DNA from: Minisyncoccota bacterium
GTDB lineage: Bacteria > Patescibacteriota > Minisyncoccia > Phycocordibacterales > SBAW01
Direction: 5' to 3'
Length of the DNA: 64,000 bases
Assembly: GCA_035546575.1 (NCBI GenBank)
Contig: DASZWN010000001.1
Span: 212,875 to 276,874 of the forward strand
The notes under the pieces: generated by a model
Databases searched by the model: none
What the model was told of the DNA's origin: nothing
Seen by the model: the letters and a program-made list of their open reading frames with translations, nothing else
In this document: positions 1-64,000 of the stretch, one piece after another
How the letters are laid out: each line of letters opens with the position of its first letter
Numbering within the stretch: the stretch's first letter is position 1
Translations under genes and position numbers: made by a program

Positions 1-210
1 CAAGGATAATTGGCCCTAGTACGAACGCAACAACATACCAGAGCATATATCGCCTGTCCCATATCGCTCCGAGCATAATAAGGCCAAGTATGGCGAGTGA
101 AAGCACTATAAACTGCGGATGATCGAAAAAGACATACATGAGAAAAATAGACGCGGACCCCGAAATGAATACCAGAGCGGGCATACGCTGAAGCTTATAC
201 ATGGAATAAG
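1..210 (-). CDS. Putative multi-pass membrane protein, N-terminal 70 codons only (gene runs off window start)
   Basis: Open frame on minus strand from ATG at 208-210 (MYKLQRMPALVFISGSASIFLMYVFFDHPQFIV...) with hydrophobic helices; not in ORF track because it has no stop inside window. Confidence 0.3.
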
Positions 211-383
211 TTTAACACTTCTGAAACGGACAAGAGACGAGCTTGGCTTTCGGTCGCACTTTGCCGTCGCAAAGTTCGCCTGCAGCCCCGGCTCGCGGCC
301 CCACCAGTGTGGGGCATCGCTGTGCCGTTCAAGTCCCTTTGCAAGCAAAATTGTTTGCTTGCAACTCTCGCTTACGTAACAAA

Positions 384-405
384 AAAGCCCCGAAGGGCTT
401 TTATT
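384..405. terminator. Bidirectional intrinsic terminator-like hairpin (GCCCCGAAGGGGC flanked by A/T runs)
   Basis: aaaaaaGCCCCgaagGGGCttttatt directly downstream of the minus-strand tRNA-Asp. Confidence 0.5.
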
Positions 406-410
406 GTTCG

Positions 411-486
411 TGCGCGAGAGACGGGACTTGAACCCGCAACCTCTGCCGTGACAGGGCAGCGCTCTAACCAGTTGAGCTACTCCCGC
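411..486 (-). tRNA. tRNA-Asp (anticodon GTC)
   Basis: Reverse complement folds as cloverleaf: acceptor GCGGGAG/CTCTCGC, anticodon loop CTGTCAC, T-arm GGTTCAAGTCC. Confidence 0.85.
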
Positions 487-687
487 ATATATGCGGACAC
501 TGGGCCATTCTAGCCGAAATATGGCAAATTTCCAACATGCTATAATTTTTTGTATGGACCCTATTTCAAACTTGCTCCACCTCATACTCAACTTTCTTTT
601 GAGCTTTTTGCAACTCTTTATCGGATTTTTGATCCAAGCACTTAACTTGGTGTTGAGTTTTGCGCAGGCGATAGTTGGAACGGTGTC

Positions 688-1050
688 TTAGTGCTGGTGC
701 TCCTCCTTAAACTTTTTAAACTCGTCCTCCAGTTTGCTCATGCGCTCGTCGGTATCGTCCTCGATATCGATCAATTGGTTGTCGGCAGGGTCGAGCGCTT
801 TGATAAGCTCATCTAATTTCAGATGCGTTGCATGCGCGTCGCGGTTTTGAGTGTTTTGGATCAAAAACACCATCAAGAAGGTGACGATAGTGGTGCCTGT
901 GTTGATGACCAGCTGCCAGGTGTTTGAAAAGTTAAACAGCCAACCGGTGCCGGCCCACAGTGCAACAACACCTATGGCGATTAAAAACGCCCATGGCGAA
1001 CCCATGACCTTACTGGTTTTGTGCGCAATAACACGGAATAAATCGTTCAT
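688..1050 (-). CDS. Low-affinity iron permease family small membrane protein (Fet4-like bacterial family, 120 aa)
   Basis: MNDLF...WQLVINTGTTIVTFLMVFLIQNTQNRDAHATHLKLDELIKA motif typical of this family; the longer listed ORF (to 1452) would run through two tRNA genes so the internal ATG at 1050 is used. Confidence 0.7.
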   Translation of the reverse strand: MNDLFRVIAHKTSKVMGSPWAFLIAIGVVALWAGTGWLFNFSNTWQLVINTGTTIVTFLMVFLIQNTQNRDAHATHLKLDELIKALDPADNQLIDIEDDTDERMSKLEDEFKKFKEEHQH

Positions 1051-1116
1051 ACAGCTATAGTATACATCGTTAGTCTTTGGCGTTTTGGCCGTTTTTATTG
1101 TACTTTGTATCGATAA

Positions 1117-1189
1117 GCCGAAGTAGCTCAGATGGTAGAGCAACTCCATGGTAAGGAGTAGGTCGCCGGTTCGATTCCGGCCTTCGGCT
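1117..1189 (+). tRNA. tRNA-Thr (anticodon GGT)
   Basis: GCCGAAGTAGCTCAGATGGTAGAGC...anticodon loop ATGGTAA...GGTTCGATTCCGGCCTTCGGCT; perfect 7-bp acceptor. Confidence 0.85.
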
Positions 1190-1253
1190 CCCGCAAAAGT
1201 GGGGGCGCGTAAGCGTCCCGAGTTTTGCAAATCAAAAAGAATTTGTTTAACAA

Positions 1254-1326
1254 GCCGGAGTAGCTCAGTTGGTAGAGCGGCGGTATCGTAAACCGCAGGT
1301 CGCCGGTTCAATCCCGGCCTCCGGCT
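1254..1326 (+). tRNA. tRNA-Thr (anticodon CGT)
   Basis: GCCGGAGTAGCTCAGTTGGTAGAGC, anticodon stem GCGGT/ACCGC loop ATCGTAA, T-arm CCGGTTCAATCCCGG, acceptor 3' strand CTCCGGC. Confidence 0.85.
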
Positions 1327-1390
1327 CAAAAGAAAGAATTCCTGCCTTGTGCAGGAATTTTCTTTTGGCGGCCGGGATTGAACCGGGAGG
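1300..1390. repeat. Long imperfect inverted repeat (about 40-bp arms) spanning the tRNA-Thr(CGT) T-arm/3' end, centred on a terminator-like hairpin GAATTCCTGCcttgTGCAGGAATTttcttttgg
   Basis: 1303-1317 CCGGTTCAATCCCGG is mirrored by 1372-1386 CCGGGATTGAACCGG; inner hairpin 1336-1366. Confidence 0.5.
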
Positions 1391-1571
1391 GGTGAGAAAT
1401 CGCGGGGCGATTTCGCAAGACCTTTTGAGAGACTTTCGAAGAAAGTATCCAAAAGGTGTACTGCTCCTGTAAGGAGCGGGGAGGAACATGTGCCTCCCCG
1501 TGGAGGAATTCTTCAAAACCGTGGGTTTTGAAAGGCCGTCTTCAGTAGTATGCTACTGAAGACGGCCAGGA

Positions 1572-2474
1572 GTGAGATCCCGGCCTCCGGCTCAAGTGGA
1601 AAAGGAACACCTAGAAAAGCGTATCAAAGAGATAGAGGGCGCCATGACGGCGGCCGATTTTTGGAGCAACCCCGGGGAGGCCCAAAACATGATCAAAGAG
1701 CTGCAAGAGCTTAAGCTCCAGGCTGAAGGCGGCGGCAAGTACGACCTTGGCGGCGCCATTATGACAATCGTGGCCGGCGCGGGCGGAGACGATGCCGAGG
1801 ACTTTGCGCACATGCTCTTTGAGATGTATCGCAAATTTATCGAACGCTTTGGTTGGTCATACAAACTGCTTCACGAAAACCAGAACGACCATGGCGGCTA
1901 CCGCAACCTCTCAATCGAGATAGTAGGGAAGCGGGTGTACGGCACCCTCAAAAACGAATATGGAGTCCATAGGCTCGTGCGCATCTCGCCGTTTAACGCA
2001 AACCAAAAGCGCCAGACATCTTTTGTACTGGTGGAAGTATTGCCGGTGCTTGAGAAGGTGTCCGACATAGAGATCCCCGATGACGATTTGGAGATTACGG
2101 TGGCGCGCTCGGGCGGCCCCGGCGGGCAAAACGTCAACAAGCGCGAGACTGCGGTACGCGTGGTGCACAAGCCCACAGGTATCAGCGCGCACGTAGACGG
2201 CGAGCGTACGCAAGGTGCCAACAAAGAGAAGGCGCTCGCGATTGTCAAAGCAAAACTGCTCCACCAGATGGAAGAGGAGCGCAAAGAAAAGATTTCCGAC
2301 CTCTCGACAGCCTCCGGCAAGATAGAGTGGGGCAACCAGATCCGCTCCTATGTGCTCCACCCGTACAAACTGGTTAAAGACCACCGCACCGAGGTAGAGG
2401 TTCGCGATGCAGAGAGCGTGCTCGAGGGCAATATTGAGCCTTTCCTCCAAGGTGCAACGTCATTGACCGAATAG
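1572..2474 (+). CDS. prfB: Peptide chain release factor 2 (RF2), N-terminally short form; start uncertain (GTG 1572, GTG 1596 or ATG 1644)
   Basis: Conserved RF2 core: [16 protein letters not shown](SPF), [10 protein letters not shown](GGQ), WGNQIRSYV; no upstream CTT-TGA-C frameshift site and an in-frame TGA at 1557. Confidence 0.8.
1577..1594 (+). repeat. Exact 18-nt direct repeat of the tRNA-Thr(CGT) 3' end (ATCCCGGCCTCCGGCTCA; first copy 1311-1328)
   Basis: Identical 18-mer read directly from the sequence; the intervening 250 bp contains at least five perfect hairpins. Confidence 0.6.
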
Positions 2475-2527
2475 TTTCTATGGCCTAGTGTTCTTGTGGG
2501 TGAATACGTGCACAAGAGGAGGAGCCG

Positions 2528-3052
2528 GTGCGCATAGTATTTATTTGCGGGATATGGACATTCCATAATCCTATCTGGGACAACCTTAGGGTGCCGCTTA
2601 AATCGCGATTCCCGCATGCTGCTATATACGAAGAGGAAGTCTGGTACTCTCCGTGGGAAACCGAGAAGATCAGAACGTTTGGCGACTCGATCGTGGAAAA
2701 GTATGACGACGGCGTTGATGTTCTGCTGATCGGACACAGTATGGGCGGCCTGGTCGCATGTGCCATTGCACCCCAGTTCAGTCATAGTCGCGTGCGTGGT
2801 ATCGCGACACTCTTTTCTGGACATACATTTTTTGGAGGCCTTTTTGCCAGAATCGCAGGAGTACCGCAGGAAAGCTCAATACCTATCATTTCGTTTCAGG
2901 CAAAAATCGATCAGATAGTGTGGTGGGGTACGCGCCACCCAAGAGCGGTTGCGCACGTAGATTTGCTCTCGGATCATCTCTTTGGTATGGCATACGTCAA
3001 GCGATATGGCGAAGTGGTTGCCAAAACCATAGAAGAAAAGCTCTTTATCTAG
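2528..3052 (+). CDS. Alpha/beta-hydrolase fold esterase/lipase-like protein (GHSMGG nucleophile elbow)
   Basis: AGGAGG SD 7 nt upstream of GTG; LLIGHSMGGLVA GxSxG motif; followed by strong terminator. Confidence 0.6.
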   Translation: MRIVFICGIWTFHNPIWDNLRVPLKSRFPHAAIYEEEVWYSPWETEKIRTFGDSIVEKYDDGVDVLLIGHSMGGLVACAIAPQFSHSRVRGIATLFSGHTFFGGLFARIAGVPQESSIPIISFQAKIDQIVWWGTRHPRAVAHVDLLSDHLFGMAYVKRYGEVVAKTIEEKLFI

Positions 3053-3080
3053 GCCTGAGTGAATGCTCAGGCCTTTTTTT
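3052..3080 (+). terminator. Intrinsic terminator
   Basis: GGCCTGAGtgaatgCTCAGGCC followed by TTTTTTT. Confidence 0.7.
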
Positions 3081-3131
3081 GAGCTAATTTTGCACATTGC
3101 GCTAAAAGTAAGGTAAAATAGACAGGTTGAT

Positions 3132-3812
3132 ATGATCTACTACGACCGCGTATCCAAAATATACGCTGATAGCTCCGTTGCCTTAGACGACGTTAGCTTT
3201 TCGGTAGAGCCAGGCGAGTTTATCTCTATCGTCGGCCACTCCGGCGCCGGCAAGACGACGCTGGTTAAAATGCTCCTCGCGGAAGAAAAGCCCTCATCGG
3301 GCTCGGTCTTTTTTGAGTCGGTCAATGTGCACGACGTCCCATCGCGCCGCATCAACGACCTGCGCCGCAAGATAGGCACGGTGTTTCAAGATTTTAGGCT
3401 GCTTCCGCAGAAGACTGCGTACGAGAATGTCGCTTTCGCGATGGAGGCCGCAGGCCGCAGCGAGGAGGAGATAGCATCCGACGTGCCGCACGTGCTCGAC
3501 CTCGTTGACCTCACTGAAAAGGCAAATAATTTCCCAGACGAGCTCTCGGGCGGCGAGCAGCAGCGCGTTGCAATCGCGCGCGCCATTGTTAACCAGCCCG
3601 ATGTCATTGTTGCCGATGAGCCGACCGGTAATCTTGACCCGGTTAACACCTTTGAGGTGGTACAGATACTCAAAAAGATCAACGACCTCGGTACCACTAT
3701 TATCCTGACCACGCATAACAAGGGTGTGATCGACAGCCTCAAGAAGCGCGTGGTAACACTCGATAGAGGCAAGGTGATCCGGGACGACCGCGAGGGCAAG
3801 TACATACTATAG
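3132..3812 (+). CDS. ftsE: Cell division ATP-binding protein FtsE
   Basis: Walker A GHSGAGKTT, ABC signature [14 protein letters not shown], Walker [13 protein letters not shown]; followed by ftsX. Confidence 0.9.
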   Translation: MIYYDRVSKIYADSSVALDDVSFSVEPGEFISIVGHSGAGKTTLVKMLLAEEKPSSGSVFFESVNVHDVPSRRINDLRRKIGTVFQDFRLLPQKTAYENVAFAMEAAGRSEEEIASDVPHVLDLVDLTEKANNFPDELSGGEQQRVAIARAIVNQPDVIVADEPTGNLDPVNTFEVVQILKKINDLGTTIILTTHNKGVIDSLKKRVVTLDRGKVIRDDREGKYIL

Positions 3813-3822
3813 AATCAATCAT

Positions 3823-4755
3823 ATGGATCTTCTAAGCATACGGCGCGTGTTCAGGTCAGGTTTCATCAATTTTTGGAGAAACGGCTTTGTTTCGTTTGCA
3901 TCGGTGATGATGATGACCTTTACCCTTTTTGTGATCGGTCTCGCGATGTTTACGGGCGTGATACTCAACTCCACCTTGCAAGAGTTCCGCGATAAAGCAG
4001 ACATGAATGTCTACTTTACGACTGATGCGCCTGAGACCCGTATTGCGGATATTAAGACCTCGCTTGAGGCGCTGCCGCAAGTAGAGCAGGTTGAGTATAT
4101 TTCGCGCGACGAGGCGCTCGCTCAGTTTCGCGAGCGGCACCAAAACGACCAGCTAACGCTCCAAGCGCTCGATGAGCTTGGCGACAACCCGCTTGGGGCA
4201 GTGCTTAATGTAAAGGCGCGTGAGATTACCCAGTACGACAGCATTGCCAACTTCCTCCAGGGCCAAGATGCCTTAGCCTCCGGCACTCCGCAGATTATCG
4301 ACAAGATAAACTACTACGACCAGCAGCATCGCGACGCGATAGACCGCCTGGCTCAGATTACCGACTCGGCAACGTGGATCGGGCTTGTCATTATCGCGAT
4401 ATTCGTTTTGATCACGATCGCGATCTCGTTTAACACCCTGCGCCTTACCATCTACTCCTCGCGCGATGAGATCCAGGTGATGCGGCTCGTGGGTGCCGAC
4501 AAGACCTATATCCGGGCGCCGTTTATGGTTGAGGGTGTGCTCTACGGGCTCGTGGCCGCTGGTATAACGCTCCTGCTGTTTTACCCGCTCTCATGGTGGC
4601 TTGGCAGCTCGACGCAAAACTTCTTTGGCGGAGTCAATGTCTTCTACTATTACCTGAGCCACTTCCTCGTATTCTTTGGCATTATTGCCGGGTCAGGCAT
4701 TGTACTTGGAGCAGTGGCGAGCTTGCTCGCGGTGCGCCGATACCTTAAGATCTAG
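3823..4755 (+). CDS. ftsX: Cell division permease FtsX
   Basis: N-terminal TM, large periplasmic domain, C-terminal three-TM FtsX-type permease domain; immediately downstream of ftsE. Confidence 0.85.
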   Translation: MDLLSIRRVFRSGFINFWRNGFVSFASVMMMTFTLFVIGLAMFTGVILNSTLQEFRDKADMNVYFTTDAPETRIADIKTSLEALPQVEQVEYISRDEALAQFRERHQNDQLTLQALDELGDNPLGAVLNVKAREITQYDSIANFLQGQDALASGTPQIIDKINYYDQQHRDAIDRLAQITDSATWIGLVIIAIFVLITIAISFNTLRLTIYSSRDEIQVMRLVGADKTYIRAPFMVEGVLYGLVAAGITLLLFYPLSWWLGSSTQNFFGGVNVFYYYLSHFLVFFGIIAGSGIVLGAVASLLAVRRYLKI

Positions 4756-4761
4756 GAAAAT

Positions 4762-6390
4762 ATGCCCAAATATATTTTTGTCGTTGGCGGGGTGATGTCA
4801 GGCATAGGCAAGGGCATCGCCACCTCCGCCATTGGGCGTATCCTCAAGTCAAAAGGTTTTGCGGTTACGGCACTTAAGATCGACCCCTATATCAATGTCG
4901 ATGCCGGGACGATGAATCCGACCGAGCACGGCGAGGTGTTTGTGCTCGAAGACGGCGACGAGTGCGACCAGGACATGGGCAACTACGAGCGTTTCCTCGA
5001 CATTACGCTCACGCGCACCAATTACATGACCACCGGGCGCGTCTACCAGGAGGTGATCCGCCGCGAGCGCAATCTCGAGTACAAGGGCCGCAATGTGCAG
5101 GTAGTGCCCGACGTGCCAGCCGAGGTGATCCGCCGCATTAAAGAGGCACAAGCAAAAGCTAAGGCGGATGTCACTATTGTCGAGGTGGGCGGTACGGTAG
5201 GCGAGTACGAGAACATTCTATTTTTGGAAGCGGCGCGCATGCTCAAGCATGAGGCGCCTAAGGATGTTGCGATTGTAATGCTCTCGTATGTGCCGATCCC
5301 AAACAATATCGGCGAGATGAAGACAAAGCCGACGCAGCACGCCAGCCGTGAGCTCAACTCGGTAGGGCTCCAGGCTGACATTATCTTGGCCCGCGCCGAG
5401 GTGCCGCTTGACCAAAAGCGCAAAGAAAAGATCGCGCTGTTTTGCAACGTGTCTCCGGAGCGCGTTGTTTCGGCACCCGATGTTGAAAGTATCTACGATG
5501 TGCCGCTCAACTACGAGAACGACGGTCTGGGCGACACTATGTGCGATGTATTGGGGCTCGAGCGCAAAAAGAGCGACCTCTCCGAGTGGGCCCAATATGT
5601 AGCAAAGTCAAAAAGTGCCACCACTCCTATTAAGGTTGCGGTAGTAGGAAAATATTTTAAGTCAGGCGAGTATGTGCTCGCCGATGTCTACATTTCGGTA
5701 ATCGAGTCGATAAAAGCAGCCGCGTATCATCAGGATCGCAAACCAGAGATTTCATACATAGACTCAGAGGATTTTGAAACAGGCAAGATGAAGCTTGAGG
5801 AGCTCAGACAATATGACGGAGTCATTGTACCGGGCGGTTTTGGCGAGCGCGGGGTAGAGGGTTTGGTGCTCGCAATACAGTTTGTGCGCGAGAATAAGAT
5901 CCCGTACCTGGGCCTGTGTTATGGCATGCAGTGGCTCACGATAGAGTACGCGCGCAACAAGGCGGGGCTTGCGGGCGCTAACACGGCAGAGGTCAACGCG
6001 AGTGCTCCGCACCCGGTCATCGACATCATGCCCGACCAAAAAGAAAAGATTTCAAAACAAGACTATGGCGGCACGATGCGCTTAGGTACCTATATAGCAC
6101 ATATTAAAGAGGGAAGCGTTGCGCATGAGGCATACGGCAAAACAGAGATATATGAGCGCCACCGCCACCGCTACGAGGTTAACCCGGAATATATAGAGCA
6201 GTTAGAGAAAGCAGGGCTCGTGTTCTCGGGCAAGTCTCCCGACGGCCGCTTGATGGAAATTGCCGAGCTCCCGCGCGAGGTCCACCCATTTTTTATCGCG
6301 TCACAGTTCCACCCCGAGTTTCTTTCGCGCCCTCTCTCTCCGCACCCGCTGTTTTCGGCTTTTATACGTGCCGCAAGCAAGAAGAATTAA
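4762..6390 (+). CDS. pyrG: CTP synthase
   Basis: MPKYIFVVGGVMSGIGKGI N-terminus, glutamine amidotransferase domain with GLCYGMQ, 542 aa. Confidence 0.95.
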   Translation: MPKYIFVVGGVMSGIGKGIATSAIGRILKSKGFAVTALKIDPYINVDAGTMNPTEHGEVFVLEDGDECDQDMGNYERFLDITLTRTNYMTTGRVYQEVIRRERNLEYKGRNVQVVPDVPAEVIRRIKEAQAKAKADVTIVEVGGTVGEYENILFLEAARMLKHEAPKDVAIVMLSYVPIPNNIGEMKTKPTQHASRELNSVGLQADIILARAEVPLDQKRKEKIALFCNVSPERVVSAPDVESIYDVPLNYENDGLGDTMCDVLGLERKKSDLSEWAQYVAKSKSATTPIKVAVVGKYFKSGEYVLADVYISVIESIKAAAYHQDRKPEISYIDSEDFETGKMKLEELRQYDGVIVPGGFGERGVEGLVLAIQFVRENKIPYLGLCYGMQWLTIEYARNKAGLAGANTAEVNASAPHPVIDIMPDQKEKISKQDYGGTMRLGTYIAHIKEGSVAHEAYGKTEIYERHRHRYEVNPEYIEQLEKAGLVFSGKSPDGRLMEIAELPREVHPFFIASQFHPEFLSRPLSPHPLFSAFIRAASKKN

Positions 6391-6463
6391 AAAATAGTTG
6401 GGTTGAGATTTAAGGCAATTTCAGGTATCTTTTGTCTGTAATTGCCCTCGTGCAGTTAACTAT

Positions 6464-6534
6464 TGCCAGATCGTCTAATGGTAGGACAACGGACTCTGAA
6501 TCCGTTTATCTTGGTTCGAATCCAAGTCTGGCAG
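6464..6534 (+). tRNA. tRNA-Gln (anticodon CTG)
   Basis: TGCCAGA...anticodon loop CTCTGAA...T-arm CTTGGTTCGAATCCAAG...TCTGGCA; U1-A72 pair typical of bacterial tRNA-Gln. Confidence 0.85.
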
Positions 6535-6544
6535 CAAAATACCT

Positions 6545-6979
6545 ATGGCAGAACTAAAAACACAAGTTAATAAAGCAAACGTCGCAAAGTTTTTGGGCAG
6601 TATTAAAAATGAGCAGAAACGTGCCGACTGCATTGCGATTTCCAACATGATGGAGAAGGCAACCAAAACAAAGCCCGAAATGTGGGGCAAGTCTATCGTG
6701 GGCTTTGGCCGCGTAACGTACACCTACGCTAACGGCAAACAAGGCGAGTGGATGAAGATCGGTTTTGCTCCGCGCGCGCAAAACATCGCGCTCTACGGCT
6801 TGCTCATCTTTACCATGTCGGGTGGCGGTCTAAAAAAAGATAAAAAAGACAATAGCTTTCTACTGAAGCTGGGTAAGTATAAAGAAAGCGGAGGGTGCCT
6901 CTACATCAACAGACTCGCCGATGTCAGCATCAAAGAGCTTGAGAAAATTATTACACTTGCAGTAAAGCGCAAGAAATAG
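6545..6979 (+). CDS. DUF1801 domain protein (YdhG/YdeI-like)
   Basis: MAELKT..VAKFLGSI..RADC..MWGKSIVGFGRVTYTYANGKQGEW pattern typical of DUF1801. Confidence 0.6.
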   Translation: MAELKTQVNKANVAKFLGSIKNEQKRADCIAISNMMEKATKTKPEMWGKSIVGFGRVTYTYANGKQGEWMKIGFAPRAQNIALYGLLIFTMSGGGLKKDKKDNSFLLKLGKYKESGGCLYINRLADVSIKELEKIITLAVKRKK

Positions 6980-7003
6980 GAGTCGATAGGGTAGAATAGA
7001 CAC

Positions 7004-7555
7004 ATGAACCCTCGAAACTTTTTTGTAGGAAGAGCAATCGGTTTTATTGTCGTTCTTGTGCTTGTAGGAGGCTACTTCCTTTTTAACAGCTACATATACC
7101 AGCAAAAGCAGGGGCCCGTGCTCGATTATAAAAACACTACCTACACTGTGGAGGGAGAAGTAGTGCAGCTTACCAATGGCATGTCAGAGGTGGAGGCTGC
7201 ACCAGGCTCGGCTTCCAAAGTTACAACCAAATATTTTGGCAACGAGGCAAAGGGCGACTTAAATGCCGACGGCATTCCTGACATCGCATTTCTGCTCACC
7301 CAAAACTCCGGTGGGAGCGGAACGTTTTACTATGTAGTGGCATCGCTCCAGGACAAAGACAGCGGGTACCTTGGCACCAACGCGGTCTTATTGGGCGACC
7401 GGATTGCTCCTCAGACTACTGAGATCAAAGACGGAGAGATTATCGTTAATTATGCCAACCGCGCACCAGGCGACCCTATGACTGCGCCACCGTCAGTCGG
7501 CGTTTCAAAATATCTGCGGGTCGACAACGGAGTTCTGGTCGAGACGGTGCAGTAA
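7004..7555 (+). CDS. Hypothetical membrane-anchored exported protein
   Basis: N-terminal TM helix then soluble domain; no recognisable motifs. Confidence 0.5.
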   Translation: MNPRNFFVGRAIGFIVVLVLVGGYFLFNSYIYQQKQGPVLDYKNTTYTVEGEVVQLTNGMSEVEAAPGSASKVTTKYFGNEAKGDLNADGIPDIAFLLTQNSGGSGTFYYVVASLQDKDSGYLGTNAVLLGDRIAPQTTEIKDGEIIVNYANRAPGDPMTAPPSVGVSKYLRVDNGVLVETVQ

Positions 7556-7561
7556 GGGCGC

Positions 7562-7807
7562 ATGTATTTTGTGTACATTATCGAATGCGCCGACTTGTCT
7601 CTCTACACAGGCATCACGACTGATTTAAAGAGAAGGTTTGAGCAGCATAAAACCGGAAAGGGCGGGCATTATACCCGGGCTAAACAGGTCGTGCGTTTTG
7701 TATATACCGAGCAACACTCAGGCAGATCCTCAGCGTTAAAGCGCGAAGCAGAAATAAAAAGTTGGCCCAGAGAAAAGAAACTGGGTTTGATACGCGGACA
7801 CAAGTAG
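7562..7807 (+). CDS. GIY-YIG nuclease superfamily protein (UPF0213/YhbQ-like, 81 aa)
   Basis: YFVYIIECADLSLYTGITTDLKRRFEQH...ALKREAEIKSW = GIY-YIG signature. Confidence 0.7.
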   Translation: MYFVYIIECADLSLYTGITTDLKRRFEQHKTGKGGHYTRAKQVVRFVYTEQHSGRSSALKREAEIKSWPREKKLGLIRGHK

Positions 7808-7827
7808 TTTAGTGTAGTCTGTACGAT

Positions 7828-8604
7828 ATGGACCACAAAAGCAGCAAAACCTCCTGGGGCAAGGTTGCCGACTGGTACGGCGAGTATCTCGGGAATGAGG
7901 ACACGTATCAAGCAAAAGTGATTTTGCCTAATCTGTTGCGCGTGCTTAGCCTCAAGCCGGGAGAGAAGGTGCTCGACTTGGCCTGCGGGCAGGGATTCTT
8001 TGCGCGCGAGTTCGCAAAAGCGGGCGCACAGGTGGTGGGCGCCGACATTGCAAAGGAGCTTATTGCAGAAGCAAAGAAGGCCGGAGGACCTGTCGAGTAT
8101 TATGTCGCCCCCGCCTCACATCTGTCGTTTGCAAAAGATGCCGAGTTTGACGCGGTAGTGTGCGTGCTCGCGCTCCAAAATATGGAAGACATTAATGCAG
8201 TGTTTAAAGAAGTGCGCCGAGTGCTCAAGCCAGAAGGCCGGTTTGTGATAGTGCTCAACCACCCGGCGTTCCGTGTCCTCAAGCGCTCCGCTTGGGGCTG
8301 GGATGAGTCGGCCTCGGTGCAGTATAGGCGCATCGACGGCTACCTCTCCGCTGCAAAAATCTCAGTCGACATGCATCCGGGCGCTGCATCATCAACAAAA
8401 ACAATCTCGTACCACCGCTCGCTCCAGGACTTTTTTAAGGCGCTCAGAGGCGCCTCCTTTGCAGTCACGGCACTGGAGGAATGGACTTCGCACAAAACAA
8501 GCGAGAAAGGTCCGCGCCAGGCCGGAGAGGATGCTGCTCGGAAAGAAATCCCGCTCTTTATGCTCATAGAGGCGCAGCGATATGCGCAAAAAAGTGTAAA
8601 ATAA
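7828..8604 (+). CDS. Class I SAM-dependent methyltransferase (type 11-like)
   Basis: Motif I VLDLACGQGFF and acidic motif II, 258 aa. Confidence 0.75.
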   Translation: MDHKSSKTSWGKVADWYGEYLGNEDTYQAKVILPNLLRVLSLKPGEKVLDLACGQGFFAREFAKAGAQVVGADIAKELIAEAKKAGGPVEYYVAPASHLSFAKDAEFDAVVCVLALQNMEDINAVFKEVRRVLKPEGRFVIVLNHPAFRVLKRSAWGWDESASVQYRRIDGYLSAAKISVDMHPGAASSTKTISYHRSLQDFFKALRGASFAVTALEEWTSHKTSEKGPRQAGEDAARKEIPLFMLIEAQRYAQKSVK

Positions 8605-8609
8605 AAATA

Positions 8610-9173
8610 GTGATCAAAAAACGCCTCGCGCAAGGAATCTATCAGGACGCTGGGATAATACTCCTCAGCATTTTTATTGCATTCATGCTGGTCGAGAGCG
8701 ATATCCTTAGTCAGTTTCTGGCTTCGCTCCATGGGGCGACCTATATCGGCAGTTTTATTGCGGGATTATTTTTTACCTCGGTATTTACCACCGCGCCCGC
8801 GATAGCGGCGCTCGGAGAAATATCGCAGCACTACTCGGTCGTGCTCAACGCGCTCTTTGGCGCCTTGGGCGCTGCAGTGGGGGACATGTTGCTGTTTTTG
8901 TTTGTGCGCGATCGCTTTTCAGACCACCTATCCGAGCTCATCAATACCCAGGGCGGGGGTCGGCGGCTCATGAAACTGTTTCGTCGTAGGTCATTCCGTT
9001 GGCTCACGTTCATGGTCGGCGGGCTTATAATCGCTTCGCCGCTTCCGGACGAGCTTGGCGTGACACTGCTTGGCTTTTCCAAGATGAAAGCACGCGGCTT
9101 CATTATTCTTTCACTCGTTTTCAACTTTATTGGTATCCTGCTTGTTGGCCTTGCGGCGCACGCGCTTGCGTAG
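8610..9173 (+). CDS. Hypothetical multi-pass membrane protein
   Basis: 4-5 predicted TM helices; listed ORF start at 8481 overlaps the upstream gene, so GTG 8610 (or ATG 8688) is more plausible. Confidence 0.45.
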   Translation: MIKKRLAQGIYQDAGIILLSIFIAFMLVESDILSQFLASLHGATYIGSFIAGLFFTSVFTTAPAIAALGEISQHYSVVLNALFGALGAAVGDMLLFLFVRDRFSDHLSELINTQGGGRRLMKLFRRRSFRWLTFMVGGLIIASPLPDELGVTLLGFSKMKARGFIILSLVFNFIGILLVGLAAHALA

Positions 9174-9209
9174 GTACAATGACAGCATTATTTAAATAAT
9201 ACACAGACA

Positions 9210-9533
9210 ATGATATTTTTCTTGATTATCGGCATTGTATTGGGAGCGCTGCTCGTGGTCTTTATCCTCCAGAACATGATGGTGGTTACCGTGAGCTTCT
9301 TTGCGTGGCAGATGACCGCCAGCTTGGCACTGATCCTCTTTTTGGCGGTGCTATGCGGAGTCACGATCGCACTCCTGCTCCTCCTTCCGAATCTGATTCG
9401 CGACGACCTCCGGCTTTCTCGCGCCAACCGCCGTGCCAAAGAGCTCGAGAACGAGCTTGCCGACCAAAAAGCCGCTCATGTAGCCATTGCTGCAGCACCA
9501 ACCACCCCAGCCCTGGAGGAAACAGTTCTGTAA
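9210..9533 (+). CDS. LapA-domain (DUF1049, YciS-like) inner membrane protein
   Basis: Two N-terminal TM helices followed by charged coiled tail, family-typical architecture. Confidence 0.6.
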   Translation: MIFFLIIGIVLGALLVVFILQNMMVVTVSFFAWQMTASLALILFLAVLCGVTIALLLLLPNLIRDDLRLSRANRRAKELENELADQKAAHVAIAAAPTTPALEETVL

Positions 9534-9611
9534 ATAACTGCATGAAGGTGCTTCAGGATAGCTTCATGCAATAGGCGTACGCTGACTACATTAAAAGTTT
9601 ATTTAGCGCGT

Positions 9612-9764
9612 ATGTTATACACAATCGCAGTCATCTTGGTCGTTTTGTGGCTTTTGGGTCTGGTGACTTCGTACACCATCGGCGGCTTCATACATATTCT
9701 TCTTGTGATCGCGATCATCATGGTGCTCTTGCGCTTGATCCAAGGCCGCAATCCTATTCAGTAA
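9612..9764 (+). CDS. Small membrane protein (lmo0937-like, 50 aa)
   Basis: MLYTIAVILVVLWLLGLVTSYTIGGFIHILLVIAIIMVLLRLIQGRNPIQ; not in ORF track (below size cutoff) but matches a conserved small-protein family. Confidence 0.45.
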   Translation: MLYTIAVILVVLWLLGLVTSYTIGGFIHILLVIAIIMVLLRLIQGRNPIQ

Positions 9765-9785
9765 TTACAAACTTATCGGCAGCTT

Positions 9786-10277
9786 ATGAAAACATCTACC
9801 GTACTCGGCATCGTCGTAGTGATCCTGATTGTCTTAGGAGGCTGGTATTGGTGGGCACACATGCCTGCTTCTCCAACAACACCAGAGCAGGGGACAACGG
9901 TTAACACCAATCCAAACGGCTCCGACTATCAGCCGGGCAACTTGCTCCTCGGCACCGATGCAACAACAAGCCTCGGTACCTACCTTATTGCAAGCAACGG
10001 CATGACGCTCTACAGCTTTACCAAAGACGGCAATGCAAGCTCAACATGCTACGGCCAGTGTGCCGTAACGTGGCCGCCCTACACCGTTGGCGATGCAAGC
10101 TATCTCTCTAACATCCAGGCAGGTGTTGAGGGTGATGTCGGTTCGATCGTTCGCGCCGACGGCTCAACGCAGGTTACCTACAACGGCCACCCGCTCTACT
10201 TCTACGCGCAAGATGAGGCCTCCGGCGACACCAAAGGGCAGAACGTAAATAGCGCTTGGTTCGTGGTCAAACCATAG
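9786..10277 (+). CDS. Secreted COG4315-type lipoprotein repeat protein
   Basis: N-terminal TM/signal, two LY(S/F)F.(K/Q)D repeats (GMTLYSFTKDG, GHPLYFYAQDE). Confidence 0.6.
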   Translation: MKTSTVLGIVVVILIVLGGWYWWAHMPASPTTPEQGTTVNTNPNGSDYQPGNLLLGTDATTSLGTYLIASNGMTLYSFTKDGNASSTCYGQCAVTWPPYTVGDASYLSNIQAGVEGDVGSIVRADGSTQVTYNGHPLYFYAQDEASGDTKGQNVNSAWFVVKP

Positions 10278-10294
10278 CACGCCCGCCCTAATTA

Positions 10295-10323
10295 TTGACA
10301 AAAAGGGTAAAAAAGAGTATAAT
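10295..10323 (+). promoter_or_regulatory. Consensus sigma70-type promoter TTGACA-17-TATAAT upstream of rlmB
   Basis: Exact TTGACA (10295-10300), 17-nt spacer, exact TATAAT (10318-10323). Confidence 0.5.
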
Positions 10324-10333
10324 TAGTGGTATT

Positions 10334-11083
10334 GTGACGCAGGGAAAAATCTACATATATGGCAAACATGCCGTGGAGGAAGCTCTGCGGCATGTTCCGC
10401 ATATCGTGCGCAAAATCTACATCTCTCCGCGCATGGAGGACAGCAAGCTGCGCACGCTCATTAACCGCAGCGGTGTTGCTGCCGACACGCTCGATGAGCG
10501 TAAGGTCTCCTCGCAGGTGGAAGGGGGAGCCTCGCACCAGGGCATTATTGCCCTTATCTCGCTCTCGAGCCTCGTCATTCCTTTTGAAAAGTTTCTCGAT
10601 ACATTCGTGCCGACCCCGGACACCGCCATACTGTTTTTGAGCGAGGTGCAAGATCCGCACAACGTGGGTGCGGCAATACGCTCTGCTGCCGCTTTTGGCG
10701 CAGCTGCAGTGCTGATGCCCACGCACAAACAATCGCCGATCACCGGCGCTGTCGTAAAGTCTTCTGCAGGAATGGCGTTGCGTATACCACTTGTCTCGGT
10801 AGAAAATACGCAGCAGGCAATAGCGAGCCTCAAGAAAAGGGGCATGCGCGTGTACGGTCTTGCGGGCGAGGCAAAGCGCTCAATCCATGACGAGGCGTTT
10901 GCGGAGCCCGCACTTTTTATACTCGGCAACGAGGGGAGCGGTATCGCGCCGTCGGCAAAAGCATTGTGCGACGAAATGCTCTCGATACCAATGAGCCCGC
11001 GCGCGGAGTCGCTCAATGTCGCGGCCTCGGGCGCCGTAGCGCTCTTTGCGTGGAGTCGCAAACATCTCAGCGCGCTGAAATAA
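10334..11083 (+). CDS. rlmB: 23S rRNA (Gm2251) 2'-O-methyltransferase RlmB / TrmH-family SpoU methyltransferase
   Basis: IYGKHAVEEAL N-terminus, SpoU motifs (HNVGAAIRSAAAFG, LGNEGSGI, SLNVAASGAVALF); start placed at GTG 10334 because the listed ORF start (TTG 10295) is the -35 box. Confidence 0.75.
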   Translation: MTQGKIYIYGKHAVEEALRHVPHIVRKIYISPRMEDSKLRTLINRSGVAADTLDERKVSSQVEGGASHQGIIALISLSSLVIPFEKFLDTFVPTPDTAILFLSEVQDPHNVGAAIRSAAAFGAAAVLMPTHKQSPITGAVVKSSAGMALRIPLVSVENTQQAIASLKKRGMRVYGLAGEAKRSIHDEAFAEPALFILGNEGSGIAPSAKALCDEMLSIPMSPRAESLNVAASGAVALFAWSRKHLSALK

Positions 11084-11150
11084 TTTCTGTAAGCAGAGTG
11101 TAGTACAAGATGGAGGTGATCGTGCGGATAATATGCTGAGGAGCATGTAG

Positions 11151-11774
11151 GTGTACTATAGGCAGGTGGAGGAAGCACGTATCCAGCCAAGCGACCCATC
11201 TCGCTCAGCGCGAGCCGAGACGGACGAAGAGCTCGCACGCCGCGTACAAAGCGGCGACAAAGAAGTCTTCGGCGCTCTGATGGAGCGCTACGAACAAAAG
11301 CTATTGCGGTATGGCGCAAAGTTTTTGGCCACCCACGATGACATTGTCGACATCGTGCAGGATGTATTTATCCGCACCTACCAAAACATCCAGAGCTTCG
11401 ACACATCGCAGCGGTTTTCTCCCTGGATATACCGCATCGCCCATAACGCCTTTGTAAATGCGCTCAAGAGGAGATCTTACAATCCACTGACGCTTGTCGA
11501 TTTTGATACCTTTATCTCGCATGTGGCCTATGAGGATCCGGCTCCTAAAGAGCGTGAACGTAAAGAGATGCGAGCAATGATAGACAAAGGGCTCGAAGAG
11601 CTCCAACCTAAATACCGCGAAGTGCTCATACTCCACTACCTCGAAGATATGCCATACAAAGAAATAGCCGATATTTTACAGATACCTTCGGGTACCGTGG
11701 GTATCCGCATCAAGCGCGCAAAAGAGGCGCTTAAGGGCGTGTATCAAAAAATGAATTTGGACTATGGAGCATAA
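11151..11774 (+). CDS. ECF-type RNA polymerase sigma factor (sigma-70 family group 4)
   Basis: Region 2 (VQDVFIRTYQNIQSFD...FSPWIYRIAHNAFVNALKRR) and region 4 HTH (MPYKEIADILQIPSGTVGIRIKRAKEALK); GAGGAG SD before GTG. Confidence 0.8.
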   Translation: MYYRQVEEARIQPSDPSRSARAETDEELARRVQSGDKEVFGALMERYEQKLLRYGAKFLATHDDIVDIVQDVFIRTYQNIQSFDTSQRFSPWIYRIAHNAFVNALKRRSYNPLTLVDFDTFISHVAYEDPAPKERERKEMRAMIDKGLEELQPKYREVLILHYLEDMPYKEIADILQIPSGTVGIRIKRAKEALKGVYQKMNLDYGA

Positions 11775-12495
11775 CCCTCACACACAGAGTGTACGCGAAA
11801 GCGTGCTCAACAAAATCCGCACCAACGAGCTCACACAACGCCCACGAATCTTTTTTATGCTCAATGTGGCGGCGGTAGTCTTGGTGGCACTTGCAGTACT
11901 CGTACTCTCGGTGCTTATCTTCAACTTTATTTTGTTCATGCTGCGGATTAACAGCCACGACACTCTTTTGGGTTTTGGTCCGCGTGGCTTAGAGCTGTTT
12001 ATCTATGTGTTTCCATGGCCACTGTTCTTTATCGACGTATTTCTGGTCCTGGCGCTCGAGTGGTTGATCCGTAAGTTCCGCATCGGTTACAAGATACCGG
12101 CACTCTATTTGCTCCTCGGGCTTCTCTTGGCAACCGCCGCCGCCTCGTTCTATATTGATCGCGGTACCGACTTTAACGATAAGCTCCTTCACCGCGCAGA
12201 CCGGCACGAATTGTTTTTTGTAGGCACGTTTGTTGAAGGTGCGCGCCGCCCTATGCCGGGTAGCGGCGTATGCGTATGCACCATAACCGCCATAGCAGGG
12301 AATACTCTTACGGTTGCCGATACTCGCAGCGGCACTACTACCGAGCTCACGGTCCTTTTGCCGCTTGATGACCCTCGCGCCACCACCACCTCGCTCAAGG
12401 TGGGTGATAGAGTATTTATTGCGGGCGATGCCGTTAGCGGAGCACTACGTGCGTTCGGCGTGCGCAAGGTCCCGGTGCAATCGAAGGTGCGATAA
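11764..12495 (+). CDS. Putative anti-sigma factor / membrane protein, translationally coupled to the ECF sigma gene
   Basis: ATG overlaps sigma stop (ATGGAGCATAA); N-terminal cytoplasmic segment, several TM helices, C-terminal domain. Confidence 0.45.
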   Translation: MEHNPHTQSVRESVLNKIRTNELTQRPRIFFMLNVAAVVLVALAVLVLSVLIFNFILFMLRINSHDTLLGFGPRGLELFIYVFPWPLFFIDVFLVLALEWLIRKFRIGYKIPALYLLLGLLLATAAASFYIDRGTDFNDKLLHRADRHELFFVGTFVEGARRPMPGSGVCVCTITAIAGNTLTVADTRSGTTTELTVLLPLDDPRATTTSLKVGDRVFIAGDAVSGALRAFGVRKVPVQSKVR

Positions 12496-12522
12496 TAACC
12501 TTATGTGTAATGTAACCCACAT

Positions 12523-12927
12523 ATGAATCTAAAAATACTCGCAGGAATTATTCTAGCGTTCGTGGCGGTTGCAGGAGGTATATTGTTTTTTATTTCGCCG
12601 AGCGCGCCCGAGCAGGCTCCAACTACTGGAGAGCGGCAAGACCCTTCTCAGCAGGTGTCTACTTCCACCGGCGAAGCATCTTCATCATCCTCGATAAGTA
12701 TGGAGATGGTTGCGGGGCATAATTCTGCGGCAAGCTGCTGGAGCACTATAAACGGTAAAGTGTACGACCTCACTTCATGGATTAACCGCCATCCCGGCGG
12801 ACCGGACGCCATCCTTTCGCTATGCGGCAAAGACGGATCCTCCGCATTTAATGCTCAGCATGGCGGGCAATCTCGCCCCGCCAACGAGCTCGCAGGCTTC
12901 TATATAGGAGACGCTGCGACGCACTAA
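12523..12927 (+). CDS. Cytochrome b5-like heme-binding domain protein, membrane anchored
   Basis: N-terminal TM then GKVYDLTSWINRHPGGPDAI...NAQHG cyt-b5 signature. Confidence 0.65.
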   Translation: MNLKILAGIILAFVAVAGGILFFISPSAPEQAPTTGERQDPSQQVSTSTGEASSSSSISMEMVAGHNSAASCWSTINGKVYDLTSWINRHPGGPDAILSLCGKDGSSAFNAQHGGQSRPANELAGFYIGDAATH

Positions 12928-12931
12928 TCAG

Positions 12932-13366
12932 ATGAGCCTCTACACAGTTGTTTTTTATAGCCACTTAGCGTCGCTCGCGCTTGCTGCTGTGGGTGTGTTA
13001 TATGCCGACAAGCTCGGTTTTTCTTGGTTGCGCGGCAAACAGGAAACACTCCAAAAAATGCATCTTGTATGGGCACATTACCTAGTCTCATGCGCGCTCG
13101 TACTACTTATCCTTTCTGGGTTGTATCTGTTTTGGCCAATGCGCGTATACCTGCTTCATCAATGGCTCTTTTACGTTAAGATGGCGTTCGTGCTTGCGCT
13201 TATCGTAAACTCTTTTGCGATAGGAAAGTTAATGCACACCGCCACGCACACGCCGCATCACACGCTCTCGTGGAGTGAAAAGCTCCCGTTCTATATAAGC
13301 GGCATTGTGTCTATGGTATGTTGGGCGGGTGCCGGAGTAACCGCGCTCCTGCTGTTTTACTTTTAG
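12932..13366 (+). CDS. Hypothetical four-TM membrane protein
   Basis: Four hydrophobic helices, no motif. Confidence 0.45.
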   Translation: MSLYTVVFYSHLASLALAAVGVLYADKLGFSWLRGKQETLQKMHLVWAHYLVSCALVLLILSGLYLFWPMRVYLLHQWLFYVKMAFVLALIVNSFAIGKLMHTATHTPHHTLSWSEKLPFYISGIVSMVCWAGAGVTALLLFYF

Positions 13367-13416
13367 CGCAATGAAATAAAGCAGGCTCACCGGTTGTACT
13401 AAGGGCAAGCAGGCGC

Positions 13417-15252
13417 ATGCCGTTTTTATTATTTTCGACGCTTATAGATATGACACACAGCGCTAAGCAGCTTTATGGTGGGACGGCAAAACGCATTGGC
13501 GCCTGGTTTACCTCGGTTAAAAAGTACGCCTTTGCGCACAAATTTATCAGCGCAATCGTGATCGTCGTCCTGCTCGGGGGCGGGTGGTGGGTGTATGGCA
13601 AAGCAACTGCCGCGCACGCCGAGACGCGCTATGTGCTCGGCAACGTAGAGAAAGGGACGATCATCAGCACTGTTTCGGGTTCGGGCCAAGTGTCAGCGTC
13701 TCGTCAGCTTGATATAAAACCGGAAGTATCGGGTAAATTAATATACATCGGCGTTAAGCCAGGGCAGAAAGTGCAGCAAGGCGCGTTGATCGCTGAAGTA
13801 GATCCTACAAGCGCGCAAAAAGCATTGCGCGACGCGCAAAATAATTTGGAGACGGCAAAACTCACGCTTGAGAAGCTGCAAAAACCGGTAACGGGCCTTT
13901 CCCTGATACAAGCGCAAAATGCCGTAACAAGCGCGCAGGATTCGCTTACAAAAACCTACAGCGACAGCGAAAGCGATATCGTGGCTGCCTTCTTGGCATT
14001 GCCTGATATCATGAGCGGCCTGCAAAACATTGTTATCGGTACTACTGCCAGCCATGGCAGCCAATGGAATATCGACTACTACCGTGATGCCTCTGCCAAC
14101 TACGACAGTAAGGCATTTTCGTATCGTGACGATGCATACAACACCTATATCACTGCAAAAGCGGCGTACGACAAAACATTTGCCGACTACCAGGCCGCAG
14201 GCAACTCGCCGAGCACTGCAACGATAGAGTCGCTCGCTGCTGAGACCAATGACATGCTCAAGACAATTGCTGCAGCGCTCAAGAGCTCAAACTCATTTAT
14301 CCAATTCTATTCCGACACGATTACCAATCATAATCAGAATCCATCGAGTGTTGCGACTGCCGCTATAGCGTCGCTCGGTTCCTACATTAGCACCGCTACA
14401 AACCAGCTCTCGGCGCTCTCCGGCGACACCACAAGCATCAAGACCGGCAAACAAAATATCATTGAGAAGACTCAGTCGCTTGCAGATTTGACCGATGGCC
14501 CGGACGACCTCGATGTGCGCAGCGACCAGCTCACCATTCAGCAGCGCCAAGACGCAGTGACCGACGCGCAGGATACGCTTGCTAAGTATTATGTGCGTGC
14601 GCCGTTTGCGGGCACGATAACTGCGGTCAATGCATACGTAGGCGACGACGCGGGCACCGCTGCTGTCGCAAGCATCATCACCCCGCAGCAGATTGTCGAG
14701 CTCTCGCTCAACGAGGTTGATGCGGCAAAAGTAAAAGTCGGCAACAAGGCAACCCTTACGTTCGACGCTATCGACGACCTCTCGCTCACTGGGAGTGTGG
14801 CGCAAGTAGACTCGGTCGGTGCAGTGAGCCAGGGCGTAGTGAGCTACAAGGTACAGATCAGCCTCGACACCCAAGATGTGCGCGTAAAACCGGGCATGAC
14901 CGTTAACGCGAGCATCCAGACCGACGTGCATACTGATGTGCTTACCGTGCCATCGAGCGCGGTTAAGACGACAAACGGTGTAAGCGTAGTGCAGGTGTTT
15001 ACGCCGCCGCTTGCAGACACAGGCGGTACCGCAGGTGTTGTATCAAAGACGTTGCCTGTGCCTGTGCAAGTTACAACAGGCATTTCCGACGACACCAACA
15101 TCGAGATACTCTCCGGCCTGACAGAAGGAGAGCAGGTGGTGACCCGCACTATTTCCGGCACTGCGGCTGCAGCAACTACGCGCACTACCACTACCAACAG
15201 AGGCGGCTTTGGCGGCGGCGCAGCCCCGGCTGGAGCGGCGATACGACTCTAA
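13417..15252 (+). CDS. Efflux transporter periplasmic adaptor subunit (HlyD/MacA family) with long coiled-coil
   Basis: N-terminal TM, biotinyl/lipoyl-like beta hairpin (EVSGKLIYIGVKPGQKVQQGALIAEVD), long coiled coil, C-terminal beta-barrel; upstream of MacB-like ABC pair. Confidence 0.75.
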   Translation: MPFLLFSTLIDMTHSAKQLYGGTAKRIGAWFTSVKKYAFAHKFISAIVIVVLLGGGWWVYGKATAAHAETRYVLGNVEKGTIISTVSGSGQVSASRQLDIKPEVSGKLIYIGVKPGQKVQQGALIAEVDPTSAQKALRDAQNNLETAKLTLEKLQKPVTGLSLIQAQNAVTSAQDSLTKTYSDSESDIVAAFLALPDIMSGLQNIVIGTTASHGSQWNIDYYRDASANYDSKAFSYRDDAYNTYITAKAAYDKTFADYQAAGNSPSTATIESLAAETNDMLKTIAAALKSSNSFIQFYSDTITNHNQNPSSVATAAIASLGSYISTATNQLSALSGDTTSIKTGKQNIIEKTQSLADLTDGPDDLDVRSDQLTIQQRQDAVTDAQDTLAKYYVRAPFAGTITAVNAYVGDDAGTAAVASIITPQQIVELSLNEVDAAKVKVGNKATLTFDAIDDLSLTGSVAQVDSVGAVSQGVVSYKVQISLDTQDVRVKPGMTVNASIQTDVHTDVLTVPSSAVKTTNGVSVVQVFTPPLADTGGTAGVVSKTLPVPVQVTTGISDDTNIEILSGLTEGEQVVTRTISGTAAAATTRTTTTNRGGFGGGAAPAGAAIRL

Positions 15253-15974
15253 TGATAGAAATAAAAAACATTACCAAGACCTACGGCTCGGGAGAAAACG
15301 AGTTCCAAGCGCTTAAAGGGGTGTCGTTTACTATCGAAGACGGCGAGTTTGTCGCTATCATGGGCCCCTCGGGCTCGGGCAAGTCGACACTCATGCATAT
15401 CTTGGGCTGCCTCGACACGCCCACATCCGGCTCGTACCATCTCGACCATAAAGATGTATCTAAGTTAGACGACGAGGAGCTCGCGGAGATCCGCAAAGAC
15501 AAAATCGGATTCGTGTTCCAGTCGTTTAACCTGCTGCCGCGCACCACGGTGCTCCGCAACGTGATGCTGCCGCTTATATATGCGGGAGTGGGGGAAGGCG
15601 AGCGAGAAAAGCGTGCCATACAATCGCTGCTCTCGGCGGGCATGGTAGAGACGCACTTTTTGCACAAGAGCAACGAACTCTCGGGCGGCCAGATACAGCG
15701 CGTGGCTATCGCCCGCGCGCTGGTTAACGACCCGTCGCTTATTCTGGCCGACGAGCCGACCGGCAACCTCGACACGCGCACCGGCGAGATCGTACTCGGC
15801 ACGTTCCAAAAATTAAATAAGGAGCACGGCCGCACTATTGTGCTCATTACGCACGAGCAAGACGTTGCCGAGCACGCAAAGCGCATTATTGTGCTGCGCG
15901 ACGGCGTGATACTCTCCGACAAAAAACATCAGCAGAAAATCGCGCATATCCACAAAGAGGCACAAACATCATGA
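15252..15974 (+). CDS. ABC transporter ATP-binding protein (MacB/LolD type)
   Basis: [35 protein letters not shown]; TAATG overlap with adaptor gene. Confidence 0.9.
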
Positions 15975-17206
15975 CCCTCAAAGACACACTGCAAGAAACA
16001 TATGCCGCGCTCTCGGCCAACAAAGTGCGCTCGGGGCTCACCATCTTGGGCATTGTGATAGGCATCTCGTCGGTTATAGCAATGGTCTCGATCGGGAGCG
16101 GCGCCTCCAACTCGATCTCCTCGAGCATCAACTCGCTCGGCTCCAACTTGCTCCAGATTATGCCGGGTGCCATACGCGCAGTCGGCGGATTCTCGGTGTC
16201 GGCGGGTCGCGGGGGAGCAAAGACGCTCACGCAGGCCGATGCCGACGCGATACTCGCGCAAGTGGCCGATGTGCAGGCGGTGGCATCGGAAGTAACGGGC
16301 CGATATCAAATTACTGCAAAGGGCACCAATACCAACACGACCGTTGATGGCACTACCAGCGGTTATCCTGCAATCCGCAATGTCTCTGTGGCCGAGGGTT
16401 CGTTTATTAGCGACACTCAAAATGACTCTGCTGCAAAGGTTGCAGTACTCGGGCCCACCACGATGACAGACTTGTTTGGCGAGGACGCCGATGCTGCTTC
16501 AGTGGTGGGGCAAGCTATCCGTATCAAGGGCATGGAGTTTAAAGTGATAGGCATCACTGCGGCAAAAGGGGGGAGCGGTTTCAGTAATGCCGACGACATT
16601 ATTTATATTCCGGCAAAAAGCGCCCAGCGCTACCTTTCGGGCGATCAATACCTAACCTCCATAGACGTGCAGGCGGTTAATGCCGACAGCATGACGCAGG
16701 TACAGGCCGACATCACCGCGCTCTTGCTCGACAGGCACCATATCTCCGACGAGACGCAGGCCGACTTTAGCGTGCTCAACCAGGCGGACATCTTGGCCTC
16801 CGCCTCGAGCATCACCGCAACGCTCACGTATTTGCTTGCGGCTATTGGCGGTATCAGTTTGTTGGTGGGCGGCATCGGGATCATGAACATGATGCTCACC
16901 ACAGTGACCGAGCGCACGCGCGAGATAGGCTTGCGCAAAGCAATCGGTGCCAAAAAGAGCGACATCACCAAACAGTTTTTGATCGAGGCAATAGCGCTCA
17001 CGCTTGTAGGTGGCGCTATCGGTATCGCGCTTGGTTGGCTGATATCAGCCGCAGTTAACCTCACGGGGCTTGTCTCAACCAGTGTCTCGCTCACTTCTAT
17101 CCTCATTGCGTTCGGCGTGTCTGCCTTGATAGGCATCGTGTTCGGATACTATCCGGCGCGCCGGGCGGCAGGGCTGAACCCTATCGAGGCGTTAAGGTAC
17201 GAGTGA
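15971..17206 (+). CDS. ABC transporter permease (MacB/FtsX family)
   Basis: N-terminal TM, large periplasmic domain, C-terminal three-TM FtsX domain; 4-nt overlap with ATPase gene. Confidence 0.85.
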   Translation: MTLKDTLQETYAALSANKVRSGLTILGIVIGISSVIAMVSIGSGASNSISSSINSLGSNLLQIMPGAIRAVGGFSVSAGRGGAKTLTQADADAILAQVADVQAVASEVTGRYQITAKGTNTNTTVDGTTSGYPAIRNVSVAEGSFISDTQNDSAAKVAVLGPTTMTDLFGEDADAASVVGQAIRIKGMEFKVIGITAAKGGSGFSNADDIIYIPAKSAQRYLSGDQYLTSIDVQAVNADSMTQVQADITALLLDRHHISDETQADFSVLNQADILASASSITATLTYLLAAIGGISLLVGGIGIMNMMLTTVTERTREIGLRKAIGAKKSDITKQFLIEAIALTLVGGAIGIALGWLISAAVNLTGLVSTSVSLTSILIAFGVSALIGIVFGYYPARRAAGLNPIEALRYE

Positions 17207-17267
17207 ACAAATCTCCTTCGTAGAAGGAAGATTTTTCACAAATTAATAGAGAAAGATTTAAAAATAT

Positions 17268-17723
17268 ATGAGCAAAAACAATAAAATCATCGCAGCTGTA
17301 GTTGTAGTTGTGCTTATGGGCGCAAGTTTTTACGGCGGCATGGTCTATGCAAAAAGCGGTACTGGTGCGCGAGCTAACTTTGCCAATGGCACCACAGTTA
17401 CCTTTACCCGCGGCATGGGTGCGGGCGGCATGGCAGGCGGTCGCGGTTTTACGAGCGGCGGGTTTACGGCAGGCAAAATCATCTCGAACTCCGGCACCAG
17501 CATCTCGATCCAGCAGCAAAATGGCAGCAGCAGCGAGATAGTACTCATTAGCCCGTCAACGCAGATACTAAAATCGGCGTCTGGCACGGCGAGTGACCTT
17601 ACGGAGGGTACGCAAGTCACGGTTACGGGTACGACTAATAGCGATGGCAGCGTTACAGCGCAGTCCATCCAGATCCGCCCAGCGGGTGTGGGGTTTGAGG
17701 TACGCGGAGCACAGACACAATAG
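17268..17723 (+). CDS. Hypothetical exported Gly/Thr-rich protein
   Basis: TM anchor, GMGAGGMAGGRGFTSGGF glycine-rich segment, C-terminal beta-rich domain. Confidence 0.5.
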   Translation: MSKNNKIIAAVVVVVLMGASFYGGMVYAKSGTGARANFANGTTVTFTRGMGAGGMAGGRGFTSGGFTAGKIISNSGTSISIQQQNGSSSEIVLISPSTQILKSASGTASDLTEGTQVTVTGTTNSDGSVTAQSIQIRPAGVGFEVRGAQTQ

Positions 17724-17748
17724 GTCTTCATCGAAATTTAACTCGGGA

Positions 17749-17781
17749 GTAGCCATACTTACAGTATGGCTATCTTTTTTA
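17749..17781 (+). terminator. Intrinsic terminator
   Basis: GTAGCCATACttacaGTATGGCTAT followed by CTTTTTTATT. Confidence 0.6.
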
Positions 17782-17980
17782 TTGTCATGGGAGTGCTCGT
17801 GCTGGTGGTGTTTGGCCTGGGCCTGGCCCAGTGGGCAGAGGGCGCAGATGCTATTGATAAAGAAGAAAAGCAAAAAGTCCGAGCAGAAAGCCCGCGGTTA
17901 ATAATCCCTTCAGACAGTATCCGTATACTGAGTGAGGTCGAAGCAGATTACTCGCATATTCGCATCTAATCAATAAAAAT

Positions 17981-18118
17981 ATGACAAACGATAATCGCAA
18001 TACGTCGCAGGGCAGCAACAAAGATTCAAATCGCTCAGACACCTCTTCTCAAAACACCAACTCAACAGGCAGCCAGAGCGACAGCTCTCGCGGCTCGATG
18101 GATAACTCGCGAGAGTAA
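17981..18118 (+). CDS. Possible small Ser/Asn/Gln-rich disordered protein (45 aa)
   Basis: ATG-initiated ORF (MTNDNRNTSQGSNKDSNRSDTSSQNTNSTGSQSDSSRGSMDNSRE) followed 20 nt later by a strong terminator; no SD, low complexity. Confidence 0.25.
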   Translation: MTNDNRNTSQGSNKDSNRSDTSSQNTNSTGSQSDSSRGSMDNSRE

Positions 18119-18136
18119 ATCCTACAACATACTACA

Positions 18137-18178
18137 CACAGCACAGCGGGTCGCCCATGCGACCCGCTGTGCTGTTTG
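18137..18178 (+). terminator. Intrinsic terminator (17-bp perfect stem)
   Basis: ACAGCACAGCGGGTCGCccatGCGACCCGCTGTGCTGT followed by TT. Confidence 0.7.
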
Positions 18179-18311
18179 ATATATAAGAGTTTTTGATGTA
18201 TTATATAAGTATAGCTCGGGGCCAGCCCGGCTTCTTTTTATAGTCTAGCGAGTGAGAGAAAAGGAGGGGCTTTCCTTCCTTTTCCGAGCGAGCGACGATT
18301 ATATTCATAAT

Positions 18312-20075
18312 ATGGAAATTCGAAACATCGCTATTATTGCGCACGTGGACCACGGCAAGACAACCTTGACCGACGCTTTGCTTAAGCAAACGGGCGTCGC
18401 CGAGGAGGGTGTCTCGATGGACTCAAACACGCTCGAGCAGGAGCGCGGCATCACTATTTATGCCAAAAACGCCTCTATTCCGTACAAGGACGGCAAGATA
18501 AACATCGTCGACACGCCAGGCCACGCCGACTTTGGCTCCGAGGTGGAGCGCGTGCTGCGCTCTATCGACTCGGTGCTTTTGGTCGTGGACGCACAAGAGG
18601 GCCCAATGCCGCAGACTCGCTTTGTGCTCAAGAAGTCGCTCGAGCTCGGCCTCAAGCCGATTGTGGTTATCAACAAGATCGACAAGCCCGCTGCAAACCC
18701 GGCGCAATGCGAGGAGCAAGTACTCGAGCTCTTTTTGGAGCTTGGCGCCAACGACGAGCAGAGCAACTTTCCGGTTGTGTACGCTATTGGTCGCCAAGGC
18801 ATTGCAAAGCTCAAACTCACCGACGAGTCGACTGATCTTACGCCGCTTCTGGACACAATCATCAAGCACGTACCCTCCTCGGCAAAGGAGACTGCGGGCC
18901 AGGCATTGATGGCGCAGCCATTTAACCTCGGTTACGACAACTTTTTGGGCCGCCTCGCTATCGCGCGCGTATATGAGGGCGTCCTCAAAACTGGCGACGC
19001 AGTATTTGTAAAAAAGCCGAACGGCGAGACTCGCTCGGGCAAGATCACCAAACTCTTTACTTTTAAAGGGCTCCAGAAAATAGAGACACCAGAGGCTCCG
19101 GCGGGGGACATCGTGCTTGTGGCCGGCCTCACCGACATTTACATCGGCGAAACTATCACAAGCGACCAAAATGCGGCACCCCTTCCGGCTATCGCAATCG
19201 ACGAGCCAACCATTACGCTCGACTTTTTTGTTAACTCGTCGCCGTTTGCCGGCCGCGAAGGAAAATTTGTCACCTCGCGCCAAATCCGCGAGCGCCTTGA
19301 GCGCGAGCTCGAGGTCAATGTAGGGCTCAAGGTAGAGTTTGATGCCGGCGACATGTACCACGTGTCCGGCCGCGGCGAGCTCCACATCGCAATCCTCCTT
19401 GAAAACATGCGCCGCGAGGGCTACGAGATGCAGGTCTCGCAGCCGCACGTAATTTTGGAAGAGCGCGAGGGGCAAACCTACGAGCCGTTCGAGGAAATCG
19501 TTATCGACACGCCGTCTGAGTTCCAGGGCGCTATTATCGAAAAGCTCGGATTGCGCAAATGCATTCTTAAAGACGTGCGTCCCCACAGCGAGAGCGTGCG
19601 CATGCTCTTTGAGGGTCCGACGCGCGGGCTCCTGGGCTACCGCTCACAATTTGTGCTCGACACCAAGGGCGAGGGCATACTCTCAAGCCGTTTTATCGAG
19701 TTCCGCCCGTACGCGGGCGAGATAGTAAAGCGCGTTGTCGGCTCGATGATCTCGATGGCAACCGGCAAAGCGCTCGGCTTTTCTCTCTGGAACCTCCAGG
19801 ATCGCGGCGTACTCTACATATCTCCGGCCGTAGAAGTGTACGAGGGGCAGGTTATCGGCAACACCAGCAAAGGCGAGGAGATGGAGGTTAACCCGACCAA
19901 GGGCAAACAGCTCACCAACATGCGCGCATCGGGCTCGGACGAGGCTATTAACCTGGTGCCGCCGTATACACTCACCATCGAGCGCGGCCTCGAGGTGATG
20001 GCCGAGGATGAATATCTTGAAATAACTCCCAAGAATGTACGTCTGCGCAAAAAGCCGAAAGAAAAACGACGTTAG
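18312..20075 (+). CDS. typA: Translational GTPase TypA/BipA
   Basis: [38 protein letters not shown]; start at ATG 18312 rather than the upstream extension of the listed ORF. Confidence 0.9.
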
Positions 20076-20144
20076 CACGCATACTTATTTCCTGAAGACT
20101 TCATTTCTGCTACAGGTTGTATACAATAGAATAACTTTAAAAAT

Positions 20145-20597
20145 ATGGATACCACAAACGAACCAAAAAGCGGATACGGGGTCTCGGTTATTGTCGCGCT
20201 GCTTATCATCATCGGCCTCGGCGGATGGTTTGCATATTACATCTCGCACACGCAGCCGCTTGTCGACGACACGCTGCGCGACCAATTTGTCTGGCATATC
20301 ACTCCAGGGCAGCCGCTCCCCGACAAAATAGGCCCGCGTACAAAAGTAACGCTCCAGATTGCCGATGCAGTACTGCCGGTTGGCACCTACGATGGCAATT
20401 GCGAGCTGATCGACGCCAAAAAAACTTCGCTCATGACCGACGAACTCTCCGGCGTTATCTGCCGCAATGGCACCACCGGAATGGAGGTGGGCATCTTTAA
20501 GCAAAACGGAGAACTTTTGATCAAACAAGGTCCGATCAAGACCGAAAACGGCCGCGGACAAGACTTTGTCCCGGTCGTACAGCAAACCACCTCGTAA
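20145..20597 (+). CDS. Hypothetical membrane-anchored protein
   Basis: N-terminal TM, soluble domain without motifs. Confidence 0.5.
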   Translation: MDTTNEPKSGYGVSVIVALLIIIGLGGWFAYYISHTQPLVDDTLRDQFVWHITPGQPLPDKIGPRTKVTLQIADAVLPVGTYDGNCELIDAKKTSLMTDELSGVICRNGTTGMEVGIFKQNGELLIKQGPIKTENGRGQDFVPVVQQTTS

Positions 20598-20645
20598 TCT
20601 CCGTTGTAAGCAGGAGGCCGCTCTCGCGTCAGCTATACTAAAGGT

Positions 20646-21806
20646 ATGAAACCGCGATTCTTTTCCTATTTCTCAATACTTGCGCTCGGATTGCTTTTCC
20701 TATTGCCTTCGGCCGCATCTGCTGCGCCGCTTAAGAATACGCTTGAGGTCAGCGGCTGGATACCGTATTGGCGCGAGGCAACCGGTACCGCCGACGTGAT
20801 GCCCAATATAAAAAATCTCACCGCAATCCAGCCATTTGGTTACATTGTAAACTCCGACGGCATACTCACCGATGCGATGGGTATTGCCGACGAGCCATGG
20901 AAAAGCCTTCGCGCCGCCGCCAAAGCAAACAAGGTACGCTTTATTCCGACCGTGATGTGGAGCGATGGCGCCTCGATACAGCGCATACTTTCCAACCAGG
21001 CGACACGTATCGACCTTGAAGACAGGATCGCTCAGCTGGCAAAAGACGAGGGCTTTGACGGCATTGATATCGATTTTGAGGCAAAGTATGCGGAGACCAG
21101 GCCCTACTTCTCGCTGTTTTTGAAGGGCCTTTATCAGCGCATGGGTCCTAAGTGGGTGTATTGCTCGATAGAGTCGCGTACGCCGCTCGATTCGCGCTAC
21201 GAGGGCACGCCGCCCAAAGATGCGGGTATTTATGCCAACGACTTTGTCGAGATCAATAAATATTGCGATCGCGTACAGATCATGGCGTACGACCAGGGCT
21301 CGATCGATCTCAAACTTAATGCCTCGAATGCAGGCCCCTACGCGCCCATTGCCGACATTAACTGGGTGGAGAAGGTAATGAAGGTCGCCGCACAAACGAT
21401 CTCTAAGAAAAAGCTCGTGCTCGGTATCCCAACCTATGGCTACGAGTACGCGGTGACGCCACTCGCGCAGGAAGGGTATCGCTATGATTTGCTCTGGGCG
21501 TTTAACCAGCAGTATGCGTATGACATCGCAAAGCAATTTAATCTCACACCATATCGCTCAAGCGGGGGAGAGATGACCTTTACCTATATCCCAACCTCAA
21601 CTCCGACCACGGTGGGCGTACCAAACTCGGCAACCGCAGCGGGGCCGGTTGCCGCGCAAGTGCAGCCGTTTAATATCTTGACCTGGGACGACTCGCTCGC
21701 AATAGCTCAAAAGATAGCACTCGCAAAAAGACTCGGCCTCAAGGGTGTGGCGATATTTAAGTTCGACGGGGGCGAGGACCAAGCCTTTTGGAACTTAATT
21801 AAATAG
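20646..21806 (+). CDS. Secreted glycoside hydrolase family 18-like protein
   Basis: Signal peptide; DGIDIDFE matches GH18 catalytic DGxDxDxE motif. Confidence 0.6.
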   Translation: MKPRFFSYFSILALGLLFLLPSAASAAPLKNTLEVSGWIPYWREATGTADVMPNIKNLTAIQPFGYIVNSDGILTDAMGIADEPWKSLRAAAKANKVRFIPTVMWSDGASIQRILSNQATRIDLEDRIAQLAKDEGFDGIDIDFEAKYAETRPYFSLFLKGLYQRMGPKWVYCSIESRTPLDSRYEGTPPKDAGIYANDFVEINKYCDRVQIMAYDQGSIDLKLNASNAGPYAPIADINWVEKVMKVAAQTISKKKLVLGIPTYGYEYAVTPLAQEGYRYDLLWAFNQQYAYDIAKQFNLTPYRSSGGEMTFTYIPTSTPTTVGVPNSATAAGPVAAQVQPFNILTWDDSLAIAQKIALAKRLGLKGVAIFKFDGGEDQAFWNLIK

Positions 21807-21896
21807 CCTTGTGGTATACTCGACCAGGTTCTATTTCACTCATGAATCCTTCACGCCTGAGCGTGCACACTTACAAAGTTAGCTAACACTCTATAT

Positions 21897-22766
21897 ATGA
21901 AAACAAGCACAGCTGCAATTGTCGTTATTGTCCTTCTGCTCCTGATTGGCGGCGGCTGGTGGTATTATGCTGGCAAGGCGCCGGCAACTACGACGCCTCC
22001 CACAACGGAGACTCCGCTCGCAACAACCGCATTTGCTTGCGACGCAGGCAAATCTATTGGCGCAACGTTTTACACCGGGCGCGCCGACATTGTACTGAGC
22101 GATGGCCGCACGCTTTCACTCCCGCAAACACAATCAGGCTCCGGTATCCGCTATGCTGCTACCGATGAGTCGGTGATCTTTTGGGGCAAAGGCAACACGG
22201 CTTTTGTAGAGGAAGGGGCTGATCAGCGTCAGACGTATACCGGCTGCATTCTTGTCTCGCCAGACCCGTCAAACACACTCAGCCAAATTTACGCAACCTC
22301 GACGCTTGGGTTTAGTTTGCGTACTCCGGCTGGTTACATGCCGCTCGCATACACCTATCAAGCGCTCGGGCCAAACAAGGGAATTAAAGGTGTAAAGTTT
22401 ACTATCCCGGCAACCTCGGCAACTGGCACCAACCTTTCTAAAGACACCTACATCAGTGTAGAAGAGCTCCCAAATTCAACTACCTGCTTAGCATCTGAGT
22501 TCCTGGAACCGGGCGCAAAAGCGATTACGTTTACCGATGCGGGCGTCGACTACTCGGCAGCAACGTCAAGCGACGCGGGTGCGGGCAACCTCTACGATGA
22601 GGCCGTATTCTCTATCCCGGGCACCAGCCCGTGCATTGCCGTGCGCTACTTTATCCACTCAACGCAGTTTGCTAATTATCCGGCAGGCAGCGTTGTCGAG
22701 TTTAGCCGCGAGGCGGTCATCAACGAGTTCGACGCAATCCGCCGCAGTCTGGTAATCGGCCGCTAG
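21897..22766 (+). CDS. Membrane-anchored protein with N-terminal MliC-like (lysozyme-inhibitor fold) domain, paralog A
   Basis: AFACDAGKSIGATFYTG...SGSGIRYAATDESVIFWGKGNTAFV resembles MliC domain; paralogous to 23477..24343. Confidence 0.55.
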   Translation: MKTSTAAIVVIVLLLLIGGGWWYYAGKAPATTTPPTTETPLATTAFACDAGKSIGATFYTGRADIVLSDGRTLSLPQTQSGSGIRYAATDESVIFWGKGNTAFVEEGADQRQTYTGCILVSPDPSNTLSQIYATSTLGFSLRTPAGYMPLAYTYQALGPNKGIKGVKFTIPATSATGTNLSKDTYISVEELPNSTTCLASEFLEPGAKAITFTDAGVDYSAATSSDAGAGNLYDEAVFSIPGTSPCIAVRYFIHSTQFANYPAGSVVEFSREAVINEFDAIRRSLVIGR

Positions 22767-22808
22767 CCCGTCCAGGAAAAAGAAAGCGCGTAATAGTACA
22801 CTAGGTAG

Positions 22809-23459
22809 GTGAGCCAAAAGTATCTATATATCGCAGCTATAGCGGTACTCCTCGCACTCGCGACCTTTGTGGGCCTGTATCTCCGTATCCAGTTTGAGAC
22901 CAGGCAGTATATCTATTCAAGCGTCGAGAGCGCACCCACAACGCAAGTGGCGCTGGTGCTTGGAGCGTCGGTGATGCGCAACGGTACGCTCTCGCCGGTC
23001 CTTGAGGAGCGGGTCGACAAAGCAGTTGAGCTCTATCGCATGCATAAAGTATCCAAAATTTTGATGACCGGCGACAACAGCACCATTGCCCACAACGAGG
23101 TAGAGCCGGTGCGCCGTTACTTGCTTGCGGCAGATGTTCGGCCGGAGGATATCTTTTTGGACCATGCAGGGTTTGATACCTACTCAAGTATGTATCGCGC
23201 ACGCGATGTCTTTGCAGTGACCTCGGTCACCATTGTGACGCAACCGTTCCACCTGCCGCGCGCGGTATATATTGCTAGAGAGCTCGGGCTTAATGCGGTG
23301 GGTATCGAGGCGGGGGAGCCGGGTAAATATCTGTACAACTACGCGCGCGAGGCGCCAGCTTCTATCAAGGCTGAGCTCGACCTCCTGTTTTACCGAATCC
23401 CCAAGTATTTAGGCCCTCAATTCCCTATAACCGGTACCGGTACCACCACTTGGGAGTAG
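22809..23459 (+). CDS. SanA/YdcF (DUF218) family protein
   Basis: N-terminal TM then DUF218 core (VALVLGASV...KILMTGDNST...FDTYSSMYRAR). Confidence 0.65.
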   Translation: MSQKYLYIAAIAVLLALATFVGLYLRIQFETRQYIYSSVESAPTTQVALVLGASVMRNGTLSPVLEERVDKAVELYRMHKVSKILMTGDNSTIAHNEVEPVRRYLLAADVRPEDIFLDHAGFDTYSSMYRARDVFAVTSVTIVTQPFHLPRAVYIARELGLNAVGIEAGEPGKYLYNYAREAPASIKAELDLLFYRIPKYLGPQFPITGTGTTTWE

Positions 23460-23476
23460 CTGTTATACTTAAGGGT

Positions 23477-24343
23477 ATGAACTCGATTAATCTTCGCGTT
23501 ATCTTTATCGGACTGTTTGCGATATTAGTACTTGGAGTTGGTGGGTTTTATCTGTGGAACAAGCTCGGAGCGCGCACGGTGCCGCCGCTCTCGTCGGTTG
23601 CCTATACCTGCGATGCTGGCAAAACAATACAAGCGGACTTTTATGAAAAGAGCGTCAAAATCGTACTCAGCGACGGGCGCGAGTTCTCGCTCCCGCAGAT
23701 GGTCTCGAGCGTAGGCGACCGCTACACCAACGCAGAAAAATCGATCGTGTTTGAGCGCGACGGCGACACCGCGCATGTGGGCGAGGGCTCATCGGAGATA
23801 CCAACCTACAGTAACTGCACCGCGGCGGGCAGCGAGGCAGCCTCGATGGGCACCTATACCTCAACCGCAGCATCATCGACGCCGGGCTTTACTGTAAAAT
23901 ATCCAAAAACATTCTCGCTCAACAGTGCGTATGTGAACGAGACCTTCCCTAAAAAGCCTATCAGCGGCATCAAGCTCACTGTCCCGGAGACGATGGCTAC
24001 CGGTACAAACCTCTCCAGTGACACAGGCCTCTCGGTAGAGTGGCTTCCGAATGCTCGTAACTGTACCGGCGATATTTTTGTAGCCGAAAATGTTAAAGCA
24101 CAAAAAGTAACCGAAAACGGCGTCAGTTACTCGGTAGCCACGACAAGCGGTGCAGGTGCGGGCAACCTCTACGAGGAGACCGTGTATGCTATCTCGGGCT
24201 CCAAGCCATGCACTGCCGTGCGCTACTTTGTACACTCAGGCAATATCGGCAATTATCCTGCGGGCACCGTGACCGAGTTCGACAGGGCAGGGCTCATGGC
24301 CCAGTTCGACAAAATCCGCCAGTCGCTCACGCTCAGCAACTAA
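23477..24343 (+). CDS. Membrane-anchored protein with N-terminal MliC-like domain, paralog B
   Basis: YTCDAGKTIQADFYEKSVKIVLSDGREFSLPQ...VGDRYTNAEKSIVFERDGDTAHV; same architecture and C-terminal domain as 21897..22766. Confidence 0.55.
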   Translation: MNSINLRVIFIGLFAILVLGVGGFYLWNKLGARTVPPLSSVAYTCDAGKTIQADFYEKSVKIVLSDGREFSLPQMVSSVGDRYTNAEKSIVFERDGDTAHVGEGSSEIPTYSNCTAAGSEAASMGTYTSTAASSTPGFTVKYPKTFSLNSAYVNETFPKKPISGIKLTVPETMATGTNLSSDTGLSVEWLPNARNCTGDIFVAENVKAQKVTENGVSYSVATTSGAGAGNLYEETVYAISGSKPCTAVRYFVHSGNIGNYPAGTVTEFDRAGLMAQFDKIRQSLTLSN

Positions 24344-24360
24344 TTATAAAAAGTAGAAGG

Positions 24361-24386
24361 CCCCGCGCGGAATGGTCCGCGCGGGG
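24361..24386. terminator. GC-rich palindromic hairpin (CCCCGCGCGGaatggtCCGCGCGGGG) at left border of island
   Basis: Perfect 10-bp stem between convergent genes. Confidence 0.55.
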
Positions 24387-24402
24387 CTATTGTATTGATT
24401 GG

Positions 24403-24870
24403 TCAGATGTTGCCGTCGATCAGGTCGCGATGCAGGAACGTCAGCGCGTTGAAGCATGCGTTGCCGATCGACTTCCAGAACTTGCGCATCTTCTGCCGAC
24501 GGGCAAGCCGGAGCTCCTCGGCGGTTGGTATGTAGACCGTCGTCTTGCCCGAGATAATGTTCTCGCGAGTCCGACGCAGCACCTGCATGAGGTGCGAATG
24601 CGTCGTCTCCTTGGCATCGTTGAAGCTGGGGATGCTGTCGTAACGCAGCGGCCGGCCTTCGTTCGCTGTGGCGAGGATGGCCGGCCCCAGGTACATCACG
24701 CCCAGATTCCGCATGGTCTGCTCTGCGCAGGCCAGGTTGGGATTCCAGAAGTCACGGGCCCTGTATTGGAGCCAGTTGTCTTCGTTGCGGAGCTTGCCGA
24801 TGAGCTGGTCGATCTCGGCGAGCCCTGTCGGGGCAAAGGCGAGAACGGGGATAGTGCCGTCTGCAGCCAT
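24403..24870 (-). CDS. Hypothetical protein (155 aa) of unknown function
   Basis: AGGAGA SD 7 nt upstream of ATG at 24870; high GC; no recognisable motif. Confidence 0.5.
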   Translation of the reverse strand: MAADGTIPVLAFAPTGLAEIDQLIGKLRNEDNWLQYRARDFWNPNLACAEQTMRNLGVMYLGPAILATANEGRPLRYDSIPSFNDAKETTHSHLMQVLRRTRENIISGKTTVYIPTAEELRLARRQKMRKFWKSIGNACFNALTFLHRDLIDGNI

Positions 24871-24991
24871 GGATATTTCTCCTGTTTCGAGTTGCCGTTC
24901 AGTACAAAAAGTCTTGCTATACAGTACCGCAAAACGATGCAATGTCAATATATAGAAAATCCCGGCCGCTTGGTGTGCGGCCGGGGAAGGG

Positions 24992-25306
24992 TCATAAAAA
25001 ATTTTCGCTCGGTTTGTTTTTCTCCGACTCAGCCTTCAGCTTCTTGAGCATGGCCTGAGCCTTTTTCATTGCCGCCTCAAGGATCTTCATGGCCTCGTCG
25101 ACGACGGCTGCCGCCTGCTGGTAGGACATGTTGCCGCTGCTGCCGTAGGGCGCTTCGCCCCTTGCCTGGAGCAGATGGAACGCCCTCTGGCTGCTGTGCA
25201 AAAAGATGTCCTCAGCAGCCTGATCAATAAGATCGGGGCTTTGAACAACGAGCTCTTTGCCTGGCTTGGGTTTGTTGGGAAACAATTGGTAAACCTTCGC
25301 GCTCAC
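24992..25306 (-). CDS. Hypothetical protein (104 aa) with Lys/Ala-rich C-terminal helix
   Basis: GGAGG SD then GTG; C-terminus AMKILEAAMKKAQAMLKKLKAESEK predicted coiled. Confidence 0.4.
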   Translation of the reverse strand: MSAKVYQLFPNKPKPGKELVVQSPDLIDQAAEDIFLHSSQRAFHLLQARGEAPYGSSGNMSYQQAAAVVDEAMKILEAAMKKAQAMLKKLKAESEKNKPSENFL

Positions 25307-25379
25307 GATTCGCCTCCGTCTTACACTGTCTATTGTAGACAATACAGAAAAATATTCATGACGGCAAATAAAAAGTAGC

Positions 25380-25404
25380 CGCGCGAGGGAGTCCCTCGCG
25401 CGGT
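25380..25404 (-). terminator. Palindromic hairpin terminator (CCGCGCGAGGGAgtCCCTCGCGCGG) followed by T-run on minus strand
   Basis: Perfect 12-bp stem; serves the minus-strand genes 25406..25600 and upstream. Confidence 0.5.
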
Positions 25405-25405
25405 G

Positions 25406-25600
25406 TTACTGCTCTTCTACCCCAAAGATGAAGTAGAGTCCCTTTCGTGTCAGGTCGACCCAGATAACGAGCAGGGCGATCTGCAGGGCAACGATGCCCA
25501 CCTGTATGGCTGCTTCGCCCAAGCCCCAGGGGAGAGCCTGAGCCAGGTCTTGCTTGGTCTGCAAAACCTGCAGCCAAAAATAGTCCCATGCGTCGTTCAT
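25406..25600 (-). CDS. Small single-TM membrane protein (64 aa)
   Basis: GGGAGGAG SD before ATG; MNDAWDYFWLQV...VGIVALQIALLVIWV hydrophobic helix. Confidence 0.4.
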   Translation of the reverse strand: MNDAWDYFWLQVLQTKQDLAQALPWGLGEAAIQVGIVALQIALLVIWVDLTRKGLYFIFGVEEQ

Positions 25601-25713
25601 TGACTCCTCCCGATGTGCGTTCGATAGGCACTGTAGCAAAACTACAGTGATTTGCTACTAGGGTAGCAATTTGGCATAGTGCTCTGTGGAATAGTGGAGA
25701 AAAGGAGAGACGG

Positions 25714-26523
25714 ATGTACAACACAGCACACGTGTACGACCTGTCGTTCGTCGCTCCCACGCGGAAGCCACGGACAAAACCTCAGATCGTCTTTACGCTT
25801 GATGAGGAGCTCCTTAGCGAGCTCAATAACCGCCTACAACATCTGCTGCGCAGAGTAAACGCGGCAAGATACTGCGGAAGAGAGGTGCAGTTTTGGTATC
25901 CAACTCCAGACCTGTTCGGCCGCATCGAGTTTGGATTCGAGAAATGCGGATTAATGACCAAGCACGATGGCGATGTAAGCTTGCGGATCGAGTTGAGCGA
26001 GGAGATGCTATTCTGCTCTACTTTGACAATAAACCTGCTCGCGCATGCACTCATTGTGCCATTTGAGGGCCGCAAACTCTCAAACCGCCCTCAGCTGATC
26101 GACCTAGAGACTCTTTGCGATCGCGATCGGTTGCAAGGCTACGGCCATGACATAGGCGGCTATGTGTCGGGTGGAGTGAATGCCTGGCTCCGAAAGCAGG
26201 GAACGCAGGTTCCCGACGACAGGTACAGCATTCCTGTACCTGAGGAGGTTATTACCGCCATGCGCCACGCATGGTACGCGGTAGCAGCCGAGGATCAAAA
26301 ACGCTGGGCGAGCGAGTGCGGAGGGCGTATAGCAAACGACGGGCGCTTCATGCTCGAGTGCTTTGGGAATGCGTGCGACGTCGCAATCTATCCGGATAAT
26401 GCTGTCGCAGACGAGAAGGGTTCAGTCCCGTTCAGTTGCCACAACCTCGACCGCCCCGACCAGCAAATTACGCTGATCGCTGGCCTGGCAAAGTTGTGTG
26501 AGCTGGTTCGTAAAGAAGAGTAG
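25714..26523 (+). CDS. Hypothetical protein (269 aa)
   Basis: AAGGAGA SD 6 nt before ATG; Cys/His-containing, no family recognised. Confidence 0.55.
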   Translation: MYNTAHVYDLSFVAPTRKPRTKPQIVFTLDEELLSELNNRLQHLLRRVNAARYCGREVQFWYPTPDLFGRIEFGFEKCGLMTKHDGDVSLRIELSEEMLFCSTLTINLLAHALIVPFEGRKLSNRPQLIDLETLCDRDRLQGYGHDIGGYVSGGVNAWLRKQGTQVPDDRYSIPVPEEVITAMRHAWYAVAAEDQKRWASECGGRIANDGRFMLECFGNACDVAIYPDNAVADEKGSVPFSCHNLDRPDQQITLIAGLAKLCELVRKEE

Positions 26524-26532
26524 AAAATAACA

Positions 26533-26564
26533 GGCCGCCCTAGCGATAGGGCGGCCTTTCTTCT
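26533..26564. terminator. Bidirectional hairpin terminator (AGGCCGCCCtagcgatAGGGCGGCCT + TTCTTCT)
   Basis: Between convergent genes 25714..26523 and 26585..26881. Confidence 0.55.
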
Positions 26565-26584
26565 GCGGGGCAATTGTATGAACT

Positions 26585-26881
26585 TTAGTGCTTGCTCGGC
26601 GGCTGACCCCAGTCTTCCCCGAGTACGCCGCGAATAAACTCCTTCGTCCTGGCGAGCCGCATTGCGGTGCGGCCTTCCATCACGGCAACCTCAGCGGCGC
26701 TGAAGCCCCAGAATTCCCTCATGGCGTCGAGTTGCCGGCGCTGATGCTCGGCCGTGTCCTTGTGCCCAGCCTCTTCGTTGATAAGGTAGGCCGAGTAGTG
26801 GCTCATGTAATGATCCTCCTGCTCCTCAAGGGGCCAGGCCTTCATTTCCTTGAGAGTCACAAAACCTTGTGCGGTAGACAT
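26585..26881 (-). CDS. Hypothetical protein (98 aa)
   Basis: AAGGAG SD 7 nt before ATG at 26881. Confidence 0.5.
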   Translation of the reverse strand: MSTAQGFVTLKEMKAWPLEEQEDHYMSHYSAYLINEEAGHKDTAEHQRRQLDAMREFWGFSAAEVAVMEGRTAMRLARTKEFIRGVLGEDWGQPPSKH

Positions 26882-26950
26882 GCTGCGGCTCCTTTCGCTG
26901 CTCTAAACCCAATCTAGCAAAAACAGGGTGCTTTTGATAGGGTAGGAGCC

Positions 26951-27460
26951 ATGGACCCGGAAGCAATGCTAAAAGGGCGCATGGCCGAGGCTTTAGTTGA
27001 AGAGATGCTCAAAAAAGCGGGCAACACTGTGTATCGCTTTGGGTATGAATCTGTCATTCAAAATCTTGTACAAGCTGGCGAAGTATTTGACCGATATACA
27101 GAGGTGGGGGAGAAGCTTAGAGCCATTCCAGATTTTGTTGTAATCGACAAAAACGGTAGACCAGCGTTTGTAGAAGTAAAGTTCCGATGGAATTCTGAGA
27201 TCCACGCTGACGATGTGGCGCGCCTTGAAAAGATAGAAAAGTATTGGCGCGCCGCAGTAATCTTTGTTAATTGTATAGAAAAACCATTTTTTAGAATTTC
27301 AGAACCCCCGTATCTTTCAGCAGATAAGCTTCTGCAATTAAAACCGCTCACATCAATCTCAGGGTGGAATGTAACTCCTGAATTAATAGAAGAGTATGAA
27401 AGAGTGGCACAGAAATACTTTGCTCCGACGCTAGTTACTCCATCGCAGAAGGGAAAGTAG
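26951..27460 (+). CDS. PD-(D/E)xK nuclease superfamily protein (YraN/Mrr-cat/Hjc-like core)
   Basis: AEALVEEMLKKAGNTVYRF ... IPDFVVIDKNGRPAFVEVKFR = helix + D ... (E)VK catalytic pattern of YraN/Mrr-type endonucleases; AT-rich. Confidence 0.55.
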   Translation: MDPEAMLKGRMAEALVEEMLKKAGNTVYRFGYESVIQNLVQAGEVFDRYTEVGEKLRAIPDFVVIDKNGRPAFVEVKFRWNSEIHADDVARLEKIEKYWRAAVIFVNCIEKPFFRISEPPYLSADKLLQLKPLTSISGWNVTPELIEEYERVAQKYFAPTLVTPSQKGK

Positions 27461-27496
27461 TAAAATTCCCCGGATTTGATAGGGTAGAGACAAAAT

Positions 27497-28447
27497 ATGC
27501 TTGGAAAAGTGGAAAAAGTTGATCTACGTAAGGCGTGGCCTCATGAGGCCCTAGATTTTACACGCTGGCTTGCTGAAGAGGCAAATCTCCGCTTGCTCTC
27601 AGAAGAGCTTGGGATTGAATTGGTGCACCTTGAGACCGAGGCAGGTGTGGGACGTTACAATGTCGATATCTTGGCTGAGGAACTTGGATCAGGGAAAAAG
27701 ATTATTATTGAAAATCAACTAGAGATAACAAATCACGATCATTTGGGCAAATTGATCACTTATGCATCTGGATACGATGCAAATATGGTCATTTGGGTTG
27801 TACGGGATGCTCGCGAGGAACATAGACAAGCTATTGATTGGCTTAACGAGCATACCGACGAGAATCTCGCATTTTTCTTAGTACAGTTAGAGCTTTGGCA
27901 GATTGGGAATTCTCCTTTCGCGCCAAAATTCAATATTATTTCAAAACCTAATGATTGGGCAAAAGTGGTAAAACGTTCTTTTGAGGGAGGCGAAATAACG
28001 GAGACCAAAGCACAACAGCTTAGGTTCTGGAATGCCTTTCAAGAATATGCAAAGAAAGAGGGAGTTAATTTTAGGTTTGAAGAACCTCAACCTAAGCATT
28101 GGTTCAATATCTATCTCAGCACGCATTACGCTCTTATTTCTCTCTCCTTAAATTCTTTTGAGAGAGCAATCCGCACAGAGTTTTATATCCGCTCAAGTAA
28201 AGAACTATATACGTACCTCGAAGGACACCGCGAGACTATAGAAAAGGAGATAGGAGCAAAATTGGTGTGGATGCCACTTGAAGGGAAGAAAGCGAGTCGA
28301 ATAAAAATAGAACGTACGGGTGATATAGATGAAGAACGTAACTGGGAAGAGTATTTTGCATGGTGTTTAAAACAAGCTCAAGTATTTGCACGTGTATTTC
28401 CTAAATACATTAAGGAGTTTGATAAAAATAAGAAGTCTAGAAAATAA
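27497..28447 (+). CDS. Two-domain protein: N-terminal restriction-endonuclease-like domain (D...ENQLE) fused to C-terminal DUF4268
   Basis: GRYNVDILAEE...KKIIIENQLEITNHDHLGKLITYA then QQLRFWNAFQEYAKK...HWFNIYL...IKIERTGDIDEERNWEEYFAWCL matching DUF4268 pattern. Confidence 0.6.
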   Translation: MLGKVEKVDLRKAWPHEALDFTRWLAEEANLRLLSEELGIELVHLETEAGVGRYNVDILAEELGSGKKIIIENQLEITNHDHLGKLITYASGYDANMVIWVVRDAREEHRQAIDWLNEHTDENLAFFLVQLELWQIGNSPFAPKFNIISKPNDWAKVVKRSFEGGEITETKAQQLRFWNAFQEYAKKEGVNFRFEEPQPKHWFNIYLSTHYALISLSLNSFERAIRTEFYIRSSKELYTYLEGHRETIEKEIGAKLVWMPLEGKKASRIKIERTGDIDEERNWEEYFAWCLKQAQVFARVFPKYIKEFDKNKKSRK

Positions 28448-28995
28448 TGGACTTGCTAAAGAAGACCGGCACACATAGTGATAATCGAAGGAATGACAAC
28501 GCGGACAAGAAACAGCTTTTCCCCAAGGAAAAGCATCCGCATACTGCGAGCTACCATAAAGAACAGTGGGCTTTTATCTCTGACACCGGCTTGCGTGAGA
28601 ATATTGCTTACCAGATGCAGTACCTGGAGTTTTTAATTAACCTCTACAATGACTATCAGCTCTATCTCACACTCGAGTCTCTGCTATGCAAAGACATACT
28701 CGCCACAGTGGGCGGGGTAGTGGAGGCAGCACTTTTTGACATGCTCCAAGATGCCAAGACAAAAGCCGGTATGCCGATGGGTACAAGGACTGACTTCACC
28801 GCCCTCCTAGGGGAGGCGTATCACAGCTTTAACTTTATAGACAAAGATATGTGGCACTACTTCCACGAGCTGCGCAAAGTCCGCAATTACGTACACCTAA
28901 AAGCCGCTGATTTCCAAGAGCATACGGCCTATACAGTGGAAGAGGCCAACGAAGCCATAAAAAAGCTCGAACAGTTTCGGCAGCAATTTGTGTAG
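28447..28995 (+). CDS. Hypothetical protein (182 aa), start overlaps stop of upstream DUF4268 gene
   Basis: TAATGG overlap (operon with 27497..28447); no motif. Confidence 0.5.
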   Translation: MDLLKKTGTHSDNRRNDNADKKQLFPKEKHPHTASYHKEQWAFISDTGLRENIAYQMQYLEFLINLYNDYQLYLTLESLLCKDILATVGGVVEAALFDMLQDAKTKAGMPMGTRTDFTALLGEAYHSFNFIDKDMWHYFHELRKVRNYVHLKAADFQEHTAYTVEEANEAIKKLEQFRQQFV

Positions 28996-29058
28996 CGAAA
29001 AAACTCTGCCGGTGCTAGGCTAAATTCAAATTCCAAGCGTCCCATCCGATTTCCAAGT

Positions 29059-30690
29059 TTGAACCATATGAAAATCTCTAGAATAAAAGTAAAAAACTTT
29101 CGCTCTGTTAAGGAGGTAGAGATTACACCTTCGGACTTCAATGTTTTTGTTGGACAAAACAACCACGGTAAGACGAACTTCTTTGAGGCGTTAAACTGGT
29201 TTTTTAAAGGCCCCACCAAGGGCGAGGGACTTGATGTCATTCGCTATCGCGGTGCCAGTGAAGACGACGAAGTGATGGTTGAGGTTGAATTTTCCGGTGC
29301 ACAAGAGGGAGCACAGAAGATGAAGAATGAAGCGAACAAGACAAAAATCCTGGGCGTTGTCGGTGAAAGCGACACTATAACCGTGGTGCGTAGCAGTGCC
29401 ACAGATGCAAAAAAGCGGGTACTCTTAATCAATGGAGATGTGAAGAAAAATCCCACTGGATTTGATACTGCGCTCAATGATTTCTTGCCGTCATTTGAGT
29501 ACGTTAGTACACTGGCTAGTCCGCTTGACACCGTCAAGTACAAATCCAACACACCGATAGCGAACATGCTTTCGGGAGTACTATCGGCCATTCTTGAGCA
29601 AGACGAGAAATATGCTGAGTTCAAGAAGAAGTTTGATGAACTTTTTACCGATCCGGGTTCACGCGTCCACGTTGAACTCAATAAACTTAGTGGCGAAGTA
29701 AAGGCGTACCTTGTAAAACAGTTTCCTGACTGCGAAAAAGTGGTGTTCAGCGTTACAGCCCCTCTGTTTGAAGACCTCCTCAAGAGCTTTGACGCTGAGA
29801 TAGATGATGGCGTTTACACAACTGCGAGTGAAAAAGGAGACGGTATGCAGCGCGCGTTAATGCTCGCTATCATACAAACGTATGCCGATTTCCGACGCGA
29901 GCACGAAGAAACCAGCAAATACTTCCTTTTCTTCATTGACGAGGGAGAGCTTCATTTGCACCCGACGGCTCAAAGAAAACTCAAAAACGCCCTGTTTGAT
30001 CTTGCTCAGGGAGGTGATCAAATATTTCTCAATACCCATTCCTCCGTGCTTGTCTCTGAGGAAGCCGAGGGCCAGACAATTTATAAGGTGGAAAAAATGG
30101 ATAAACAGACGAGCATTATGCCCATCAAGACAGAAGAAAAGCCAAGTGTGGTGTACGAATTACTTGGCGGTAGCCCGGCAGATCTACTATTGCCGAGCAA
30201 CTTTCTAATCGTGGAGGGTAAAAGTGAGTATGAGTTTATTTCCCGTGTTACGTCACGTTTTTATAGCGGTCAAAAGCAAATACAGGTTATTTACGCGGAG
30301 GGCGACCACGGACGCCAGCGCGAATCAATGGACAGTATCAATAAGGCTTTTGTACCTCTTCATGCCAGTCCTGTCTACAAAGAACGGCTGGTGATCCTGT
30401 GCGATACACCGAACCGCACACGCACAGCTGACTTCGACGCCTTCAAGAGGGCATACAGCTATCTAGAGACGAACGAACAACTTTTTGTCATCCCCAATGA
30501 GCGTCTCGAAGAATACTATCCGGCGCCCTGGAAGAAGACTGTAGCGGAGAGCCAAGCCATGAACGGAGAAAAGAACAGGAAGCTTGATCTTGCCCGAGAA
30601 GTAGGAAGCAGCATCACAAAAGAGCAGTTTGAATCCGAAATGAGCATTATTTATGGTGCTCTTAAAGCATGTTGGAATAAGGCGTATTAA
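29059..30690 (+). CDS. OLD-family / AAA_15-type ABC ATPase with C-terminal Toprim-like domain (GajA/AriAB/class-1-OLD-like)
   Basis: MKISRIKVKNFRSV..FNVFVGQNNHGKTNFFEAL (Walker A), EKGDGMQRALMLA (signature), FLFFIDEGELHLHP (Walker B), LNTHSS (H-loop), C-terminal NFLIVEGKSEYEFI (Toprim Glu) and acidic patch LVILCDTP...ADFD. Confidence 0.65.
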   Translation: MNHMKISRIKVKNFRSVKEVEITPSDFNVFVGQNNHGKTNFFEALNWFFKGPTKGEGLDVIRYRGASEDDEVMVEVEFSGAQEGAQKMKNEANKTKILGVVGESDTITVVRSSATDAKKRVLLINGDVKKNPTGFDTALNDFLPSFEYVSTLASPLDTVKYKSNTPIANMLSGVLSAILEQDEKYAEFKKKFDELFTDPGSRVHVELNKLSGEVKAYLVKQFPDCEKVVFSVTAPLFEDLLKSFDAEIDDGVYTTASEKGDGMQRALMLAIIQTYADFRREHEETSKYFLFFIDEGELHLHPTAQRKLKNALFDLAQGGDQIFLNTHSSVLVSEEAEGQTIYKVEKMDKQTSIMPIKTEEKPSVVYELLGGSPADLLLPSNFLIVEGKSEYEFISRVTSRFYSGQKQIQVIYAEGDHGRQRESMDSINKAFVPLHASPVYKERLVILCDTPNRTRTADFDAFKRAYSYLETNEQLFVIPNERLEEYYPAPWKKTVAESQAMNGEKNRKLDLAREVGSSITKEQFESEMSIIYGALKACWNKAY

Positions 30691-30695
30691 AGGTC

Positions 30696-31964
30696 ATGGA
30701 TAAGAAAAAACTTAAAAAAATATTGAATGAAACAAAAGCCTGGTCAAATCAGTCTGACAGTCTTGTCGCTGTTCAAAAAACAGGAGGTGGATTAGAGAAG
30801 GATGTCCAAACAGCATTGGGTTGGAAAGGAGGTCGTGTCGTCTACGACCGTGTTAGAGGTTATAAAGTGCAAGTGGATGCAGCCTACCCAGACGTAAGTA
30901 GGCCTGAGGTGGTTGTATCTGTTACCTACACTGATCCGGACTTACGAGGTCATAGCAATGAAAATAAATTGCATCTGAAAGTGGGAGAGCTTGCCTTACT
31001 AAAATTTGCGCACCCTCATATAAAAGTCATTTTAGTTCTTGGAGGCTCTCAAGAGGCTTGGCTTGCCTATGTACTTAAGGCATTTGAATATTTTTTCGAC
31101 GAAGTAATTTGTCTATGGAGCGAGAACGGATTAGCTCGTCTAGCGGTTATTAAAGAAAATCACAAATCGGTAAAATTGAAACACGTCGATTTTTGGGAAC
31201 AGCTCAATATTGAATGGGGGAAAATTAAATTCTACACAGAAGCAGATTTTGTTATTCCCCACAGTCTCTTTCGATACAAGACGCTTGATGACTTTAGGAG
31301 CCAAAAACCAAAAGTTTTCCATCCTTCGTTAATAAAAAATGAAGTAGCCCGTCTATGTATGCAGAGGTCGAAAGATTATAGCGGTACCGAATGGGATTCA
31401 TACATCCAAGACCGATGGCATAACATTGAAATGTCGCGAAATTACTTTAACCCAATGGAGGCGTTGATAGAGATTTTGCTTACAGATTCCAAGTTAAAAT
31501 TTGAAGGAGGTGTGGCGCGAGATATTCCAGTTCCATCGTTTCTACACCAGCTTGGAATGAAGGGGACTCGTGTCTCGGAAGATTTTGTCCTTTTTTCCAA
31601 GAAGCTCAACAAGAAAGTTTATATTCAATGTAAATCATCTGGTGGCGGAAGAGAGCAACACGGTAAAAACATTCAAAATCGCACAAAAGAACAAATTACA
31701 CGTAGTATTCTATACAGAAGTTCGGTCAAAGAAGGAAAAATGTACCTAGAAGATAAGAATTTCTATTGGATTTCTATTTTAGATGGCAATTGGTCGATTA
31801 ACGGTAGGGAGCCTTTTAAATATATCCACATGTTGCAGATTGCTGGATACGACAAGATATACGGAGTCCAAGACTTAATCCTTGAGGATGGCTTGACTCC
31901 AAAAACAAAGAATAATCCCTTACTCGATCATCTAATAAATGATCTCGATTGTGAGTTAATTTAA
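30696..31964 (+). CDS. Putative nuclease (422 aa) with restriction-endonuclease-like PD-(D/E)xK motif in C-terminal half
   Basis: SEDFVLFSKKLNKKVYIQCKSS (D ... QCK as in Mrr-cat/type II REases); N-terminal half has a degenerate similar element (VQVDAAYPD...EVVVSVTY); 6 nt downstream of ATPase gene; converges on methyltransferase. Confidence 0.5.
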   Translation: MDKKKLKKILNETKAWSNQSDSLVAVQKTGGGLEKDVQTALGWKGGRVVYDRVRGYKVQVDAAYPDVSRPEVVVSVTYTDPDLRGHSNENKLHLKVGELALLKFAHPHIKVILVLGGSQEAWLAYVLKAFEYFFDEVICLWSENGLARLAVIKENHKSVKLKHVDFWEQLNIEWGKIKFYTEADFVIPHSLFRYKTLDDFRSQKPKVFHPSLIKNEVARLCMQRSKDYSGTEWDSYIQDRWHNIEMSRNYFNPMEALIEILLTDSKLKFEGGVARDIPVPSFLHQLGMKGTRVSEDFVLFSKKLNKKVYIQCKSSGGGREQHGKNIQNRTKEQITRSILYRSSVKEGKMYLEDKNFYWISILDGNWSINGREPFKYIHMLQIAGYDKIYGVQDLILEDGLTPKTKNNPLLDHLINDLDCELI

Positions 31965-34900
31965 GGTTTGCGAAATATTACGATAGACTCTCTGACTGGA
32001 ATTTTACCAAACTGCTTCATCTGTTGAGGACTATTTCCTTTCATTCTGGTAACGAATATTTTTTCTGCTTTGAATCCTACTTTTTCTGCAAGAAGAAGAA
32101 GTAAATGGTCAACAGGTACTACCACGCCGCCCCAGCGAGAGTTTCCGACCACAAAGGCTGCCTTCCCTCCCTTACGCATAACATCAAATATGTTTTTCAG
32201 GTTTTCCTCAAGGTCGGCAAAATAACCCGCAATCATTTGAGGTATTTTACTGTTGTTGCCATCAGTTAGTTCCATAGCAGAGATAAGCTTCTGTACTTCG
32301 GGTATAGACTCTGAAATATCGAGATCTAGGTCGCTATCCGTGTGAGATCTGAAAGTTGATCTAACAAGTGTCTTATATTCTTGTTGGCTTTTTACAAGCG
32401 ATAGTAAAGATAGCTCCGCTTTTTGTTGAGCTATATAGTTGTTTCTATTTAAATACGGAGGTGAGGTTATAACAAAGTCAATTGAATTTTTCTTAAGTTT
32501 GAATTTCTTCGCGTCTCCCAAGAATATTTGATGGCGGGAGTCGTTTCTCTTGGATTCTTTTGTCACAATTTCTATATCCTCAAGCATTTTGTTAATTTGC
32601 ACCTTAAATAACGGTAATATATCTGATCCAGGATTTACAATTTTTATATTTAATTTTTGGAGTCCTATACTATCTGGATTAAGCATGTAACGATAGTGCG
32701 ATCCATGTTTTCTAATTTGACTCACATCCTCCAATATTCCAATTAATCCCAAAAGAAGGAGATCCTGTTCCTGTCCTGAGAGAGCAGAATTGCTAATTTG
32801 ATCTTTAATTTGCTTGACTTGATTCCAGATCTGAAAAGAAAATGCCTTACTTAGGAACTCAGGGAAAAGATCTTCCTTTTTAGATTCTCTGCTTTCTACG
32901 TCTAAATTAGATAAGAACCCGTTTATTTTTTTGAAATTTTTTATATCCAAGGAAGATATTTTAATCTTGCTAACCCATATCATTAGCGGGGATATGTCAA
33001 AAGATATTGTATTAATATTTCTTTTTTTGCCTGTGAGTATGGTAGTTCCTGAACCTACAAAAGGATCAAGTATCGTAGCGTTTCTTTTTTTGTTTACGTT
33101 CAAGTGCTCTATAAGAAAATTTACCAATGGCTCAGAATAGCCTTGAGTGAAAGGAAACCACCGATGCACGGGTAGCTTTTTGTTTATTTGAAAAGTAACA
33201 GATCTGCGTAACTCCGGTTTATCTTCCTGCAGTTTTTGGTACTTCTTTATATCGATAGGGACAAATTTCTCTAGAGATGTTTTCTCACTTCCATACCTTT
33301 TTTCTTTTAAATTATTCTTAGTTGGTAAGGACTTTCTGTGAGAATTTGCAATATCATCTCTAATAAATTGATATTCTGTTGGGGAAAGTTTAAAGACTGA
33401 AGCCACAACATGGTCGAGCTTATCCCAACTCTTTTGATTTTCTGGATTTTTATATAGATCGGTAGTTATTTTTTGAGCTAAATTCCTTTGCTCACGATCA
33501 AACTGGGGCAGTCGAATTGATTGCAGATGATGTTTTAAGAGTCTAAACCAGCCACTATGGAGTTGTGTTCCGTTGTGTCGAAGTGCAAACTCCATTACTG
33601 GAGTGCTAAGTACTGCGCTCCAGAATTTTAGATCTGTTTCGCTCATTGCCCTATTGACCAAGGCGTAGCCGGAACCGATCGCAGTGTCTCCGGTTATGTC
33701 TGCCGCAAATTGAGAAGAAGGCATCATTTCTTTCACTAAGATTTTTGGTGTCTGAGGTAAATGTAAATTTTGGACTCGGCTAAACGCATACCAAGAGGCA
33801 TTTTTATCAAGATTCCTACCAGAGAGTAATTGCTTGTTAGATAATAAATATGCGTATATATTCGGAGCCATTTTTTTCAGGGTATTTTCTTCTATAACCT
33901 TAACTTTGCCCGTAGAAGAGATTTCATACGGATAAATTAACTTGTATTGTTCCCTTGAAATAAAGAGTCTTTTTATCTCCTCTCCTCCAACAAACGGCCT
34001 CAAAAGGTCTTGCTCTAAGTCTGTTTCGGCGTCTTTTTTCAACACAAAAACATCATTTTGGCCCGTGCGGAGACCTTGAAGAATGTTGGGGAATAAATGG
34101 CTAATTAAAGGAAGATTGGGGTTATTTATCTTTTGAATAATACTTTGAGCTTGATCGGTCGCTAAATTCCACGGAAACTTCTCTAAGATGTTAGTGTTTA
34201 AACTGAAAGTTTTGGATTTGTTTAGGTCGTTAGCAGATGTGATTCCTGTTGGAAAGTGGGTAACTGTAAACTTTTTTGCTGCCGGAAGCTTCGTAAAGGT
34301 AAGAACTGTGGTATAGGTTGTATGGTCTGGAAAGACTTGAGAATCTTTGAAGTCAATAATATTGAGTATTCTCACATCTTTTGCCAGTCGGGCGCATATA
34401 GCCTTTCCATATTCAGAATGCATGAATTTACTTGTGGTGATGTAACAACCAATTCCTCCATCAGTGAGACTTCTTATGGCATGTTCAATAAAAATTATAG
34501 ACAGGTCAAAATTCCCTGACGTTATATCCGGATACTTTTCCTTTATTAATCCGACGTAATTTTCTGATAGGTTCTGAGACCTAACATAGGGCGGATTTCC
34601 AATCAATATGTCGAACTTCTCGTTTTCGGATTCAGAGGAAAACAAAGACTCTTTTTGCAAAGAAAGCAGAGAATCAGAGTGTTGAATTTTAGCCTCCAGC
34701 TTAAGCGCATCATTCAATATTTTTGCAAACCTTGTCGATGTTTTGTCCACGTCATTTCCATGAAGAGATACGTCTTTACCAAAGAAGTCTCTTGCACTGG
34801 AAAGAAAAACTCCAGTACCACAAGCAATGTCTCCAACTTTCTGGACTTTTCGTCCTGTTCTGTGCAATTTATTCCAATGTTGCCACGCTGTTTGAGTAAC

Positions 34901-35152
34901 TTTGTCTGCCAGCCATTTTGGTGTGAATACTGCACCGGAATTTTTCTGTTCCTCACTAGACAACATTGATGTTCTCAGTGAAGCAAGGGCGTCTTCAATA
35001 CCGTGTATACTTATTAATTCTGAAAAGTTATTCAGATCTTGTTTGGATAGATCTTGTATTTCTCTTAACAGTCGAGGAGAAAGGCTCATCCCCTCTATAT
35101 TCGTTCGAGAGCTTTTAGGTCGATGGGGGAGGGTAGGAACGGATTTACTCAT
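31961..35152 (-). CDS. Two-module DNA methyltransferase: N-terminal gamma-class N6-adenine MTase with TaqI-like target-recognition domain, plus C-terminal second MTase module
   Basis: Module 1: VGDIACGTGVFL (motif I), ILIGNPPYV (motif IV), TaqI-C-like region (LLRPFVGGEEIKR..., WYAFSRVQNL). Module 2: ILDPFVGSGTTIL (FxGxG) and FVITSPPYLNR (SPPY). Start taken at ATG 35152 (TTG 35158 used by ORF track); TATAAT 7 nt upstream. Confidence 0.75.
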   Translation of the reverse strand: MSKSVPTLPHRPKSSRTNIEGMSLSPRLLREIQDLSKQDLNNFSELISIHGIEDALASLRTSMLSSEEQKNSGAVFTPKWLADKVTQTAWQHWNKLHRTGRKVQKVGDIACGTGVFLSSARDFFGKDVSLHGNDVDKTSTRFAKILNDALKLEAKIQHSDSLLSLQKESLFSSESENEKFDILIGNPPYVRSQNLSENYVGLIKEKYPDITSGNFDLSIIFIEHAIRSLTDGGIGCYITTSKFMHSEYGKAICARLAKDVRILNIIDFKDSQVFPDHTTYTTVLTFTKLPAAKKFTVTHFPTGITSANDLNKSKTFSLNTNILEKFPWNLATDQAQSIIQKINNPNLPLISHLFPNILQGLRTGQNDVFVLKKDAETDLEQDLLRPFVGGEEIKRLFISREQYKLIYPYEISSTGKVKVIEENTLKKMAPNIYAYLLSNKQLLSGRNLDKNASWYAFSRVQNLHLPQTPKILVKEMMPSSQFAADITGDTAIGSGYALVNRAMSETDLKFWSAVLSTPVMEFALRHNGTQLHSGWFRLLKHHLQSIRLPQFDREQRNLAQKITTDLYKNPENQKSWDKLDHVVASVFKLSPTEYQFIRDDIANSHRKSLPTKNNLKEKRYGSEKTSLEKFVPIDIKKYQKLQEDKPELRRSVTFQINKKLPVHRWFPFTQGYSEPLVNFLIEHLNVNKKRNATILDPFVGSGTTILTGKKRNINTISFDISPLMIWVSKIKISSLDIKNFKKINGFLSNLDVESRESKKEDLFPEFLSKAFSFQIWNQVKQIKDQISNSALSGQEQDLLLLGLIGILEDVSQIRKHGSHYRYMLNPDSIGLQKLNIKIVNPGSDILPLFKVQINKMLEDIEIVTKESKRNDSRHQIFLGDAKKFKLKKNSIDFVITSPPYLNRNNYIAQQKAELSLLSLVKSQQEYKTLVRSTFRSHTDSDLDLDISESIPEVQKLISAMELTDGNNSKIPQMIAGYFADLEENLKNIFDVMRKGGKAAFVVGNSRWGGVVVPVDHLLLLLAEKVGFKAEKIFVTRMKGNSPQQMKQFGKIPVRESIVIFRKP

Positions 35153-35381
35153 AGGCAAATTATACTACCTCTACCACGTTCGTGGGAACACGAAACTGTG
35201 GACATACTTAATTACTTGCTTTAGGATGAGAGGCGCATTGAACCGTCTCGGATTCTCTTTATGTATCTCCCTAAGCTTTTCGATTTCTGGTCCAATTATC
35301 GCAAACACCGTTTCAAACGAGGGGGAGATTAATCCTGCCTTAAGTCCAAGTCTGGACTTCTAAATTTGCTATACTAGTGGT

Positions 35382-35861
35382 ATGGCCATACACCCCGAAG
35401 TGCAGATCGGGCATGTGCACCTGACCGTCGGGGATCTGGAGCGGTCCCTCGCTTTTTATAGGGATCTTCTGGGATTTGAGGTTACGGCACGATACGGCGA
35501 TTCAGCCGTTTTTTTGTCCGCGGGAGGCTATCATCATCACATTGCGCTCAATACCTGGGCGGGGAAGGGCGCTACACCTCCGCCACCCGGGCACACCGGG
35601 CTCTATCACCACGCTATTTTGTATCCCTCGCGCAAGGAACTCGCAAAAGTTTTTAAACGGCTCGTTGATGCGGGCTACCCTATAACCGGCGCTGCGGACC
35701 ACGGAGTGTCAGAAGCAATTTATTTAAACGACCCGGACATGATAGGGGTGGAGCTGTATGCCGACAGGCCCCGTAAAGAGTGGAAGGTAAAGAACGACGG
35801 CCAGGTGGAGATGATCACCGAGCCGCTCGACCTCGACGCGCTTTTAGTCGAGGCTGAGTAG
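35382..35861 (+). CDS. VOC-family (glyoxalase/bleomycin-resistance/extradiol dioxygenase fold) protein
   Basis: IGHVHLTVGDLERSLAFYRDLLGFEV ... HHIAL ... GVELY pattern of VOC metal-binding modules. Confidence 0.7.
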   Translation: MAIHPEVQIGHVHLTVGDLERSLAFYRDLLGFEVTARYGDSAVFLSAGGYHHHIALNTWAGKGATPPPPGHTGLYHHAILYPSRKELAKVFKRLVDAGYPITGAADHGVSEAIYLNDPDMIGVELYADRPRKEWKVKNDGQVEMITEPLDLDALLVEAE

Positions 35862-35897
35862 GCAACTTTTCAGGGCTGATGTAGTTTTAAAAGACTT

Positions 35898-36686
35898 ATG
35901 AAAGCCCTTCGCAGTTTTGCTATCGAGTTTTTGGTTTTTGGGCTCAAGGAGGCCCAGGCCTGCATTTTTGCCGGCTCATTTTTTGCTATCCTTTTTCTCT
36001 CTAACCACATCCCGCTCTTTGGGCTGGCACGGTACGACTTTATATTCTTGGCGGCTGTCGCTATCCAGGCAGTGATGTACTTCACGAAGCTGGAGACAAA
36101 AGACGAGGTAAAGGTAATTTTTATGTTCCATATTATCGGCCTCGTGCTCGAGCTCTACAAAACAAGCGCGTTTGTGGGCTCGTGGAGCTACCCGGAAGAC
36201 GGCTTGTTTAAAATTGCGCAGGTGCCGCTGTACAGCGGCTTTATGTACGCGGCGGTGGGGAGCTACTTGGCCCAGGCGTGGAAGATACTGAAGGTTGAGA
36301 TGGAAGGCTACCGCAACTACAAGCTTATGATCGCGCTATGCGCGCTTATCTACCTGAACTTTTTTACCAACCACTTTATATACGATTTCCGCTGGTTTCT
36401 TATATTGGCAGTGTTCAGTATTTTCTGGCGTACAAAAATACACTTCACCGTCCTGCACCACGTGCGCACGATAAGCCTCAATCTCTCGTTTTTGCTGATA
36501 GCGTTTTTTATCTGGGTCGCGGAGAATATCTCCACCTACCTGGGCGCGTGGCAGTACCCAAACCAAGTGCACGTGTGGAGCATTGTCTCGACCCAAAAGA
36601 TAACCTCGTGGTTTCTGCTCGTGATAATCAGCTTTATCCTGGTGGCCTACCTTAAGCACTATAAAAAGGATGTATTAAAAGCCTAA
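35898..36686 (+). CDS. DUF817-family multi-pass membrane protein
   Basis: Seven or so TM helices, LELYKTSAFVGSWSYPEDG segment typical of DUF817. Confidence 0.55.
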   Translation: MKALRSFAIEFLVFGLKEAQACIFAGSFFAILFLSNHIPLFGLARYDFIFLAAVAIQAVMYFTKLETKDEVKVIFMFHIIGLVLELYKTSAFVGSWSYPEDGLFKIAQVPLYSGFMYAAVGSYLAQAWKILKVEMEGYRNYKLMIALCALIYLNFFTNHFIYDFRWFLILAVFSIFWRTKIHFTVLHHVRTISLNLSFLLIAFFIWVAENISTYLGAWQYPNQVHVWSIVSTQKITSWFLLVIISFILVAYLKHYKKDVLKA

Positions 36687-36689
36687 ACA

Positions 36690-36716
36690 AAAAAGCCCCT
36701 CGCGGGGCTTTTTGTT
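36690..36716. terminator. Bidirectional intrinsic terminator
   Basis: aaaaAGCCCCTCGCGGGGCTttttg. Confidence 0.6.
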
Positions 36717-36870
36717 ATTTATTGCTGTCGCCGCCGATCTGGATATTGAGGCCGCCGCCGTCTTTTGGAGCGCCCGGGCCGTAGGTCTGGTACCACCATA
36801 CGCCGCCGCCCACCAGCAGGACCAAGATTACGATCAGGATAATAGTATTGATAGGACTCGTGTTGTTCAT
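36715..36870 (-). CDS. Possible small membrane protein (51 aa: MNNTSPINTIILIVILVLLVGGGVWWYQTYGPGAPKDGGGLNIQIGGDSNK)
   Basis: ATG-initiated ORF ending at the terminator; one TM helix plus Gly-rich tail; below ORF-track cutoff. Confidence 0.35.
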   Translation of the reverse strand: MNNTSPINTIILIVILVLLVGGGVWWYQTYGPGAPKDGGGLNIQIGGDSNK

Positions 36871-36941
36871 TGTGTTACAGCCTTACTAATAAGGAGCACC
36901 TATGTATAATACACCTCATGCATATAACAATACCGCACAAG

Positions 36942-37208
36942 ATGTCGCAGGCGGCGGCCGTGGCACGCGTGACAAGAGCACTTAATGAGAACCGCGCACA
37001 AATAGCCCAACATGCCACTATTACTAAAGAGGAATGGGAGGGGAATACGCTCAGCTTTGTCGTATCGATACAGGGCAAAGAAATATCGGGTACACTCGAT
37101 GTCACTGAGGCCGATTACGTACTCGACGCCAAGCTGCCGTTGCTCTGGCGCATGTTCGAGGGCCGGATAGAGTCGCAAATAGCAGCAGAAATTAAAAAGA
37201 TGTCGTAA
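36942..37208 (+). CDS. Polyhydroxyalkanoic-acid-system family small protein (TIGR02610-like), 88 aa
   Basis: MSQAAAVARVTRALNENRAQIAQ...WEGNTLSFVVSIQGKEISGTLDVTEADYVLDAKLPLLWRMFEGRIESQI matches family pattern; internal ATG chosen over the longer listed ORF. Confidence 0.5.
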   Translation: MSQAAAVARVTRALNENRAQIAQHATITKEEWEGNTLSFVVSIQGKEISGTLDVTEADYVLDAKLPLLWRMFEGRIESQIAAEIKKMS

Positions 37209-37245
37209 CTCTGTACGCCCTCGGGCGTAGGAGTATACTTATAGT

Positions 37246-37563
37246 ATGTACACACAACACTTGCATGGGGCGGAGCATTTTATCAACGCTTCTGTTTGGG
37301 TGCCGGCGATACTGCTTGCCATAATGCCATTTATCCTCGTATTCGTACTCTGGACTATTGTCTGGAAGGGTCTCGCACTGTGGCATGCGGCGCGGCGCGG
37401 CGAATATTGGTGGTTTATGATCCTGCTTGTCGTGAACACGCTGGGGATCCTCGAGATTATCTATCTCTTCTTTGTCGCAAAAATCGGCTTCAACAACCTG
37501 TTCTCTAAAGACTCGCACGGTCATAGCGAGCACTCTCACGACCATCACGAGCACAATCACTAG
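37246..37563 (+). CDS. Membrane protein with His-rich C-terminus (HGHSEHSHDHHEHNH)
   Basis: Two TM helices, WHAARRGEYWWF motif, histidine-rich tail suggesting metal binding. Confidence 0.5.
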   Translation: MYTQHLHGAEHFINASVWVPAILLAIMPFILVFVLWTIVWKGLALWHAARRGEYWWFMILLVVNTLGILEIIYLFFVAKIGFNNLFSKDSHGHSEHSHDHHEHNH

Positions 37564-37568
37564 TATTT

Positions 37569-38285
37569 ATGGACAGATCGTTTCTGGTTATTATCCTGCC
37601 ATTGCTTATTATCTGTGTAGCGGGAGCAGTATGGTTTTTTGGCTTTAGCGGCGACGGCACTACCACGCAGCCGGTACAGACCACCGATGCCTACAGTACT
37701 ACTACGCCGCCGGACTCCGGGCAGGGTGGCCTTCCGCAGCAACTTTCGCCAGAGGCTATACAACACACGCAGGACATCTCGGGTACTACTAATACACAAC
37801 AACATATGACACAAGCAACACTGCACACCAACAAAGGAGATATCGTGATCCAGTTTGACGCAACAAACGCGCCTAACACGGTTGCCAACTTTATTAAGCT
37901 TGCCTCAAGCGGATTCTACGACGGCACCAAGTTCCACCGCGTCATCAAGGGCTTTATGATCCAGGGCGGCGACCCTCTTTCCAAAGACGACAGCATGATG
38001 GCGCGCTGGGGGACCGGCGGCCCGGGCTACCAGTTTGCCGACGAGATTTCGGCCAACAACCACGACGTGACCGGCACCATTGCGATGGCGAACTCAGGAC
38101 CAAACACCAACGGCTCGCAATTCTTTATCAATGTTGCGGACAACAACTTTCTCGATACTAAGCATACGGTGTTTGGCCACGTGACCATGGGCATGGACGT
38201 GGTACACGCTATAGAAAACACTCAAACCGGAGCGAATGATCGCCCTATAGAGCCCATGGTTATTACGAGTATTGCGCTGCAGTAG
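37569..38285 (+). CDS. ppiB: Cyclophilin-type peptidyl-prolyl cis-trans isomerase with N-terminal TM and low-complexity linker
   Basis: FHRVIKGFMIQGGDP, GTIAMANSGPNTNGSQFFI, HTVFGHV signatures. Confidence 0.85.
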   Translation: MDRSFLVIILPLLIICVAGAVWFFGFSGDGTTTQPVQTTDAYSTTTPPDSGQGGLPQQLSPEAIQHTQDISGTTNTQQHMTQATLHTNKGDIVIQFDATNAPNTVANFIKLASSGFYDGTKFHRVIKGFMIQGGDPLSKDDSMMARWGTGGPGYQFADEISANNHDVTGTIAMANSGPNTNGSQFFINVADNNFLDTKHTVFGHVTMGMDVVHAIENTQTGANDRPIEPMVITSIALQ

Positions 38286-38483
38286 CTACGCAGTCATTGG
38301 GACGACCTGGCGTACATCGTAGAGATCGGTCGGCATAATAGAGTAGCTACGCATGACACGCTCAGCGGTTTGCGGGTGCGCGCGCTTAACGTGGTTCCAC
38401 ATTACTATCTTGTTCATCAGCTCTTTTTGCGTAGAGCCCTGCGCTTGGTAGCTGCACTCGCTGCAATTGAGTATGACGTTCAT
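38286..38483 (-). CDS. DUF1059 family small protein (65 aa)
   Basis: MNVILNCSECSYQAQGSTQKELMNKIVMWNHVKRAHP pattern (Cys pair + conserved His) of DUF1059. Confidence 0.5.
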   Translation of the reverse strand: MNVILNCSECSYQAQGSTQKELMNKIVMWNHVKRAHPQTAERVMRSYSIMPTDLYDVRQVVPMTA

Positions 38484-38578
38484 AATAATTAGTCTAGTTA
38501 TATAAAGTTCTGCACCTACTCAGTATAAAAAAGAGCACCTGACGCCTGTATGAAGCCTACATTTAACCAATAGCCACA

Positions 38579-38917
38579 ATGCGCCGCGGCACCCGAGGTC
38601 ATTACCTGGCTAATAAAGAGGCGGCGCGTGCACTGGTGCACGTGCGGCTAGTCCACTACAACCGGCACTATGGCTACACGCTGCGGAAGGTGTTTATCAA
38701 GAACTTGCGCTCGCGCTGGGGTAGCGCCTCAAGCCGAGGCAACCTCAACTTTAATTACAAAGTAGTACTACTGCCGCCGGCACTCCAAGACTACGTGATA
38801 GTCCACGAGCTGTGCCACCTGGGCGAGTTTAACCACTCACCAAAGTTTTGGGCACTTGTGGCGCAAACCATACCCAACTACAAAAAACTCCGTAAAGCTT
38901 TGAGGGCAGTGCGATAG
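38579..38917 (+). pseudogene. YgjP/DUF45 (WLM-like metal-dependent hydrolase) C-terminal fragment; N-terminal half of the family is absent
   Basis: Contains only the C-terminal motif block WGSASSRGNLNFNYKVVLLPPALQDYVIVHELCHLGEFNHSPKFW (HEXXH-like HELCH); typical members are about 230-250 aa. Confidence 0.4.
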
Positions 38918-38919
38918 TT

Positions 38920-39972
38920 TTAAATTCTAACAATTTTCTCCCAAGGGCGACCCTCGACACCGAAGTGGCCGTACGCTGCGGTTTTTTGGAAGATCGGGCG
39001 GCGCAAGCCGAGGCGCTCGATAATCGCCTTGGGGCGGAAGTCGAAGTTTTTTGTAACGATCTCTGACAAATTTTTACCCTCGCCGTCGAACGCCTCGATC
39101 ATTACCGGTTCAACGCGGCCGATAGCGTAGGCCACGGAGACCAGCGCTTTTTTAGCATAGCCATTTGCCACCAGATTTTTAGCGGCAAAGCGCGCCATGT
39201 ATGCGGCCGAGCGGTCTACCTTTGTTGCGTCTTTGCCGGAAAAGGCCCCGCCGCCATGCGGCATGAGGCCGCCGTAGGTGTCGACCATGATCTTGCGGCC
39301 AGTGAGCCCTGCGTCGGCCTCGAACCCGCCCTGCACAAAGCGCCCGGTCGGGTTAACGAGTATCTCCACGCCAGCTAGGTCTCCCAATACCGGAGCAAAC
39401 AGGTGCTGTCGCAAACCCGCGCGGATTTCCTCGAGGCTAACCTCCTCGGCATGCTGGGTCGAAGTGAGCGCGGTTACTACTTTGCCGTTTTTAATCGTGA
39501 CCTGCGTTTTGCCGTCGGGGCGCAGCCAGGGGAGCGTGTTGGTGATGCGCAGCGTCTCGAGCAGACGCGCGAGCGCATGCGCTGTTACAACTCCTTGCGG
39601 TAAAAACTCTTTTGTCTCGTCGGTTGCGTAGCCGTACATGATGCCTTGGTCACCCGCGCCTCCGGTGTCGACACCTTGCGCAATGTCGCCCGACTGGCGC
39701 GCAACGCGTATCGCGATTTCTAGCGTGTCCGGATAGCCGATGCTCGTGTACACCCGGCGCGCTATCTTTTCAAGATCGATATCGGCGCTTGTCTTTATCT
39801 CGCCCGCAATAAGCATGGCACCATGGCTGCCCACTACCTCGATAGCAACGCGGCTCATCGGGTCCCCAGCGAGTGCGGCGTCTAAAATCGCGTCTGATAT
39901 CTGGTCGCACACTTTGTCTGGGTGTCCCGAGGTGACCGACTCTGTCGTATAGTACTCAAGCAAGTGGAACAT
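38920..39972 (-). CDS. metK: S-adenosylmethionine synthetase
   Basis: MFHLLEYYTTESVTSGHPDKVCDQISD, GAGDQGIMYGYA, DTYGG signatures; start at second Met (39972). Confidence 0.9.
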   Translation of the reverse strand: MFHLLEYYTTESVTSGHPDKVCDQISDAILDAALAGDPMSRVAIEVVGSHGAMLIAGEIKTSADIDLEKIARRVYTSIGYPDTLEIAIRVARQSGDIAQGVDTGGAGDQGIMYGYATDETKEFLPQGVVTAHALARLLETLRITNTLPWLRPDGKTQVTIKNGKVVTALTSTQHAEEVSLEEIRAGLRQHLFAPVLGDLAGVEILVNPTGRFVQGGFEADAGLTGRKIMVDTYGGLMPHGGGAFSGKDATKVDRSAAYMARFAAKNLVANGYAKKALVSVAYAIGRVEPVMIEAFDGEGKNLSEIVTKNFDFRPKAIIERLGLRRPIFQKTAAYGHFGVEGRPWEKIVRI

Positions 39973-40004
39973 AGGGAAAGAAAATAAATAGTAATCGCCC
40001 AAAA

Positions 40005-40140
40005 ACGAGACAATCTCCTGCGCGAGGAGATTCTAGAGAAAAGCATCTGCCCCAGCGGGGTTGGAGGGAGCACCGGGCTTCTTAGGGCTGGTTGCCGGCG
40101 GGTCGCAGAGCCAAATCTCTCGCCGCACTCTTGATACGCA
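40005..40140 (-). promoter_or_regulatory. SAM-I (S-box) riboswitch with terminator expression platform in metK leader
   Basis: Minus-strand RNA reads UAUCAAGAGUGCGGCGAGAGAUUUGGCUCUGCGACCCGCCGGCAACCAGCCCUAAGAAGCCCGGUGCUCCCUCC...GCAGAUGC, matching S-box consensus blocks; followed by AAUCUCCUcgcgcAGGAGAUU + UUUUUGG terminator. Confidence 0.6.
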
Positions 40141-40232
40141 CTATTCGATTGTCTCGGCTACTATAGCATTTGTATAAAAAAGAGAAATCCCCGCGGCACA
40201 TGCGCGTGCCGCGGGGTAATGGGTCTTGGAAC

Positions 40233-40664
40233 CTAGTGATGAACGACGATCACCGTGTCGGCCACCCGCTGCCGCACCAAGTTGTAGAGGATGCCGGCGT
40301 TTTGCGGGTGAAGCCGCACGCAGCCATGGCTGGCCGGCGTGCCGAGAGCAGCGATCTCCTTGGCGCCGACAATGCCGTGGATCGCGATATTACCGTTGAA
40401 GAATATCGCGTGCGGCATCGGTGCGCTGTTGTAGAGCGTGGAGTAGTGATCCGCGTCCATCGACTGGACGTGGTAGACACCCACCGGCGTTACCATGCCC
40501 GCGCGGGCGGTCGAGACCGACCACGAGTACGTGGGCACGCCGTCGACGATCACCTCCATGCGCTCGCTGTGAGCAGCCACCTTGATGTCGATCATCAGTT
40601 CTGCCTTGGCCGGAGCGGCGCAGGCTAAAACAAGGGCCGCAAGGCCCAGAAACAAAGCTTTCAT
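40233..40664 (-). CDS. Secreted L,D-transpeptidase (YkuD domain)
   Basis: Signal peptide; catalytic motif IHGIVGAKEIAALGTPASHGCVRL. Confidence 0.8.
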   Translation of the reverse strand: MKALFLGLAALVLACAAPAKAELMIDIKVAAHSERMEVIVDGVPTYSWSVSTARAGMVTPVGVYHVQSMDADHYSTLYNSAPMPHAIFFNGNIAIHGIVGAKEIAALGTPASHGCVRLHPQNAGILYNLVRQRVADTVIVVHH

Positions 40665-40773
40665 AGAACTTCTCCCCGAAATGCCGCAGATTGCGGCTGG
40701 CCAAACTAAAATATATTATACCCCCAAACAGGTAAAAAGTCAATAATCTATCCACAGCCTGTCGGCGGCGCTT

Positions 40774-41379
40774 TTACCGCAGTATAAAATCCTCGGGCAA
40801 GGTACGGAAGGTGATCGAGTACCTAAGCGTGCGTACCGGTGCCACAGAGTGTTGCCACTTCCACCGCACATCGCGCTGCATACTGTAGGCAGAGCGGGGT
40901 TCGAGTTCCATTGCAACCACTTGGTTTTTGTCGCCAATAGCACTTAAGGGTCTGAAACGCATGCGGCACCAGCCCGCGAGCGAGATACCGATTATCGACT
41001 CGAACTTTTCATTGTCGCGATGCCAGCCTATTGCAGAGCCCTGCGTGTACTCCTGCACAAGCGCCTCTACCACGCGCGCAGGGGAGATGCCGAGCCACTT
41101 TGCTATCTTGCGCTTGGCGGGCTGCAGGAACGTCGGAAGCGGCGGACCCTCTATAAGCCGCTCGCGCTCAAAGTCGTAGCTCCAGCCAAACGCGGCGAGG
41201 CGGCGCTTGGCCTCGTGCTCCTCAAACTTTGGATGCACCATCGGCAAGTTTTGAATATACGCGAGCAGCACCTCCTCTTCGCCGATTGTTAAAAAGTTTG
41301 GCCGGTACACCAGCCCGTTGGGGAGTGAGAGCGGCGTGTCAAAAAGTTTTCCTTGCGCTGCGTTTCGAGTGGGTTGCAT
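40774..41379 (-). CDS. alkB: Alpha-ketoglutarate-dependent dioxygenase AlkB (DNA/RNA alkylation repair)
   Basis: 2OG-Fe(II) oxygenase signature GWHRDNE ... H ... R.S.TFR; start at internal Met (41379), the long upstream extension overlaps lexA region antisense. Confidence 0.75.
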   Translation of the reverse strand: MQPTRNAAQGKLFDTPLSLPNGLVYRPNFLTIGEEEVLLAYIQNLPMVHPKFEEHEAKRRLAAFGWSYDFERERLIEGPPLPTFLQPAKRKIAKWLGISPARVVEALVQEYTQGSAIGWHRDNEKFESIIGISLAGWCRMRFRPLSAIGDKNQVVAMELEPRSAYSMQRDVRWKWQHSVAPVRTLRYSITFRTLPEDFILR

Positions 41380-41452
41380 AAGTTTTTGGTTATCCACATA
41401 TTTGTGTATATTGTGTATTGTACCAAGAAAGTATGTGTTATCATATACATAT

Positions 41453-42118
41453 ATGCAAAATCCACTAACAACTAAACAGCAGCGCGTGTACGCAGAGTTA
41501 AAAAAGAAGATGGACAAGCGCGGCGAGTCCCCAACACTCGACGAGTTGCGCGAAGCGCTCCGCCTTAAGTCGCTGCGCACGGTAGTGCAATATCTCGATG
41601 TACTTGAGCGCAAGGGGTACATCGTCCGTCGCAAGGGCATTAAGCGCAATATCGAGCTGCGCTCAGAAAACTCCGAAGGTGCAACCTCAACGGTGAGTAT
41701 TCCGGTTGTAGCAAATGTGGGCTGCGACGACCTGAGCCTCTTTGCGCAAGAGCAGTATGACGAGTTTTTGGAAGTAGATAAAACAATCGCGCAGCCTGCA
41801 TCAAGCGGCGAGTCCGGTATTGTAGCGGTACGCGCGGTGGGCGACTCGATGCAAGACGCGGGTATCAACCCGGGCGATTACGTGCTGATCCGTTTTACCG
41901 ACGAGGCGCAAAACGGCGACAGGGTAGCAGCTATTGTGGGAGATATGGTTACCGTAAAGCGCTACGAAAAGAAAGACGGCGTGACCATTCTGTACCCAGA
42001 ATCCAGAAATCCTAAATACAAACCGATTGTGCTCAGAGAAGACTTTAAAATTGCGGGCAAGGTATTGTGCGTGATCCCAAACCCGAATGCCGAAATAACC
42101 GAGGTAGTATATGGATAA
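41453..42118 (+). CDS. lexA: LexA repressor
   Basis: N-terminal winged HTH (LTTKQQRVYAELKKKM...SPTLDELREAL), Ala-Gly cleavage region, S24 peptidase Ser/Lys (GDSMQDAGI ... KRY). Confidence 0.85.
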   Translation: MQNPLTTKQQRVYAELKKKMDKRGESPTLDELREALRLKSLRTVVQYLDVLERKGYIVRRKGIKRNIELRSENSEGATSTVSIPVVANVGCDDLSLFAQEQYDEFLEVDKTIAQPASSGESGIVAVRAVGDSMQDAGINPGDYVLIRFTDEAQNGDRVAAIVGDMVTVKRYEKKDGVTILYPESRNPKYKPIVLREDFKIAGKVLCVIPNPNAEITEVVYG

Positions 42119-42572
42119 AGTACGCTATGAGTATAAGTATCAATTTTTAGCAAATCGTATGAATACGAACCAAAAAGACACGATGCCGCACGACGAGGAC
42201 GGCTGGAAGAAAAAGCTCACCCCCGAGCAATATGCGGTCTTGCGCGAAAAGGGTACTGAACCTGCATTCTCGGGCAAGCTCCTGCACGAGGACAAGGACG
42301 GCGTCTATAAATGCGCCGCGTGTGGCAACGCTCTCTTTTCTTCCGATGCCAAGTTCGACTCCGGCACCGGCTGGCCCTCGTTTGACCAAGCGCTCCCAGG
42401 GGCGGTTGAGTTTAAAGCGGACAACTCCTACGGTATGCATCGCACCGAAGTGCTGTGTGCCAATTGCGGCTCGCACTTGGGCCATATATTTGACGACGGC
42501 CCGACAGCAACCGGCAAGCGCTACTGCCTGAATTCCGTCTGTTTAGACCTCGAGACTGAAGATAAGGGGTAA
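42111..42572 (+). CDS. msrB: Peptide-methionine (R)-S-oxide reductase MsrB
   Basis: Two CxxC pairs (CAACGN..., CANCGSHLGHIFDDGP) and GWPSF motif; ATG overlaps lexA stop (operon). Confidence 0.85.
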   Translation: MDKVRYEYKYQFLANRMNTNQKDTMPHDEDGWKKKLTPEQYAVLREKGTEPAFSGKLLHEDKDGVYKCAACGNALFSSDAKFDSGTGWPSFDQALPGAVEFKADNSYGMHRTEVLCANCGSHLGHIFDDGPTATGKRYCLNSVCLDLETEDKG

Positions 42573-42678
42573 TAGAACCGCCAGAGGCCCGTCTTACTGG
42601 TAAGGCGGGTTTTTGCTTGTGTACTTGTGAGGTATACTAGCTCCATACCCAACAGTTAGTAATAAATGCTTCTATAAT

Positions 42679-42987
42679 ATGATGAAATGGCTTATCGGTT
42701 TAGTGCTAGTTGTTGTTGCCGGAGCGGGGCTTTGGTGGAGCGGTTTGCTCAATCAATATCTCCCGACGGCAAAACCTCAGGTTGCACAACAAACTGCAAC
42801 TACGACTCCGCAGCAGCAAACAACCCCAGCTCCAATTAACGATCTTCCAACCCAGACCTCGGATACTTCCGACGCTGCAATGGCGCAGGACACCGCGGCA
42901 GTAGATGCTCAGATGCAAGGGCTCCAAAATGATTCTGCAAGCATTGACCAAAGTTTTAACGATAAGGCGACAGCACAAGAATACTAA
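42679..42987 (+). CDS. Hypothetical secreted Gln/Thr-rich protein
   Basis: Signal/TM then low-complexity Q/T/A-rich region. Confidence 0.4.
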   Translation: MMKWLIGLVLVVVAGAGLWWSGLLNQYLPTAKPQVAQQTATTTPQQQTTPAPINDLPTQTSDTSDAAMAQDTAAVDAQMQGLQNDSASIDQSFNDKATAQEY

Positions 42988-42988
42988 T

Positions 42989-43861
42989 ATGAAAACCTAC
43001 TTCTCACTCCGCTCTCATATTGCAGGCGCACTCGGGCTCTCGCTCCTAGTGCCGGCTTTTGCGCTCGCCCAGATCGACTCCTCGGTTATCAACAATACTG
43101 CGGCAGCAGTAAACGCCGCGGGCTCCGCATCGGCACAAGCAAACACGCCGGTACGCACCAGCGCTCAAGTACAGGTATCTGCATCTACCACGGTAAGCAC
43201 TGCCGTTATGACTCGCGCCAAGACAAAGGCGGATACCGAGATCGATCGTCGCATCAAAGCGCTGGGCGATCTCAATACGCGCGTGCAGGCAATGACCAAG
43301 ATCACTGCTGACTTTAAGACAAACCTCAACACCAATATCCAAAATCAGATATCCGGACTCACTGCGCTTAAGGCAAAGATCGATGCCGATACCGAGGGTA
43401 GCGTGCTTAAGACCGACGTGCAGTCAGTCACCTCGTCGTATCGGATCTTTGCGCTTGTGATGCCGCAGGCGCGCATTGCAGCAGCGGCCGATCGCGAGGC
43501 AACTATCATTAATATGATGGCGGCACTCGGCGCTAAGCTCCAGGCGCGCGTGCAAGCCACACAGGCGGCTGGCGCAGATATAACCGCAGTGAACACGGCG
43601 CTTGTCGACATGGGCAACAAACTGCAGAGCGCACAGACGCACGCACAAGCGGCAGTAAGCGGCAGTGCGACCCTTACTCCTGACAAGGGCGAGAAGACGC
43701 TCATGGCTGCAAACGATGCCGCACTCAAGACTGCTCGCGCTGAGATAAAATCGGCGCAAACCGATCTTGTTGCCGCTCGCAAAGATGTGGATACCATATT
43801 GAAAGGTTTGCGCACGATCAGTGCAGCCGCTGCCGCCTCGAGTACGGTGCAAACACAGTAA
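42989..43861 (+). CDS. Hypothetical secreted Ala-rich coiled protein
   Basis: Signal peptide (MKTYFSLRSHIAGALGLSLLVPAFALAQ); A/Q/T-rich repeats. Confidence 0.5.
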   Translation: MKTYFSLRSHIAGALGLSLLVPAFALAQIDSSVINNTAAAVNAAGSASAQANTPVRTSAQVQVSASTTVSTAVMTRAKTKADTEIDRRIKALGDLNTRVQAMTKITADFKTNLNTNIQNQISGLTALKAKIDADTEGSVLKTDVQSVTSSYRIFALVMPQARIAAAADREATIINMMAALGAKLQARVQATQAAGADITAVNTALVDMGNKLQSAQTHAQAAVSGSATLTPDKGEKTLMAANDAALKTARAEIKSAQTDLVAARKDVDTILKGLRTISAAAAASSTVQTQ

Positions 43862-43868
43862 CCACTAC

Positions 43869-44588
43869 ATGCTTATAGCGATCGCAGTCGTCGCTTTTGT
43901 TTCCACGATGTTAGGCGGACTTTTTGCACTGCGTCTACGCGACCGTCTGCACTTGATACTGGGATTTAGCGCGGGAGCGATCATCGGTGTCGCATTCTTT
44001 GATTTGCTTCCAGAGGCAGTGGAGCTTGGAGGTGCATTGTACGAAGCGTCTGTACTACTTGCGGTCACCGCGCTCGGGTTTTTGATCTATTTGGCACTCG
44101 ATCGTCTAATCCTGCTCCATACGCATGACCACGACGGCGAGGACCATCACGCCGGTCGCGGTATTGTTGGCGCCTCGTCGCTCTCGTTCCACAGCCTGCT
44201 CGACGGCATCGGCATCGGGCTCGCGTTCCAGGTCTCGCCCGCGGTTGGTGTCGTCGTTGCGGCGGCTGTTTTGACCCATGACTTTTCCGACGGGATCAAT
44301 ACCGTCAATATGATCATCAAAAACGGGGGAGAGCGAGCACGAGCGCTCAAATGGCTCCTCGTAGATGCACTGGCTCCTGTCGCGGGCATACTTGCGACGC
44401 TCTTTTTCAGCATCAGCGATGCGCATCTTGGGCTTTTGCTCGCTTTGTTTGCGGGATTTTTTCTCTATATCGGCGCTTCAGACCTTGTTCCGGAGAGCCA
44501 TCACAAGCATCCGACATTTTGGACAACGGCTATGACCGTTGTAGGAGCAGCAGTGCTCTTTACTGCAATCCGCTTAGCCGGTGTATAG
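43869..44588 (+). CDS. ZIP family metal cation transporter (ZupT-like)
   Basis: HDHDGEDHH His-rich loop, HSLLDGIGIG and HDFSDG signature helices. Confidence 0.8.
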   Translation: MLIAIAVVAFVSTMLGGLFALRLRDRLHLILGFSAGAIIGVAFFDLLPEAVELGGALYEASVLLAVTALGFLIYLALDRLILLHTHDHDGEDHHAGRGIVGASSLSFHSLLDGIGIGLAFQVSPAVGVVVAAAVLTHDFSDGINTVNMIIKNGGERARALKWLLVDALAPVAGILATLFFSISDAHLGLLLALFAGFFLYIGASDLVPESHHKHPTFWTTAMTVVGAAVLFTAIRLAGV

Positions 44589-44595
44589 TAGTGTC

Positions 44596-44802
44596 ATGAA
44601 TGAACAGCTTGACCGCATAGAGATGAAGCAGCGCGAGCTCGAAGGCAAGCTCGACGCGGTATTCCAGTCTTCGGAGAAGATGCGTAAATATATGCTCTGG
44701 GGCTTTTGGATTACGGTCGGCGCTATCGCTTTGCCGCTCCTTGTACTGCCGCTTGTATTGCCGGCGTTTCTCTCCTCGCTCACTATTCCGGCTGGTTTTT
44801 AG
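44596..44802 (+). CDS. Small membrane protein with N-terminal coiled segment
   Basis: MNEQLDRIEMKQRELEGKLDAVFQ then two hydrophobic helices. Confidence 0.35.
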   Translation: MNEQLDRIEMKQRELEGKLDAVFQSSEKMRKYMLWGFWITVGAIALPLLVLPLVLPAFLSSLTIPAGF

Positions 44803-44933
44803 TTATCTGTCTCGGCGCCAGCCTCGACGTCTAGGCGGGCCAAGACGGATTGCGCTTTCAGAAAAAGAGGGTAGGATTGGAGCTAGGTCCAGCTCGCTTC
44901 ATTGCCCCTTTATTTACTTATTTCTTGACTGCT

Positions 44934-45590
44934 ATGAACCCAATCAAGCGCTCTTTGGTCGCGTTTCTGTCCGCCACTGCTCTGCTCGCTTCTTTCTTTG
45001 TGCCAGTTCTTGCCTCGGCACAGGTGTACTACAATACCAATTGTTATAACGGGTCAAACAGCTGGTATTGGGGTCAAAACTGCAATACAGGCAGCGTTAC
45101 TATCTACACACAGGTTAATAATCTATACGGATCGCAAAATCGCCAGGCATCTGACTTTACGTTTTATGTATCGGGCGCGATAAATGGCCAGCAGTATGTT
45201 GCAGGTTCGACCAGCGGCAAGTCGGTGTGGGTAAGCGGCACCTACTCGGTTTCTGTATACAACCAAGTGGGCTATACACCTTCATACTCCTCGGGCTGCT
45301 CGGGCACTATCACCAATTACAATCAGAACAACGTCTGCTACGTTACGCTGACGAGCGCGTACAACAATCAGTATCCCAATTACCCATACCAGTATCAGCC
45401 GTATCAGTACCAGTCATATATCTATACGCAACCTGTTACGGTAGTTGCTAAGTATGTTCCGACACTCCCAAACACCGGTTTTGAGCCAATCTCGTCGGCA
45501 CAGATAGCGTTTGCGGCAGTGCTCTTGCTTGCGGCACTCGCACTCATATTCCCTTATGTCAGAAAAGCCCTTGCTTCTATACTCGGCTAA
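44934..45590 (+). CDS. LPXTG-anchored surface protein (Tyr/Asn/Gly-rich, Cys-containing)
   Basis: Signal peptide; C-terminal LPNTG + hydrophobic stretch + RKA tail = sortase sorting signal. Confidence 0.6.
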   Translation: MNPIKRSLVAFLSATALLASFFVPVLASAQVYYNTNCYNGSNSWYWGQNCNTGSVTIYTQVNNLYGSQNRQASDFTFYVSGAINGQQYVAGSTSGKSVWVSGTYSVSVYNQVGYTPSYSSGCSGTITNYNQNNVCYVTLTSAYNNQYPNYPYQYQPYQYQSYIYTQPVTVVAKYVPTLPNTGFEPISSAQIAFAAVLLLAALALIFPYVRKALASILG

Positions 45591-46278
45591 AACGGGAGTG
45601 CTGAGTGACAATACATCAACTCGGCCCTCGCACTGGTGGCGCACTATTGCGCTTGGGCTCGGCGTGCTTGCTATCCTAGTTGGCGCTGCCGATGTGTTTG
45701 CGCGCATCTCTCGCGACGCGTTTGGAGAGAACGCATCATTTATGACGTTTGCTCCCGCTGCGGCTCTTGTGGACCCATCACTCCTTAATAACCCGCAGCC
45801 CGCAACTACGACGCAGACGGTCGCGGTTCCGATTATTCCCGCGCGCATTACTATCCCGGCGCTGGGTGTTGATGCGGGAGTAGAATCTGTTGGCAAAAAA
45901 GTAGATGGCTCGATGGGCACGCCGTCGAAATGGAATACGGTCGCCTGGTATAAGCCGGGCTCGAAGCCAGGAGGGCAGGGAAACGCGGTTTTTGCAGGGC
46001 ATGTAAACAACGCGCTTACGACCGCGGGGGTCTTTGAGCATCTCTCGCAAATTAAGATCGGAAATAGGATAGAAGTGAGCGACGCAGCGGGGCAAAAACT
46101 GGTGTATGAAGTGTCCGAGATCAACCAGTATTCCGTCAACGGAGCCCCAACTGGAGCCATTTTCTCGACCGAGGGTTCATCGCAGATTGTGCTTATAACC
46201 TGCGACGGCAATTGGGACGCCTCGGCGCATGAATTTGATAAGCGGCTGGTGGTGGTTGCACGGCTTCTGCCCCTGTGA
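45556..46278 (+). CDS. Sortase family transpeptidase
   Basis: N-terminal TM, conserved His (AGHV) and TLITC catalytic Cys motif (QIVLITCDG), Arg near C-terminus; adjacent to LPXTG substrate. Confidence 0.75.
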   Translation: MSEKPLLLYSAKTGVLSDNTSTRPSHWWRTIALGLGVLAILVGAADVFARISRDAFGENASFMTFAPAAALVDPSLLNNPQPATTTQTVAVPIIPARITIPALGVDAGVESVGKKVDGSMGTPSKWNTVAWYKPGSKPGGQGNAVFAGHVNNALTTAGVFEHLSQIKIGNRIEVSDAAGQKLVYEVSEINQYSVNGAPTGAIFSTEGSSQIVLITCDGNWDASAHEFDKRLVVVARLLPL

Positions 46279-46376
46279 TACGGTGAGGGCGTTCTACCGT
46301 AAGTTCTCCAGTGTGCCGTAAGGTATCGGAGGGTCGTCTTACAAAGAACTTAGTTACTTCATTGTATTTCGCGAAT

Positions 46377-46628
46377 ATGGCACGCAAACTGTTCGTGGGA
46401 GGGCTTCCGTACCGCACTACGGGCGACGAGTTGAAAGACGCGTTTGCTAAGGCGGGCGAGGTTGCTTCTGCGTCAATTGTGACCGATCGTGAGACTGGTC
46501 GCTCTCGTGGCTTCGGCTTCGTAGAGATGGCTGATGATGCTGGCGCCGATGCCGCTATTTCTATGTGGAATGGCAAAGACTTCGACGGCCGCACACTCAC
46601 GGTCTCCGATGCACGTCCGAAGGCATAA
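46377..46628 (+). CDS. RRM-domain RNA-binding protein (84 aa)
   Basis: RNP-2 KLFVGGL and RNP-1 RGFGFVEM motifs. Confidence 0.7.
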   Translation: MARKLFVGGLPYRTTGDELKDAFAKAGEVASASIVTDRETGRSRGFGFVEMADDAGADAAISMWNGKDFDGRTLTVSDARPKA

Positions 46629-46650
46629 TAGCCTCCGCTCGGCTCACTCA

Positions 46651-46680
46651 AAAATCTCCGCTTCGGCGGAGATTTTTGTT
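46651..46680 (+). terminator. Intrinsic terminator
   Basis: AAATCTCCGCttcgGCGGAGATTT + TTGTT. Confidence 0.65.
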
Positions 46681-46799
46681 ATGATGGCTCCAGCAAAAAG
46701 AGTCCTCAGGTCACCGGAATTTTCTTGCTAGAAAATTCCTATGTCTCGCGCCGTCGCGCTCGACTTATTGCCCTTCAAACTCTTTTTGCTTTCGCTCCT

Positions 46800-47585
46800 A
46801 TGCCTAGACTCCTTCGCGATCTTAAAAGCTTCTATAAAACGCAAAAGCGCGATCTGCCTTGGCGGCACACCCATGACCCGTACAAAATCTTGGTGTCTGA
46901 GATAATGCTCCAGCAGACACAGGCACTGCGGGTAATTCCAAAATATGAGGCTTTTATAAAAAAGTTCCCGACCCCACAAAGGCTCGCCAAAGCAAAACTC
47001 TCTGATGTGTTAAAGCTCTGGAGCGGTTTGGGCTATAACCGCCGGGCAAAATTTCTCCATGAGTCGGCCAAGATACTGGCGCGCGATGGTTGGACAGGGG
47101 AAAAGCTCCCGGGTGTGGGGCCTTACACTGCCGCAGCAGTAGAGGCCTTTGCGCATAACAAACCAACCACTTTTATAGAGACAAATATCCGCACTGTATT
47201 TATACACTACTGCTTTAAGCGGCGCGCCGATGTGCTGGTGCCCGATTTGCAGATTTTGCCGCTTATAGAAAAAGCGCTTAAACAATCTCGCATGCAGCCG
47301 CGAGATTTTTATGCCGCGCTTATGGACTACGGTTCCTACTTAAAGCAAAGGGGGATCAAACTAAATGCTCGCAGCAAGCATTACACCAAGCAGAGCAAGT
47401 TCAAGGGTTCGTACCGAGAGTTGCGTGGAGCGATCTTGCGTGCGGTGTTAGAAAAACCAAAGACTATAGATCAATTGGTTGATATAACACTCCGCAACCA
47501 GAGCGACGTGGTGCAGGCAGTCGCTAACTTAAGTACTGAGGGAGTAGTGAGCCTCAAAAACAAACGAGTGTTTGTTGCAGATTAA
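46800..47585 (+). CDS. HhH-GPD superfamily DNA glycosylase (MutY/Nth-like) apparently lacking the 4Fe-4S Cys cluster
   Basis: DLPWR...DPYKILVSEIMLQQTQ N-terminal signature and HhH-GPD (LPGVGPYTAAAV); no Cx6Cx2Cx5C motif. Confidence 0.65.
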   Translation: MPRLLRDLKSFYKTQKRDLPWRHTHDPYKILVSEIMLQQTQALRVIPKYEAFIKKFPTPQRLAKAKLSDVLKLWSGLGYNRRAKFLHESAKILARDGWTGEKLPGVGPYTAAAVEAFAHNKPTTFIETNIRTVFIHYCFKRRADVLVPDLQILPLIEKALKQSRMQPRDFYAALMDYGSYLKQRGIKLNARSKHYTKQSKFKGSYRELRGAILRAVLEKPKTIDQLVDITLRNQSDVVQAVANLSTEGVVSLKNKRVFVAD

Positions 47586-49501
47586 ACACCGAGCACAACC
47601 GGAATCACGATCGGGCGTTTGTTTGTTTTTTCGAAGAGGAATTTGGCTACCGCGTCGGTCACGTTGTTTTTGACAAAGTCAAAGTTAACCGGCTGCTGGT
47701 TTTTGGTCGTGTCCTCGATCGTCTTTTTAACAATCAGGCGAGCTTGCTGCAAAAGGTCTTGGCTTTCGCGCAAGTATACGAAGCCGCGCGAGATGATGTC
47801 GGGCGATTTGCGCAGGCGGCCGTTCTTTGGGTTAACCGTTGCGATGATCACGAACATGCCTTCTTGTGCGAGCACCGTGCGGTCGCGGATAACCACCTCC
47901 TGGATATCGCCGATTGAGAAGCCGTCTACGAGGCGCAAGCCGTTAGGCGCCATTTCTTTGAGTTTTACTATCTTGCTGCCTTCCTCGCGGATCTCGATGA
48001 TCGAGCTGTTGTCCGGAATAACCACCTCGTCTTCGCTGCGGCCGCAGGCCTTAGCGATGTCTGCGTGCACGCGGAGCATGTAGTGGTAGCCGTGCATAGG
48101 CATAAAGAAGCGCGGATTGATCTTCTGGTGGATCCAGAAAGTCTCGTCGCGGTTTGCATGACCGGAAGCATGGACGTCCATCGTGTCGCGGTGGATGATG
48201 CGCGCGCCTTGGCGGGAGAGATTGTCTTTAAGTTTTTGCACCGAGCGCTCGTTGCCTGGCACGATAGAAGAGGAGAGGACCACAGTGTCGCCCTTCTTGA
48301 TCTTTACGTATTTGTGCGTCTTCATCGCGATGCGCATGAGCGCGGCAAACTCGTCGCCCTGAGCGCCGGTAGCCAGGATCGCTATTTTGCTGTCGGGCAA
48401 ACTCTCGAGCTGATGTGCGTCTATAAATGTCTTCTCGTCTACCTTAAGTAAGCCAAGATGTTTTACTATCTCGATATTTACCTTCATGGAGCGGCCCTCA
48501 ATAAGGATCTTGCGGCCGACGCGCTCGGCTTGCTCGATCATGCGCATAAGGCGCTCGAGCTGGCTGGAGAACGTGCCGATAATGAGGCGGCCCGGAGTGG
48601 TGGCAATAATCTCGTCGAGATTCTTTTTAACGATGCGCTCAGGGAGAGAAAAGCCCGGGCGTTCGCAGTTGGTGGAGTCGGCGCCCAAGAGGAGCACTTT
48701 GCGGTCTTTAAACCACGAAAACTCTTTTTCCTCTGTCTCGGTCGGTACGCCGTCGATATGGTCCAATCGTAGATCGCCGGTAAAGACCAAGTCGCCATAC
48801 GGAGTCTCGATAACGATACCCATGGAGTCCGGGATGGTGTGATATACGGAGAAGAACTTTACGCGCAAATTGCCAACGCGCACGGTGTCGGCCTTTTCTA
48901 CCTCGTGGATATCCAAGGGCTTCAAGTTAGGAAACTCCTCCTGGCGCTTTTTGATCATGACGCTCGTGAGCGTGCGGGTGTAAATTGGCGGGTAACCGAT
49001 GCGGTCGATGATATAGGGGATACCGCCGATGTGGTCGAGGTGTCCGTGGGTAATAAACATGCCGCGGATCTTCTCTTGGCGGTCCTCGAGATATTTTGTG
49101 TTCGGGAGAATGTAGTCGATGCCCGGGGTGTCGTCCTCGCGGAATTGGAATCCGCAGTCAACAATAACAATGTCGTCGCCAAACTCGATAGCGGTCATGT
49201 TGCGGCCGATTTCCTCTACGCCTCCGAGCGGAATGATGCGAATGTTACCTGTCTCTAGCGGCGGGATTTTGTCTTCCTGCTGGCCATTTGCGGCGCTCAT
49301 GCCCGATGCGGGAACTTCGCGCGGCGGGTGCACCTGATGCGGGCGCGGTCCGCCTGAGCGTGGTCGGCCTTTGCCTCCGCGCCCTCCGAACCCGCCTTTG
49401 CCGAACGAGCGGCGATTCCCTCCGCGGCCTTGTTGCGTGCGCGGAGGTCTGTTGTGGCTCGTACCTCCGCGAGGGGCGGGCTGTGTTGTTTCTCCTTCCA
49501 T
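47582..49501 (-). CDS. rnj: Ribonuclease J with RGG/Gly-Arg-rich N-terminal extension
   Basis: Metallo-beta-lactamase HGHLDHIGG motif, beta-CASP region, C-terminal domain; about 60-aa N-terminal RG-rich tail. Confidence 0.9.
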   Translation of the reverse strand: MEGETTQPAPRGGTSHNRPPRTQQGRGGNRRSFGKGGFGGRGGKGRPRSGGPRPHQVHPPREVPASGMSAANGQQEDKIPPLETGNIRIIPLGGVEEIGRNMTAIEFGDDIVIVDCGFQFREDDTPGIDYILPNTKYLEDRQEKIRGMFITHGHLDHIGGIPYIIDRIGYPPIYTRTLTSVMIKKRQEEFPNLKPLDIHEVEKADTVRVGNLRVKFFSVYHTIPDSMGIVIETPYGDLVFTGDLRLDHIDGVPTETEEKEFSWFKDRKVLLLGADSTNCERPGFSLPERIVKKNLDEIIATTPGRLIIGTFSSQLERLMRMIEQAERVGRKILIEGRSMKVNIEIVKHLGLLKVDEKTFIDAHQLESLPDSKIAILATGAQGDEFAALMRIAMKTHKYVKIKKGDTVVLSSSIVPGNERSVQKLKDNLSRQGARIIHRDTMDVHASGHANRDETFWIHQKINPRFFMPMHGYHYMLRVHADIAKACGRSEDEVVIPDNSSIIEIREEGSKIVKLKEMAPNGLRLVDGFSIGDIQEVVIRDRTVLAQEGMFVIIATVNPKNGRLRKSPDIISRGFVYLRESQDLLQQARLIVKKTIEDTTKNQQPVNFDFVKNNVTDAVAKFLFEKTNKRPIVIPVVLGV

Positions 49502-49559
49502 ATCTATCTAAATAATCTATAAATTATCGTCCTCTGTTTAATTGATCTTTCCCAGATAA

Positions 49560-51329
49560 TTATTTGGAAAAGATAGGCCACACGTAGTCAGTCTCTCTGT
49601 GCCACATGGGGGCGGAGAGGAAACGGTCGCTCGGTGTACCTATAAAGCCAAGGTCGAGGCCCTGGATGTCTTTAGGGATACTATACACGAAATCGGGCGC
49701 ATAGAGAAATACGGCAGGAATGTCGGCATTGAGCTCGGAGAGAAAGTCGTTATAGAGATCCTGGCGCTTGCTGTTGTCGGCGGTAGTGCGCAGCGCCTCA
49801 AGCGCTTTGTCTGCCGCCGAGTTTGCATACAGAGCGACGTTGAGGCCCGGATCGTTGCGCTGGCTCGAGTGCCAAAATGCAAACAGATCGAACTCGCGCC
49901 CGACGACCTCGCCGAAGAGAAGCGCGTCGTACTTGCGAGGGCGGATAACATTCTGCGAGAGGTCGCCTTGGTCAAAAATCTTAATATCCACAGATGCGCC
50001 AAGCGCGGTCCACTGCCGGCGCAAGTAATCTGCGGCCGCACGCAACTCCGGTACATTGCCGGTCGAAAGCGAGAAAGAAAGTGTAACTGTTTTGGCGTCT
50101 TTTCCTTTGCCGGTTGTCTTAGTGAGGATTCCGTCTGGTCCAATCGTCCAGCCTTTTGCAAGCAACTTTTGCTGAGCGGCGAGCGCAACATCACCTGTCG
50201 CCGGCTGTATTGCTGTAGACGAGGTTGAGTCTTTGTCGATAGTCGCCAGTATCTGAGGCGGTACGGGCCCGCTCAGTGCTGTGCCGTAGCCGCCGAGTAC
50301 TTGCTCTACCAGTTTATTTTGGTCGACAGAGTCGGCGAGTGCCTGGCGGACATCGTGGTCGCGCAATACTTCTGACTGGTTTTGGTTAAAGAAGACGCCG
50401 AACACTCGGTTAAGCGCTGAGCGATCGACGTTTTTCTCGGGCATGTCTGCGAGCATCGCCGGAGAAAGCCCGCTTGCCGCCTCTACGTCGCCATTTTTGA
50501 GCGCATCGGCGAGTGCCTGTTCGCTCTGGTAAAACTGCAGCGTAAAGCTGGAGAGAAACGGCTCACCGAGGGCATACTTTGCAAATGCTCTGAGCTGGTA
50601 TGAAGAGGGGATACCGGAAGGCGTGCGTGAAATGCTGCCAACCGTAAACGGTCCGGAGCCGACCGGAGAGGTGTTGAGGTCGCTGAAGGGAAACTCTTCG
50701 TCAGTAACGCTCGCCCACAAATGTTTTGGCAGAATCCCGGTGGTTAAGTTTTCGATAAACGGAGCATAGGCGCTCTTAAGCGTAAAGCGCACGGTGCCCG
50801 AGTCGACAGCCTCTACAGTGACGCCGTTCCAATTTGCTTTAAGCGGACTTTTTACCGCCGCGTCCTGAATCTTGCTGATCGTGTACACAATATCGTCGGC
50901 AGTGACTCTTGTGCCGTCGTGGAACGTCGCGCTCGGCCGCAAAATAAAAGTATATATAGTGCCGTCGCTCGAGACAGTGTAGCTTTGCGCCAAGTCCGGC
51001 ACATACTCGCCTTCGGGCGTGGCGCGCAAAAGGCCGGAGTAGATAAGTATAGAGAGATCATGATCGGCGTCTGATGTTGCCAAAACGGGGTTGATAAAGC
51101 GAGGCGCTCCGACAATACCCTCCGAGAGATTGCCGCCATAGCCCGGAACGGCGGTAATGAGTGATGCGTTTAAAAGATATACAAGCCCGACTGCGCTTAT
51201 AACAAGTACTGTGGCTAGAAAAAGAAACAACGCGCGGCTTGTGCGCGAGAAAGAACGATACGTATCATCGGCCCGATCAACAATCGGGATATATACCGGC
51301 CTGAGGAGAGTACGCCAAGGTGAACGCAT
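49560..51329 (-). CDS. ABC transporter substrate-binding protein, family 5 (peptide/nickel type), membrane anchored
   Basis: N-terminal TM, SBP_bac_5-like fold length (589 aa) and motifs. Confidence 0.8.
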   Translation of the reverse strand: MRSPWRTLLRPVYIPIVDRADDTYRSFSRTSRALFLFLATVLVISAVGLVYLLNASLITAVPGYGGNLSEGIVGAPRFINPVLATSDADHDLSILIYSGLLRATPEGEYVPDLAQSYTVSSDGTIYTFILRPSATFHDGTRVTADDIVYTISKIQDAAVKSPLKANWNGVTVEAVDSGTVRFTLKSAYAPFIENLTTGILPKHLWASVTDEEFPFSDLNTSPVGSGPFTVGSISRTPSGIPSSYQLRAFAKYALGEPFLSSFTLQFYQSEQALADALKNGDVEAASGLSPAMLADMPEKNVDRSALNRVFGVFFNQNQSEVLRDHDVRQALADSVDQNKLVEQVLGGYGTALSGPVPPQILATIDKDSTSSTAIQPATGDVALAAQQKLLAKGWTIGPDGILTKTTGKGKDAKTVTLSFSLSTGNVPELRAAADYLRRQWTALGASVDIKIFDQGDLSQNVIRPRKYDALLFGEVVGREFDLFAFWHSSQRNDPGLNVALYANSAADKALEALRTTADNSKRQDLYNDFLSELNADIPAVFLYAPDFVYSIPKDIQGLDLGFIGTPSDRFLSAPMWHRETDYVWPIFSK

Positions 51330-51358
51330 ACAGCGTAGGAGAACAATTACGAATTAAT

Positions 51359-51589
51359 TTATTGCAAGAGAAGCGTGACAAATGACGACACGGCAAGAAG
51401 GCAACCAAGCGCTATGGTTGCGTAGAAGAGCACTTTCTCTGAGCCGCGGCGCGTATGGTAACCGGCGCTGAAGTTGTCTCCGCCGAACGCACCGCCCATC
51501 GAGGCGCCGGTTTGCTGCAACAGTATGCAGATAACGAGCAGCACCGAAAGCACTATCTGTATGTACGGGAGCATCCCGCTTATCATCAT
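51359..51589 (-). CDS. secG: Preprotein translocase subunit SecG
   Basis: Two TM helices flanking Gly-rich loop (LLQQTGASMGGAFGGDNFSAG). Confidence 0.7.
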   Translation of the reverse strand: MMISGMLPYIQIVLSVLLVICILLQQTGASMGGAFGGDNFSAGYHTRRGSEKVLFYATIALGCLLAVSSFVTLLLQ

Positions 51590-51712
51590 TACTCATACCT
51601 TACCACACCATAAAAACCTCCGCAATTGGTGTCCGAATATGTAAGAACAATTGAAACCCATCACGTCAAGTGTACAAACTACGCGACGCGACTATAATGC
51701 CAGCATAAAACT

Positions 51713-52102
51713 ATGAAAAAGAAAGCTAAAGCAACCAAGAGTAAAACAAAGCCTAAAACAAAAGCAGTAAAAACCGTACTTAAATCTTCTGCTAACAAAT
51801 CCGGTATCCAGCCGCTCAACGACCGCGTGCTTGTGCGCCCGCTTACGGCAGAGGAGATGGGCCGCACGACTGCCTCGGGCATTATCATTCCGGAAACTGT
51901 CGACAAAAAGAAGCCCGACCAGGGCATGGTGGTAGCGGTAGGTCCTGGCAAGCGCAACGAAAAGGGCGAACGTGTTGCCCTGAGCGTGGTACCCGGTGAC
52001 CGCGTATATTTTGCTAAACCCTGGGACGAGCCGCAAAAAATCGATGGCGTTGAGTATTACTTTATCTCCGAGAACGACATCCTTGCAGTGATCAAAAAAT
52101 AA
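51713..52102 (+). CDS. groES: Co-chaperonin GroES with about 30-aa Lys-rich N-terminal extension
   Basis: IQPLNDRVLVRP...GIIIPE...GMVVAVGPG core; immediately upstream of groEL. Confidence 0.85.
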   Translation: MKKKAKATKSKTKPKTKAVKTVLKSSANKSGIQPLNDRVLVRPLTAEEMGRTTASGIIIPETVDKKKPDQGMVVAVGPGKRNEKGERVALSVVPGDRVYFAKPWDEPQKIDGVEYYFISENDILAVIKK

Positions 52103-52135
52103 ACCGCTCGATTATTCAGTAAGACCTTAACGACA

Positions 52136-53797
52136 ATGGCAAAACAAATCCTTTTTAACGAACGAGCTCGCAGAACGCTGAAAAACGGTATCGACAAGGC
52201 GGCAAATGCGGTCAAAATCACGCTCGGTCCGCGCGGCCGCAATGTCGCTCTTGATAAAGGCTACGGCGGCCCGACCATTACTAACGACGGCGTCTCGATC
52301 GCTAAAGAAATCTCCTTTAGCAACAAGTTTGAGAATATGGGCGCCGAGATCGTTAAAGAAGTGGCAAGCAAAACCAACGATATCGCGGGCGACGGTACCA
52401 CCACCTCTGTTGTTTTGCTCCAAGCAATTGTCGAGGAAGGGATGAAGCATACCGAGGCCGGCCTCAACGCCATGGGCGTGCGCGCGGGCATTGAGCGCGC
52501 AGCTGCAGAGGCGGTTGTGGCACTCCGCTCGCTCGCTAAAAAGATCCAGAACGACGACGAGATTTTGCAGGTTGCCACTATTTCGGCCGAGTCTCCGGAA
52601 ATTGGTGCGATTATTGCAGATACCATTAAAGAGGTAGGCAAGGACGGCGTCGTAACGGTGGAGGAAAGCCAGGCGCTCGGTATCGAAAAGGAGATTGTCG
52701 AGGGTATGGAGTTTGATCGCGGGTACATCTCTGCATACATGATCACCGATGCAAGCCGCATGGAGGCTGCGCTTAAAGACCCGATGATTCTTGTGACTGA
52801 CAAAAAGATTGCAAGTATTCAGGAAATCCTTCCAATACTTGAGAAGGTCGCGCAAAGCGGCAAAAAAGAGCTCGTGATTATTGCCGACGATATCGAGGGC
52901 GAGGCTCTTACTACGTTTGTGGTTAACAGACTCCAGGGCCGCTTTAATGTGCTTGGTATCAAGGCTCCTGGGTATGGCGATAGAAAAAAGGAGATGCTTG
53001 AGGACATTGCGATTATGACCGGAGCGCAAGTAATCTCTGACTCCCTTGGCATCAAGTTTGAAGGAGTGACGCTTGAGATGCTTGGCAAGGCAAACCGGGT
53101 AGTGGCAACCAAAGACTCGACCGTTATCGTGGGTGGCAAGGGCGCTAAAAAAGAGATCGACTCGCGTATCGCTCAGCTGCGCAAGCAAATCGCCGACACC
53201 ACGAGCAAGTTTGATAAAGAAAATCTTGAGAAGCGCCTCGCCAAGATGGCGGGCGGCGTTGCGGTGATCCGCGTAGGCGCTGCAACCGAAACCGAGATGA
53301 AGTATCTCAAGCTCAAAATTGAGGACGCAGTGAATGCTACTAAGGCAGCGATCGAGGAGGGTATTGTGCCGGGCGGCGGAACCTCGCTTGTTAAGGCTGC
53401 ACAGAAAGTTGCAGAAGGGTTTGCAAAAAATCGCGACAAGATGGATGTGAACGCGCGCGTCGGCTACGAGGTGGTGCTCAAGGCACTCGAGCAGCCGTTG
53501 CGCCAGATTGCCATGAACACGGGCGTTGATGCTGGCGTTGTTGTGATGAAAGTAATGGAAGCAAAGGGTAACGCGGGTTACGACGCAGTTAAAAACGAGG
53601 TTGTACCGGACATGATAGCGGCAGGTATTGTCGACCCGGTTAAAGTTGCACGCACCGGGCTAGAGCGTGCAGCGTCGGCAGCGGCAATACTTCTCACGAC
53701 CGAGGCTGCAATAGCAGAAGAGCCAAAAGAAGAAAAATCTCCAGCAATGCCGGGAGGCATGGGAGGAATGGGCATGGGCGACGACATGGACTACTAG
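52136..53797 (+). CDS. groEL: Chaperonin GroEL
   Basis: MAKQILFNERAR...GDGTTT...C-terminal GGM repeats (MPGGMGGMGMGDDMDY). Confidence 0.95.
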   Translation: MAKQILFNERARRTLKNGIDKAANAVKITLGPRGRNVALDKGYGGPTITNDGVSIAKEISFSNKFENMGAEIVKEVASKTNDIAGDGTTTSVVLLQAIVEEGMKHTEAGLNAMGVRAGIERAAAEAVVALRSLAKKIQNDDEILQVATISAESPEIGAIIADTIKEVGKDGVVTVEESQALGIEKEIVEGMEFDRGYISAYMITDASRMEAALKDPMILVTDKKIASIQEILPILEKVAQSGKKELVIIADDIEGEALTTFVVNRLQGRFNVLGIKAPGYGDRKKEMLEDIAIMTGAQVISDSLGIKFEGVTLEMLGKANRVVATKDSTVIVGGKGAKKEIDSRIAQLRKQIADTTSKFDKENLEKRLAKMAGGVAVIRVGAATETEMKYLKLKIEDAVNATKAAIEEGIVPGGGTSLVKAAQKVAEGFAKNRDKMDVNARVGYEVVLKALEQPLRQIAMNTGVDAGVVVMKVMEAKGNAGYDAVKNEVVPDMIAAGIVDPVKVARTGLERAASAAAILLTTEAAIAEEPKEEKSPAMPGGMGGMGMGDDMDY

Positions 53798-53866
53798 TGG
53801 AAAGATCCCGCTACGGCGGGATTTTTTGCACCCTTGCAATCTGGGTGAAAGTAGTACAATTACTCT

Positions 53867-54427
53867 ATGACAATCTTCTATATATTGCTGGGGCTTATTG
53901 TAATAGCCATCATCTGGGTGGTTGCCTCTTATAACCGCTTTGTTACGCTTATCCAGCGTGCAAAGGAGGCCTGGGCCGATATCGATGTGCAGCTCAAGCG
54001 CCGCTATGACCTTATCCCGAACTTGGTTGAGACAGTTAAAGGCTACGCTACGCACGAAAAGGAAGCGTTTGAGAATGTTACCCGCGCACGTGCAGCCGCA
54101 ATGAACGCAGGCGGTGTAGAGGCAAAAGGTCAGGCAGAAAACATGCTTAGCGGTGCACTCAAGAGTCTGTTTGCAGTTGCCGAAGCCTATCCCGACCTCA
54201 AGGCAAACCAAAACTTTTTGAGCCTGCAGACCGAACTCTCCGACACCGAAAACAAAATCCAGGCAGCGCGCCGCTTCTACAATGGCAATGTGCGCGACCT
54301 CAACACAGGCCTGCAGTCATTCCCGGGCAATGTTATCGCAGGGTTCTTCCACTTTGAGCCAAAGGATTACTTTGAGTTGGGCGATGCTGATGCGGCTGCC
54401 CGCGAGCCAGTCAAAGTTTCTTTTTAG
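53867..54427 (+). CDS. lemA: LemA family protein
   Basis: N-terminal TM, YNRFVTLIQRAKEAWADIDVQLKRRYDLIPNLV signature; upstream of htpX (conserved pair). Confidence 0.8.
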   Translation: MTIFYILLGLIVIAIIWVVASYNRFVTLIQRAKEAWADIDVQLKRRYDLIPNLVETVKGYATHEKEAFENVTRARAAAMNAGGVEAKGQAENMLSGALKSLFAVAEAYPDLKANQNFLSLQTELSDTENKIQAARRFYNGNVRDLNTGLQSFPGNVIAGFFHFEPKDYFELGDADAAAREPVKVSF

Positions 54428-54547
54428 TGCTAGTTCGTTACACAAAAAGAGCCTGAAGGAGTCGCATAATTTTCTGCTGAAAATTTGCTGTATCTCGGCC
54501 CGTCGGCTTGCGAAACACTCCTTCAAACTCTTTTTGCTTCACTAACC

Positions 54548-55450
54548 ATGGCAACACTCTATACTCATAAAGACGAAAATATAGCAAAGACATGGGTACT
54601 CATGGGGATTTTTCTGTGCACGGTCATCGGTATTGGCTGGGCGGTCTCTTTCTATTTTAATAACCCTGGTATTTTGGTATTTGCCGTTATTTTAGCAATC
54701 GTGATGAATATCACGAGTTACTGGTTCTCGGACAAGATTGTTGTCTCGATGGCTGGGGCTCGGCCTGCCGAAGACGCCGAGTTTCCGGAGCTGCATAACA
54801 TTGTCGAAAACTTGGCTATTACCGCCGGCCTGCCAAAGCCAAAAATTTATATCATCACCGACCCGGCGCCAAACGCGTTTGCCACCGGGCGTAATGCCGA
54901 GCATGCGGTCGTTGCGGTTACAACGGGGTTGCTCGCAATGCTCAACCGCACTGAGCTTGAGGGTGTTATCGCGCACGAGCTCAGCCACGTGGGAAACCGC
55001 GATATGCTTGTCTCAACTGTTGCTGTGGTACTTGTTGGGTTTGTTACACTCATCTCCGATTTCTTTCTGCGCACGAGTTTGTTTGGCAGGGGAGGCGACC
55101 GCGATAATAAAAACCCAGTACTCGCAATTATCGCAGTGGCGCTTATAGTGCTAGCGCCGATTGTAGCCACCTTGCTGCAGCTCGCGATCTCTCGCAAGCG
55201 CGAGTTTTTGGCCGATGCATCGGGCGCACTGCTGACACGTTACCCGGAGGGTTTGGCAAATGCACTGCGCAAAATCGGCGCGTACCAAGCGCCCATGAAG
55301 CGGGCTAACAATGCAACCGCACATCTCTACATTGCAAACCCGTTTGGCGCTCGCGCTAGCATGAGCGGCCTCGCCAAACTTTTTATGACACATCCGCCTA
55401 TCGAGGAGCGCATCAAGGCGCTTGTGGGCGACTCGCGGGTTGCTGGTTGA
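54548..55450 (+). CDS. htpX: Zinc metalloprotease HtpX (M48 family)
   Basis: HELSHVGNRD zinc-binding HExxH, four TM helices; start at ATG 54548. Confidence 0.85.
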   Translation: MATLYTHKDENIAKTWVLMGIFLCTVIGIGWAVSFYFNNPGILVFAVILAIVMNITSYWFSDKIVVSMAGARPAEDAEFPELHNIVENLAITAGLPKPKIYIITDPAPNAFATGRNAEHAVVAVTTGLLAMLNRTELEGVIAHELSHVGNRDMLVSTVAVVLVGFVTLISDFFLRTSLFGRGGDRDNKNPVLAIIAVALIVLAPIVATLLQLAISRKREFLADASGALLTRYPEGLANALRKIGAYQAPMKRANNATAHLYIANPFGARASMSGLAKLFMTHPPIEERIKALVGDSRVAG

Positions 55451-55528
55451 TAAACCCTATAAAGTACGATATATACTTTATTGCTGTAGATGTTCAGTAG
55501 GGAACATCTCAAACGGAGGAAAGTACGA

Positions 55529-55699
55529 ATGAACGGTACTCCCAGCCGCTCAAAGTGGAGGAAGCCTGCAGTCAATAAGGCACCGAAGAAAAAGGTGCGC
55601 CCAGCGCCAAAGGTGTCGGTGATAGGCCAATCGGCCAAGTCTGGGCGCGAGCGGTTCCAGGATCGCTACGGGACGTTTCTTTCGGGTATGGGCAGCTAA
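55529..55699 (+). CDS. Small basic hypothetical protein (56 aa, Lys/Arg-rich)
   Basis: GGAGG SD 9 nt upstream of ATG; followed by terminator; MNGTPSRSKWRKPAVNKAPKKKVRPAPKV... Confidence 0.4.
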   Translation: MNGTPSRSKWRKPAVNKAPKKKVRPAPKVSVIGQSAKSGRERFQDRYGTFLSGMGS

Positions 55700-55721
55700 T
55701 CTTGCTCCTTCAGGAGCATTG

Positions 55722-55757
55722 GGCGGTCGAGGAATCCTCGACCGCCTTTTCTTTTTA
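55722..55757 (+). terminator. Intrinsic terminator
   Basis: GGCGGTCGAGGaatcCTCGACCGCC + TTTTCTTTTT. Confidence 0.6.
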
Positions 55758-55785
55758 ATCCTCACAGTGTACTTTTGTAACTATT

Positions 55786-55870
55786 GGAGGGTTCGCATAG
55801 TGGTCTAGTGCGCACGCTTGGAAAGCGTGTGTGGGGCAACCCACCAGGAGTTCGAATCTCCTACCCTCCG
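55786..55870 (+). tRNA. tRNA-Ser (anticodon GGA), type II with long variable arm
   Basis: GGAGGGT acceptor, anticodon stem CACGC/GCGTG loop TTGGAAA, variable arm TGTGGGGCAACCCACC, T-arm AGGAGTTCGAATCTCCT, 3' ACCCTCCG. Confidence 0.85.
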
Positions 55871-55987
55871 CAAAATAATGAGCATGCGAATATATTTTGC
55901 GAGAGGGCACTACAGTACCAATGTACTGTAGTGGGAGATTCGAACGCCGGAGCGATGTTTCGCGAGCACGCGAAACCGTGAGGCGGT
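55871..55987 (+). repeat. 117-bp structured repeat unit, copy 1 (second copy 56777..56893, 3 substitutions, two of them compensatory in a hairpin)
   Basis: caaaataatgagcatgcgaatatattttgcgagagggcActacagtaccaatgtactgtagTgggagattcgaacgccggagcgatgtttcgcgagcacgcgaaaccg...; contains perfect hairpins CACTACAGTACcaatGTACTGTAGTG and GTTTCGCGagcaCGCGAAAC. Confidence 0.7.
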
Positions 55988-56032
55988 GCCCAGACAAAAC
56001 TTTTTGACGAAAAAGTTTTAGTCGCGGGCGAA

Positions 56033-56046
56033 CTCCTACCCTCCGC
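56033..56046 (+). repeat. Direct repeat of tRNA-Ser 3' end (CTCCTACCCTCCGC), copy 2 of 3 (copy 1 = 55858..55871 inside tRNA; copy 3 = 56940..56952)
   Basis: Exact 14-mer repeated; each extra copy preceded by degenerate T-loop-like sequence. Confidence 0.6.
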
Positions 56047-56171
56047 CCGAAGTTTTTAGTATCGGACGTATGCGGACGCCGATGGCTCCGATGTGACGTT
56101 AATGGCCAAAAAGAAATCCGCAGCCATATTTCAGACTGCGGAAATTCTGACGCCGGCGTCGTCATATTATG

Positions 56172-56609
56172 TTATGCGGCCGCGCGCAAACCTTCGAATA
56201 GCTTCTTGTTGAAGCGCTCCATGACACCGTGCAGCACGTGGCTCACCGGCGTGTCGCGGTCGAGGTGTACGGCTTCTTGCGCGAACGGGATCATGCCGAC
56301 CTGGATCGTGACTTCCGTGTGATCCATCTGTGGGTTGAGCGGAAGCAGACGAACATCGCGCACTTCCACTGGCCACGCCTTGTGCCACGAGTCCATGAGC
56401 GCCTGCTCGAGCTGGGCGACAATGCCGACGCATGTGGTCGACGCGACCTTTTCGCGGCCGGAGAGCGAGTAATGGATCTCGTCCTTGTACTCGTCGGCGA
56501 CCCACTTGCGATTGTGGTCGTCCTCGCTTCGCGGCTCACTGCAAAGCGCCGACTTGAATGCCTCGATGATAATTCTTCCATTGATGGGCTTCGAGAGATG
56601 GATTTTCAT
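56172..56609 (-). CDS. Hypothetical protein (145 aa) located between tRNA-Ser 3'-end repeats
   Basis: AGGAAGGA SD 8 nt before ATG at 56609; no recognised motif. Confidence 0.5.
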   Translation of the reverse strand: MKIHLSKPINGRIIIEAFKSALCSEPRSEDDHNRKWVADEYKDEIHYSLSGREKVASTTCVGIVAQLEQALMDSWHKAWPVEVRDVRLLPLNPQMDHTEVTIQVGMIPFAQEAVHLDRDTPVSHVLHGVMERFNKKLFEGLRAAA

Positions 56610-56776
56610 AGCCTGTCCTTCCTTTCATCTGGCCGACTTCCGATGTGGAAAGTACCGCTGTTGCCCAACTAAGTCAACTAAAGTCGGCCGATGTCGATGG
56701 CTCGATTAGCTGCTCCAAAGCCTACCTAGAAACCCTTACGGTGTCTCACCGAGAAAGTTCGAACTGCCAACAGCCC

Positions 56777-56893
56777 GCAAAATAATGAGCATGCGAATAT
56801 ATTTTGCGAGAGGGCGCTACAGTACCAATGTACTGTAGCGGGAGATTCGAACGCCGGAGCGATGTTTCGCGAGCACGCGAAACCGCGAGGCGG
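56777..56893 (+). repeat. 117-bp structured repeat unit, copy 2, preceded by a degenerate tRNA-Ser 3' half (56735..56775)
   Basis: Near-identical to 55871..55987; hairpin stem changes A-T to G-C pair (CGCTACAGTAC...GTACTGTAGCG). Confidence 0.7.
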
Positions 56894-56939
56894 TGGCTAG
56901 CCCGAGGTGAGGGACGACGAACCGAGAGGCGAAGCCGAA

Positions 56940-56952
56940 TCCTACCCTCCGC
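56940..56952 (+). repeat. Direct repeat of tRNA-Ser 3' end (TCCTACCCTCCGC), copy 3
   Basis: 13/14 identity to tRNA 3' end; marks right edge of repeat-flanked segment. Confidence 0.55.
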
Positions 56953-56990
56953 AGATTGCATAAAGTAAGAGGTATAATCACATACTGCAT

Positions 56991-57413
56991 ATGACAACAA
57001 TCAATCCATATATTAACTTCAATGGAAATGCCGAAGAAGCATTTAATTTTTACAAATCAGTATTTGGCGGAGAGTTCGGAAAAATAATCCGCTTTAAAGA
57101 TATTGCGACCGCCGAGTTTCCGGTATCGGATGCTGATGCAGAAAAAATAATGCGCATCGCTCTGCCTATCGGCAACACTATATTGATAGCTAATGATGTC
57201 CCGGAGAGTATGGGTCGAGTGAACGAGAATGAAAACAGGTCAAAGATAGCTGTCATTGCCGACACTAAAGAAGAAGCCGAAAGGATATTCAAAGGCCTTT
57301 CAGAAGGAGGTACAGTAGAAATGCCGATGGATCAAAGCCCTTGGGGCACGTATTTTGCTATGTTCAGAGATAAGTACGGCATCGAGTGGACAGTAGAGTG
57401 CGAACAAAACTAA
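56991..57413 (+). CDS. PhnB-like VOC-fold protein (3-demethylubiquinone-9 3-methyltransferase-domain family)
   Basis: INPYINFNGNAEEAFNFYKSVFGGE ... PWGTYFAMFRDKYGIEWTV family pattern; AT-rich gene immediately right of tRNA-Ser repeat copy 3. Confidence 0.6.
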   Translation: MTTINPYINFNGNAEEAFNFYKSVFGGEFGKIIRFKDIATAEFPVSDADAEKIMRIALPIGNTILIANDVPESMGRVNENENRSKIAVIADTKEEAERIFKGLSEGGTVEMPMDQSPWGTYFAMFRDKYGIEWTVECEQN

Positions 57414-57481
57414 AGACCCACCCTCCTCCCTACAGGTGTATACTTTCGGCAGGTCTTTATTAGTAGATAGTCTTATTTTGC

Positions 57482-57895
57482 ATGGACATTCCAATCAATT
57501 ATCTCGCGGTCGTAGCCTCGGCTCTTATCCCAATGACGTTAGGGTTCTTTTGGTATGGGCCGATGTTTGGCAAACAATGGGCGCATCTCACCGGCATCTC
57601 GATGGACAGTATGCAAAAGGCCCCACCGCTTAACTACGCGATCATGTTTGTGGGCGCATTGTTGATGGCGTTCGGTCTCGACCACTCGCTTATTTTTGCC
57701 AGCACCTATTTGCGCATGGAAGGGGTTTCGGCCGGACTCCAGGCAGGTATTTGGACCACGGTGAGTTTTGTTGCACCTGTTATGCTCGGCGTAGTGTTGT
57801 GGGAGGGCAAGTCGTGGAAGTTGTGGGGGATTAACGTCGGCTACTACCTTGTCTCACTGTCTCTCATGGGTGTTTTGCTCGCACTTTGGCGGTAG
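57482..57895 (+). CDS. DUF1761 family membrane protein
   Basis: Four TM helices with FFWYGPMFGKQW motif. Confidence 0.55.
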   Translation: MDIPINYLAVVASALIPMTLGFFWYGPMFGKQWAHLTGISMDSMQKAPPLNYAIMFVGALLMAFGLDHSLIFASTYLRMEGVSAGLQAGIWTTVSFVAPVMLGVVLWEGKSWKLWGINVGYYLVSLSLMGVLLALWR

Positions 57896-58366
57896 ATGAA
57901 AACACTCGCGACCCTTCTCCTGGTGTGCGCGGCTGCTGGGGGCGGATTGTTTCTCTACTATATTGCCCAGAACATGCACCTGACTGAAACGCTCACAGCC
58001 AAAAATACAAAACAAATTAAAGTTGGTACGACGACCATTGCCGCAGAAGTGGTCGACAACCAGGCTGCGCGCGAAAAGGGGCTGTCAGGCCGTACATCGC
58101 TACCGGAGGGGAGCGGTATGCTGTTTGTGTTTGAGCACAACGGCGATTGGGGCATCTGGATGAAGGACATGCAGTTTCCTATAGATATACTTTTTATTTC
58201 GGAGACAGGGCAGGTTGTCTCGATCAATGCGAATGTGTCGCCGGATACGTATCCCGAGGCATTTTATCCGCCACTGGCTGTGCGCTACGTCCTAGAGCTG
58301 CCCGCCGGATACGCAAAAAAACAGAATATTACTACCCAAAGCAGATTTGACCTCTCATCTATATAG
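57896..58366 (+). CDS. DUF192 domain protein, membrane anchored
   Basis: GLSGRTSLPEGSGMLFVFE...GIWMKDMQFPIDILFI pattern of DUF192. Confidence 0.6.
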   Translation: MKTLATLLLVCAAAGGGLFLYYIAQNMHLTETLTAKNTKQIKVGTTTIAAEVVDNQAAREKGLSGRTSLPEGSGMLFVFEHNGDWGIWMKDMQFPIDILFISETGQVVSINANVSPDTYPEAFYPPLAVRYVLELPAGYAKKQNITTQSRFDLSSI

Positions 58367-58432
58367 ATATAGACGCGTCCGCCTTGGCGTCGAGACAGGC
58401 AAATCCCGCCTTGTAAGGCGGGATTCACATCT

Positions 58433-58749
58433 AGCGCGCGTATCTGTAAGCCGAATTCTGTCCTGCCTGCCGGTAGGCAGGCGTGAGTCGCAATTTATCT
58501 GGGACCACAGTCGCCTGCGGCCTCAAGCGGCACTCATCGGGATTGCTCCCGAAGCACGGCCTTGCACTTGGGTAGGGATTTAGCCGTTTCACTCCCGCTA
58601 AAGGGATTCGTCACTGTTCGCACCCCTTTTGCCCGCCAGGAGCAAATGACAGGGATTACCTGCTACCTTTGCCACGCATTGCTGCGCGGCCAAGTGTTCG
58701 GACTTTCCTCTATAATCTTTCGACTACAGCTGCTACTCAATACGCTTCC
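58433..58749 (-). ncRNA. rnpB: RNase P RNA (bacterial type A)
   Basis: Minus strand carries CR-I GGAAAGUCCGAAC, CR-V GACAGAAUUCGGCUUACAG, P1 pairing GCGUAU/AUACGC, P4 with bulged U, GCAAGGCC...CUUGAGG P15-P18 region; lies in a 490-bp ORF-free gap. Confidence 0.75.
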
Positions 58750-58752
58750 TAT

Positions 58753-58781
58753 ATTATACCACACTTTTTACCTGTGGGTAA
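58753..58781 (-). promoter_or_regulatory. Candidate rnpB promoter with extended -10 (TGTGGTATAAT) and TTACCC -35-like element
   Basis: Minus-strand TTACCC-17-TGG-TATAAT located 7-10 nt upstream of predicted RNase P RNA 5' end. Confidence 0.4.
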
Positions 58782-58866
58782 CTCAGCTCGCAAACCTATA
58801 AAAGGGCTATACTTACAGAGGTTCTTATTAATAAGGAGGCATTGTGCCTCTGTAACATTATTGTGT

Positions 58867-61233
58867 ATGTATTCACGACTCATGGAGTGGTCGCGATACG
58901 TGTACTTGGCCGGCATTGTGCTGGCATTGGTGCTCGTAATCCCGACCGCATGGTTCCCGTTCCAATTAGCAAAGATCGCGGTGTTTGCGTTGGTGCTCAT
59001 TGTGGCAATGATTCTCTTTGCTGCAGGCGGTGGAGCAAAAGAGTTGCTCCGCGCACACGGGTTCAAACTCGCAGCGCTCACAGCACTTTTGCCGCTCTCG
59101 TATCTGGTCTCGTATCTCTTCGCAGCCGACAAGACGCTCTCAATAATCGGCTCAAATGCCGAGACAGACACGGTGGTATTTGCTGTGGTAGCGTGTTTGG
59201 CGTTTCTCGCATCGTTCGTGCTCTTCCGCACATTGCGGACAGTCTCGTTGCTACTTAAGGTTGTGTTTGTAACGCTCGTGGTCGCAGTGGTCTTTCAGTG
59301 GATTCTTGTTATCTTTGGCACCTCGCTTATCCCGTTCCAAATATTCTCCGACCGCTCAATCAACCTGATAGGGAAATGGAATGATCTAGGTATCTTGGTT
59401 AGCTTGCTCGGCATGTTTATACTTGTTCGCGCGGAGCTTACCCGCAGCACTATGCTGTGGCGCGGTATATGGATAGCGGGGCTTGTAGCGCTCGCAGTGC
59501 TGCTGGGCATAATCAACTTTGCCGTAGCCTGGGGCTTTGTGCTCGTGTTCTCTATTGTTCTTGCTGCAATCAAATTCCTAACTCAAAAAGTCGAGGAACC
59601 AGCGGCCCAAGACGTATATGCAGGCCCCGCTTCGCGCTCAATGATAGAGCGTATGCCGTGGTTCGCTATCGCTGGTGCGGTAGTCGCCATATTATTTCTC
59701 TTCTTTGGGTCTTCCCTTAACGCCGCGCTTACAAATATCTTCCCGGTCTCTTCGCTTGAGGTGCGCCCATCGTATGCTTCTACGATGCAGATTATCACTG
59801 CCGCGCGCGGCGGGTCTGGCGAACATCTGCTTGTTGGTACTGGGCCAAATACCTTTGGCGACTCATGGCTCCTTAATAAACCGACAGAAGTCAACCAATC
59901 AGTCTTCTGGAATCTCGACTTTAACGTCGGCTTCTCGACATTCATCACAGCGCTCGGTACCGTTGGCCTCTTGGGTATTATCGCGTGGCTTGTGCCGATT
60001 ATCCTTGTACTTGCGGCGCTTATACGCGCAATACGCCTTGGGGTACTCAGCCGCGATGAACGCATCGCAACAACTACTATCGGCATAGGCAGTCTGCTCT
60101 TGTTCGCAGCGCTCATAGTGTACGTACCGAGCCAAAACAGCGTACTCCTGGCCCTCACGCTTGGTGGCGCGGCGTTTGGATTCCTCTGGCGACAAGGCCG
60201 CTCGAATCAGGGTGGAGAAGAAACCTCGCCATCACGCATGGGATTTATGGGCGCACAGGCGGCAATGCTAGGCATATTGCTCCTTGCACTCTGGAGTGGG
60301 TTCATAACCACGCGCCATCTTATCGCACAAGCTGATGTCGGCCGCGGCGCCGCCGCTCTCCAAAGCGGCAATACAGATGATGCAATAACATTTGCTACCA
60401 AAGCTTCGCATCTCGAGAAAAACAGCGACGCATTGCGTCTTGCCGTTACTGCTGGGACCACCAAATTACAGACTATAGCCTCGACACAGACAGCACCGAG
60501 CGCCGATGTACAGACGCAGTTTACCAATCTGACCCAGCAGGTAGTAGTACAGGGCCAGGATCTCGCCGCACAGTATCCGACAGACTACCGCTCGCATCTC
60601 TTGCTTGGCCAGGTGTACGACCTCCTTGCTTCGCTTAAGATAGCGGGTGCGTACGAAAAAGCTGCAGAATCATATACAAACGCTCAGAAATACAACCCGA
60701 CCAATCCGCAGATTCCGCTGATGCTTGCACGGCTTGAGGCGACACAGGCAAATCATGCCCCACAAGTACAAAAGTATCTGACGCAATCGCTCACGCTTAA
60801 ATCAAACTACACCGACGCGATCCTATTCTTGGTACAGCTCAATGTAGCCAACAACGACCTGCCAAACGCTATCAAGGCAGCTCAGGCAGCGGTACAGTCG
60901 GCTCCTGGAGTAGCCTCAATCTGGTTCGAACTCGGTCTCTTGTACTACTCTGGCGGCGACACTAAAAACGCAATACAACCGCTTGAGCAATCAATCACTC
61001 TTGTGCCAGACTATGCGAATGCCAAGTATTTCCTAGGCCTTTCGTATGCGGCGCAGAGCCGCAGCGCAGACGCTATCAAACAGTTCGAAGATCTCGCAAA
61101 GAGCAATCCTGACAGCGCCGAGGTGCAGACCATACTTGCTAATTTGCGCGCGGGCAAGGCTCCTTTTGACGGAGCAGTTCCGCCGGCTACTACTCCTCCA
61201 CAAGACAGAACTACCGCTCCGATCAACCAATAA
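58867..61233 (+). CDS. O-antigen ligase-like (Wzy_C type) polytopic membrane protein with C-terminal TPR repeat domain
   Basis: About 12 TM helices followed by about 300-aa TPR region; start placed at ATG 58867 because the listed ORF start (58669) overlaps rnpB. Confidence 0.55.
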   Translation: MYSRLMEWSRYVYLAGIVLALVLVIPTAWFPFQLAKIAVFALVLIVAMILFAAGGGAKELLRAHGFKLAALTALLPLSYLVSYLFAADKTLSIIGSNAETDTVVFAVVACLAFLASFVLFRTLRTVSLLLKVVFVTLVVAVVFQWILVIFGTSLIPFQIFSDRSINLIGKWNDLGILVSLLGMFILVRAELTRSTMLWRGIWIAGLVALAVLLGIINFAVAWGFVLVFSIVLAAIKFLTQKVEEPAAQDVYAGPASRSMIERMPWFAIAGAVVAILFLFFGSSLNAALTNIFPVSSLEVRPSYASTMQIITAARGGSGEHLLVGTGPNTFGDSWLLNKPTEVNQSVFWNLDFNVGFSTFITALGTVGLLGIIAWLVPIILVLAALIRAIRLGVLSRDERIATTTIGIGSLLLFAALIVYVPSQNSVLLALTLGGAAFGFLWRQGRSNQGGEETSPSRMGFMGAQAAMLGILLLALWSGFITTRHLIAQADVGRGAAALQSGNTDDAITFATKASHLEKNSDALRLAVTAGTTKLQTIASTQTAPSADVQTQFTNLTQQVVVQGQDLAAQYPTDYRSHLLLGQVYDLLASLKIAGAYEKAAESYTNAQKYNPTNPQIPLMLARLEATQANHAPQVQKYLTQSLTLKSNYTDAILFLVQLNVANNDLPNAIKAAQAAVQSAPGVASIWFELGLLYYSGGDTKNAIQPLEQSITLVPDYANAKYFLGLSYAAQSRSADAIKQFEDLAKSNPDSAEVQTILANLRAGKAPFDGAVPPATTPPQDRTTAPINQ

Positions 61234-61238
61234 CCGGC

Positions 61239-62921
61239 ATGGTGCGCTCCTTCCTACTCTCTGTCGTGAATCGCGAAGTTCGGGGGATGCATCAAGCAGC
61301 GTATGTGCTCGCAGGGTTTGCACTAGGCTCGCAGCTATTGGCGCTGGTAAGGGACAGACTCCTCGCCAGCGCTTTTGGCGCGGGTCATACGCTCGACGTC
61401 TACTACGCGGCATTCCGCATGCCGGATTTTTTGTTTGCGACTGTTGCATCGCTCCTGTCGCTCTACGCGTTGCTCCCGGTCCTCTCCAAGTTGGAAGCAA
61501 AGCACCCCAGCCTGGTCATAGCTCTACTGCGTCAAACACTGCTTATATTTTTTGTCGCGATGGGTGCAGTTGCAGGCATAACGTTTTTGCTAGCGCCGGA
61601 AATTGTCGCGCTTATTGCGCCGGGTATAGCGCATAGCGACTCCGGCAGCCTTATCATGCTTACGCGGATTTTGCTCCTGCAGCCGATACTTTTGGGCATC
61701 TCAAACCTCTTTGCCAATCTAACGCAATTAAGGCACCGATTCCTTTTATATTCGATCAGTCCGCTCCTCTACAATCTTGGTATTATTGTGGGCATTTTGT
61801 TTTTATATCCAAGGATCGGGTTGGTTGGTTTAGGGTGGGGAGTAGTAATAGGAGCAGCGCTCCATGCGCTTGTGCAAGCGCCATTCTTTTTTGGAGAAAA
61901 GCTCGATCAGAAAATATCGCTCAGAGAGACGCTTACCATATTGCGCGAGGTGCTTGCGCTTTCTGTCCCGCGCACGTTCTCGCTTGCCGCAGGACAGCTC
62001 GCGCTTCTGGGGATTATCGCGATAGCCTCGTTCCTCTCGGTCGGTTCCATCTCGATCTTTACATTTGCCAGCAACCTCCAGGCTGTACCACTTACGATTA
62101 TCGGTGTTTCATACTCCGTTGCCGCGTTCCCAACGCTTTCGCGATTTTTTGCAGGCGGACACCGTGCCGAGTTTATCCAGCATATAGAAACAGCGCTGCG
62201 CCACGTTATCTTCTGGTCGCTCCCGGCCACAGTGCTTATTATCGTGTTGCGCGCGCACATGGTGCGCGCGATCCTAGGTGCCGGAGCGTTTGACTGGTCG
62301 GCAACGCGTCTCACTGCGGCTGCACTCGCACTTTTCGTACTCTCACTATTAGCACAAGCACTCTTTTTGCTTATTGCGCGCGCATATTACGCCTCTGGCA
62401 ACACCAGCAAGCCGCTCGTGCTTGGCATTATCAATATTATCGTATCGGTCGCTTCTGCATTATGGCTGCTATCGTTCTTTAAGAGCAACGACCTTTTCCG
62501 GAGTTTTGTTGAGTCGCTTCTGCGCGTGACCGACGTGCCGGGCACGCCGGTCTTGATGTTGGCGCTTGGTGTTACTCTTGGCTCTATTGTGCAATGCCTG
62601 GCAGGGGTTATACTGCTTTCGCGCGACTTCTCTATGCCGCTGCGCGGTCTGGGGAGGCTGTTCTTCCAGAGCTTTTGTGCCTCGGTTATCGGCGGGGCAT
62701 GTGCCTATGGCACGCTACTGTTTTTTGAGCCGCTTCTCGACACCACCACGCTTCTGGGTATCGTCTCTCAGGGTGGGGCAGCAGGAGTAATAGGCTTGGC
62801 CGCAACCGCAGGGATACTCTTCCTCCTCGGTAGCCAAGAGCTCAGTGAGATTATAGGATCTCTTAGTAAGCGCCTAAAGGCAGCCAGCCGGGTTGCCGTC
62901 GAGCCGAGCGACGTCGCGTAA
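61239..62921 (+). CDS. murJ: Lipid II flippase MurJ (MviN)
   Basis: 14 TM MOP-superfamily topology, N-terminal ALVRDRLLASAFGAGHTLDVYYAAFRMPDF motif typical of MurJ. Confidence 0.8.
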   Translation: MVRSFLLSVVNREVRGMHQAAYVLAGFALGSQLLALVRDRLLASAFGAGHTLDVYYAAFRMPDFLFATVASLLSLYALLPVLSKLEAKHPSLVIALLRQTLLIFFVAMGAVAGITFLLAPEIVALIAPGIAHSDSGSLIMLTRILLLQPILLGISNLFANLTQLRHRFLLYSISPLLYNLGIIVGILFLYPRIGLVGLGWGVVIGAALHALVQAPFFFGEKLDQKISLRETLTILREVLALSVPRTFSLAAGQLALLGIIAIASFLSVGSISIFTFASNLQAVPLTIIGVSYSVAAFPTLSRFFAGGHRAEFIQHIETALRHVIFWSLPATVLIIVLRAHMVRAILGAGAFDWSATRLTAAALALFVLSLLAQALFLLIARAYYASGNTSKPLVLGIINIIVSVASALWLLSFFKSNDLFRSFVESLLRVTDVPGTPVLMLALGVTLGSIVQCLAGVILLSRDFSMPLRGLGRLFFQSFCASVIGGACAYGTLLFFEPLLDTTTLLGIVSQGGAAGVIGLAATAGILFLLGSQELSEIIGSLSKRLKAASRVAVEPSDVA

Positions 62922-62927
62922 GTATGC

Positions 62928-64000
62928 ATGAAACACATCAGAAATTTCTCAATCATTGCCCATATAGACCACGGCAAGTCAACGCTTGCTGACCGGTTTC
63001 TTGAGGTTACCCATACTATAGAGGCGCGTCAGATGCGCGACCAGGTGCTCGACTCGATGGAGCTCGAGCGTGAGCGCGGCATCACTATTAAGATGCAGCC
63101 CGTCAAAATGATTTATAATTTTGACAATCAAGGAGAGCATGTGTCTTACGAGCTCAACCTCATAGATACGCCTGGTCACATCGATTTTTCGTACGAGGTC
63201 TCGCGTGCGCTTACTGCAGTAGAAGGCGCGATACTGCTTGTTGACGCAACACAAGGCGTCCAGGCGCAGACGCTCACCACACTACGTAGCGCACGCGAGC
63301 TGGGACTCGTGATCATTCCGGCAATTTCCAAGATCGACTCACCGCTTGCAGATGTTGAGGCCGTTAAGGTGCAAGTAACAAAATTACTCGACATTTCTCC
63401 TGAGGATATTGTGCTGTGCTCCGGCCGCACGGGCGAGGGCGTCGCCGACTTGCTGCGCGCAGTGATTGAGCGCGTGCCACCACCGAAAGGATCTTCCGAT
63501 GGAACCGGAGATCCTCAACAAGCGCTCATCTTCGACTTTCAATATTCCGACCATCAGGGAGTGATTGTGTATCTGCGCATGTTTAGCGGCGCTATTAAAA
63601 AAGGCGACGCACTCGAGTTTGCAGCAAGCGGGAAGCGCTTTCAAGCGCTTGAGGTCGGAACGTTTTCTCCCAAACCAATTCAAGCTGCACAGCTTGGCGC
63701 AGGTTCGATCGGCTACATCGTGACCGGCATCAAAGAGCCGGGTGTCGCGCGCGTCGGCGACACGATCCGCGCACGCGCATCAAACACGCCGCCGCTCGCC
63801 GGATATGCCGAGCCCAAGCCCGTGGTGTGGGCGAGTATCTACCCGGAGTCGCAAGACGATTTTACACAACTCAAACAATCGCTTTCGCGGTTGCGACTCT
63901 CCGACTCCTCTCTTTCGTTTGAGGAAGAAGCAAGCGGAATGCTGGGTAGGGGATTCCGCTGCGGCCTGCTTGGCATGCTCCATCTCGAAATTATCACCGA
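62928..64000 (+). CDS. lepA: Elongation factor 4 (LepA), 5' portion; continues beyond window end
   Basis: MKHIRNFSIIAHIDHGKSTLADRFLE, DTPGHIDFSYEVSR, GTPase then domain II. Confidence 0.9.
   Translation, partial: MKHIRNFSIIAHIDHGKSTLADRFLEVTHTIEARQMRDQVLDSMELERERGITIKMQPVKMIYNFDNQGEHVSYELNLIDTPGHIDFSYEVSRALTAVEGAILLVDATQGVQAQTLTTLRSARELGLVIIPAISKIDSPLADVEAVKVQVTKLLDISPEDIVLCSGRTGEGVADLLRAVIERVPPPKGSSDGTGDPQQALIFDFQYSDHQGVIVYLRMFSGAIKKGDALEFAASGKRFQALEVGTFSPKPIQAAQLGAGSIGYIVTGIKEPGVARVGDTIRARASNTPPLAGYAEPKPVVWASIYPESQDDFTQLKQSLSRLRLSDSSLSFEEEASGMLGRGFRCGLLGMLHLEIIT

Follow-up and report, generated by a model that had tools for sequence, protein, structure and literature searches.

We conclude with considerable confidence that the window, as we call the whole 64,000-nucleotide stretch of DNA analysed here, carries two independent defence units, a Type II restriction-modification (R-M) cassette and a Class-1-type OLD protein, which were juxtaposed by horizontal insertion. 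A first-pass annotation had read the OLD gene and the 422-aa gene that follows it as a dedicated two-gene module, possibly of an undescribed OLD class, and had offered as a fallback that the 422-aa protein serves the convergent methyltransferase as its restriction enzyme. The surveys of homologous loci described below favour the fallback. Both reading frames, the convergent 1065-aa frame and the motifs quoted for them are present, and their coordinates stand apart from two details. The frame that opens with TTG, 29059-30690 (+), encodes 543 aa, and the OLD gene probably starts instead at the ATG at 29068, since every homologue opens with MKI... and has a length of about 540 aa; the spacing to the next gene is 5 nt, not six.

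Table 1. Coordinates of the genes, motifs and junction discussed in the text (positions in the window)
Feature	Position	Strand	Details
OLD-family nuclease gene	29068..30690	+	540 aa; N-terminal ABC ATPase and C-terminal Toprim
Walker A, GQNNHGKT	29152..29175	+	residues 29-36 (540-aa numbering)
Walker B and adjoining His-rich loop, FLFFIDEGELHLHP	29923..29964	+	residues 286-299
First Toprim motif, VEGKSE	30211..30228	+	E383, E387
Toprim strand 3, LCDTP, with one acidic residue, D446	30397..30411	+	strand 442-445 in model
Distal Toprim acidic and basic residues, E481 and K490	30502..30537	+	E481 invariant, K490 in 49/54
Spacer, junction of two independently inherited units	30691..30695		5 nt
Type II restriction endonuclease gene (predicted), uncharacterised family	30696..31964	+	422 aa
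Conserved N-terminal block of the 422-aa protein	30870..30968	+	D61; S75-x-T77; GHSNENK 85-91; invariant columns
Predicted catalytic block of the 422-aa protein	31575..31652	+	S294-E295-D296 ... Y309-x-Q311-x-K313-x-SGGG
Cognate DNA methyltransferase gene (predicted), two-methyltransferase fusion	31961..35158	-	1065 aa
TSPPY motif IV, C-terminal methyltransferase domain	32453..32467	-	motif position
GNPPY motif IV, N-terminal Eco57I-type domain	34586..34600	-	motif position

The 540-aa protein is a true member of the OLD family, an ABC ATPase joined to a Toprim domain, as had been proposed from its motifs. It matched the PADLOC Old model (3.4e-62) and Pfam AAA_15 (6e-35), with additional matches to AAA_21 and SMC_N, and tblastn aligned its residues 1-387 with phage P2 old at 28% identity (E 7e-32). 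A Foldseek search with the AlphaFold model returned full-length matches to GajA (1e-17), which was the best fold match in the PDB, to the retron-Eco8 OLD protein (6e-16) and to the Thermus OLD structure 6p74 (7e-16), the alignments with Thermus scotoductus (Ts) OLD and GajA spanning 588-627 columns. Between them, the homology to P2 Old and the full-length fold match to Ts OLD relate the protein to archetypal OLD proteins from end to end. More than 1585 relatives of the protein were present in the database. When a phage collection was searched with the gene, P2 old itself was the sole match, and a phage origin of the window gene was rejected.

The motifs GQNNHGKT, EKGDGMQRAL, FLFFIDEGELHLHP, NTHSS (the H-loop) and VEGKSE were all found in the protein. 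Across 54 family members, seven of the eight Walker A residues were invariant and Q30 was conserved in at least 90%, while in the Walker B region and the His-rich loop D291, E294 and H296-P299 were invariant and E292 was conserved in at least 90%. With Walker A, Walker B and the H-loop invariant or conserved to this degree, the protein is an ABC ATPase with intact nucleotide-binding motifs. In the Toprim domain, E383 and an acidic residue at position 387 (E or D) were present in all 54 sequences, and VEGKSE aligned with E379 of GajA and with E398/E402 of P2 Old. The canonical DxD is replaced by a single Asp, D446 being present in 53 of the 54 sequences and position 448 being P, Q or H. The metal-B Glu and transition-state residues of characterised OLD proteins are E480/R487 in Ts OLD and E543/K550 in P2 Old (PMC7049728), and E481 and K490 are candidates for these roles in the window protein, a correspondence that we infer from sequence. 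The residue two positions before E481 varies among relatives and is R in the window protein. The last ~150 residues gave no sequence alignment to any solved OLD; because of this, and because one Asp takes the place of DxD, the nuclease competence of the clade is uncertain.

The 422-aa protein has a restriction-endonuclease fold with conserved predicted catalytic residues. It contains the block SEDFVLF...YIQCKSS, whose residues the AlphaFold model places on strands 297-301 and 306-314; E295, D296, Q311 and K313 were invariant in 56 sequences of the family, and Firmicutes homologues carry Q-S-K instead of Q-C-K. The fold, together with domain and profile searches in which no helicase domain and no HNH match were detected, agrees with the earlier description of a protein resembling PD-(D/E)xK restriction endonucleases and distinct from GajB, AriB and PtuB. 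No match to the protein was obtained in Pfam, NCBIfam, PADLOC or the PDB sequences, or in a plasmid search, and public records name members of its cluster 'hypothetical protein'. The family has 241 database relatives (more than 240 clusters) from many phyla, one archaeon among them, and its mean column identity of 59% across phyla points to strong purifying selection. Since both this family and that of the OLD protein are large and strongly conserved, the motif features of the two proteins are far beyond chance. A degenerate copy of the nuclease element had also been described in the N-terminal half; hhalign comparison of N-half and C-half profiles gave a probability of 0.2%, with no sequence similarity, and an internal duplication was rejected. 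The conserved N-terminal block lies in a domain with the element order alpha-beta-beta-beta-alpha-beta in the AlphaFold model, and may either serve in DNA recognition or form a second nuclease-like site of a non-canonical type.

The methyltransferase gene is convergent with the endonuclease gene, and the stop codons of the two overlap by 4 nt. Its product matched Pfam Eco57I (1.5e-30) and N6_Mtase in the N-terminal half and N6_N4_Mtase (7.7e-13) in the C-terminal half, and PADLOC MTase_II matched it twice, at residues 50-559 (1.7e-62) and 618-1065 (5e-68). NPPY motifs are as a rule associated with N6-adenine methylation, and SPPY motifs typically with N4-cytosine methylation; going by these motifs, the N-terminal domain would be of the N6-adenine and the C-terminal domain of the N4-cytosine type. 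We surveyed 33 loci with homologues of the 422-aa protein, as the first-pass annotation had suggested. In 32 of them a homologue of the 1065-aa methyltransferase directly adjoins the 422-aa homologue, and the remaining locus is truncated by the end of its contig. The two methyltransferase domains are separate genes in loci L034 and L035, and in L037 the endonuclease and methyltransferase genes decay together. This linkage identifies the 422-aa protein as the predicted restriction enzyme of the fused methyltransferase. Type IIS/IIA R-M systems have two strand-specific methyltransferases, either fused or separate, for example FokI, Alw26I/Esp3I, MboII and SapI. The window cassette (30696-35158), with its NPPY and SPPY domains, is probably a Type II R-M system of this IIS/IIA subtype.

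None of the 33 loci with 422-aa homologues contained an OLD gene, and the only one of 73 non-redundant OLD-clade loci to contain a 422-aa homologue was the window itself. In blastn searches, only the OLD genes of loci L040 and L013 matched positions 29067-30690 of the window, and only the R-M cassettes of L008 and L018 matched positions 30695-35003, in both cases with 77% identity; the GC content steps from 0.46 to 0.39 at the spacer. Because DNA similarity breaks exactly in the spacer and neither locus survey shows the pair outside the window, we regard the OLD gene and the cassette as two independent units. The 5-nt spacing implies co-transcription, and the OLD and endonuclease genes are probably co-transcribed without a specific partnership. 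We give almost no credence to a dedicated defence system of the two genes, a new OLD class akin to Gabija and PARIS. The two genes share a strand and a 5-nt spacer, the 422-aa protein belongs to no known family, and OLD proteins of Classes 2-4 act with partners; however, the pair occurs in the window genome only, being absent from 33 and 72 other loci in the respective surveys, the 422-aa protein is tied to the methyltransferase instead, and the breakpoint falls between the two genes. It is also improbable that the methyltransferase is an orphan accompanied by a 422-aa protein that is no active restriction enzyme and whose nuclease fold has decayed or taken on another role, for instance in DNA-binding regulation or modification-dependent activity. 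Such a protein would fit the lack of sequence matches to characterised endonucleases and the Q-x-K in place of (D/E)-x-K, but it sits poorly with purifying selection on the family and its invariant E295, D296, Q311 and K313, with the joint decay of both genes in L037, and with a strict methyltransferase linkage that is the pattern of a toxic enzyme needing protection.

In 39-52% of loci, the OLD gene of this clade is embedded in, or neighbours, an R-M operon, and these operons are of several types. R-M genes occurred within three genes of OLD in 27 of 69 loci, compared to 0 of 202 genes further out, a control that was seeded from near neighbours and may miss methyltransferases of other families further out. 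In L040 and L013 a Type III mod gene lies upstream of OLD, with a 4-nt overlap at the OLD start. Because the clade repeatedly sits in or by unrelated types of R-M operon, the placement of the window OLD gene immediately 5' of the endonuclease gene is one more case of 'embedding', a general pattern already described for defence genes (Payne et al. 2024, preprint). Neighbour clustering of the 73 non-redundant loci yielded no universal partner gene; a DUF2130 gene adjoined OLD in 13 of 69 loci. The window OLD gene is flanked by a 182-aa orphan and the endonuclease, and a conserved upstream partner was rejected, since the genes preceding OLD in L014, L016 and the window bear no relation to one another. 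A 169-aa window protein has one homologue only, beside OLD in L016, and so occurs in two of the 73 loci. The clade is common in Patescibacteria.

The OLD clade might act as a second line that guards any host R-M system without a fixed partner; it could, for example, be triggered when a phage anti-restriction protein disables the R-M enzymes, as happens to PrrC with EcoprrI and to PARIS through Ocr (precedents in bioRxiv 10.1101/2024.01.29.577857). The enrichment of R-M genes near OLD and the overlaps with Type III mod are consistent with such a role. We nevertheless consider it rather unlikely, because R-M genes are missing from the vicinity of OLD in roughly half of the loci with good coverage, and from the place next to it in three of the five homologue loci that were read through completely (L014/L015, L016 and L017), and because embedding can also be explained by insertion into permissive sites (a 'genomic sink'). 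If the clade does guard R-M systems, the juxtaposition in the window would be a working two-layer unit and not an accident. Doubtful as well is the wider proposal that the OLD clade is a portable 'restriction guard', which would insert into R-M operons of any type (II, III and others), be functionally linked to them, and fire its Toprim nuclease once phage anti-restriction proteins neutralise the flanking R-M enzymes; the 422-aa family would, separately, be a new Type IIS enzyme family whose N-terminal domain may hold a second, non-canonical active site. On the reading that we prefer, two independent units, the OLD protein is an ordinary stand-alone, Class-1-like nuclease, which may have functional interplay with the R-M genes in the window's own genome.

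Among known systems, the OLD protein shares its P2 Old homology and Ts OLD fold match with Class 1 (P2 Old, Thermus scotoductus OLD, Vibrio cholerae OLD and E. coli YbjD/OldB), and like Class 1 it is not accompanied by a helicase, a reverse transcriptase or a second protein with a Toprim domain. It differs in the single Asp and the unalignable C-terminal residues, and, whereas Class 1 genes, as a review defines them, stand away from other defence genes, members of this clade are often in R-M operons and the window gene is in a defence island. Embedded HEC-04, PARIS and PrrC/RloC genes, found in R-M, BREX and Hma loci (Payne et al. 2024), similarly combine an ABC ATPase with a nuclease and nest in or abut R-M genes, and the 4-nt overlaps of the OLD clade with flanking R-M genes suggest operon membership; unlike the HEC families, however, the window protein scores best against Old. 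Gabija (Class 2 OLD), PARIS (Class 4 OLD) and Septu have ABC ATPases of the same broad clade, but the gene next to the window ATPase is not conserved with it. That neighbour has an endonuclease fold and not that of the UvrD/PcrA/Rep-like helicase GajB. In PARIS, AriA lacks a Toprim domain and AriB (DUF4435) is separate, whereas the window Toprim is fused to the ATPase; no DUF4435 protein was found near the window OLD gene, and AriA models matched the ATPase part only. There is no PtuB HNH neighbour as in Septu, and matches to PtuA were weak and limited to the P-loop. The cassette resembles Type IIS/IIA systems in its small endonuclease gene beside a methyltransferase with two catalytic domains, in the PD-(D/E)xK fold, and in the separate methyltransferase genes of its distant relatives, but no characterised enzyme is detectably related to the endonuclease in sequence.

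We propose that horizontal insertion placed the two units side by side. In the R-M cassette, each methyltransferase domain would modify one strand of an asymmetric site, and the endonuclease would cleave unmethylated incoming DNA through a PD-(D/E)xK-type site formed by E295/D296 and Q311-x-K313, possibly with E332 of the next helix. In the one-gene OLD unit, an ABC-ATPase sensor is fused to a Toprim nuclease; by analogy to P2 Old, Thermus OLD and Vibrio OLD, its oligomer would stay inactive until infection-associated cues appear, and once activated might nick or degrade DNA or cleave tRNA, aborting the infection.

These results remove a false lead, as no new OLD class is present at this locus. 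The counted R-M association of a Class-1-type clade bears on what stand-alone OLD proteins sense and on why defence genes embed in one another. The 422-aa family is not represented by any model in Pfam, NCBIfam or PADLOC, and it may offer a new Type IIS specificity of interest to enzyme discovery and to annotation pipelines. Size and published nicking-mutant residue numbers had made SapI/BspQI a tentative identity, which was not supported: those residues could not be matched in any register to the window protein or to those of Ureibacillus and Paenibacillus, and GCTCTTC was not depleted (10 observed, 10.4 expected). In word-avoidance scans of the window and pooled host flanks, no shared asymmetric 5-7-mer stood out. 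Not shared by the pooled host flanks, a depletion of GGATG/CATCC was seen in the window only.

A Type II restriction-modification (R-M) cassette and a Class-1-type OLD gene adjoin each other in this region, a defence island (see table). The region lies in a metagenome-assembled genome (MAG) of Candidatus Paceibacterota (CPR), and the GC content of the island (~26.9-35.2 kb, six ORFs) is 0.38-0.47, as against 0.53-0.54 in the flanks.

Features of the window and of the loci of relatives compared with it
Locus	Positions (strand)	Feature	Remarks
Window	26532-26557	Hairpin	Terminator-like, bidirectional
Window	26951-27460	169-aa protein	PD-(D/E)xK-like signature IPDFVVI...FVEVKFR
Window	27497-28447	DUF4268 protein, 316 aa	PADLOC single-gene defence candidate PDC-S11, 7e-119
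Window	28447-28995	182-aa orphan ORF	Start overlaps DUF4268 gene stop (ATGA)
Window	29059 or 29068-30690 (+)	ATPase (OLD)
Window	30696-31964 (+)	422-aa protein
Window	31961-35158 (-)	Methyltransferase, 1065 aa	Convergent
Window	35159-35188 (-)	Promoter-like match	TTCCCA-18-TATAAT, 10/12
L008	~1000-1090	tRNA-3'-end-like sequence
L018	~5900-6000	tRNA-3'-end-like sequence
L016	6331-6942	169-aa protein homologue	Parcubacteria MAG
L037	5971-10222	Endonuclease and methyltransferase homologues	Alphaproteobacteria MAG
L056	7650-8969	DUF2130, beside OLD
L099	4124-5986	DUF2130, beside OLD
L090	1998-3515	DUF2130, beside OLD

The first-pass annotation had joined the ATPase and the 422-aa protein in a candidate two-gene defence module, with the fallback that the latter is the restriction enzyme of the convergent methyltransferase. 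Neighbourhoods of 422-aa homologues were surveyed, as that annotation had suggested, at 33 loci (12 from an exact-protein look-up, 21 from scanning a single genome of each species) from Bacteroidota, Cyanobacteria, Firmicutes, Acidobacteriota, Chloroflexota, Proteobacteria, Planctomycetota, CPR and a Pacearchaeota archaeon, and homologues were scored by phmmer using the window proteins as queries. A homologue of the methyltransferase immediately adjoined the endonuclease gene in 32 of the 33, the remaining locus ending at a contig edge, and phmmer found an OLD homologue in none. The two genes usually lay tail-to-tail, like those of the window; in L035 and L036 the methyltransferase preceded the endonuclease gene on the same strand, and in L034 and L035 it formed two separate genes. 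Both homologues are frameshifted in L037, in several frames, and this R-M cassette is decaying as one unit. Linkage therefore favours the fallback, and the 422-aa protein is predicted to be the restriction endonuclease that goes with this methyltransferase, a reading that linkage, fold and motif conservation all fit.

The 422-aa protein (100% identical to NCBI protein VHD31_01485) had no match among Pfam, NCBIfam or PADLOC models or PDB sequences, and no name for the endonuclease was obtained from these sources; a resemblance to SapI/BspQI was not supported. It has 241 database relatives at 50-85% identity, and an alignment of 56 relatives revealed invariant E295-D296 and Q311-x-K313, followed by an SGGG/GKN..NR.KEQ block; a block in the N-terminal part (D61, S75-x-T77, GHSNENK) was likewise invariant. 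The endonuclease family has no annotation and is of a known kind. No sequence similarity was detectable between the two halves (hhalign probability 0.2%), which leaves the earlier proposal of a tandem nuclease with one basis, the fold-like topology seen in the N-terminal domain.

In the methyltransferase an Eco57I-type domain (GNPPY) is fused to an N6_N4 domain (TSPPY), and either half matched one complete stand-alone Type II methyltransferase model. Two strand-specific activities would imply an asymmetric site, and the cassette is probably a Type IIS/IIA system, judging from these two domains. No recognition site was inferred by word avoidance. The most depleted 5-mer in the window (1-64000) was the FokI-type word GGATG/CATCC (51 observed, 97 expected, z -4.7); its depletion, which did not extend to the flanks at other loci with this endonuclease family, may reflect another R-M system of the genome or the present cassette. 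The best promoter-like match of the region directly adjoins the start of the methyltransferase gene on its upstream side. The endonuclease gene has no comparable site before it, consistent with read-through from the OLD gene, but this evidence is weak because promoter-like sites in the region were as numerous as the shuffled expectation.

Assignment of the ATPase to the OLD family was upheld by Pfam (AAA_15, 6e-35), the PADLOC 'Old' model (3.4e-62), a tblastn match of residues 1-387 to the archetype, P2 old, among phages (28% identity, E 7e-32), and PDB sequence searches that found GajA and Thermus scotoductus (Ts) OLD. Its AlphaFold model (pLDDT 81) matched GajA (1e-17), retron-Eco8 OLD (6e-16) and Ts OLD (7e-16) over essentially the whole length, and all motifs quoted earlier were present. 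ATG 29068 is the probable start, because homologues are ~540 aa long and begin MKI... The C-terminal part of the model contains strands and helices in Toprim order. The catalytic residues published for Ts OLD are E377/D431/D433 (metal A), D381/S478/E480 (metal B) and R487; those of P2 Old are E398/D453/D455, E402/D541/E543 and K550 (PMC7049728). Among 54 relatives (540-aa numbering), E383, E or D at 387, and E481 were conserved in all, D446 in 53 and K490 in 49, whereas a single Asp (LCD-T-P) occupies the expected DxD position, which holds two in Ts OLD and P2 Old. A Toprim domain mostly equipped with catalytic residues is predicted from this pattern, and the earlier concern that these residues might be lacking was not borne out.

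As first proposed, the ATPase belongs to none of Gabija, PARIS and Septu, the defining partner gene of each being missing beside it. It is, however, no undescribed OLD-class variant: architecture, homology and the absence of a partner gene all fit Class 1. The OLD gene falls within a known class, its genomic context has precedent, and nothing in the OLD and R-M region is categorically new. No conserved neighbour was present in five loci from exact look-ups, and the search for a conserved OLD partner gene yielded none. In the two closest relatives (89% and 85% identity), OLD is flanked by Type III mod and res genes (PADLOC MTase_III 5.5e-113, REase_III 3e-16) and overlaps mod by 4 nt. A metagenome scan contributed 80 further loci; crude gene calling and neighbour clustering left 73 non-redundant loci, and neighbour clusters within three genes of OLD served as seeds. 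A methyltransferase, endonuclease or Res gene occurred within three genes of OLD in 27/69 loci with any neighbour and 16/31 well-covered loci; in 18 loci the R-M gene directly adjoined OLD. None of 202 genes at offsets of at least four matched the seeds. The systems beside OLD belong to unrelated types: Type III mod/res, MvaI/BcnI with a small methyltransferase, AlwI with a methyltransferase, an EcoRI-type methylase with a GmrSD-like protein, and SNF2-DUF2130-OLD-Mod-RhuM-Res arrays. Among the 73 loci a 422-aa homologue was found only in the window, which, together with the missing OLD at the endonuclease loci, argues against a dedicated two-gene module. DUF2130 proteins (~400-620 aa) immediately adjoined the OLD-clade gene in 13/69 loci (9 upstream, 4 downstream; examples in the table) and have no PADLOC model; DUF2130 could therefore be a recurrent, undescribed OLD companion.

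The two units also separated in blastn comparisons. Window positions 29067-30690 matched L040 and L013 at 77% identity, in their OLD genes and nowhere else in these loci. Positions 30695-35003 matched the R-M cassettes in L008 and L018, also at 77% identity, from the endonuclease ATG on; what lies upstream of that ATG in these two loci looks like a tRNA 3' end and is not OLD. The units, which differ in GC content, therefore have different nearest relatives and meet in a 5-nt spacer. The tRNA-3'-end-like sequence (GGTTCGAATCC...CCA) just before the endonuclease ATG in L008 and L018, which hold the two closest relatives of the cassette, suggests insertion of the cassette beside a tRNA.

By analogy with its family, the R-M unit would mark host DNA through the two-domain methyltransferase, and the D...QxK site of the endonuclease would cleave unmarked DNA. 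The ATPase, like characterised relatives, may sense infection-associated DNA structures or interference with host nucleases, whereupon Toprim would nick DNA, as in Ts OLD and Vibrio cholerae OLD (PMC7049728, PMC12392090), or cleave tRNA, as in P2 Old (bioRxiv 10.64898/2026.07.10.737580), and abort the infection. The frequent location of this OLD clade within R-M operons agrees with a pattern, 'embedded defence genes', already known for ABC-ATPase/Toprim proteins, PrrC and PARIS (bioRxiv 10.1101/2024.01.29.577857); that an embedded OLD functionally guards its R-M system seems to us rather improbable.

The DUF4268 gene and the 182-aa orphan appear to be a further defence candidate within this island and may form a two-gene unit. 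In L016 the next gene upstream of OLD encodes a homologue of the 169-aa protein (34% identity, E 1e-10); such a gene was present at only 2 of 73 OLD loci. A GC-rich hairpin, a perfect palindrome of 11 bp with T-rich tails on either strand, lies some 400 nt to the left of the island.

What the first reader, a model, noticed from the sequence alone, without database searches (positions are those of the whole stretch)
31961..35152. 1063-aa double DNA methyltransferase convergent and stop-overlapping with the nuclease gene (FokI-like twin-methylase layout)
The N-terminal roughly 600 aa carry gamma-class N6-adenine motifs (DIACGTGVFL, NPPY) and a TaqI-C-like target-recognition region, as in Eco57I/type IIG/PglX-type enzymes. 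The C-terminal roughly 450 aa carry a second, independent methyltransferase module with DPFVGSGTT followed about 200 aa later by SPPY (alpha-class order). Two methyltransferase modules in one chain are what asymmetric-site (type IIS-like) systems need, with one module per strand. The stop codons of this gene and the 422-aa PD-(D/E)xK gene overlap head-on, a common restriction-modification arrangement. A TATAAT box sits 7 nt from its ATG, which suggests a leaderless or very short-leader mRNA.
Basis: partly seen in the sequence, partly recalled or inferred. Interest (0 to 1): 0.65.

Follow-up and report, generated by a model that had tools for sequence, protein, structure and literature searches.

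The report
Two-in-one DNA methylase with partner nuclease
This is a mobile two-gene restriction-modification cassette, one protein carrying two complete DNA methylases and a convergent nuclease-like gene; the layout is ordinary, but the nuclease family is uncharacterised and the methylase promoter carries a conserved palindrome.

Summary
ORF 31961-35152 (-) encodes a 1063-aa protein with two complete amino-methyltransferase modules. The N-terminal module is gamma-class, Eco57I/CamA-like (D-x3-G-x-G 108-114, NPPY 186-189). The C-terminal module is PF01555-related with motif I (696-704) before SPPY (897-900), which is alpha-like order. All four motifs are invariant in 33 fused homologues of 38-80% identity.

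The convergent 422-aa gene (30696-31964) sits next to the fused methylase in 23 of 24 loci from many phyla. No third gene is conserved, and the OLD-type ATPase just upstream is not part of the unit. The best reading is a Type II system for an asymmetric site, with one methylase module per strand.

The nuclease matches nothing in Pfam, NCBIfam, PADLOC or PDB sequences. It has a canonical-looking E255...D296...Q311-x-K313 site and a second alpha/beta lobe whose best, non-significant, fold matches are BbvCI subunits.

New here: TATAAT-N6-ATG is conserved in five related loci, consistent with a leaderless mRNA. A palindrome, TCGTG-N4-CACGA, overlaps the -35 box and recurs only at methylase promoters in distant relatives, with no C-protein gene.

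Verdict: a new member of a known kind, of modest interest.

The parts
31961..35152 (-). Fused two-module DNA methyltransferase gene (1063 aa, ATG at 35152)
   Evidence: ORF and translation. Pfam and PADLOC hits to two separate methylase families. About 40 full-length fused homologues.
33473..34966 (-). N-terminal gamma-class N6-adenine-type module with its own recognition region (residues ~63-560). Motif I is at 34802-34831 and NPPY at 34586-34597.
   Evidence: PF07669 at 1.4e-30 and PF02384 at 5.9e-19. PADLOC MTase_II PDLC03335 covers residues 48-557. PDB hits to CamA and M.BseCI at E~1e-23. D108, G112, G114 and N186-P-P-Y189 are invariant.
31964..33307 (-). C-terminal amino-methyltransferase module (residues ~616-1063), alpha-like order. 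Motif I DPFVGSGTT is at 33041-33067, the invariant insert motif RKHGSHYRY at 32687-32713 and SPPY at 32453-32464.
   Evidence: PADLOC MTase_II PDLC03224 covers residues 616-1063 over the full model, 5.1e-68. PF01555 scores 49.3 bits on the motif-I part only. The alignment to beta-class DpnA shows the permutation. The motifs are invariant in 33 homologues.
30696..31964 (+). 422-aa conserved partner gene, the putative restriction endonuclease
   Evidence: Adjacent to the fused methylase in 23 of 24 loci. AF2 model with pLDDT 90.9. No hit in Pfam, NCBIfam, PADLOC or PDB sequences.
31449..31649 (+). Candidate canonical nuclease site in the C-terminal lobe: E255 (helix), D296 (start of a strand) and Q311-C-K313 (next strand)
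   Evidence: These residues are invariant in 30 homologues. Their positions on secondary-structure elements come from the model.
30870..30968 (+). N-terminal alpha-beta-beta-beta-alpha-beta lobe with invariant D61 and GHSNENK (E89-x-K91). It is either a possible second, non-canonical active site or a recognition element.
   Evidence: Invariant residues. Domain model with pLDDT 89.6. The best Foldseek hits are BbvCI subunits, E 0.015-0.07, not significant.
31961..31964 (.). TTAA where the two convergent genes' stop codons overlap
   Evidence: The same 4-nt overlap occurs in L013, L006, L024, L025 and L026. Other relatives have gaps or 12-nt overlaps.
35159..35188 (-). Sigma-70-like promoter TTCCCA-N18-TATAAT. 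The last T of the -10 box is 7 nt before the A of the ATG, and there is no Shine-Dalgarno sequence.
   Evidence: Best promoter-like match in the region, 10 of 12. The -10 box and its distance to the ATG are conserved in five loci.
35174..35195 (-). Operator-like palindrome TTTCGTG-TTCC-CACGAAC(GTGG) overlapping the -35 box
   Evidence: Conserved block in five loci. The exact pattern TCGTG-N4-CACGA occurs only at methylase promoters, in 8 independent loci. CACGA is the most enriched 5-mer there.

Best explanation
The region is a horizontally acquired, two-gene Type II restriction-modification cassette. One 1063-aa polypeptide joins two complete amino-methyltransferases. The first is a gamma-class NPPY module, most likely making N6-methyladenine. 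The second is a permuted PF01555-type SPPY module, making N4-methylcytosine or N6-methyladenine.

Each module has its own recognition region. The inference is that each protects one strand of a non-palindromic target. The convergent 422-aa protein would be the cognate endonuclease. It has a canonical-looking E...D...QxK site in its C-terminal lobe and a second nuclease-like lobe at its N-terminus. It may therefore cut both strands as a single chain with two different sites, as in Class II enzymes or a single-chain counterpart of BbvCI. A FokI-style transient dimer with one active site is not excluded.

In this subgroup the methylase gene is read from a promoter whose -10 box sits 7 nt before the ATG, so the mRNA is probably leaderless. 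A palindrome across the -35 box probably lets a cassette-encoded protein, most plausibly the methylase itself, repress it.

Shown: domain content, motif conservation, gene pairing, promoter and palindrome conservation. Inferred: site asymmetry, strand assignment, base specificity, nuclease activity and mode, the transcription start and the repressor.
For: 1. Two separate full-length methylase family matches on non-overlapping halves. The nearest solved relatives of the N-module are CamA and M.BseCI.
2. Motifs I and IV of both modules are invariant across 33 fused homologues at 38-80% identity.
3. The 422-aa gene lies next to the methylase in 17 of 18 genome loci. These come from Dehalococcoidia, Sedimentisphaerales, Bacteroides, Acidobacteriota, cyanobacteria, Firmicutes and Proteobacteria. 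It is also there in 6 of 6 further contexts. All-against-all ORF clustering finds no third conserved gene.
4. A divergent relative (L016) keeps the rule of two methylases per nuclease, but as two separate C-type genes.
5. In L015 both genes are decayed together.
6. The nuclease model is confident, pLDDT 90.9, with invariant E255, D296, Q311 and K313 on the expected elements. PD-(D/E)xK nucleases are over-represented among the weak fold hits.
7. Promoter and palindrome conservation.
8. GC of 34-40% against 52-55% in the flanks.
Against: - No nuclease family match reaches significance. The best Foldseek E-values are 0.015-0.04, and profile searches of Pfam and PDB are empty.
- The N-lobe lacks an acidic-x-Lys on its third strand (S75-V-T77 there), so it may be a recognition domain rather than a second active site.
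- Base specificity cannot be read from motif IV. NPPY subunits can make m4C (PMC5100572), and both L016 methylases carry SPPY.
- No methylome, cleavage or transcript data exist.
- The candidate site words show no avoidance in the 64-kb window.
Confidence: 0.8

Rival explanations
1. The 422-aa protein belongs with the upstream OLD-type ATPase (29059-30690), forming a Gabija- or PARIS-like two-gene defence system. The methylase would then be an unrelated or orphan neighbour.
For: Only 5 nt separate the OLD-type gene from the 422-aa gene, on the same strand. The 543-aa protein hits PADLOC Old at 3.4e-62 and the GajA and AriA models.
Against: No homologue of the OLD-type protein occurs in any of the 18 related genome loci, whereas the 422-aa gene follows the methylase in 17 of them. 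DNA homology to the 80%-identical cassette in L013 starts exactly at the ATG of the 422-aa gene. In L024 and L025 unrelated genes (281 aa; T5orf172) occupy the upstream position.
Confidence: 0.04
2. It is a restriction-modification system, but the nuclease has a single active site (the C-lobe). The N-lobe and helical middle only read DNA, and the enzyme cuts both strands by transient dimerisation as FokI does (Class I of PMC3017599).
For: The canonical motif is present only in the C-lobe. The N-lobe has S-x-T where (D/E)xK is expected, and its fold matches are not significant. No internal duplication is detectable.
Against: The N-lobe has the alpha-beta-beta-beta-alpha-beta topology of the nuclease fold, and its best hits are the catalytic subunits of BbvCI. 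D61 and GHSNENK are invariant. With 422 aa in total, little is left for a separate FokI-sized recognition domain.
Confidence: 0.3
3. The fused protein is a regulatory or orphan double methylase or part of a larger methylation-based defence (BREX PglX-like, MADS, Type IIG). The 422-aa gene would be an accessory rather than a classical restriction enzyme.
For: Weak hits to PglX models (NCBIfam BREX-2, 67.8 bits), PADLOC mad2 (1e-28) and Type IIG models.
Against: Scores are far below the family cut-offs (67.8 against 400, and 46.2 against 500) and cover only the generic methylase core. No BREX, MADS or helicase partner is conserved. The protein has no nuclease domain of its own, and residues 1-65 are a variable extension.
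Confidence: 0.05

Closest known systems
Type IIS systems with a fused two-domain methyltransferase (M.FokI type; from established knowledge)
   Same: One polypeptide carries two independent methylase modules, each with motif I, motif IV and its own recognition region. It lies next to a single nuclease gene. The logic is one module per strand of an asymmetric site.
   Different: M.FokI, as I recall, pairs two D12-class adenine modules. Here a gamma-class Eco57I/CamA-like module is joined to a permuted PF01555-type SPPY module. The nuclease shows no sequence or significant fold match to FokI.
Alw26I/Eco31I/Esp3I family fused methyltransferases (NCBIfam TIGR02987)
   Same: A heterologous fusion with an N-terminal adenine methylase. 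TIGR02987 hits residues 70-199.
   Different: The score is 52.6 bits against a cut-off of 353.5, so this is not a member. From my own knowledge, the second module of that family is a C5-cytosine methylase, whereas here it is an amino-methyltransferase (SPPY).
CamA (PDB 7lni) and M.BseCI (PDB 7qw5), gamma-class adenine methylases with C-terminal recognition domains
   Same: These are the nearest solved relatives of the N-module. E is about 4e-23, aligning residues 130-429 to CamA 111-411. The motif order is the same.
   Different: Both are stand-alone enzymes of about 580 aa. The window protein has a variable N-terminal extension of about 65 aa and a second methylase fused at the C-terminus.
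Beta-class N6/N4 methyltransferases of PF01555 (M.MboIIA 1g60, DpnA 5hfj, N4-cytosine methylase 8s9n)
   Same: The C-module's motif-I segment and its SPPY segment each align to these enzymes.
   Different: The order is reversed: motif I, then an insert of about 190 aa, then motif IV, a circular permutation giving alpha-like order. PDB matches are weak (E 0.04-0.4). Its real family is the stand-alone PADLOC MTase_II PDLC03224 group.
BbvCI (heterodimer) and Class II monomeric enzymes such as Mva1269I/BsmI (PMC3017599)
   Same: These nucleases serve asymmetric sites using two different catalytic sites. BbvCI subunits are the top fold matches of the N-lobe. A 422-aa chain with two alpha/beta lobes fits a single-chain version.
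   Different: The matches are not significant (E 0.015-0.07). There is no sequence similarity, and the second active site is unproven.
Methylase- or C-protein-operated promoters of restriction-modification systems (SsoII-type N-terminal regulators, C-boxes; from established knowledge)
   Same: A palindromic element overlaps the core promoter of a restriction-modification gene, and the transcript is probably leaderless, as for many C genes.
   Different: No C gene is present. The methylase N-terminal extension is not conserved where the palindrome is, so the binding protein is unknown.

Membership tests
Gamma-class N6-adenine DNA methyltransferase (Eco57I PF07669 / N6_Mtase PF02384) | HMM score above the curated cut-off | tested here: met
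   PF07669 scores 107 bits (cut-off 25.3) and PF02384 scores 69 bits (cut-off 20.4).
Gamma-class N6-adenine DNA methyltransferase (Eco57I PF07669 / N6_Mtase PF02384) | Motif order I (D/E-x3-G-x-G), then IV (NPPY), then a C-terminal recognition domain | tested here: met
   Motif I is at 108-117 and NPPY at 186-189. Residues ~300-560 align to the CamA recognition region and to PADLOC PDLC03335 up to position 580 of 607.
Beta-class N6/N4 methyltransferase (PF01555) | HMM score above the cut-off | tested here: met
   49.3 bits against 26.7. Only profile positions 159-213 of 221, the motif-I end, are matched by the best stretch.
Beta-class N6/N4 methyltransferase (PF01555) | Motif IV precedes motif I | tested here: not met
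   Motif I is at 696-704 and SPPY at 897-900. Alignment to DpnA puts the query's motif I on chain residues 130-216 and its SPPY on chain residues 14-46.
Alpha-class (D12, PF02086) adenine methyltransferase, as in both halves of M.FokI | Order motif I, recognition insert, motif IV | tested here: met
   A 192-residue insert carrying the invariant RKHGSHYRY lies between motifs I and IV.
Alpha-class (D12, PF02086) adenine methyltransferase, as in both halves of M.FokI | HMM membership of PF02086 | tested here: not met
   21.7 bits, E 1.9e-4, just below the 22-bit cut-off, and for one module only.
Type IIS/IIA restriction-modification system | Two methylase activities, fused or separate, plus an adjacent endonuclease gene | tested here: met
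   There are two modules with invariant catalytic motifs. The partner gene is conserved in 23 of 24 loci. L016 has two separate methylases.
Type IIS/IIA restriction-modification system | Non-palindromic recognition sequence, with cleavage at a fixed offset or within it | not testable with these tools
   This needs a methylome or in vitro cleavage. The CACGA(A/G) words in the promoter palindrome are only a lead.
PD-(D/E)xK nuclease superfamily (for the 422-aa protein) | Alpha-beta-beta-beta-alpha-beta core with an acidic residue at the start of strand 2 and (D/E/Q)xK on strand 3 | tested here: inconclusive
Type IIG (Eco57I/MmeI-like) bifunctional enzyme | Nuclease domain in the same chain as the methylase | tested here: not met
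   Type IIG models match only from about model position 520 onward, the methylase and recognition part. MmeI_Mtase scores 17.5 bits against a cut-off of 27. Residues 1-65 are a short variable extension.
BREX PglX | NCBIfam equivalog score and BREX partner genes | tested here: not met
   67.8 against 400 and 46.2 against 500 bits. No BREX genes are conserved nearby.

The most novel reading that the evidence does not exclude
The cassette regulates itself without a C protein. The palindrome TCGTG-N4-CACGA across the methylase promoter would contain the system's own asymmetric recognition word in both orientations. That word would be CACGAA-like in this clade and CACGAG, the BssSI/BsiI word, in the sister clade.

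Binding or methylation by the fused methylase would then set expression from a leaderless promoter. The nuclease would be a single-chain, two-active-site counterpart of heterodimeric BbvCI.

The sixth base of the word tracks the nuclease clade. That pattern fits either a change of specificity or co-evolution of an operator with its binding protein.
Probability: 0.2. Interest if true: 0.45.

Novelty: new member of a known kind. Interest (0 to 1): 0.3.

Why it matters
The layout is a textbook solution for protecting an asymmetric site, so the main finding is confirmatory.

Two things have modest practical value. First, the 422-aa protein defines a compact, widely scattered nuclease family. It has about 240 clusters at 90% identity. 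Only 77 representatives at 50% identity, about 15 of them full length, were found among 1.84 billion proteins. The family has no Pfam, NCBIfam, PADLOC or PDB relative. If it has two different active sites in one small chain, it would be a convenient source of strand-specific nicking enzymes.

Second, the conserved promoter palindrome offers a clean test of how a restriction-modification cassette without a controller protein times methylase expression.

Tried and rejected
- Profile search of the nuclease family against PDB sequences found nothing, even at E<=10.
- A Pfam scan of 30 family members and 10 distant relatives gave only noise.
- tblastn of the nuclease against 72,556 plasmids found no match.
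- hhalign of the nuclease N-lobe against its C-lobe gave probability 0.8%, so no detectable internal duplication.
- I tried to tie the nuclease to SapI/BspQI/EarI-type enzymes, recalled as about 430 aa with two sites. The primary papers are not held and no paper mentions their methylases, so this stays an untested recollection.
- A literature search for a CACGAG methylase or BssSI gene description gave only uses of the enzyme.
- Site avoidance in the window was checked: CACGAG 37 observed against 41.5 expected, CACGAA 20 against 17.7, CACGA 122 against 109. There is no signal, and 64 kb is too little sequence.
- Using motif IV to call m4C or m6A was rejected, because NPPY subunits can make m4C and both L016 enzymes carry SPPY.
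- The methylase N-terminal extension as the palindrome reader looks unlikely. The extension is unrelated in L020 and L006, which have the best palindromes.
- No CACGA element lies upstream of the nuclease gene.
- There are no Rfam families, no tRNA and no meaningful repeats flanking the island.

Full report
**Observation**

The ORF is real. The ORF listing reports 31961..35158 on the minus strand, and the ATG at 35152 gives 1063 aa.
- DIACGTGVFL at residues 108-117
- NPPY at 186-189
- DPFVGSGTT at 696-704
- SPPY at 897-900

The two convergent genes share the tetranucleotide TTAA at 31961-31964, so their stop codons overlap. TATAAT lies at 35164-35159, six bases before the ATG. Together with TTCCCA at 35188-35183 it is the best sigma-70-like match in the 6.6 kb scanned, although the total number of promoter-like hits there is no higher than in shuffles.

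**The methyltransferase**

Pfam places Eco57I (1.4e-30) and N6_Mtase (5.9e-19) on residues ~63-294, and N6_N4_Mtase (7.7e-13) on 648-722. PADLOC is more informative. Two different stand-alone Type II methylase models cover 48-557 (1.7e-62) and 616-1063 (5.1e-68, over the full model). Each half is therefore a complete enzyme with its own recognition region, not a catalytic core plus debris.

The nearest solved relatives of the first half are CamA and M.BseCI (E about 4e-23), with the alignment running through the recognition domain.

The second half matches beta-class enzymes only weakly and in permuted fashion. Its motif-I segment aligns to their C-terminal part and its SPPY segment to their N-terminal DPPY. 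The order is thus motif I, an insert of about 190 residues with an invariant RKHGSHYRY, then motif IV.

A search of 5.8 billion proteins found about 40 full-length proteins with the same fusion, from cyanobacteria, Firmicutes, Bacteroidota and many metagenomes. In an alignment of 33 of them (38-80% identity) both motif I and both motif IV are invariant.

**The partner gene**

A scan of one genome per species returned 18 loci. tblastn and all-against-all ORF clustering show a homologue of the 422-aa protein (36-84% identity) directly beside the methylase in 17 of them. It is tail-to-tail in 15 and co-directional in L009 and L016. No third gene is shared.

Six further contexts all show the pair in convergent order. 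Three were reached from nuclease homologues and three from methylase homologues.

The OLD-type ATPase that ends 5 nt before the 422-aa gene in the window (PADLOC Old, 3.4e-62) has no counterpart in any related locus. DNA homology to the 80%-identical cassette of L013 begins exactly at the ATG of the 422-aa gene. The functional unit is therefore methylase plus the 422-aa protein.

Two relatives are instructive. L016 has two separate C-type methylases, both with DPFxGxG and SPPY, followed by the nuclease homologue. The rule of two methylases per nuclease thus survives a change of module. In L015 both genes are broken by frameshifts.

**What the 422-aa protein is**

It has no hit in Pfam, NCBIfam, PADLOC or PDB sequences, alone or as a 30-sequence profile. 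One UniRef entry calls a homologue a restriction endonuclease.

The family is compact. It has about 240 clusters at 90% identity. Only 77 representatives at 50% identity, about 15 of them full length, were found among 1.84 billion proteins.

AlphaFold2 gives a confident model (pLDDT 90.9, pTM 0.88) with three parts:
- a long N-terminal helix followed by a beta-beta-beta-alpha-beta-alpha-beta lobe
- a helical middle
- a second alpha/beta lobe

In the C-lobe, invariant E255 sits in a helix, D296 at the start of a strand and Q311-C-K313 in the next strand. This is the classical PD-(D/E)xK layout.

In the N-lobe, D61 is invariant on the second strand, but the third strand carries S75-V-T77. An invariant GHSNENK (E89-x-K91) opens the following helix. 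It may be a relocated active site, as I recall for Cfr10I-type enzymes, or it may be a DNA-reading element.

Foldseek against the PDB gives no significant match. Nucleases of this fold nevertheless dominate the top of both lists:
- Whole protein: BstEII, Can2, Card1, MunI, Mus81, EcoO109I.
- N-lobe alone: four BbvCI entries (E 0.015-0.07, probability up to 0.93), Card1, arenavirus and bunyavirus endonucleases, and Avs4.

**Mechanism**

The best-supported model is a Type II system for a non-palindromic site, with one methylase module protecting each strand and a small nuclease cutting both. The classification in PMC3017599 offers two modes. One is a monomer with two catalytic sites (Class II: Mva1269I, BsmI). 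The other is a single-site enzyme that dimerises transiently (Class I: FokI).

The two nuclease-like lobes and the BbvCI resemblance lean towards the first mode, and the non-canonical N-lobe leaves the second open. Which base each module methylates cannot be told from motif IV. NPPY subunits can make m4C (PMC5100572), and both L016 enzymes carry SPPY.

**Promoter and a conserved palindrome**

In the five loci of the 74-81% subgroup, the 50 nt before the ATG are better conserved than the first 50 codons. The block reads TCCACA-N4-CGTGTTCCCACGAACGTGG-N8-TA(T/C)AATT-N5-ATG. The distance from the -10 box to the start codon is invariant, and the intervening bases are not purine-rich. This supports both the 35152 ATG and a leaderless transcript.

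The same region contains TTTCGTG-TTCC-CACGAAC, an inverted repeat across the -35 box. Distant relatives have unrelated intergenic sequence yet carry the same element:
- ATCGTG-TAAT-CACGAT in L002
- TTCGTG-TTAT-CACGAA in L003
- CTCGTG-GTAT-CACGAG in L006
- a 46-nt perfect palindrome centred on GTTCGTG-TTAA-CACGAAC in L020
- CGTG-N9-11-CTCGTG just after TATAAT in five loci, two from cultured Firmicutes and three from gut-type MAGs

The exact pattern TCGTG-N4-CACGA occurs once per locus, only at the methylase promoter, in eight independent loci. It occurs nowhere else in about 400 kb. In an unbiased scan, CACGA/TCGTG is the most enriched 5-mer in methylase-upstream regions: 16 of 20 against a background of 0.20, Bonferroni P about 8e-6, though the loci are not fully independent. 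It is absent upstream of the nuclease gene.

No controller-protein gene exists. The methylase N-terminal extension is unrelated in loci with the best palindromes.

The sixth base tracks the nuclease clade. It is CACGAA (or T) where the nuclease is at least 54% identical to the window's, and CACGAG in the 43-47% clade. CACGAG is the BssSI word (PMC9484634).

The element might therefore contain the system's own site, a speculation I rate at about 0.2. Word counts in the window show no avoidance.

**Setting**

The cassette lies at the right end of a low-GC island at about 27.0-35.3 kb, 34-48% GC against 52-58% in the flanks. The island also carries a PDC-S11/DUF4268 gene and the OLD-type gene. 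Relatives sit beside integrases, a serine recombinase, transposases, McrBC and a SAVED-domain gene. This fits a mobile defence cassette.

**Verdict**

This is a new member of a known kind: an asymmetric-site Type II restriction-modification system with a fused two-module methylase. What is not yet described in the libraries I could search is the nuclease family and the controller-less promoter palindrome. Both are modestly interesting and directly testable.

Noticed in passing
window 35174-35195 (-); also L002 ~9793, L003 ~748, L006 ~9679, L015 ~9818, L020 ~10449, L024 ~1095, L026 ~2191: The palindrome TCGTG-N4-CACGA overlaps the methylase core promoter. It is conserved across phyla although the rest of the intergenic DNA has diverged. 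There is no C-protein gene, and the binding protein is unknown. The sixth base (A/T or G) follows the nuclease clade.
   Followed up: partly
window 29059-30690 (+): A 543-aa OLD-family ATPase gene (PADLOC Old 3.4e-62; also hits GajA, AriA and the retron Eco8 effector) ends 5 nt before the nuclease gene. In L024 a 281-aa gene of unknown function, and in L025 a T5orf172/MUG113 gene, abut the nuclease start by 1-2 nt instead. In L013 there is a 250-nt intergenic region. In this subgroup the nuclease gene may often lack its own promoter and ride on a variable upstream gene.
   Followed up: partly
window 27497-28995 (+): A 316-aa DUF4268 protein matches the PADLOC candidate defence family PDC-S11 (7e-119). 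It is followed, with overlapping stop and start, by a 182-aa protein with no family hit. This may be a second small defence module in the same island.
   Followed up: no
window ~27000-35300: This is a low-GC island (34-48% against 52-58% in the flanks) holding three defence-type modules. No tRNA gene and no convincing flanking repeats were found.
   Followed up: partly
L015 10001-14373 (uncultured Alphaproteobacteria MAG): Both the fused methylase and the nuclease gene are broken into several frames, so the cassette is decayed. The promoter palindrome ATCGTG-GAAT-CACGAACGTGG is still intact.
   Followed up: partly
L016 3-3642 (Daejeonella MAG): This variant cassette has two separate C-type methylases, both with DPFxGxG and SPPY, followed co-directionally by a 36%-identical nuclease homologue. 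The gamma-class module is replaced by a second C-type enzyme.
   Followed up: partly
window 35089 against 35152 (-): A gene caller started the identical protein at Met22, giving 1042 aa (P0001, L019). The conserved TATAAT-N6-ATG and the N-terminal similarity to P0003/P0004 indicate the upstream ATG. Automated annotation probably truncates this gene because it has no Shine-Dalgarno sequence.
   Followed up: yes
P0121 (identical to window 30696-31961): NCBI labels the identical nuclease protein as coming from a 'Candidatus Paceibacterota' MAG, with a longest contig of 287 kb. The window has 52% GC and encodes chitinase, MliC, a PHA-granule protein and DUF817. The closest cassette is in a gammaproteobacterial MAG. 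The bin assignment may be wrong.
   Followed up: no

Follow-up and report, generated by a model that had tools for sequence, protein, structure and literature searches.

The attC sites of integrons are imperfect palindromes which act through a folded single strand, and their structure is kept far more than the sequence of their stems. They delimit cassettes which hold one gene each, without a promoter and of unrelated functions, arrayed beside a fixed primary site; cassettes without an ORF exist, and the repeats of one array can be nearly identical. In the attP of phage CTX (XerCD, IMEX), two inverted copies of the target site, about 90 nt apart, fold in single-stranded DNA to imitate the target, and the enzyme is encoded elsewhere. 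Islands targeting tRNA genes, such as P4-like elements and the tycheposons of Prochlorococcus, are delimited by direct repeats of the tRNA 3' end. They accrete in tandem, the empty site is seen in relatives, and the island-borne copy restores the tRNA. REP/REPIN and MITE-like repeats are short non-coding hairpins after genes and near terminators, for which an enzyme acting in trans has been proposed. The tRNA-like RNAs (tmRNA TLD, mascRNA, viral TLS, YrlA) are closed by a helix made of the acceptor and T stems, on the same strand and with the discriminator kept. Finally, the AAV ITR is a T- or Y-shaped fold of approximately 125–150 nt in which a long stem is closed by two small hairpins with tip motifs.

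The traits listed above are shared, those of action putatively, by a conserved element of approximately 175 nt, here named the tRNA-end mirror element, of which two copies (units A and B) follow a tRNA-Ser(GGA) gene in the 64-kb stretch of DNA analysed here (the window). It differs from attC in several respects. The attC sites possess universal R boxes, a variable central part and attI as anchor, whereas the stem of the mirror element is a copy of the neighbouring tRNA end and differs from one tRNA to another, its centre is conserved in sequence, and the anchor is a tRNA gene, with no IntI-like gene found nearby. The R''/R' boxes RYYYAAC...GTTRRRY are absent, the 5' arm ending in ...TTCGAAC and the 3' arm beginning with (G)CGAAT without GTT. 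The target of the CTX attP is dif, whereas here it would be the tRNA segment from the T loop to the 3' end; phage genes are lacking, the total length is about 175 nt, and the single-stranded intermediate is one that we infer. The direct repeats of tRNA-targeting islands have neither an inverted partner nor a structured core, and their integrase is normally beside the tRNA. As in such islands, the repeats at the present locus (55859, 56034 and 56940, with a remnant at 57417) flank DNA that is absent from a relative, L015, in which the site is empty. In contrast, the target is not plainly duplicated, every unit having an inverted arm and a covarying core, and most units contain no genes at all. 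The arms of REP/REPIN are specific to the element, whereas those of the mirror element are specific to the target. Many near-identical copies with a fixed duplication were not observed: the four units of the window fall into three diverged types, and the repeat measures 19 to about 60 nt. No RAYT was found, and the Y1 transposase of locus L047 belongs to an unrelated IS200-like insertion. Compared with the tRNA-like RNAs, the mirror element has neither T loop nor elbow, the corresponding bases being paired, and its 5' strand is complementary to its 3' strand and does not copy the 5' strand of the tRNA; ARAGORN and Rfam recognised no tRNA or tmRNA in it. The likeness to the AAV ITR is one of shape, with a hint of flip/flop in a flipped loop of locus L038, and there is no Rep gene, viral context, sequence similarity or linear-genome terminus.

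The tRNA-Ser Locus and Its Two Units

The last 24 nt or so of the tRNA-Ser gene (T loop, 3' strand of the T stem, 3' strand of the acceptor, G73 and C) constitute the sequence mirrored by units A and B (Table 1). The 13 terminal nucleotides, TCCTACCCTCCGC, were found three times without mismatch, at positions 55859-55871, 56034-56046 and 56940-56952, as the first-pass annotation of this DNA had reported; with up to two mismatches allowed, the search returned 4 sites, compared to 1.18 expected. Each unit is ordered as spacer, 5' arm, hairpins hp1, hp2 and hp3, and 3' arm. The 5' arm, usually split by hp1, is the exact complement of the tRNA from the T loop to the 3' end, the conserved core consists of two helices bearing hp2 and hp3, and the 3' arm gives this tRNA end again in sense orientation. 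Repeats 2 and 3 of the tRNA end are therefore the intrinsic 3' arms of the units and not integration scars. On the tRNA strand the element folds into a Y or T shape, whose closing stem of about 20 bp is a duplex copy of the T-loop-to-3'-end segment, with the T-loop bases paired (UUCG with CGAA) in the consensus fold. Folding energies of the full units as RNA were -74.3 and -75.7 kcal/mol for A and B (z -6.8 and -6.7); with DNA parameters a value of -46.8 was obtained (z -9.0).

Table 1. Positions of the tRNA-Ser(GGA) gene, of the mirror elements and of the associated features in the window.
Feature	Position	Strand	Evidence or remark
tRNA-Ser(GGA)	55786..55871	+	ARAGORN; Rfam tRNA 55.1 bits
Unit A, complete, ~175 nt	55872..56046	+	Fold; covariance model (CM) match 55935-56033, 112.5 bits
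Unit A spacer AAAATAATGAGCATGCGAATATATTTT, quasi-palindromic	55872..55898	+	Conserved in tRNA-Ser(GGA) units of L019, L020, L037
Unit A 5' arm, acceptor portion GCGAGAGGG (complementary to CCCTC-CGC)	55899..55907	+	
Unit A hp1	55908..55933	+	Compensatory pair 55909/55932: A-T in A, G-C in B
Unit A 5' arm, T portion GGAGATTCGAAC (reverse-complementary to tRNA GTTCGAATCTCC)	55934..55945	+	
Unit A helix P_a (GGA/GA internal loop) and hp2 (loop AGCA)	55946..55986	+	Covariation
Unit A helix P_b with hp3 of type 1 (perfect AT-rich stem, GACG loop)	55987..56030	+	Covariation
Unit A 3' arm CGAACTCCTACCCTCCGC	56029..56046	+	Second tRNA-end repeat of the first-pass annotation
Cargo insertion between 3' arm of A and spacer of B, 0.73 kb	56047..56778	.	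blastn; sequence
145-aa ORF, unknown function	56172..56609	-	5 homologues, 34-47% identity
tRNA-Ser-like pseudogene, full-length, degenerate	56693..56778	+	No ARAGORN call; derived features common to L030 homologue
Unit B, complete	56779..56952	+	Fold; CM 109.6 bits
Unit B spacer	56779-56805	+	
Unit B 5' arm	56806-56814 and 56841-56852	+	
Unit B hp1	56815-56840	+	
Unit B P_a/hp2	56853-56893	+	
Unit B P_b/hp3 type 2 (tandem G.A)	56894-56937	+	
Unit B 3' arm	56936-56952	+	
AT-rich glyoxalase/PhnB-like gene	56991..57413	+	Pfam PF00903, PF06983; GC 0.43
Degenerate fourth copy of tRNA acceptor 3' strand, CCCACCCTCC	57417..57426	+	Sequence
Third unit, same family, 3' of tRNA-Asp(GTC) 412-486	227..402	-	CM 60.5 bits; sequence
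tRNA-Asp unit terminator	381-402	-	
tRNA-Asp unit 5' arm, GCGAGAG and GGGACTTGAAC	365-371 and 327-337	-	Match tRNA-Asp, not tRNA-Ser
tRNA-Asp unit 3' arm, degenerate	227-245	-	
Unit of second core family, 3' of tRNA-Thr(CGT) 1254-1327	1328..1594	+	-138 kcal/mol, z -9.5
tRNA-Thr unit terminator-like spacer	1328-1366	+	
tRNA-Thr unit 5' arm	1367-1387	+	
tRNA-Thr unit 3' arm	1577-1594	+	

A duplicated block links the two copies: 118 of 121 positions are identical (97.5%) between 55868-55988 and 56775-56895. The 117-bp unit that had been described there as about 97% identical is real in this respect, but it represents only a part of the ~175-nt element, and the description lacked the inverted 5' arm, i.e., the reverse complement of the same tRNA end. 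Two of the three differences, 55909/56816 (A/G) and 55932/56839 (T/C), form the compensatory change from A-T to G-C already pointed out, within a hairpin of 11–13 bp. The third, 55979/56886 (T/C), turns a G-C into a G-U pair in another helix (pair 72-116). As all three preserve base pairs, the structure is kept in both copies. Other parts of the earlier description need correction. The sequence ahead of each repeat, thought to be a degenerate T loop, is the conserved 3' helix strand of the mirror element. The 3' third of copy B, regarded as variable through decay, is a second natural variant of the hairpin, present in other metagenomes, and what was taken for a degenerate tRNA half ahead of unit B is a pseudo-tRNA of full length (56693-56778), to which a second metagenome has a homologue.

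A repeat collapsed or expanded during assembly might produce such a pattern, and the short-read contigs do end at the repeat. This explanation is practically excluded by independent Logan contigs of two runs, which cover 55868-56804 (unit A, the cargo and the start of unit B) and, separately, 56860-58627 (unit B through the PhnB-like gene) at 99.8-100% identity and are interrupted only within the repeat. The homologous architecture moreover exists in more than 20 other, unrelated assemblies. Look-ups with proteins of the window for strain variants of the locus returned short contigs of the same population only.

A Family of Covarying Units Behind tRNA Genes

A metagenome scan with one 20-mer provided 23 loci, about 20 of them true homologues with the full architecture. 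Nearly all of these were situated directly 3' of tRNA-Ser genes, with five different anticodons. The loci examined were chosen for carrying a unit, which biases frequencies among them. The covariance-model search beyond the locus that had been suggested, together with a search for arms, revealed more units behind tRNA-Asp, Thr, Leu, Val, Arg and Phe, two of which lie in this window. From Ser to Phe, the arms match the adjacent tRNA in every case, and the units are found 30-60 nt 3' of the gene, in many Patescibacteria. The family is abundant, with four units of three diverged types in the window (CM scores of 112, 60 and undetected bits) and more than 25 units from a single scan. In L022, which possesses two tandem units, the spacer, hp1 and core were closely similar by eye and the arms were changed according to the tRNA. 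In L035, the units at different tRNAs were diverged, with CM scores of 99 bits versus 46, 44 and 16 bits.

Compensatory changes were detected by RNAalifold in 26 of the 33 pairs. In an alignment made by MAFFT, blind to structure, 95.8% of the cells were paired, compared to 33-43% with slid partners, and 93 cells showed a double change, compared to 8-21 in the slid controls. None of 500 shuffles attained the observed covariation, and the slid controls were 2-3 times lower. In covarying beyond controls, the mirror element resembles functional structured RNAs. The covariation concerns three hairpins and two helices, which are accompanied by conserved tetraloops (AGCA/AGUA and GACG) and G.A motifs; that 20 columns of the core are invariant is a consequence of the way in which the homologues were collected. 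The sense strand folded better than the antisense strand in all of the 23 cores, by 5.6 kcal/mol on average, and also with DNA parameters.

The mirror element is apparently undescribed, no account of such elements having been found by full-text search of the literature. With Rfam 15 at permissive thresholds around all units, the tRNA alone passed, and the best non-tRNA scores were 28 bits for sX4 (cut-off 70) and 15 bits for Clostridiales-1 (cut-off 48). BLAST of the unit gave no match in a phage collection and a single match of 35 nt (E=0.5) in a plasmid collection, and no real unit was present among IMG/VR viral contigs searched with the unit motifs and the left-end motif of the island. The 20-mer had three matches in GTDB representative genomes, extending over 20-23 nt only, the rest of the unit being absent, and these were treated as chance. 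No free, excised or circular form of a unit was seen.

Inserted DNA Between the tRNA-Ser and DUF1761 Genes

Comparison of tRNA-Ser loci across relatives, as had been advised, identified an empty site in L015. The tRNA there is near-identical (one difference in the D loop) and the DUF1761 gene follows within approximately 45 nt. Relative to L015, the segment from 55872 to about 57432, between tRNA-Ser and the DUF1761 gene, is inserted DNA. Its right part holds the PhnB-like gene, a further inserted segment between the 3' arm of unit B and the short tRNA-end remnant; this gene is absent in L015, L009 and L012. After the remnant, GTGTATACTT starts at 57436; in L015 this flank comes directly after the tRNA. 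The cargo at 56047-56778, composed of the 145-aa ORF and the pseudo-tRNA, is by sequence comparison an insertion that behaves like an island, and homologues of its left end (CCGAAGTTTTTAGTATCGG...) occur in L013, L012 and L036. Both in the window and in L036, copies of the unit enclose single-gene cargos, which are mutually unrelated. The order cargo, pseudo-tRNA end and unit was found again in L030 and L034, and L031, from the same sample, shows the matching end made of tRNA plus unit.

The first-pass annotation saw here the footprint of serial integration and decay, in which the three repeats would be att scars of successive islands and the 117-bp unit an arm-type integrase site. The insertion relative to L015 and the island-like cargo uphold part of this account; the locus is a hotspot of insertion in relatives, and in L013 the homologue of the cargo left end abuts tRNA-Ser, with a large serine recombinase about 5.5 kb downstream. 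Repeats 2 and 3, however, are not scars. The model leaves out the inverted arm, and the same repeats and internal structure occur behind many tRNAs without island or integrase. Taken literally, it is very improbable, and the solitary units at housekeeping loci largely refute it. The accompanying proposal of an arm-type site or small RNA under structural selection is borne out as far as the conserved structured element is concerned; against the arm-type site, covariation of hairpins is unexpected in double-stranded sites for proteins, and within 55872-57432 no recombinase or integrase was found, the genes being the 145-aa ORF and the glyoxalase-like gene only. Likewise, no enzyme recurred beside the units, where the neighbouring genes were ordinary and varied: recombinases were absent among the 25 commonest of 87 families (73 ORFs) and among 20 ORFs scanned singly. 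A weak Pfam match near units, DEDD_Tnp_IS110, was in none of these 20 ORFs and is probably a cross-hit of RuvX.

Possible Function of the Mirror Element

As to function, we slightly favour a folded non-coding integration/recombination module over a sense-strand non-coding RNA. We propose tentatively, by analogy, that the mirror element is a site-specific module which would act as a folded single strand, like the attC sites of integrons or the attP of phage CTX. The stem would imitate the tRNA-gene target, and the hairpin loops AGCA and GACG together with the G.A motifs would be recognised by a recombinase encoded elsewhere. Integration at the T loop would supply a new tRNA 3' third and terminator; the old 3' third would be displaced and become the 3' arm. 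Versions bearing a cargo could then build cassette-like arrays anchored on the tRNA. Several observations were counted in favour of the integration module: the family with its covarying structure, arms that track the tRNA, a hairpin then a T-run between tRNA and unit (by eye, in about half of the sequences shown), a direct repeat that in some cases takes in the spacer or terminator (L020, 49 nt; L038, about 60 nt, with the hairpin loop flipped), and 3' arms that are often decayed while the T part of the 5' arm is intact. The bracketed cargos, the empty site of L015 and the preference for sense-strand folding were added to these. At three G.U pairs of the tRNA, the 5' arm has A and not the tRNA's own G, which is expected if the arm and the present tRNA 3' third were once two strands of one hairpin. 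The lack of a recurrent recombinase, of a free form and of any unit in IMG/VR was counted on the other side, as were the small size of a 175-bp element for a double-stranded circle and the biases that come from the choice of loci and from the collection of homologues. The conserved loops and tandem G.A motifs are also more typical of RNAs than of known recombination sites. Units within a genome are diverged and Ser-type units are similar across genomes, a pattern that resembles vertical persistence over a long time and would fit a functional RNA just as well.

A structured RNA of the sense strand, either cotranscribed with the tRNA or started separately right behind it, is possible, although we consider it somewhat doubtful. 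Its closing helix would present the acceptor/T helix of the tRNA, or its 5' arm would pair with the tRNA 3' third or with fragments; a processing signal, a decoy for enzymes targeting the acceptor end and a sponge are candidate roles. Insertion of cargos would then be secondary, resulting from the duplication of the island target site by the 3' arm. The strong covariation with its conserved loops and the better folding of the sense strand agree with an RNA, as do the constant orientation, always that of the tRNA, and the distance to it. Conservation that follows tRNA type across genomes, with diverged units within a genome, is what old functional genes would be expected to show. In addition, some units (L032, L033 and L038-Phe) are followed by a terminator-like hairpin of their own, and TANNNT hexamers are often seen by eye 4-6 nt ahead of the 5' arm. 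The hairpin and T-run preceding the unit speak against an RNA in those sequences that have them; a standard promoter has no space there, and a promoter scan of the tRNA-Ser region returned none. The 3' arm, which closes the fold, is badly decayed in several units. At the G.U pairs the 5' arm does not reproduce the tRNA 5' strand but complements the 3' strand, which argues against true tRNA mimicry, and enzymes that recognise the tRNA elbow should not bind a paired T loop. An RNA also has against it the absence of an Rfam family match and the count of G.T versus A.C in stems, 8 versus 5 only.

It is unlikely, in our view, that the units are by-products without function of replication, made when the polymerase switches template, or primes by fold-back, at the terminator hairpin of the tRNA. 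Such a process would make both the inverted and the direct duplication of the tRNA end, and quasi-palindrome correction would keep the hairpins symmetrical. In its favour, a single long quasi-palindrome with the terminator loop at its centre comprises the tRNA end, the spacer and the 5' arm. Both core junctions contain the T-loop palindrome TTCGAA, and the arm complements the tRNA 3' strand exactly. The direct repeats of L020 and L038, which take in the spacer or the terminator, and the flipped hairpin loop of L038 are also in keeping with it. Template switching leaves unexplained the core of about 100 nt, whose motifs are conserved across tRNAs and many genomes, the interleaved pattern of L022, where the arms alone differ, and the extent of covariation in divergent copies. 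Several known classes were discarded, namely tmRNA or permuted tmRNA, retron ncRNA, bridge or omega RNA, group II intron, self-cleaving ribozyme and K-turn snoRNA-like RNA, as the partner gene (RT, IS110 recombinase, TnpB) was absent, the size was wrong or Rfam gave no match.

Units of this kind may, as a tentative generalisation, form phylum-wide, hitherto unrecognised "shadow" elements behind a large fraction of the tRNA genes of Patescibacteria, as an integron-like capture system which is anchored on tRNA genes and employs a folded mimic of its target, or as regulatory RNAs matched to tRNAs. In such elements, antisense and sense copies of the last third of the tRNA surround a conserved core of three hairpins. 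As recombination modules, they would represent a novel mode of gene capture and array formation, with a folded copy of a tRNA-gene end as attachment site, in organisms whose genomes are tiny and presumed poor in mobile elements; the concentration of variable genes at tRNA flanks in these organisms would then be accounted for. As RNAs, they would constitute a large new class of structured RNAs, each matched to one tRNA species, which would bear on the maturation and surveillance of tRNAs or on defence in the candidate phyla radiation. In both cases this is an abundant family with strong covariation and an available covariance model, absent from Rfam and from the literature searched.

The ORF of the Cargo

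The 145-aa ORF had no match in Pfam, PHROG or NCBIfam, and its structure was predicted by AlphaFold with a pLDDT of 45, too low for a fold search. The closest homologue adjoins an unrelated IS200-like insertion, and no unit is present there. The family is small but real, since the full HMMER scan recovered five homologues where a word-indexed search found the ORF itself alone. A terminator-like hairpin of the ORF is located at 56142..56117.

The tRNA-Ser repeats and the elements that contain them

The tRNA-Ser(GGA) gene, identified by ARAGORN and Rfam, was followed by further copies of its own 3' end. The DNA belongs to a MAG of Candidatus Paceibacterota (Patescibacteria/CPR). As the first-pass annotation had reported, the 13-mer TCCTACCCTCCGC was present in three exact copies, at 55859, 56034 and 56940. 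The near-identity of the 117-bp unit described there was also observed, over a block of 121 nt (55868-55988 and 56775-56895) with 118 of 121 positions identical. Two of the differences (A/G at 55909/56816 and T/C at 55932/56839) form the compensatory A-T to G-C change already noticed inside a hairpin, and the third (T/C at 55979/56886) turns a G-C pair of another helix into G-U, so that all three preserve pairing. Logan contigs from two independent runs spanned 55868-56804 and 56860-58627 at 99.8-100% identity, their ends falling only within the repeat, which rules out an assembly artefact.

Folding showed a longer unit than the one first delimited, extending from just after the tRNA (the pseudo-tRNA for unit B) up to and including the next tRNA end. 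The RNA folding energy was -74.3 kcal/mol for unit A and -75.7 kcal/mol for unit B (z about -6.8), and DNA parameters gave -46.8 (z -9.0). The unit starts with a 27-nt spacer. The tRNA segment GTTCGAATCTCC-TA-CCCTCCGC reappears as its reverse complement in the 5' arm, GCGAGAGGG ... GGAGATTCGAAC, whose two parts are separated by hp1, a hairpin of 11-13 bp. The core consists of two helices, each with a hairpin: P_a, whose internal loop is GGA/GA, bears hp2 (loop AGCA), and P_b bears hp3 (loop GACG). The 5' arm pairs with the 3' arm, CGAA(T)CTCCTACCCTCCGC; in units A and B these 3' arms make up the second and third tRNA-end repeats. The inverted 5' arms had been overlooked. In each of the 23 cores the sense strand folded more stably than the antisense strand, the mean difference being 5.6 kcal/mol, and this was also so with DNA parameters.

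The 3' third of unit B, degenerate in appearance, corresponded to a second hp3 type with a tandem G.A in the stem, common to unit B and four other loci (L016, L017, L020, L034). Since this type is natural and found elsewhere, units A and B are mosaics, and a fresh copy beside a decayed one was rejected on the same match. A small hairpin, located right after a 3' arm or tRNA in the window and in L013, looks like a miniature unit, with (T)GACG once more in the loop and, in the stem, the strands GGAGG(T)/ACC(C)TCC, which resemble those of an acceptor stem.

Coordinates of the features in the window and in compared loci (L numbers: contigs or loci of relatives or metagenomes)
Feature	Sequence	Position	Strand	Remarks
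tRNA-Ser(GGA)	window	55786-55871	+	
Unit A	window	55872-56046		
Cargo	window	56047-56778		145-aa ORF and pseudo-tRNA
Unit B	window	56779-56952		
PhnB/glyoxalase-like gene	window	56991-57413		GC 0.43, about 0.52 around
Small hairpin	window	56047-56092		
Small hairpin	L013	11347-11393		
tRNA-Asp(GTC) unit	window	227-402	-	canonical terminator hairpin between tRNA and unit
Second core family unit	window	1328-1594	+	behind tRNA-Thr(CGT); -138 kcal/mol, z -9.5; longer, different core
Second core family unit	L038	1700-1860	-	behind tRNA-Phe
tRNA-Ser(ACT)	L022	2381-2468		unit after it
tRNA-Ser(ACT)	L028	4404-4488		unit after it
tRNA-Ser(ACT)	L033	229-316		unit after it
Island	L008	11190-16500		Mrr, DNA methylase, HATPase
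Island	L013	11400-18200		large serine recombinase, methylase
SWIB-domain gene	L009	10944-11198		
Regulator and restriction enzyme	L020	1300-2230		XRE-like (by eye); MvaI/BcnI (Pfam)
IS200-like insertion	L047	261-998		AT-rich, Y1 transposase
69-aa ORF	window	55490-55699		lysine/arginine-rich
Terminator hairpin	window	55721-55747		strong
RNase P RNA match	window	58431-58500	-	18.7 bits, model positions 306-367

A family matched to the neighbouring tRNA

The unit was not confined to this locus. When metagenomes were scanned with GAGATTCGAACGCCGGAGCG, 23 loci were obtained; the architecture was complete in about 20, most with an intact tRNA-Ser gene directly upstream (anticodons GGA, CGA, TGA, GCT or ACT). 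The unusual anticodon ACT, assigned by ARAGORN, coexisted with a normal tRNA-Ser(GCT) in L028 and L033. Among GTDB representative genomes only three matches of 20-23 nt were found, each without the rest of the unit, and were treated as chance. No family in Rfam 15 matched the unit and a literature search found no description of such elements.

Stem sequences varied freely among loci, with the stems kept. By RNAalifold, 26 of the 33 pairs had changed in a compensatory way. In the MAFFT core alignment 95.8% of cells were paired, compared to 33-43% when partners were slid by 1-3 columns, and 93 cells had double changes (8-21 in controls); none of 500 shuffles reached the observed value. The 20 invariant core columns result from the search pattern used to collect the loci; this pattern did not impose CGCGAGGCGGTGCCCAGAC, the two conserved loops (AGCA, GACG) or the G.A mismatches.

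A covariance model revealed further copies, one of them in the window directly 3' of tRNA-Asp (core 241-337, minus strand, 60.5 bits). Its 5' arm, GCGAGAG ... GGGACTTGAAC, is the complement of the end of tRNA-Asp itself, with its TTCAAGT loop, and the 3' arm repeats that end in decayed form. In L035, units lie behind tRNA-Ser, Leu, Val and Arg. The two tandem modules of L022, tRNA-Ser(GGA) and tRNA-Ser(ACT) each with a unit, closely resembled each other, by eye, in spacer, hp1 and core, and had arms fitted to each tRNA (GCGGAGGG versus GCGGAGAA, GAGAG versus GTGAG). At three G.U pairs (Asp G4.U69, L036 Ser G4.U69 and L035 Leu G49.U65) the tRNA's own G is replaced in the 5' arm by A, which complements the 3' strand exactly. 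A sequence-independent search found both inverted and direct copies of the last 24 nt for 16 of 40 tRNAs, in a sample biased to unit-bearing loci; upstream controls gave 5-8, save for a few higher values beside neighbouring tRNAs or units. This search also brought out a second core family, that of the units behind tRNA-Thr and tRNA-Phe, which have a AAAACCGTGGGTTTT hairpin in common; the direct repeat of L038 takes in the terminator, with the hairpin loop flipped (ATAA versus TTAT).

The earlier interpretation, serial integration and decay at a tRNA, was right as to inserted DNA and a structurally constrained unit, and missed what is apparently an undescribed, widespread and strongly covarying family mirroring the 3' third of the neighbouring tRNA gene.

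Inserted DNA and cargo at the tRNA-Ser locus

Relatives have in common the gene order GroES-GroEL-LemA-HtpX-[variable]-DUF1761-DUF192-TPR-MurJ-LepA. The search of related tRNA-Ser loci yielded an empty site in L015, where a near-identical tRNA-Ser (one D-loop difference) is followed by DUF1761 within about 45 nt. In the window a remnant of 10 nt, CCCACCCTCC, precedes the flank GTGTATACTT, which recurs at 57436; the segment from 55872 to about 57432 is therefore inserted DNA.

The cargo sits exactly between the 3' arm of unit A and the spacer of unit B. At its left end, CCGAAGTTTTTAGTATCGG..., it shares homology with the sequence after tRNA-Ser in L013, about 5.5 kb upstream of a large serine recombinase, and with L012 and L036. 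Its right end, previously taken for a degenerate tRNA-Ser half, is a full-length pseudo-tRNA with derived features in common with one in L030. Such an arrangement recurs with unrelated cargo: an FkbO-like chorismatase between two units in L036; cargo, pseudo-tRNA end and unit in L030 and L034; and a matching tRNA-plus-unit end in L031, from the same sample as L034. The 145-aa ORF, listed before as an unknown gene, indeed had no recognisable domain, and its predicted structure model was unusable; it has a terminator-like hairpin and five distant homologues. The closest homologue adjoins the Y1 transposase insertion of L047, which has matching terminal hairpins (TTAGCAAGG...CCTTGCTAA) and is unrelated to the units. 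The AT-rich PhnB-like gene noted beyond the last repeat is bounded by the 3' arm of unit B and the 10-nt tRNA-end remnant, and is absent from L015, L009 and L012. A similar gene lies directly after HtpX, on the opposite strand, in the contig of P0003, an HtpX homologue with 86% identity that ranks among the closest listed.

Possible nature of the units

The fold on the tRNA strand is conserved, the arms are tied to the neighbouring tRNA, and variable cargo is associated at some loci. We slightly favour the hypothesis of a DNA-level module acting as a folded single strand that imitates the tRNA-gene target, as attC and CTX attP do. Integration in the T loop would displace the old 3' third of the tRNA and bring a new one together with a terminator. 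This preference stems from the exact complementarity of the 5' arm to the tRNA 3' strand, from the hairpin and T-run between tRNA and unit in about half of the sequences inspected (by eye), from direct repeats that sometimes extend over the spacer or the terminator (in one case with the loop flipped), from the frequent decay of 3' arms, and from the bracketing of cargo by unit copies.

A sense-strand non-coding RNA is almost as likely, given what counts against a DNA-level module: no recurrent recombinase was found among the neighbouring genes examined, nothing was found in viral contigs (IMG/VR), units at different tRNAs within one genome are old and diverged, and both the conserved loops and the G.A motifs resemble features of RNAs. 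The plain decayed att scars proposed at first, and a template-switch by-product without function, both fit much less well.

Variability of the flanking region

In relatives, the HtpX/tRNA-Ser flank is a hotspot of insertions, as in L008, L009, L013 and L020. The tRNA-Ser(GGA) gene and its upstream region have opposite orientations in L008-L011 and in L012, L013, L015 and the window, so the locus was inverted at least once. Between HtpX and tRNA-Ser, the window has a 69-aa ORF without a family match, followed by a terminator hairpin just ahead of the tRNA upstream region. Nowhere in the window did an RNase P RNA reach the gathering score; the only match was partial and sub-threshold, and a divergent RNase P RNA may be located between DUF192 and the TPR gene.
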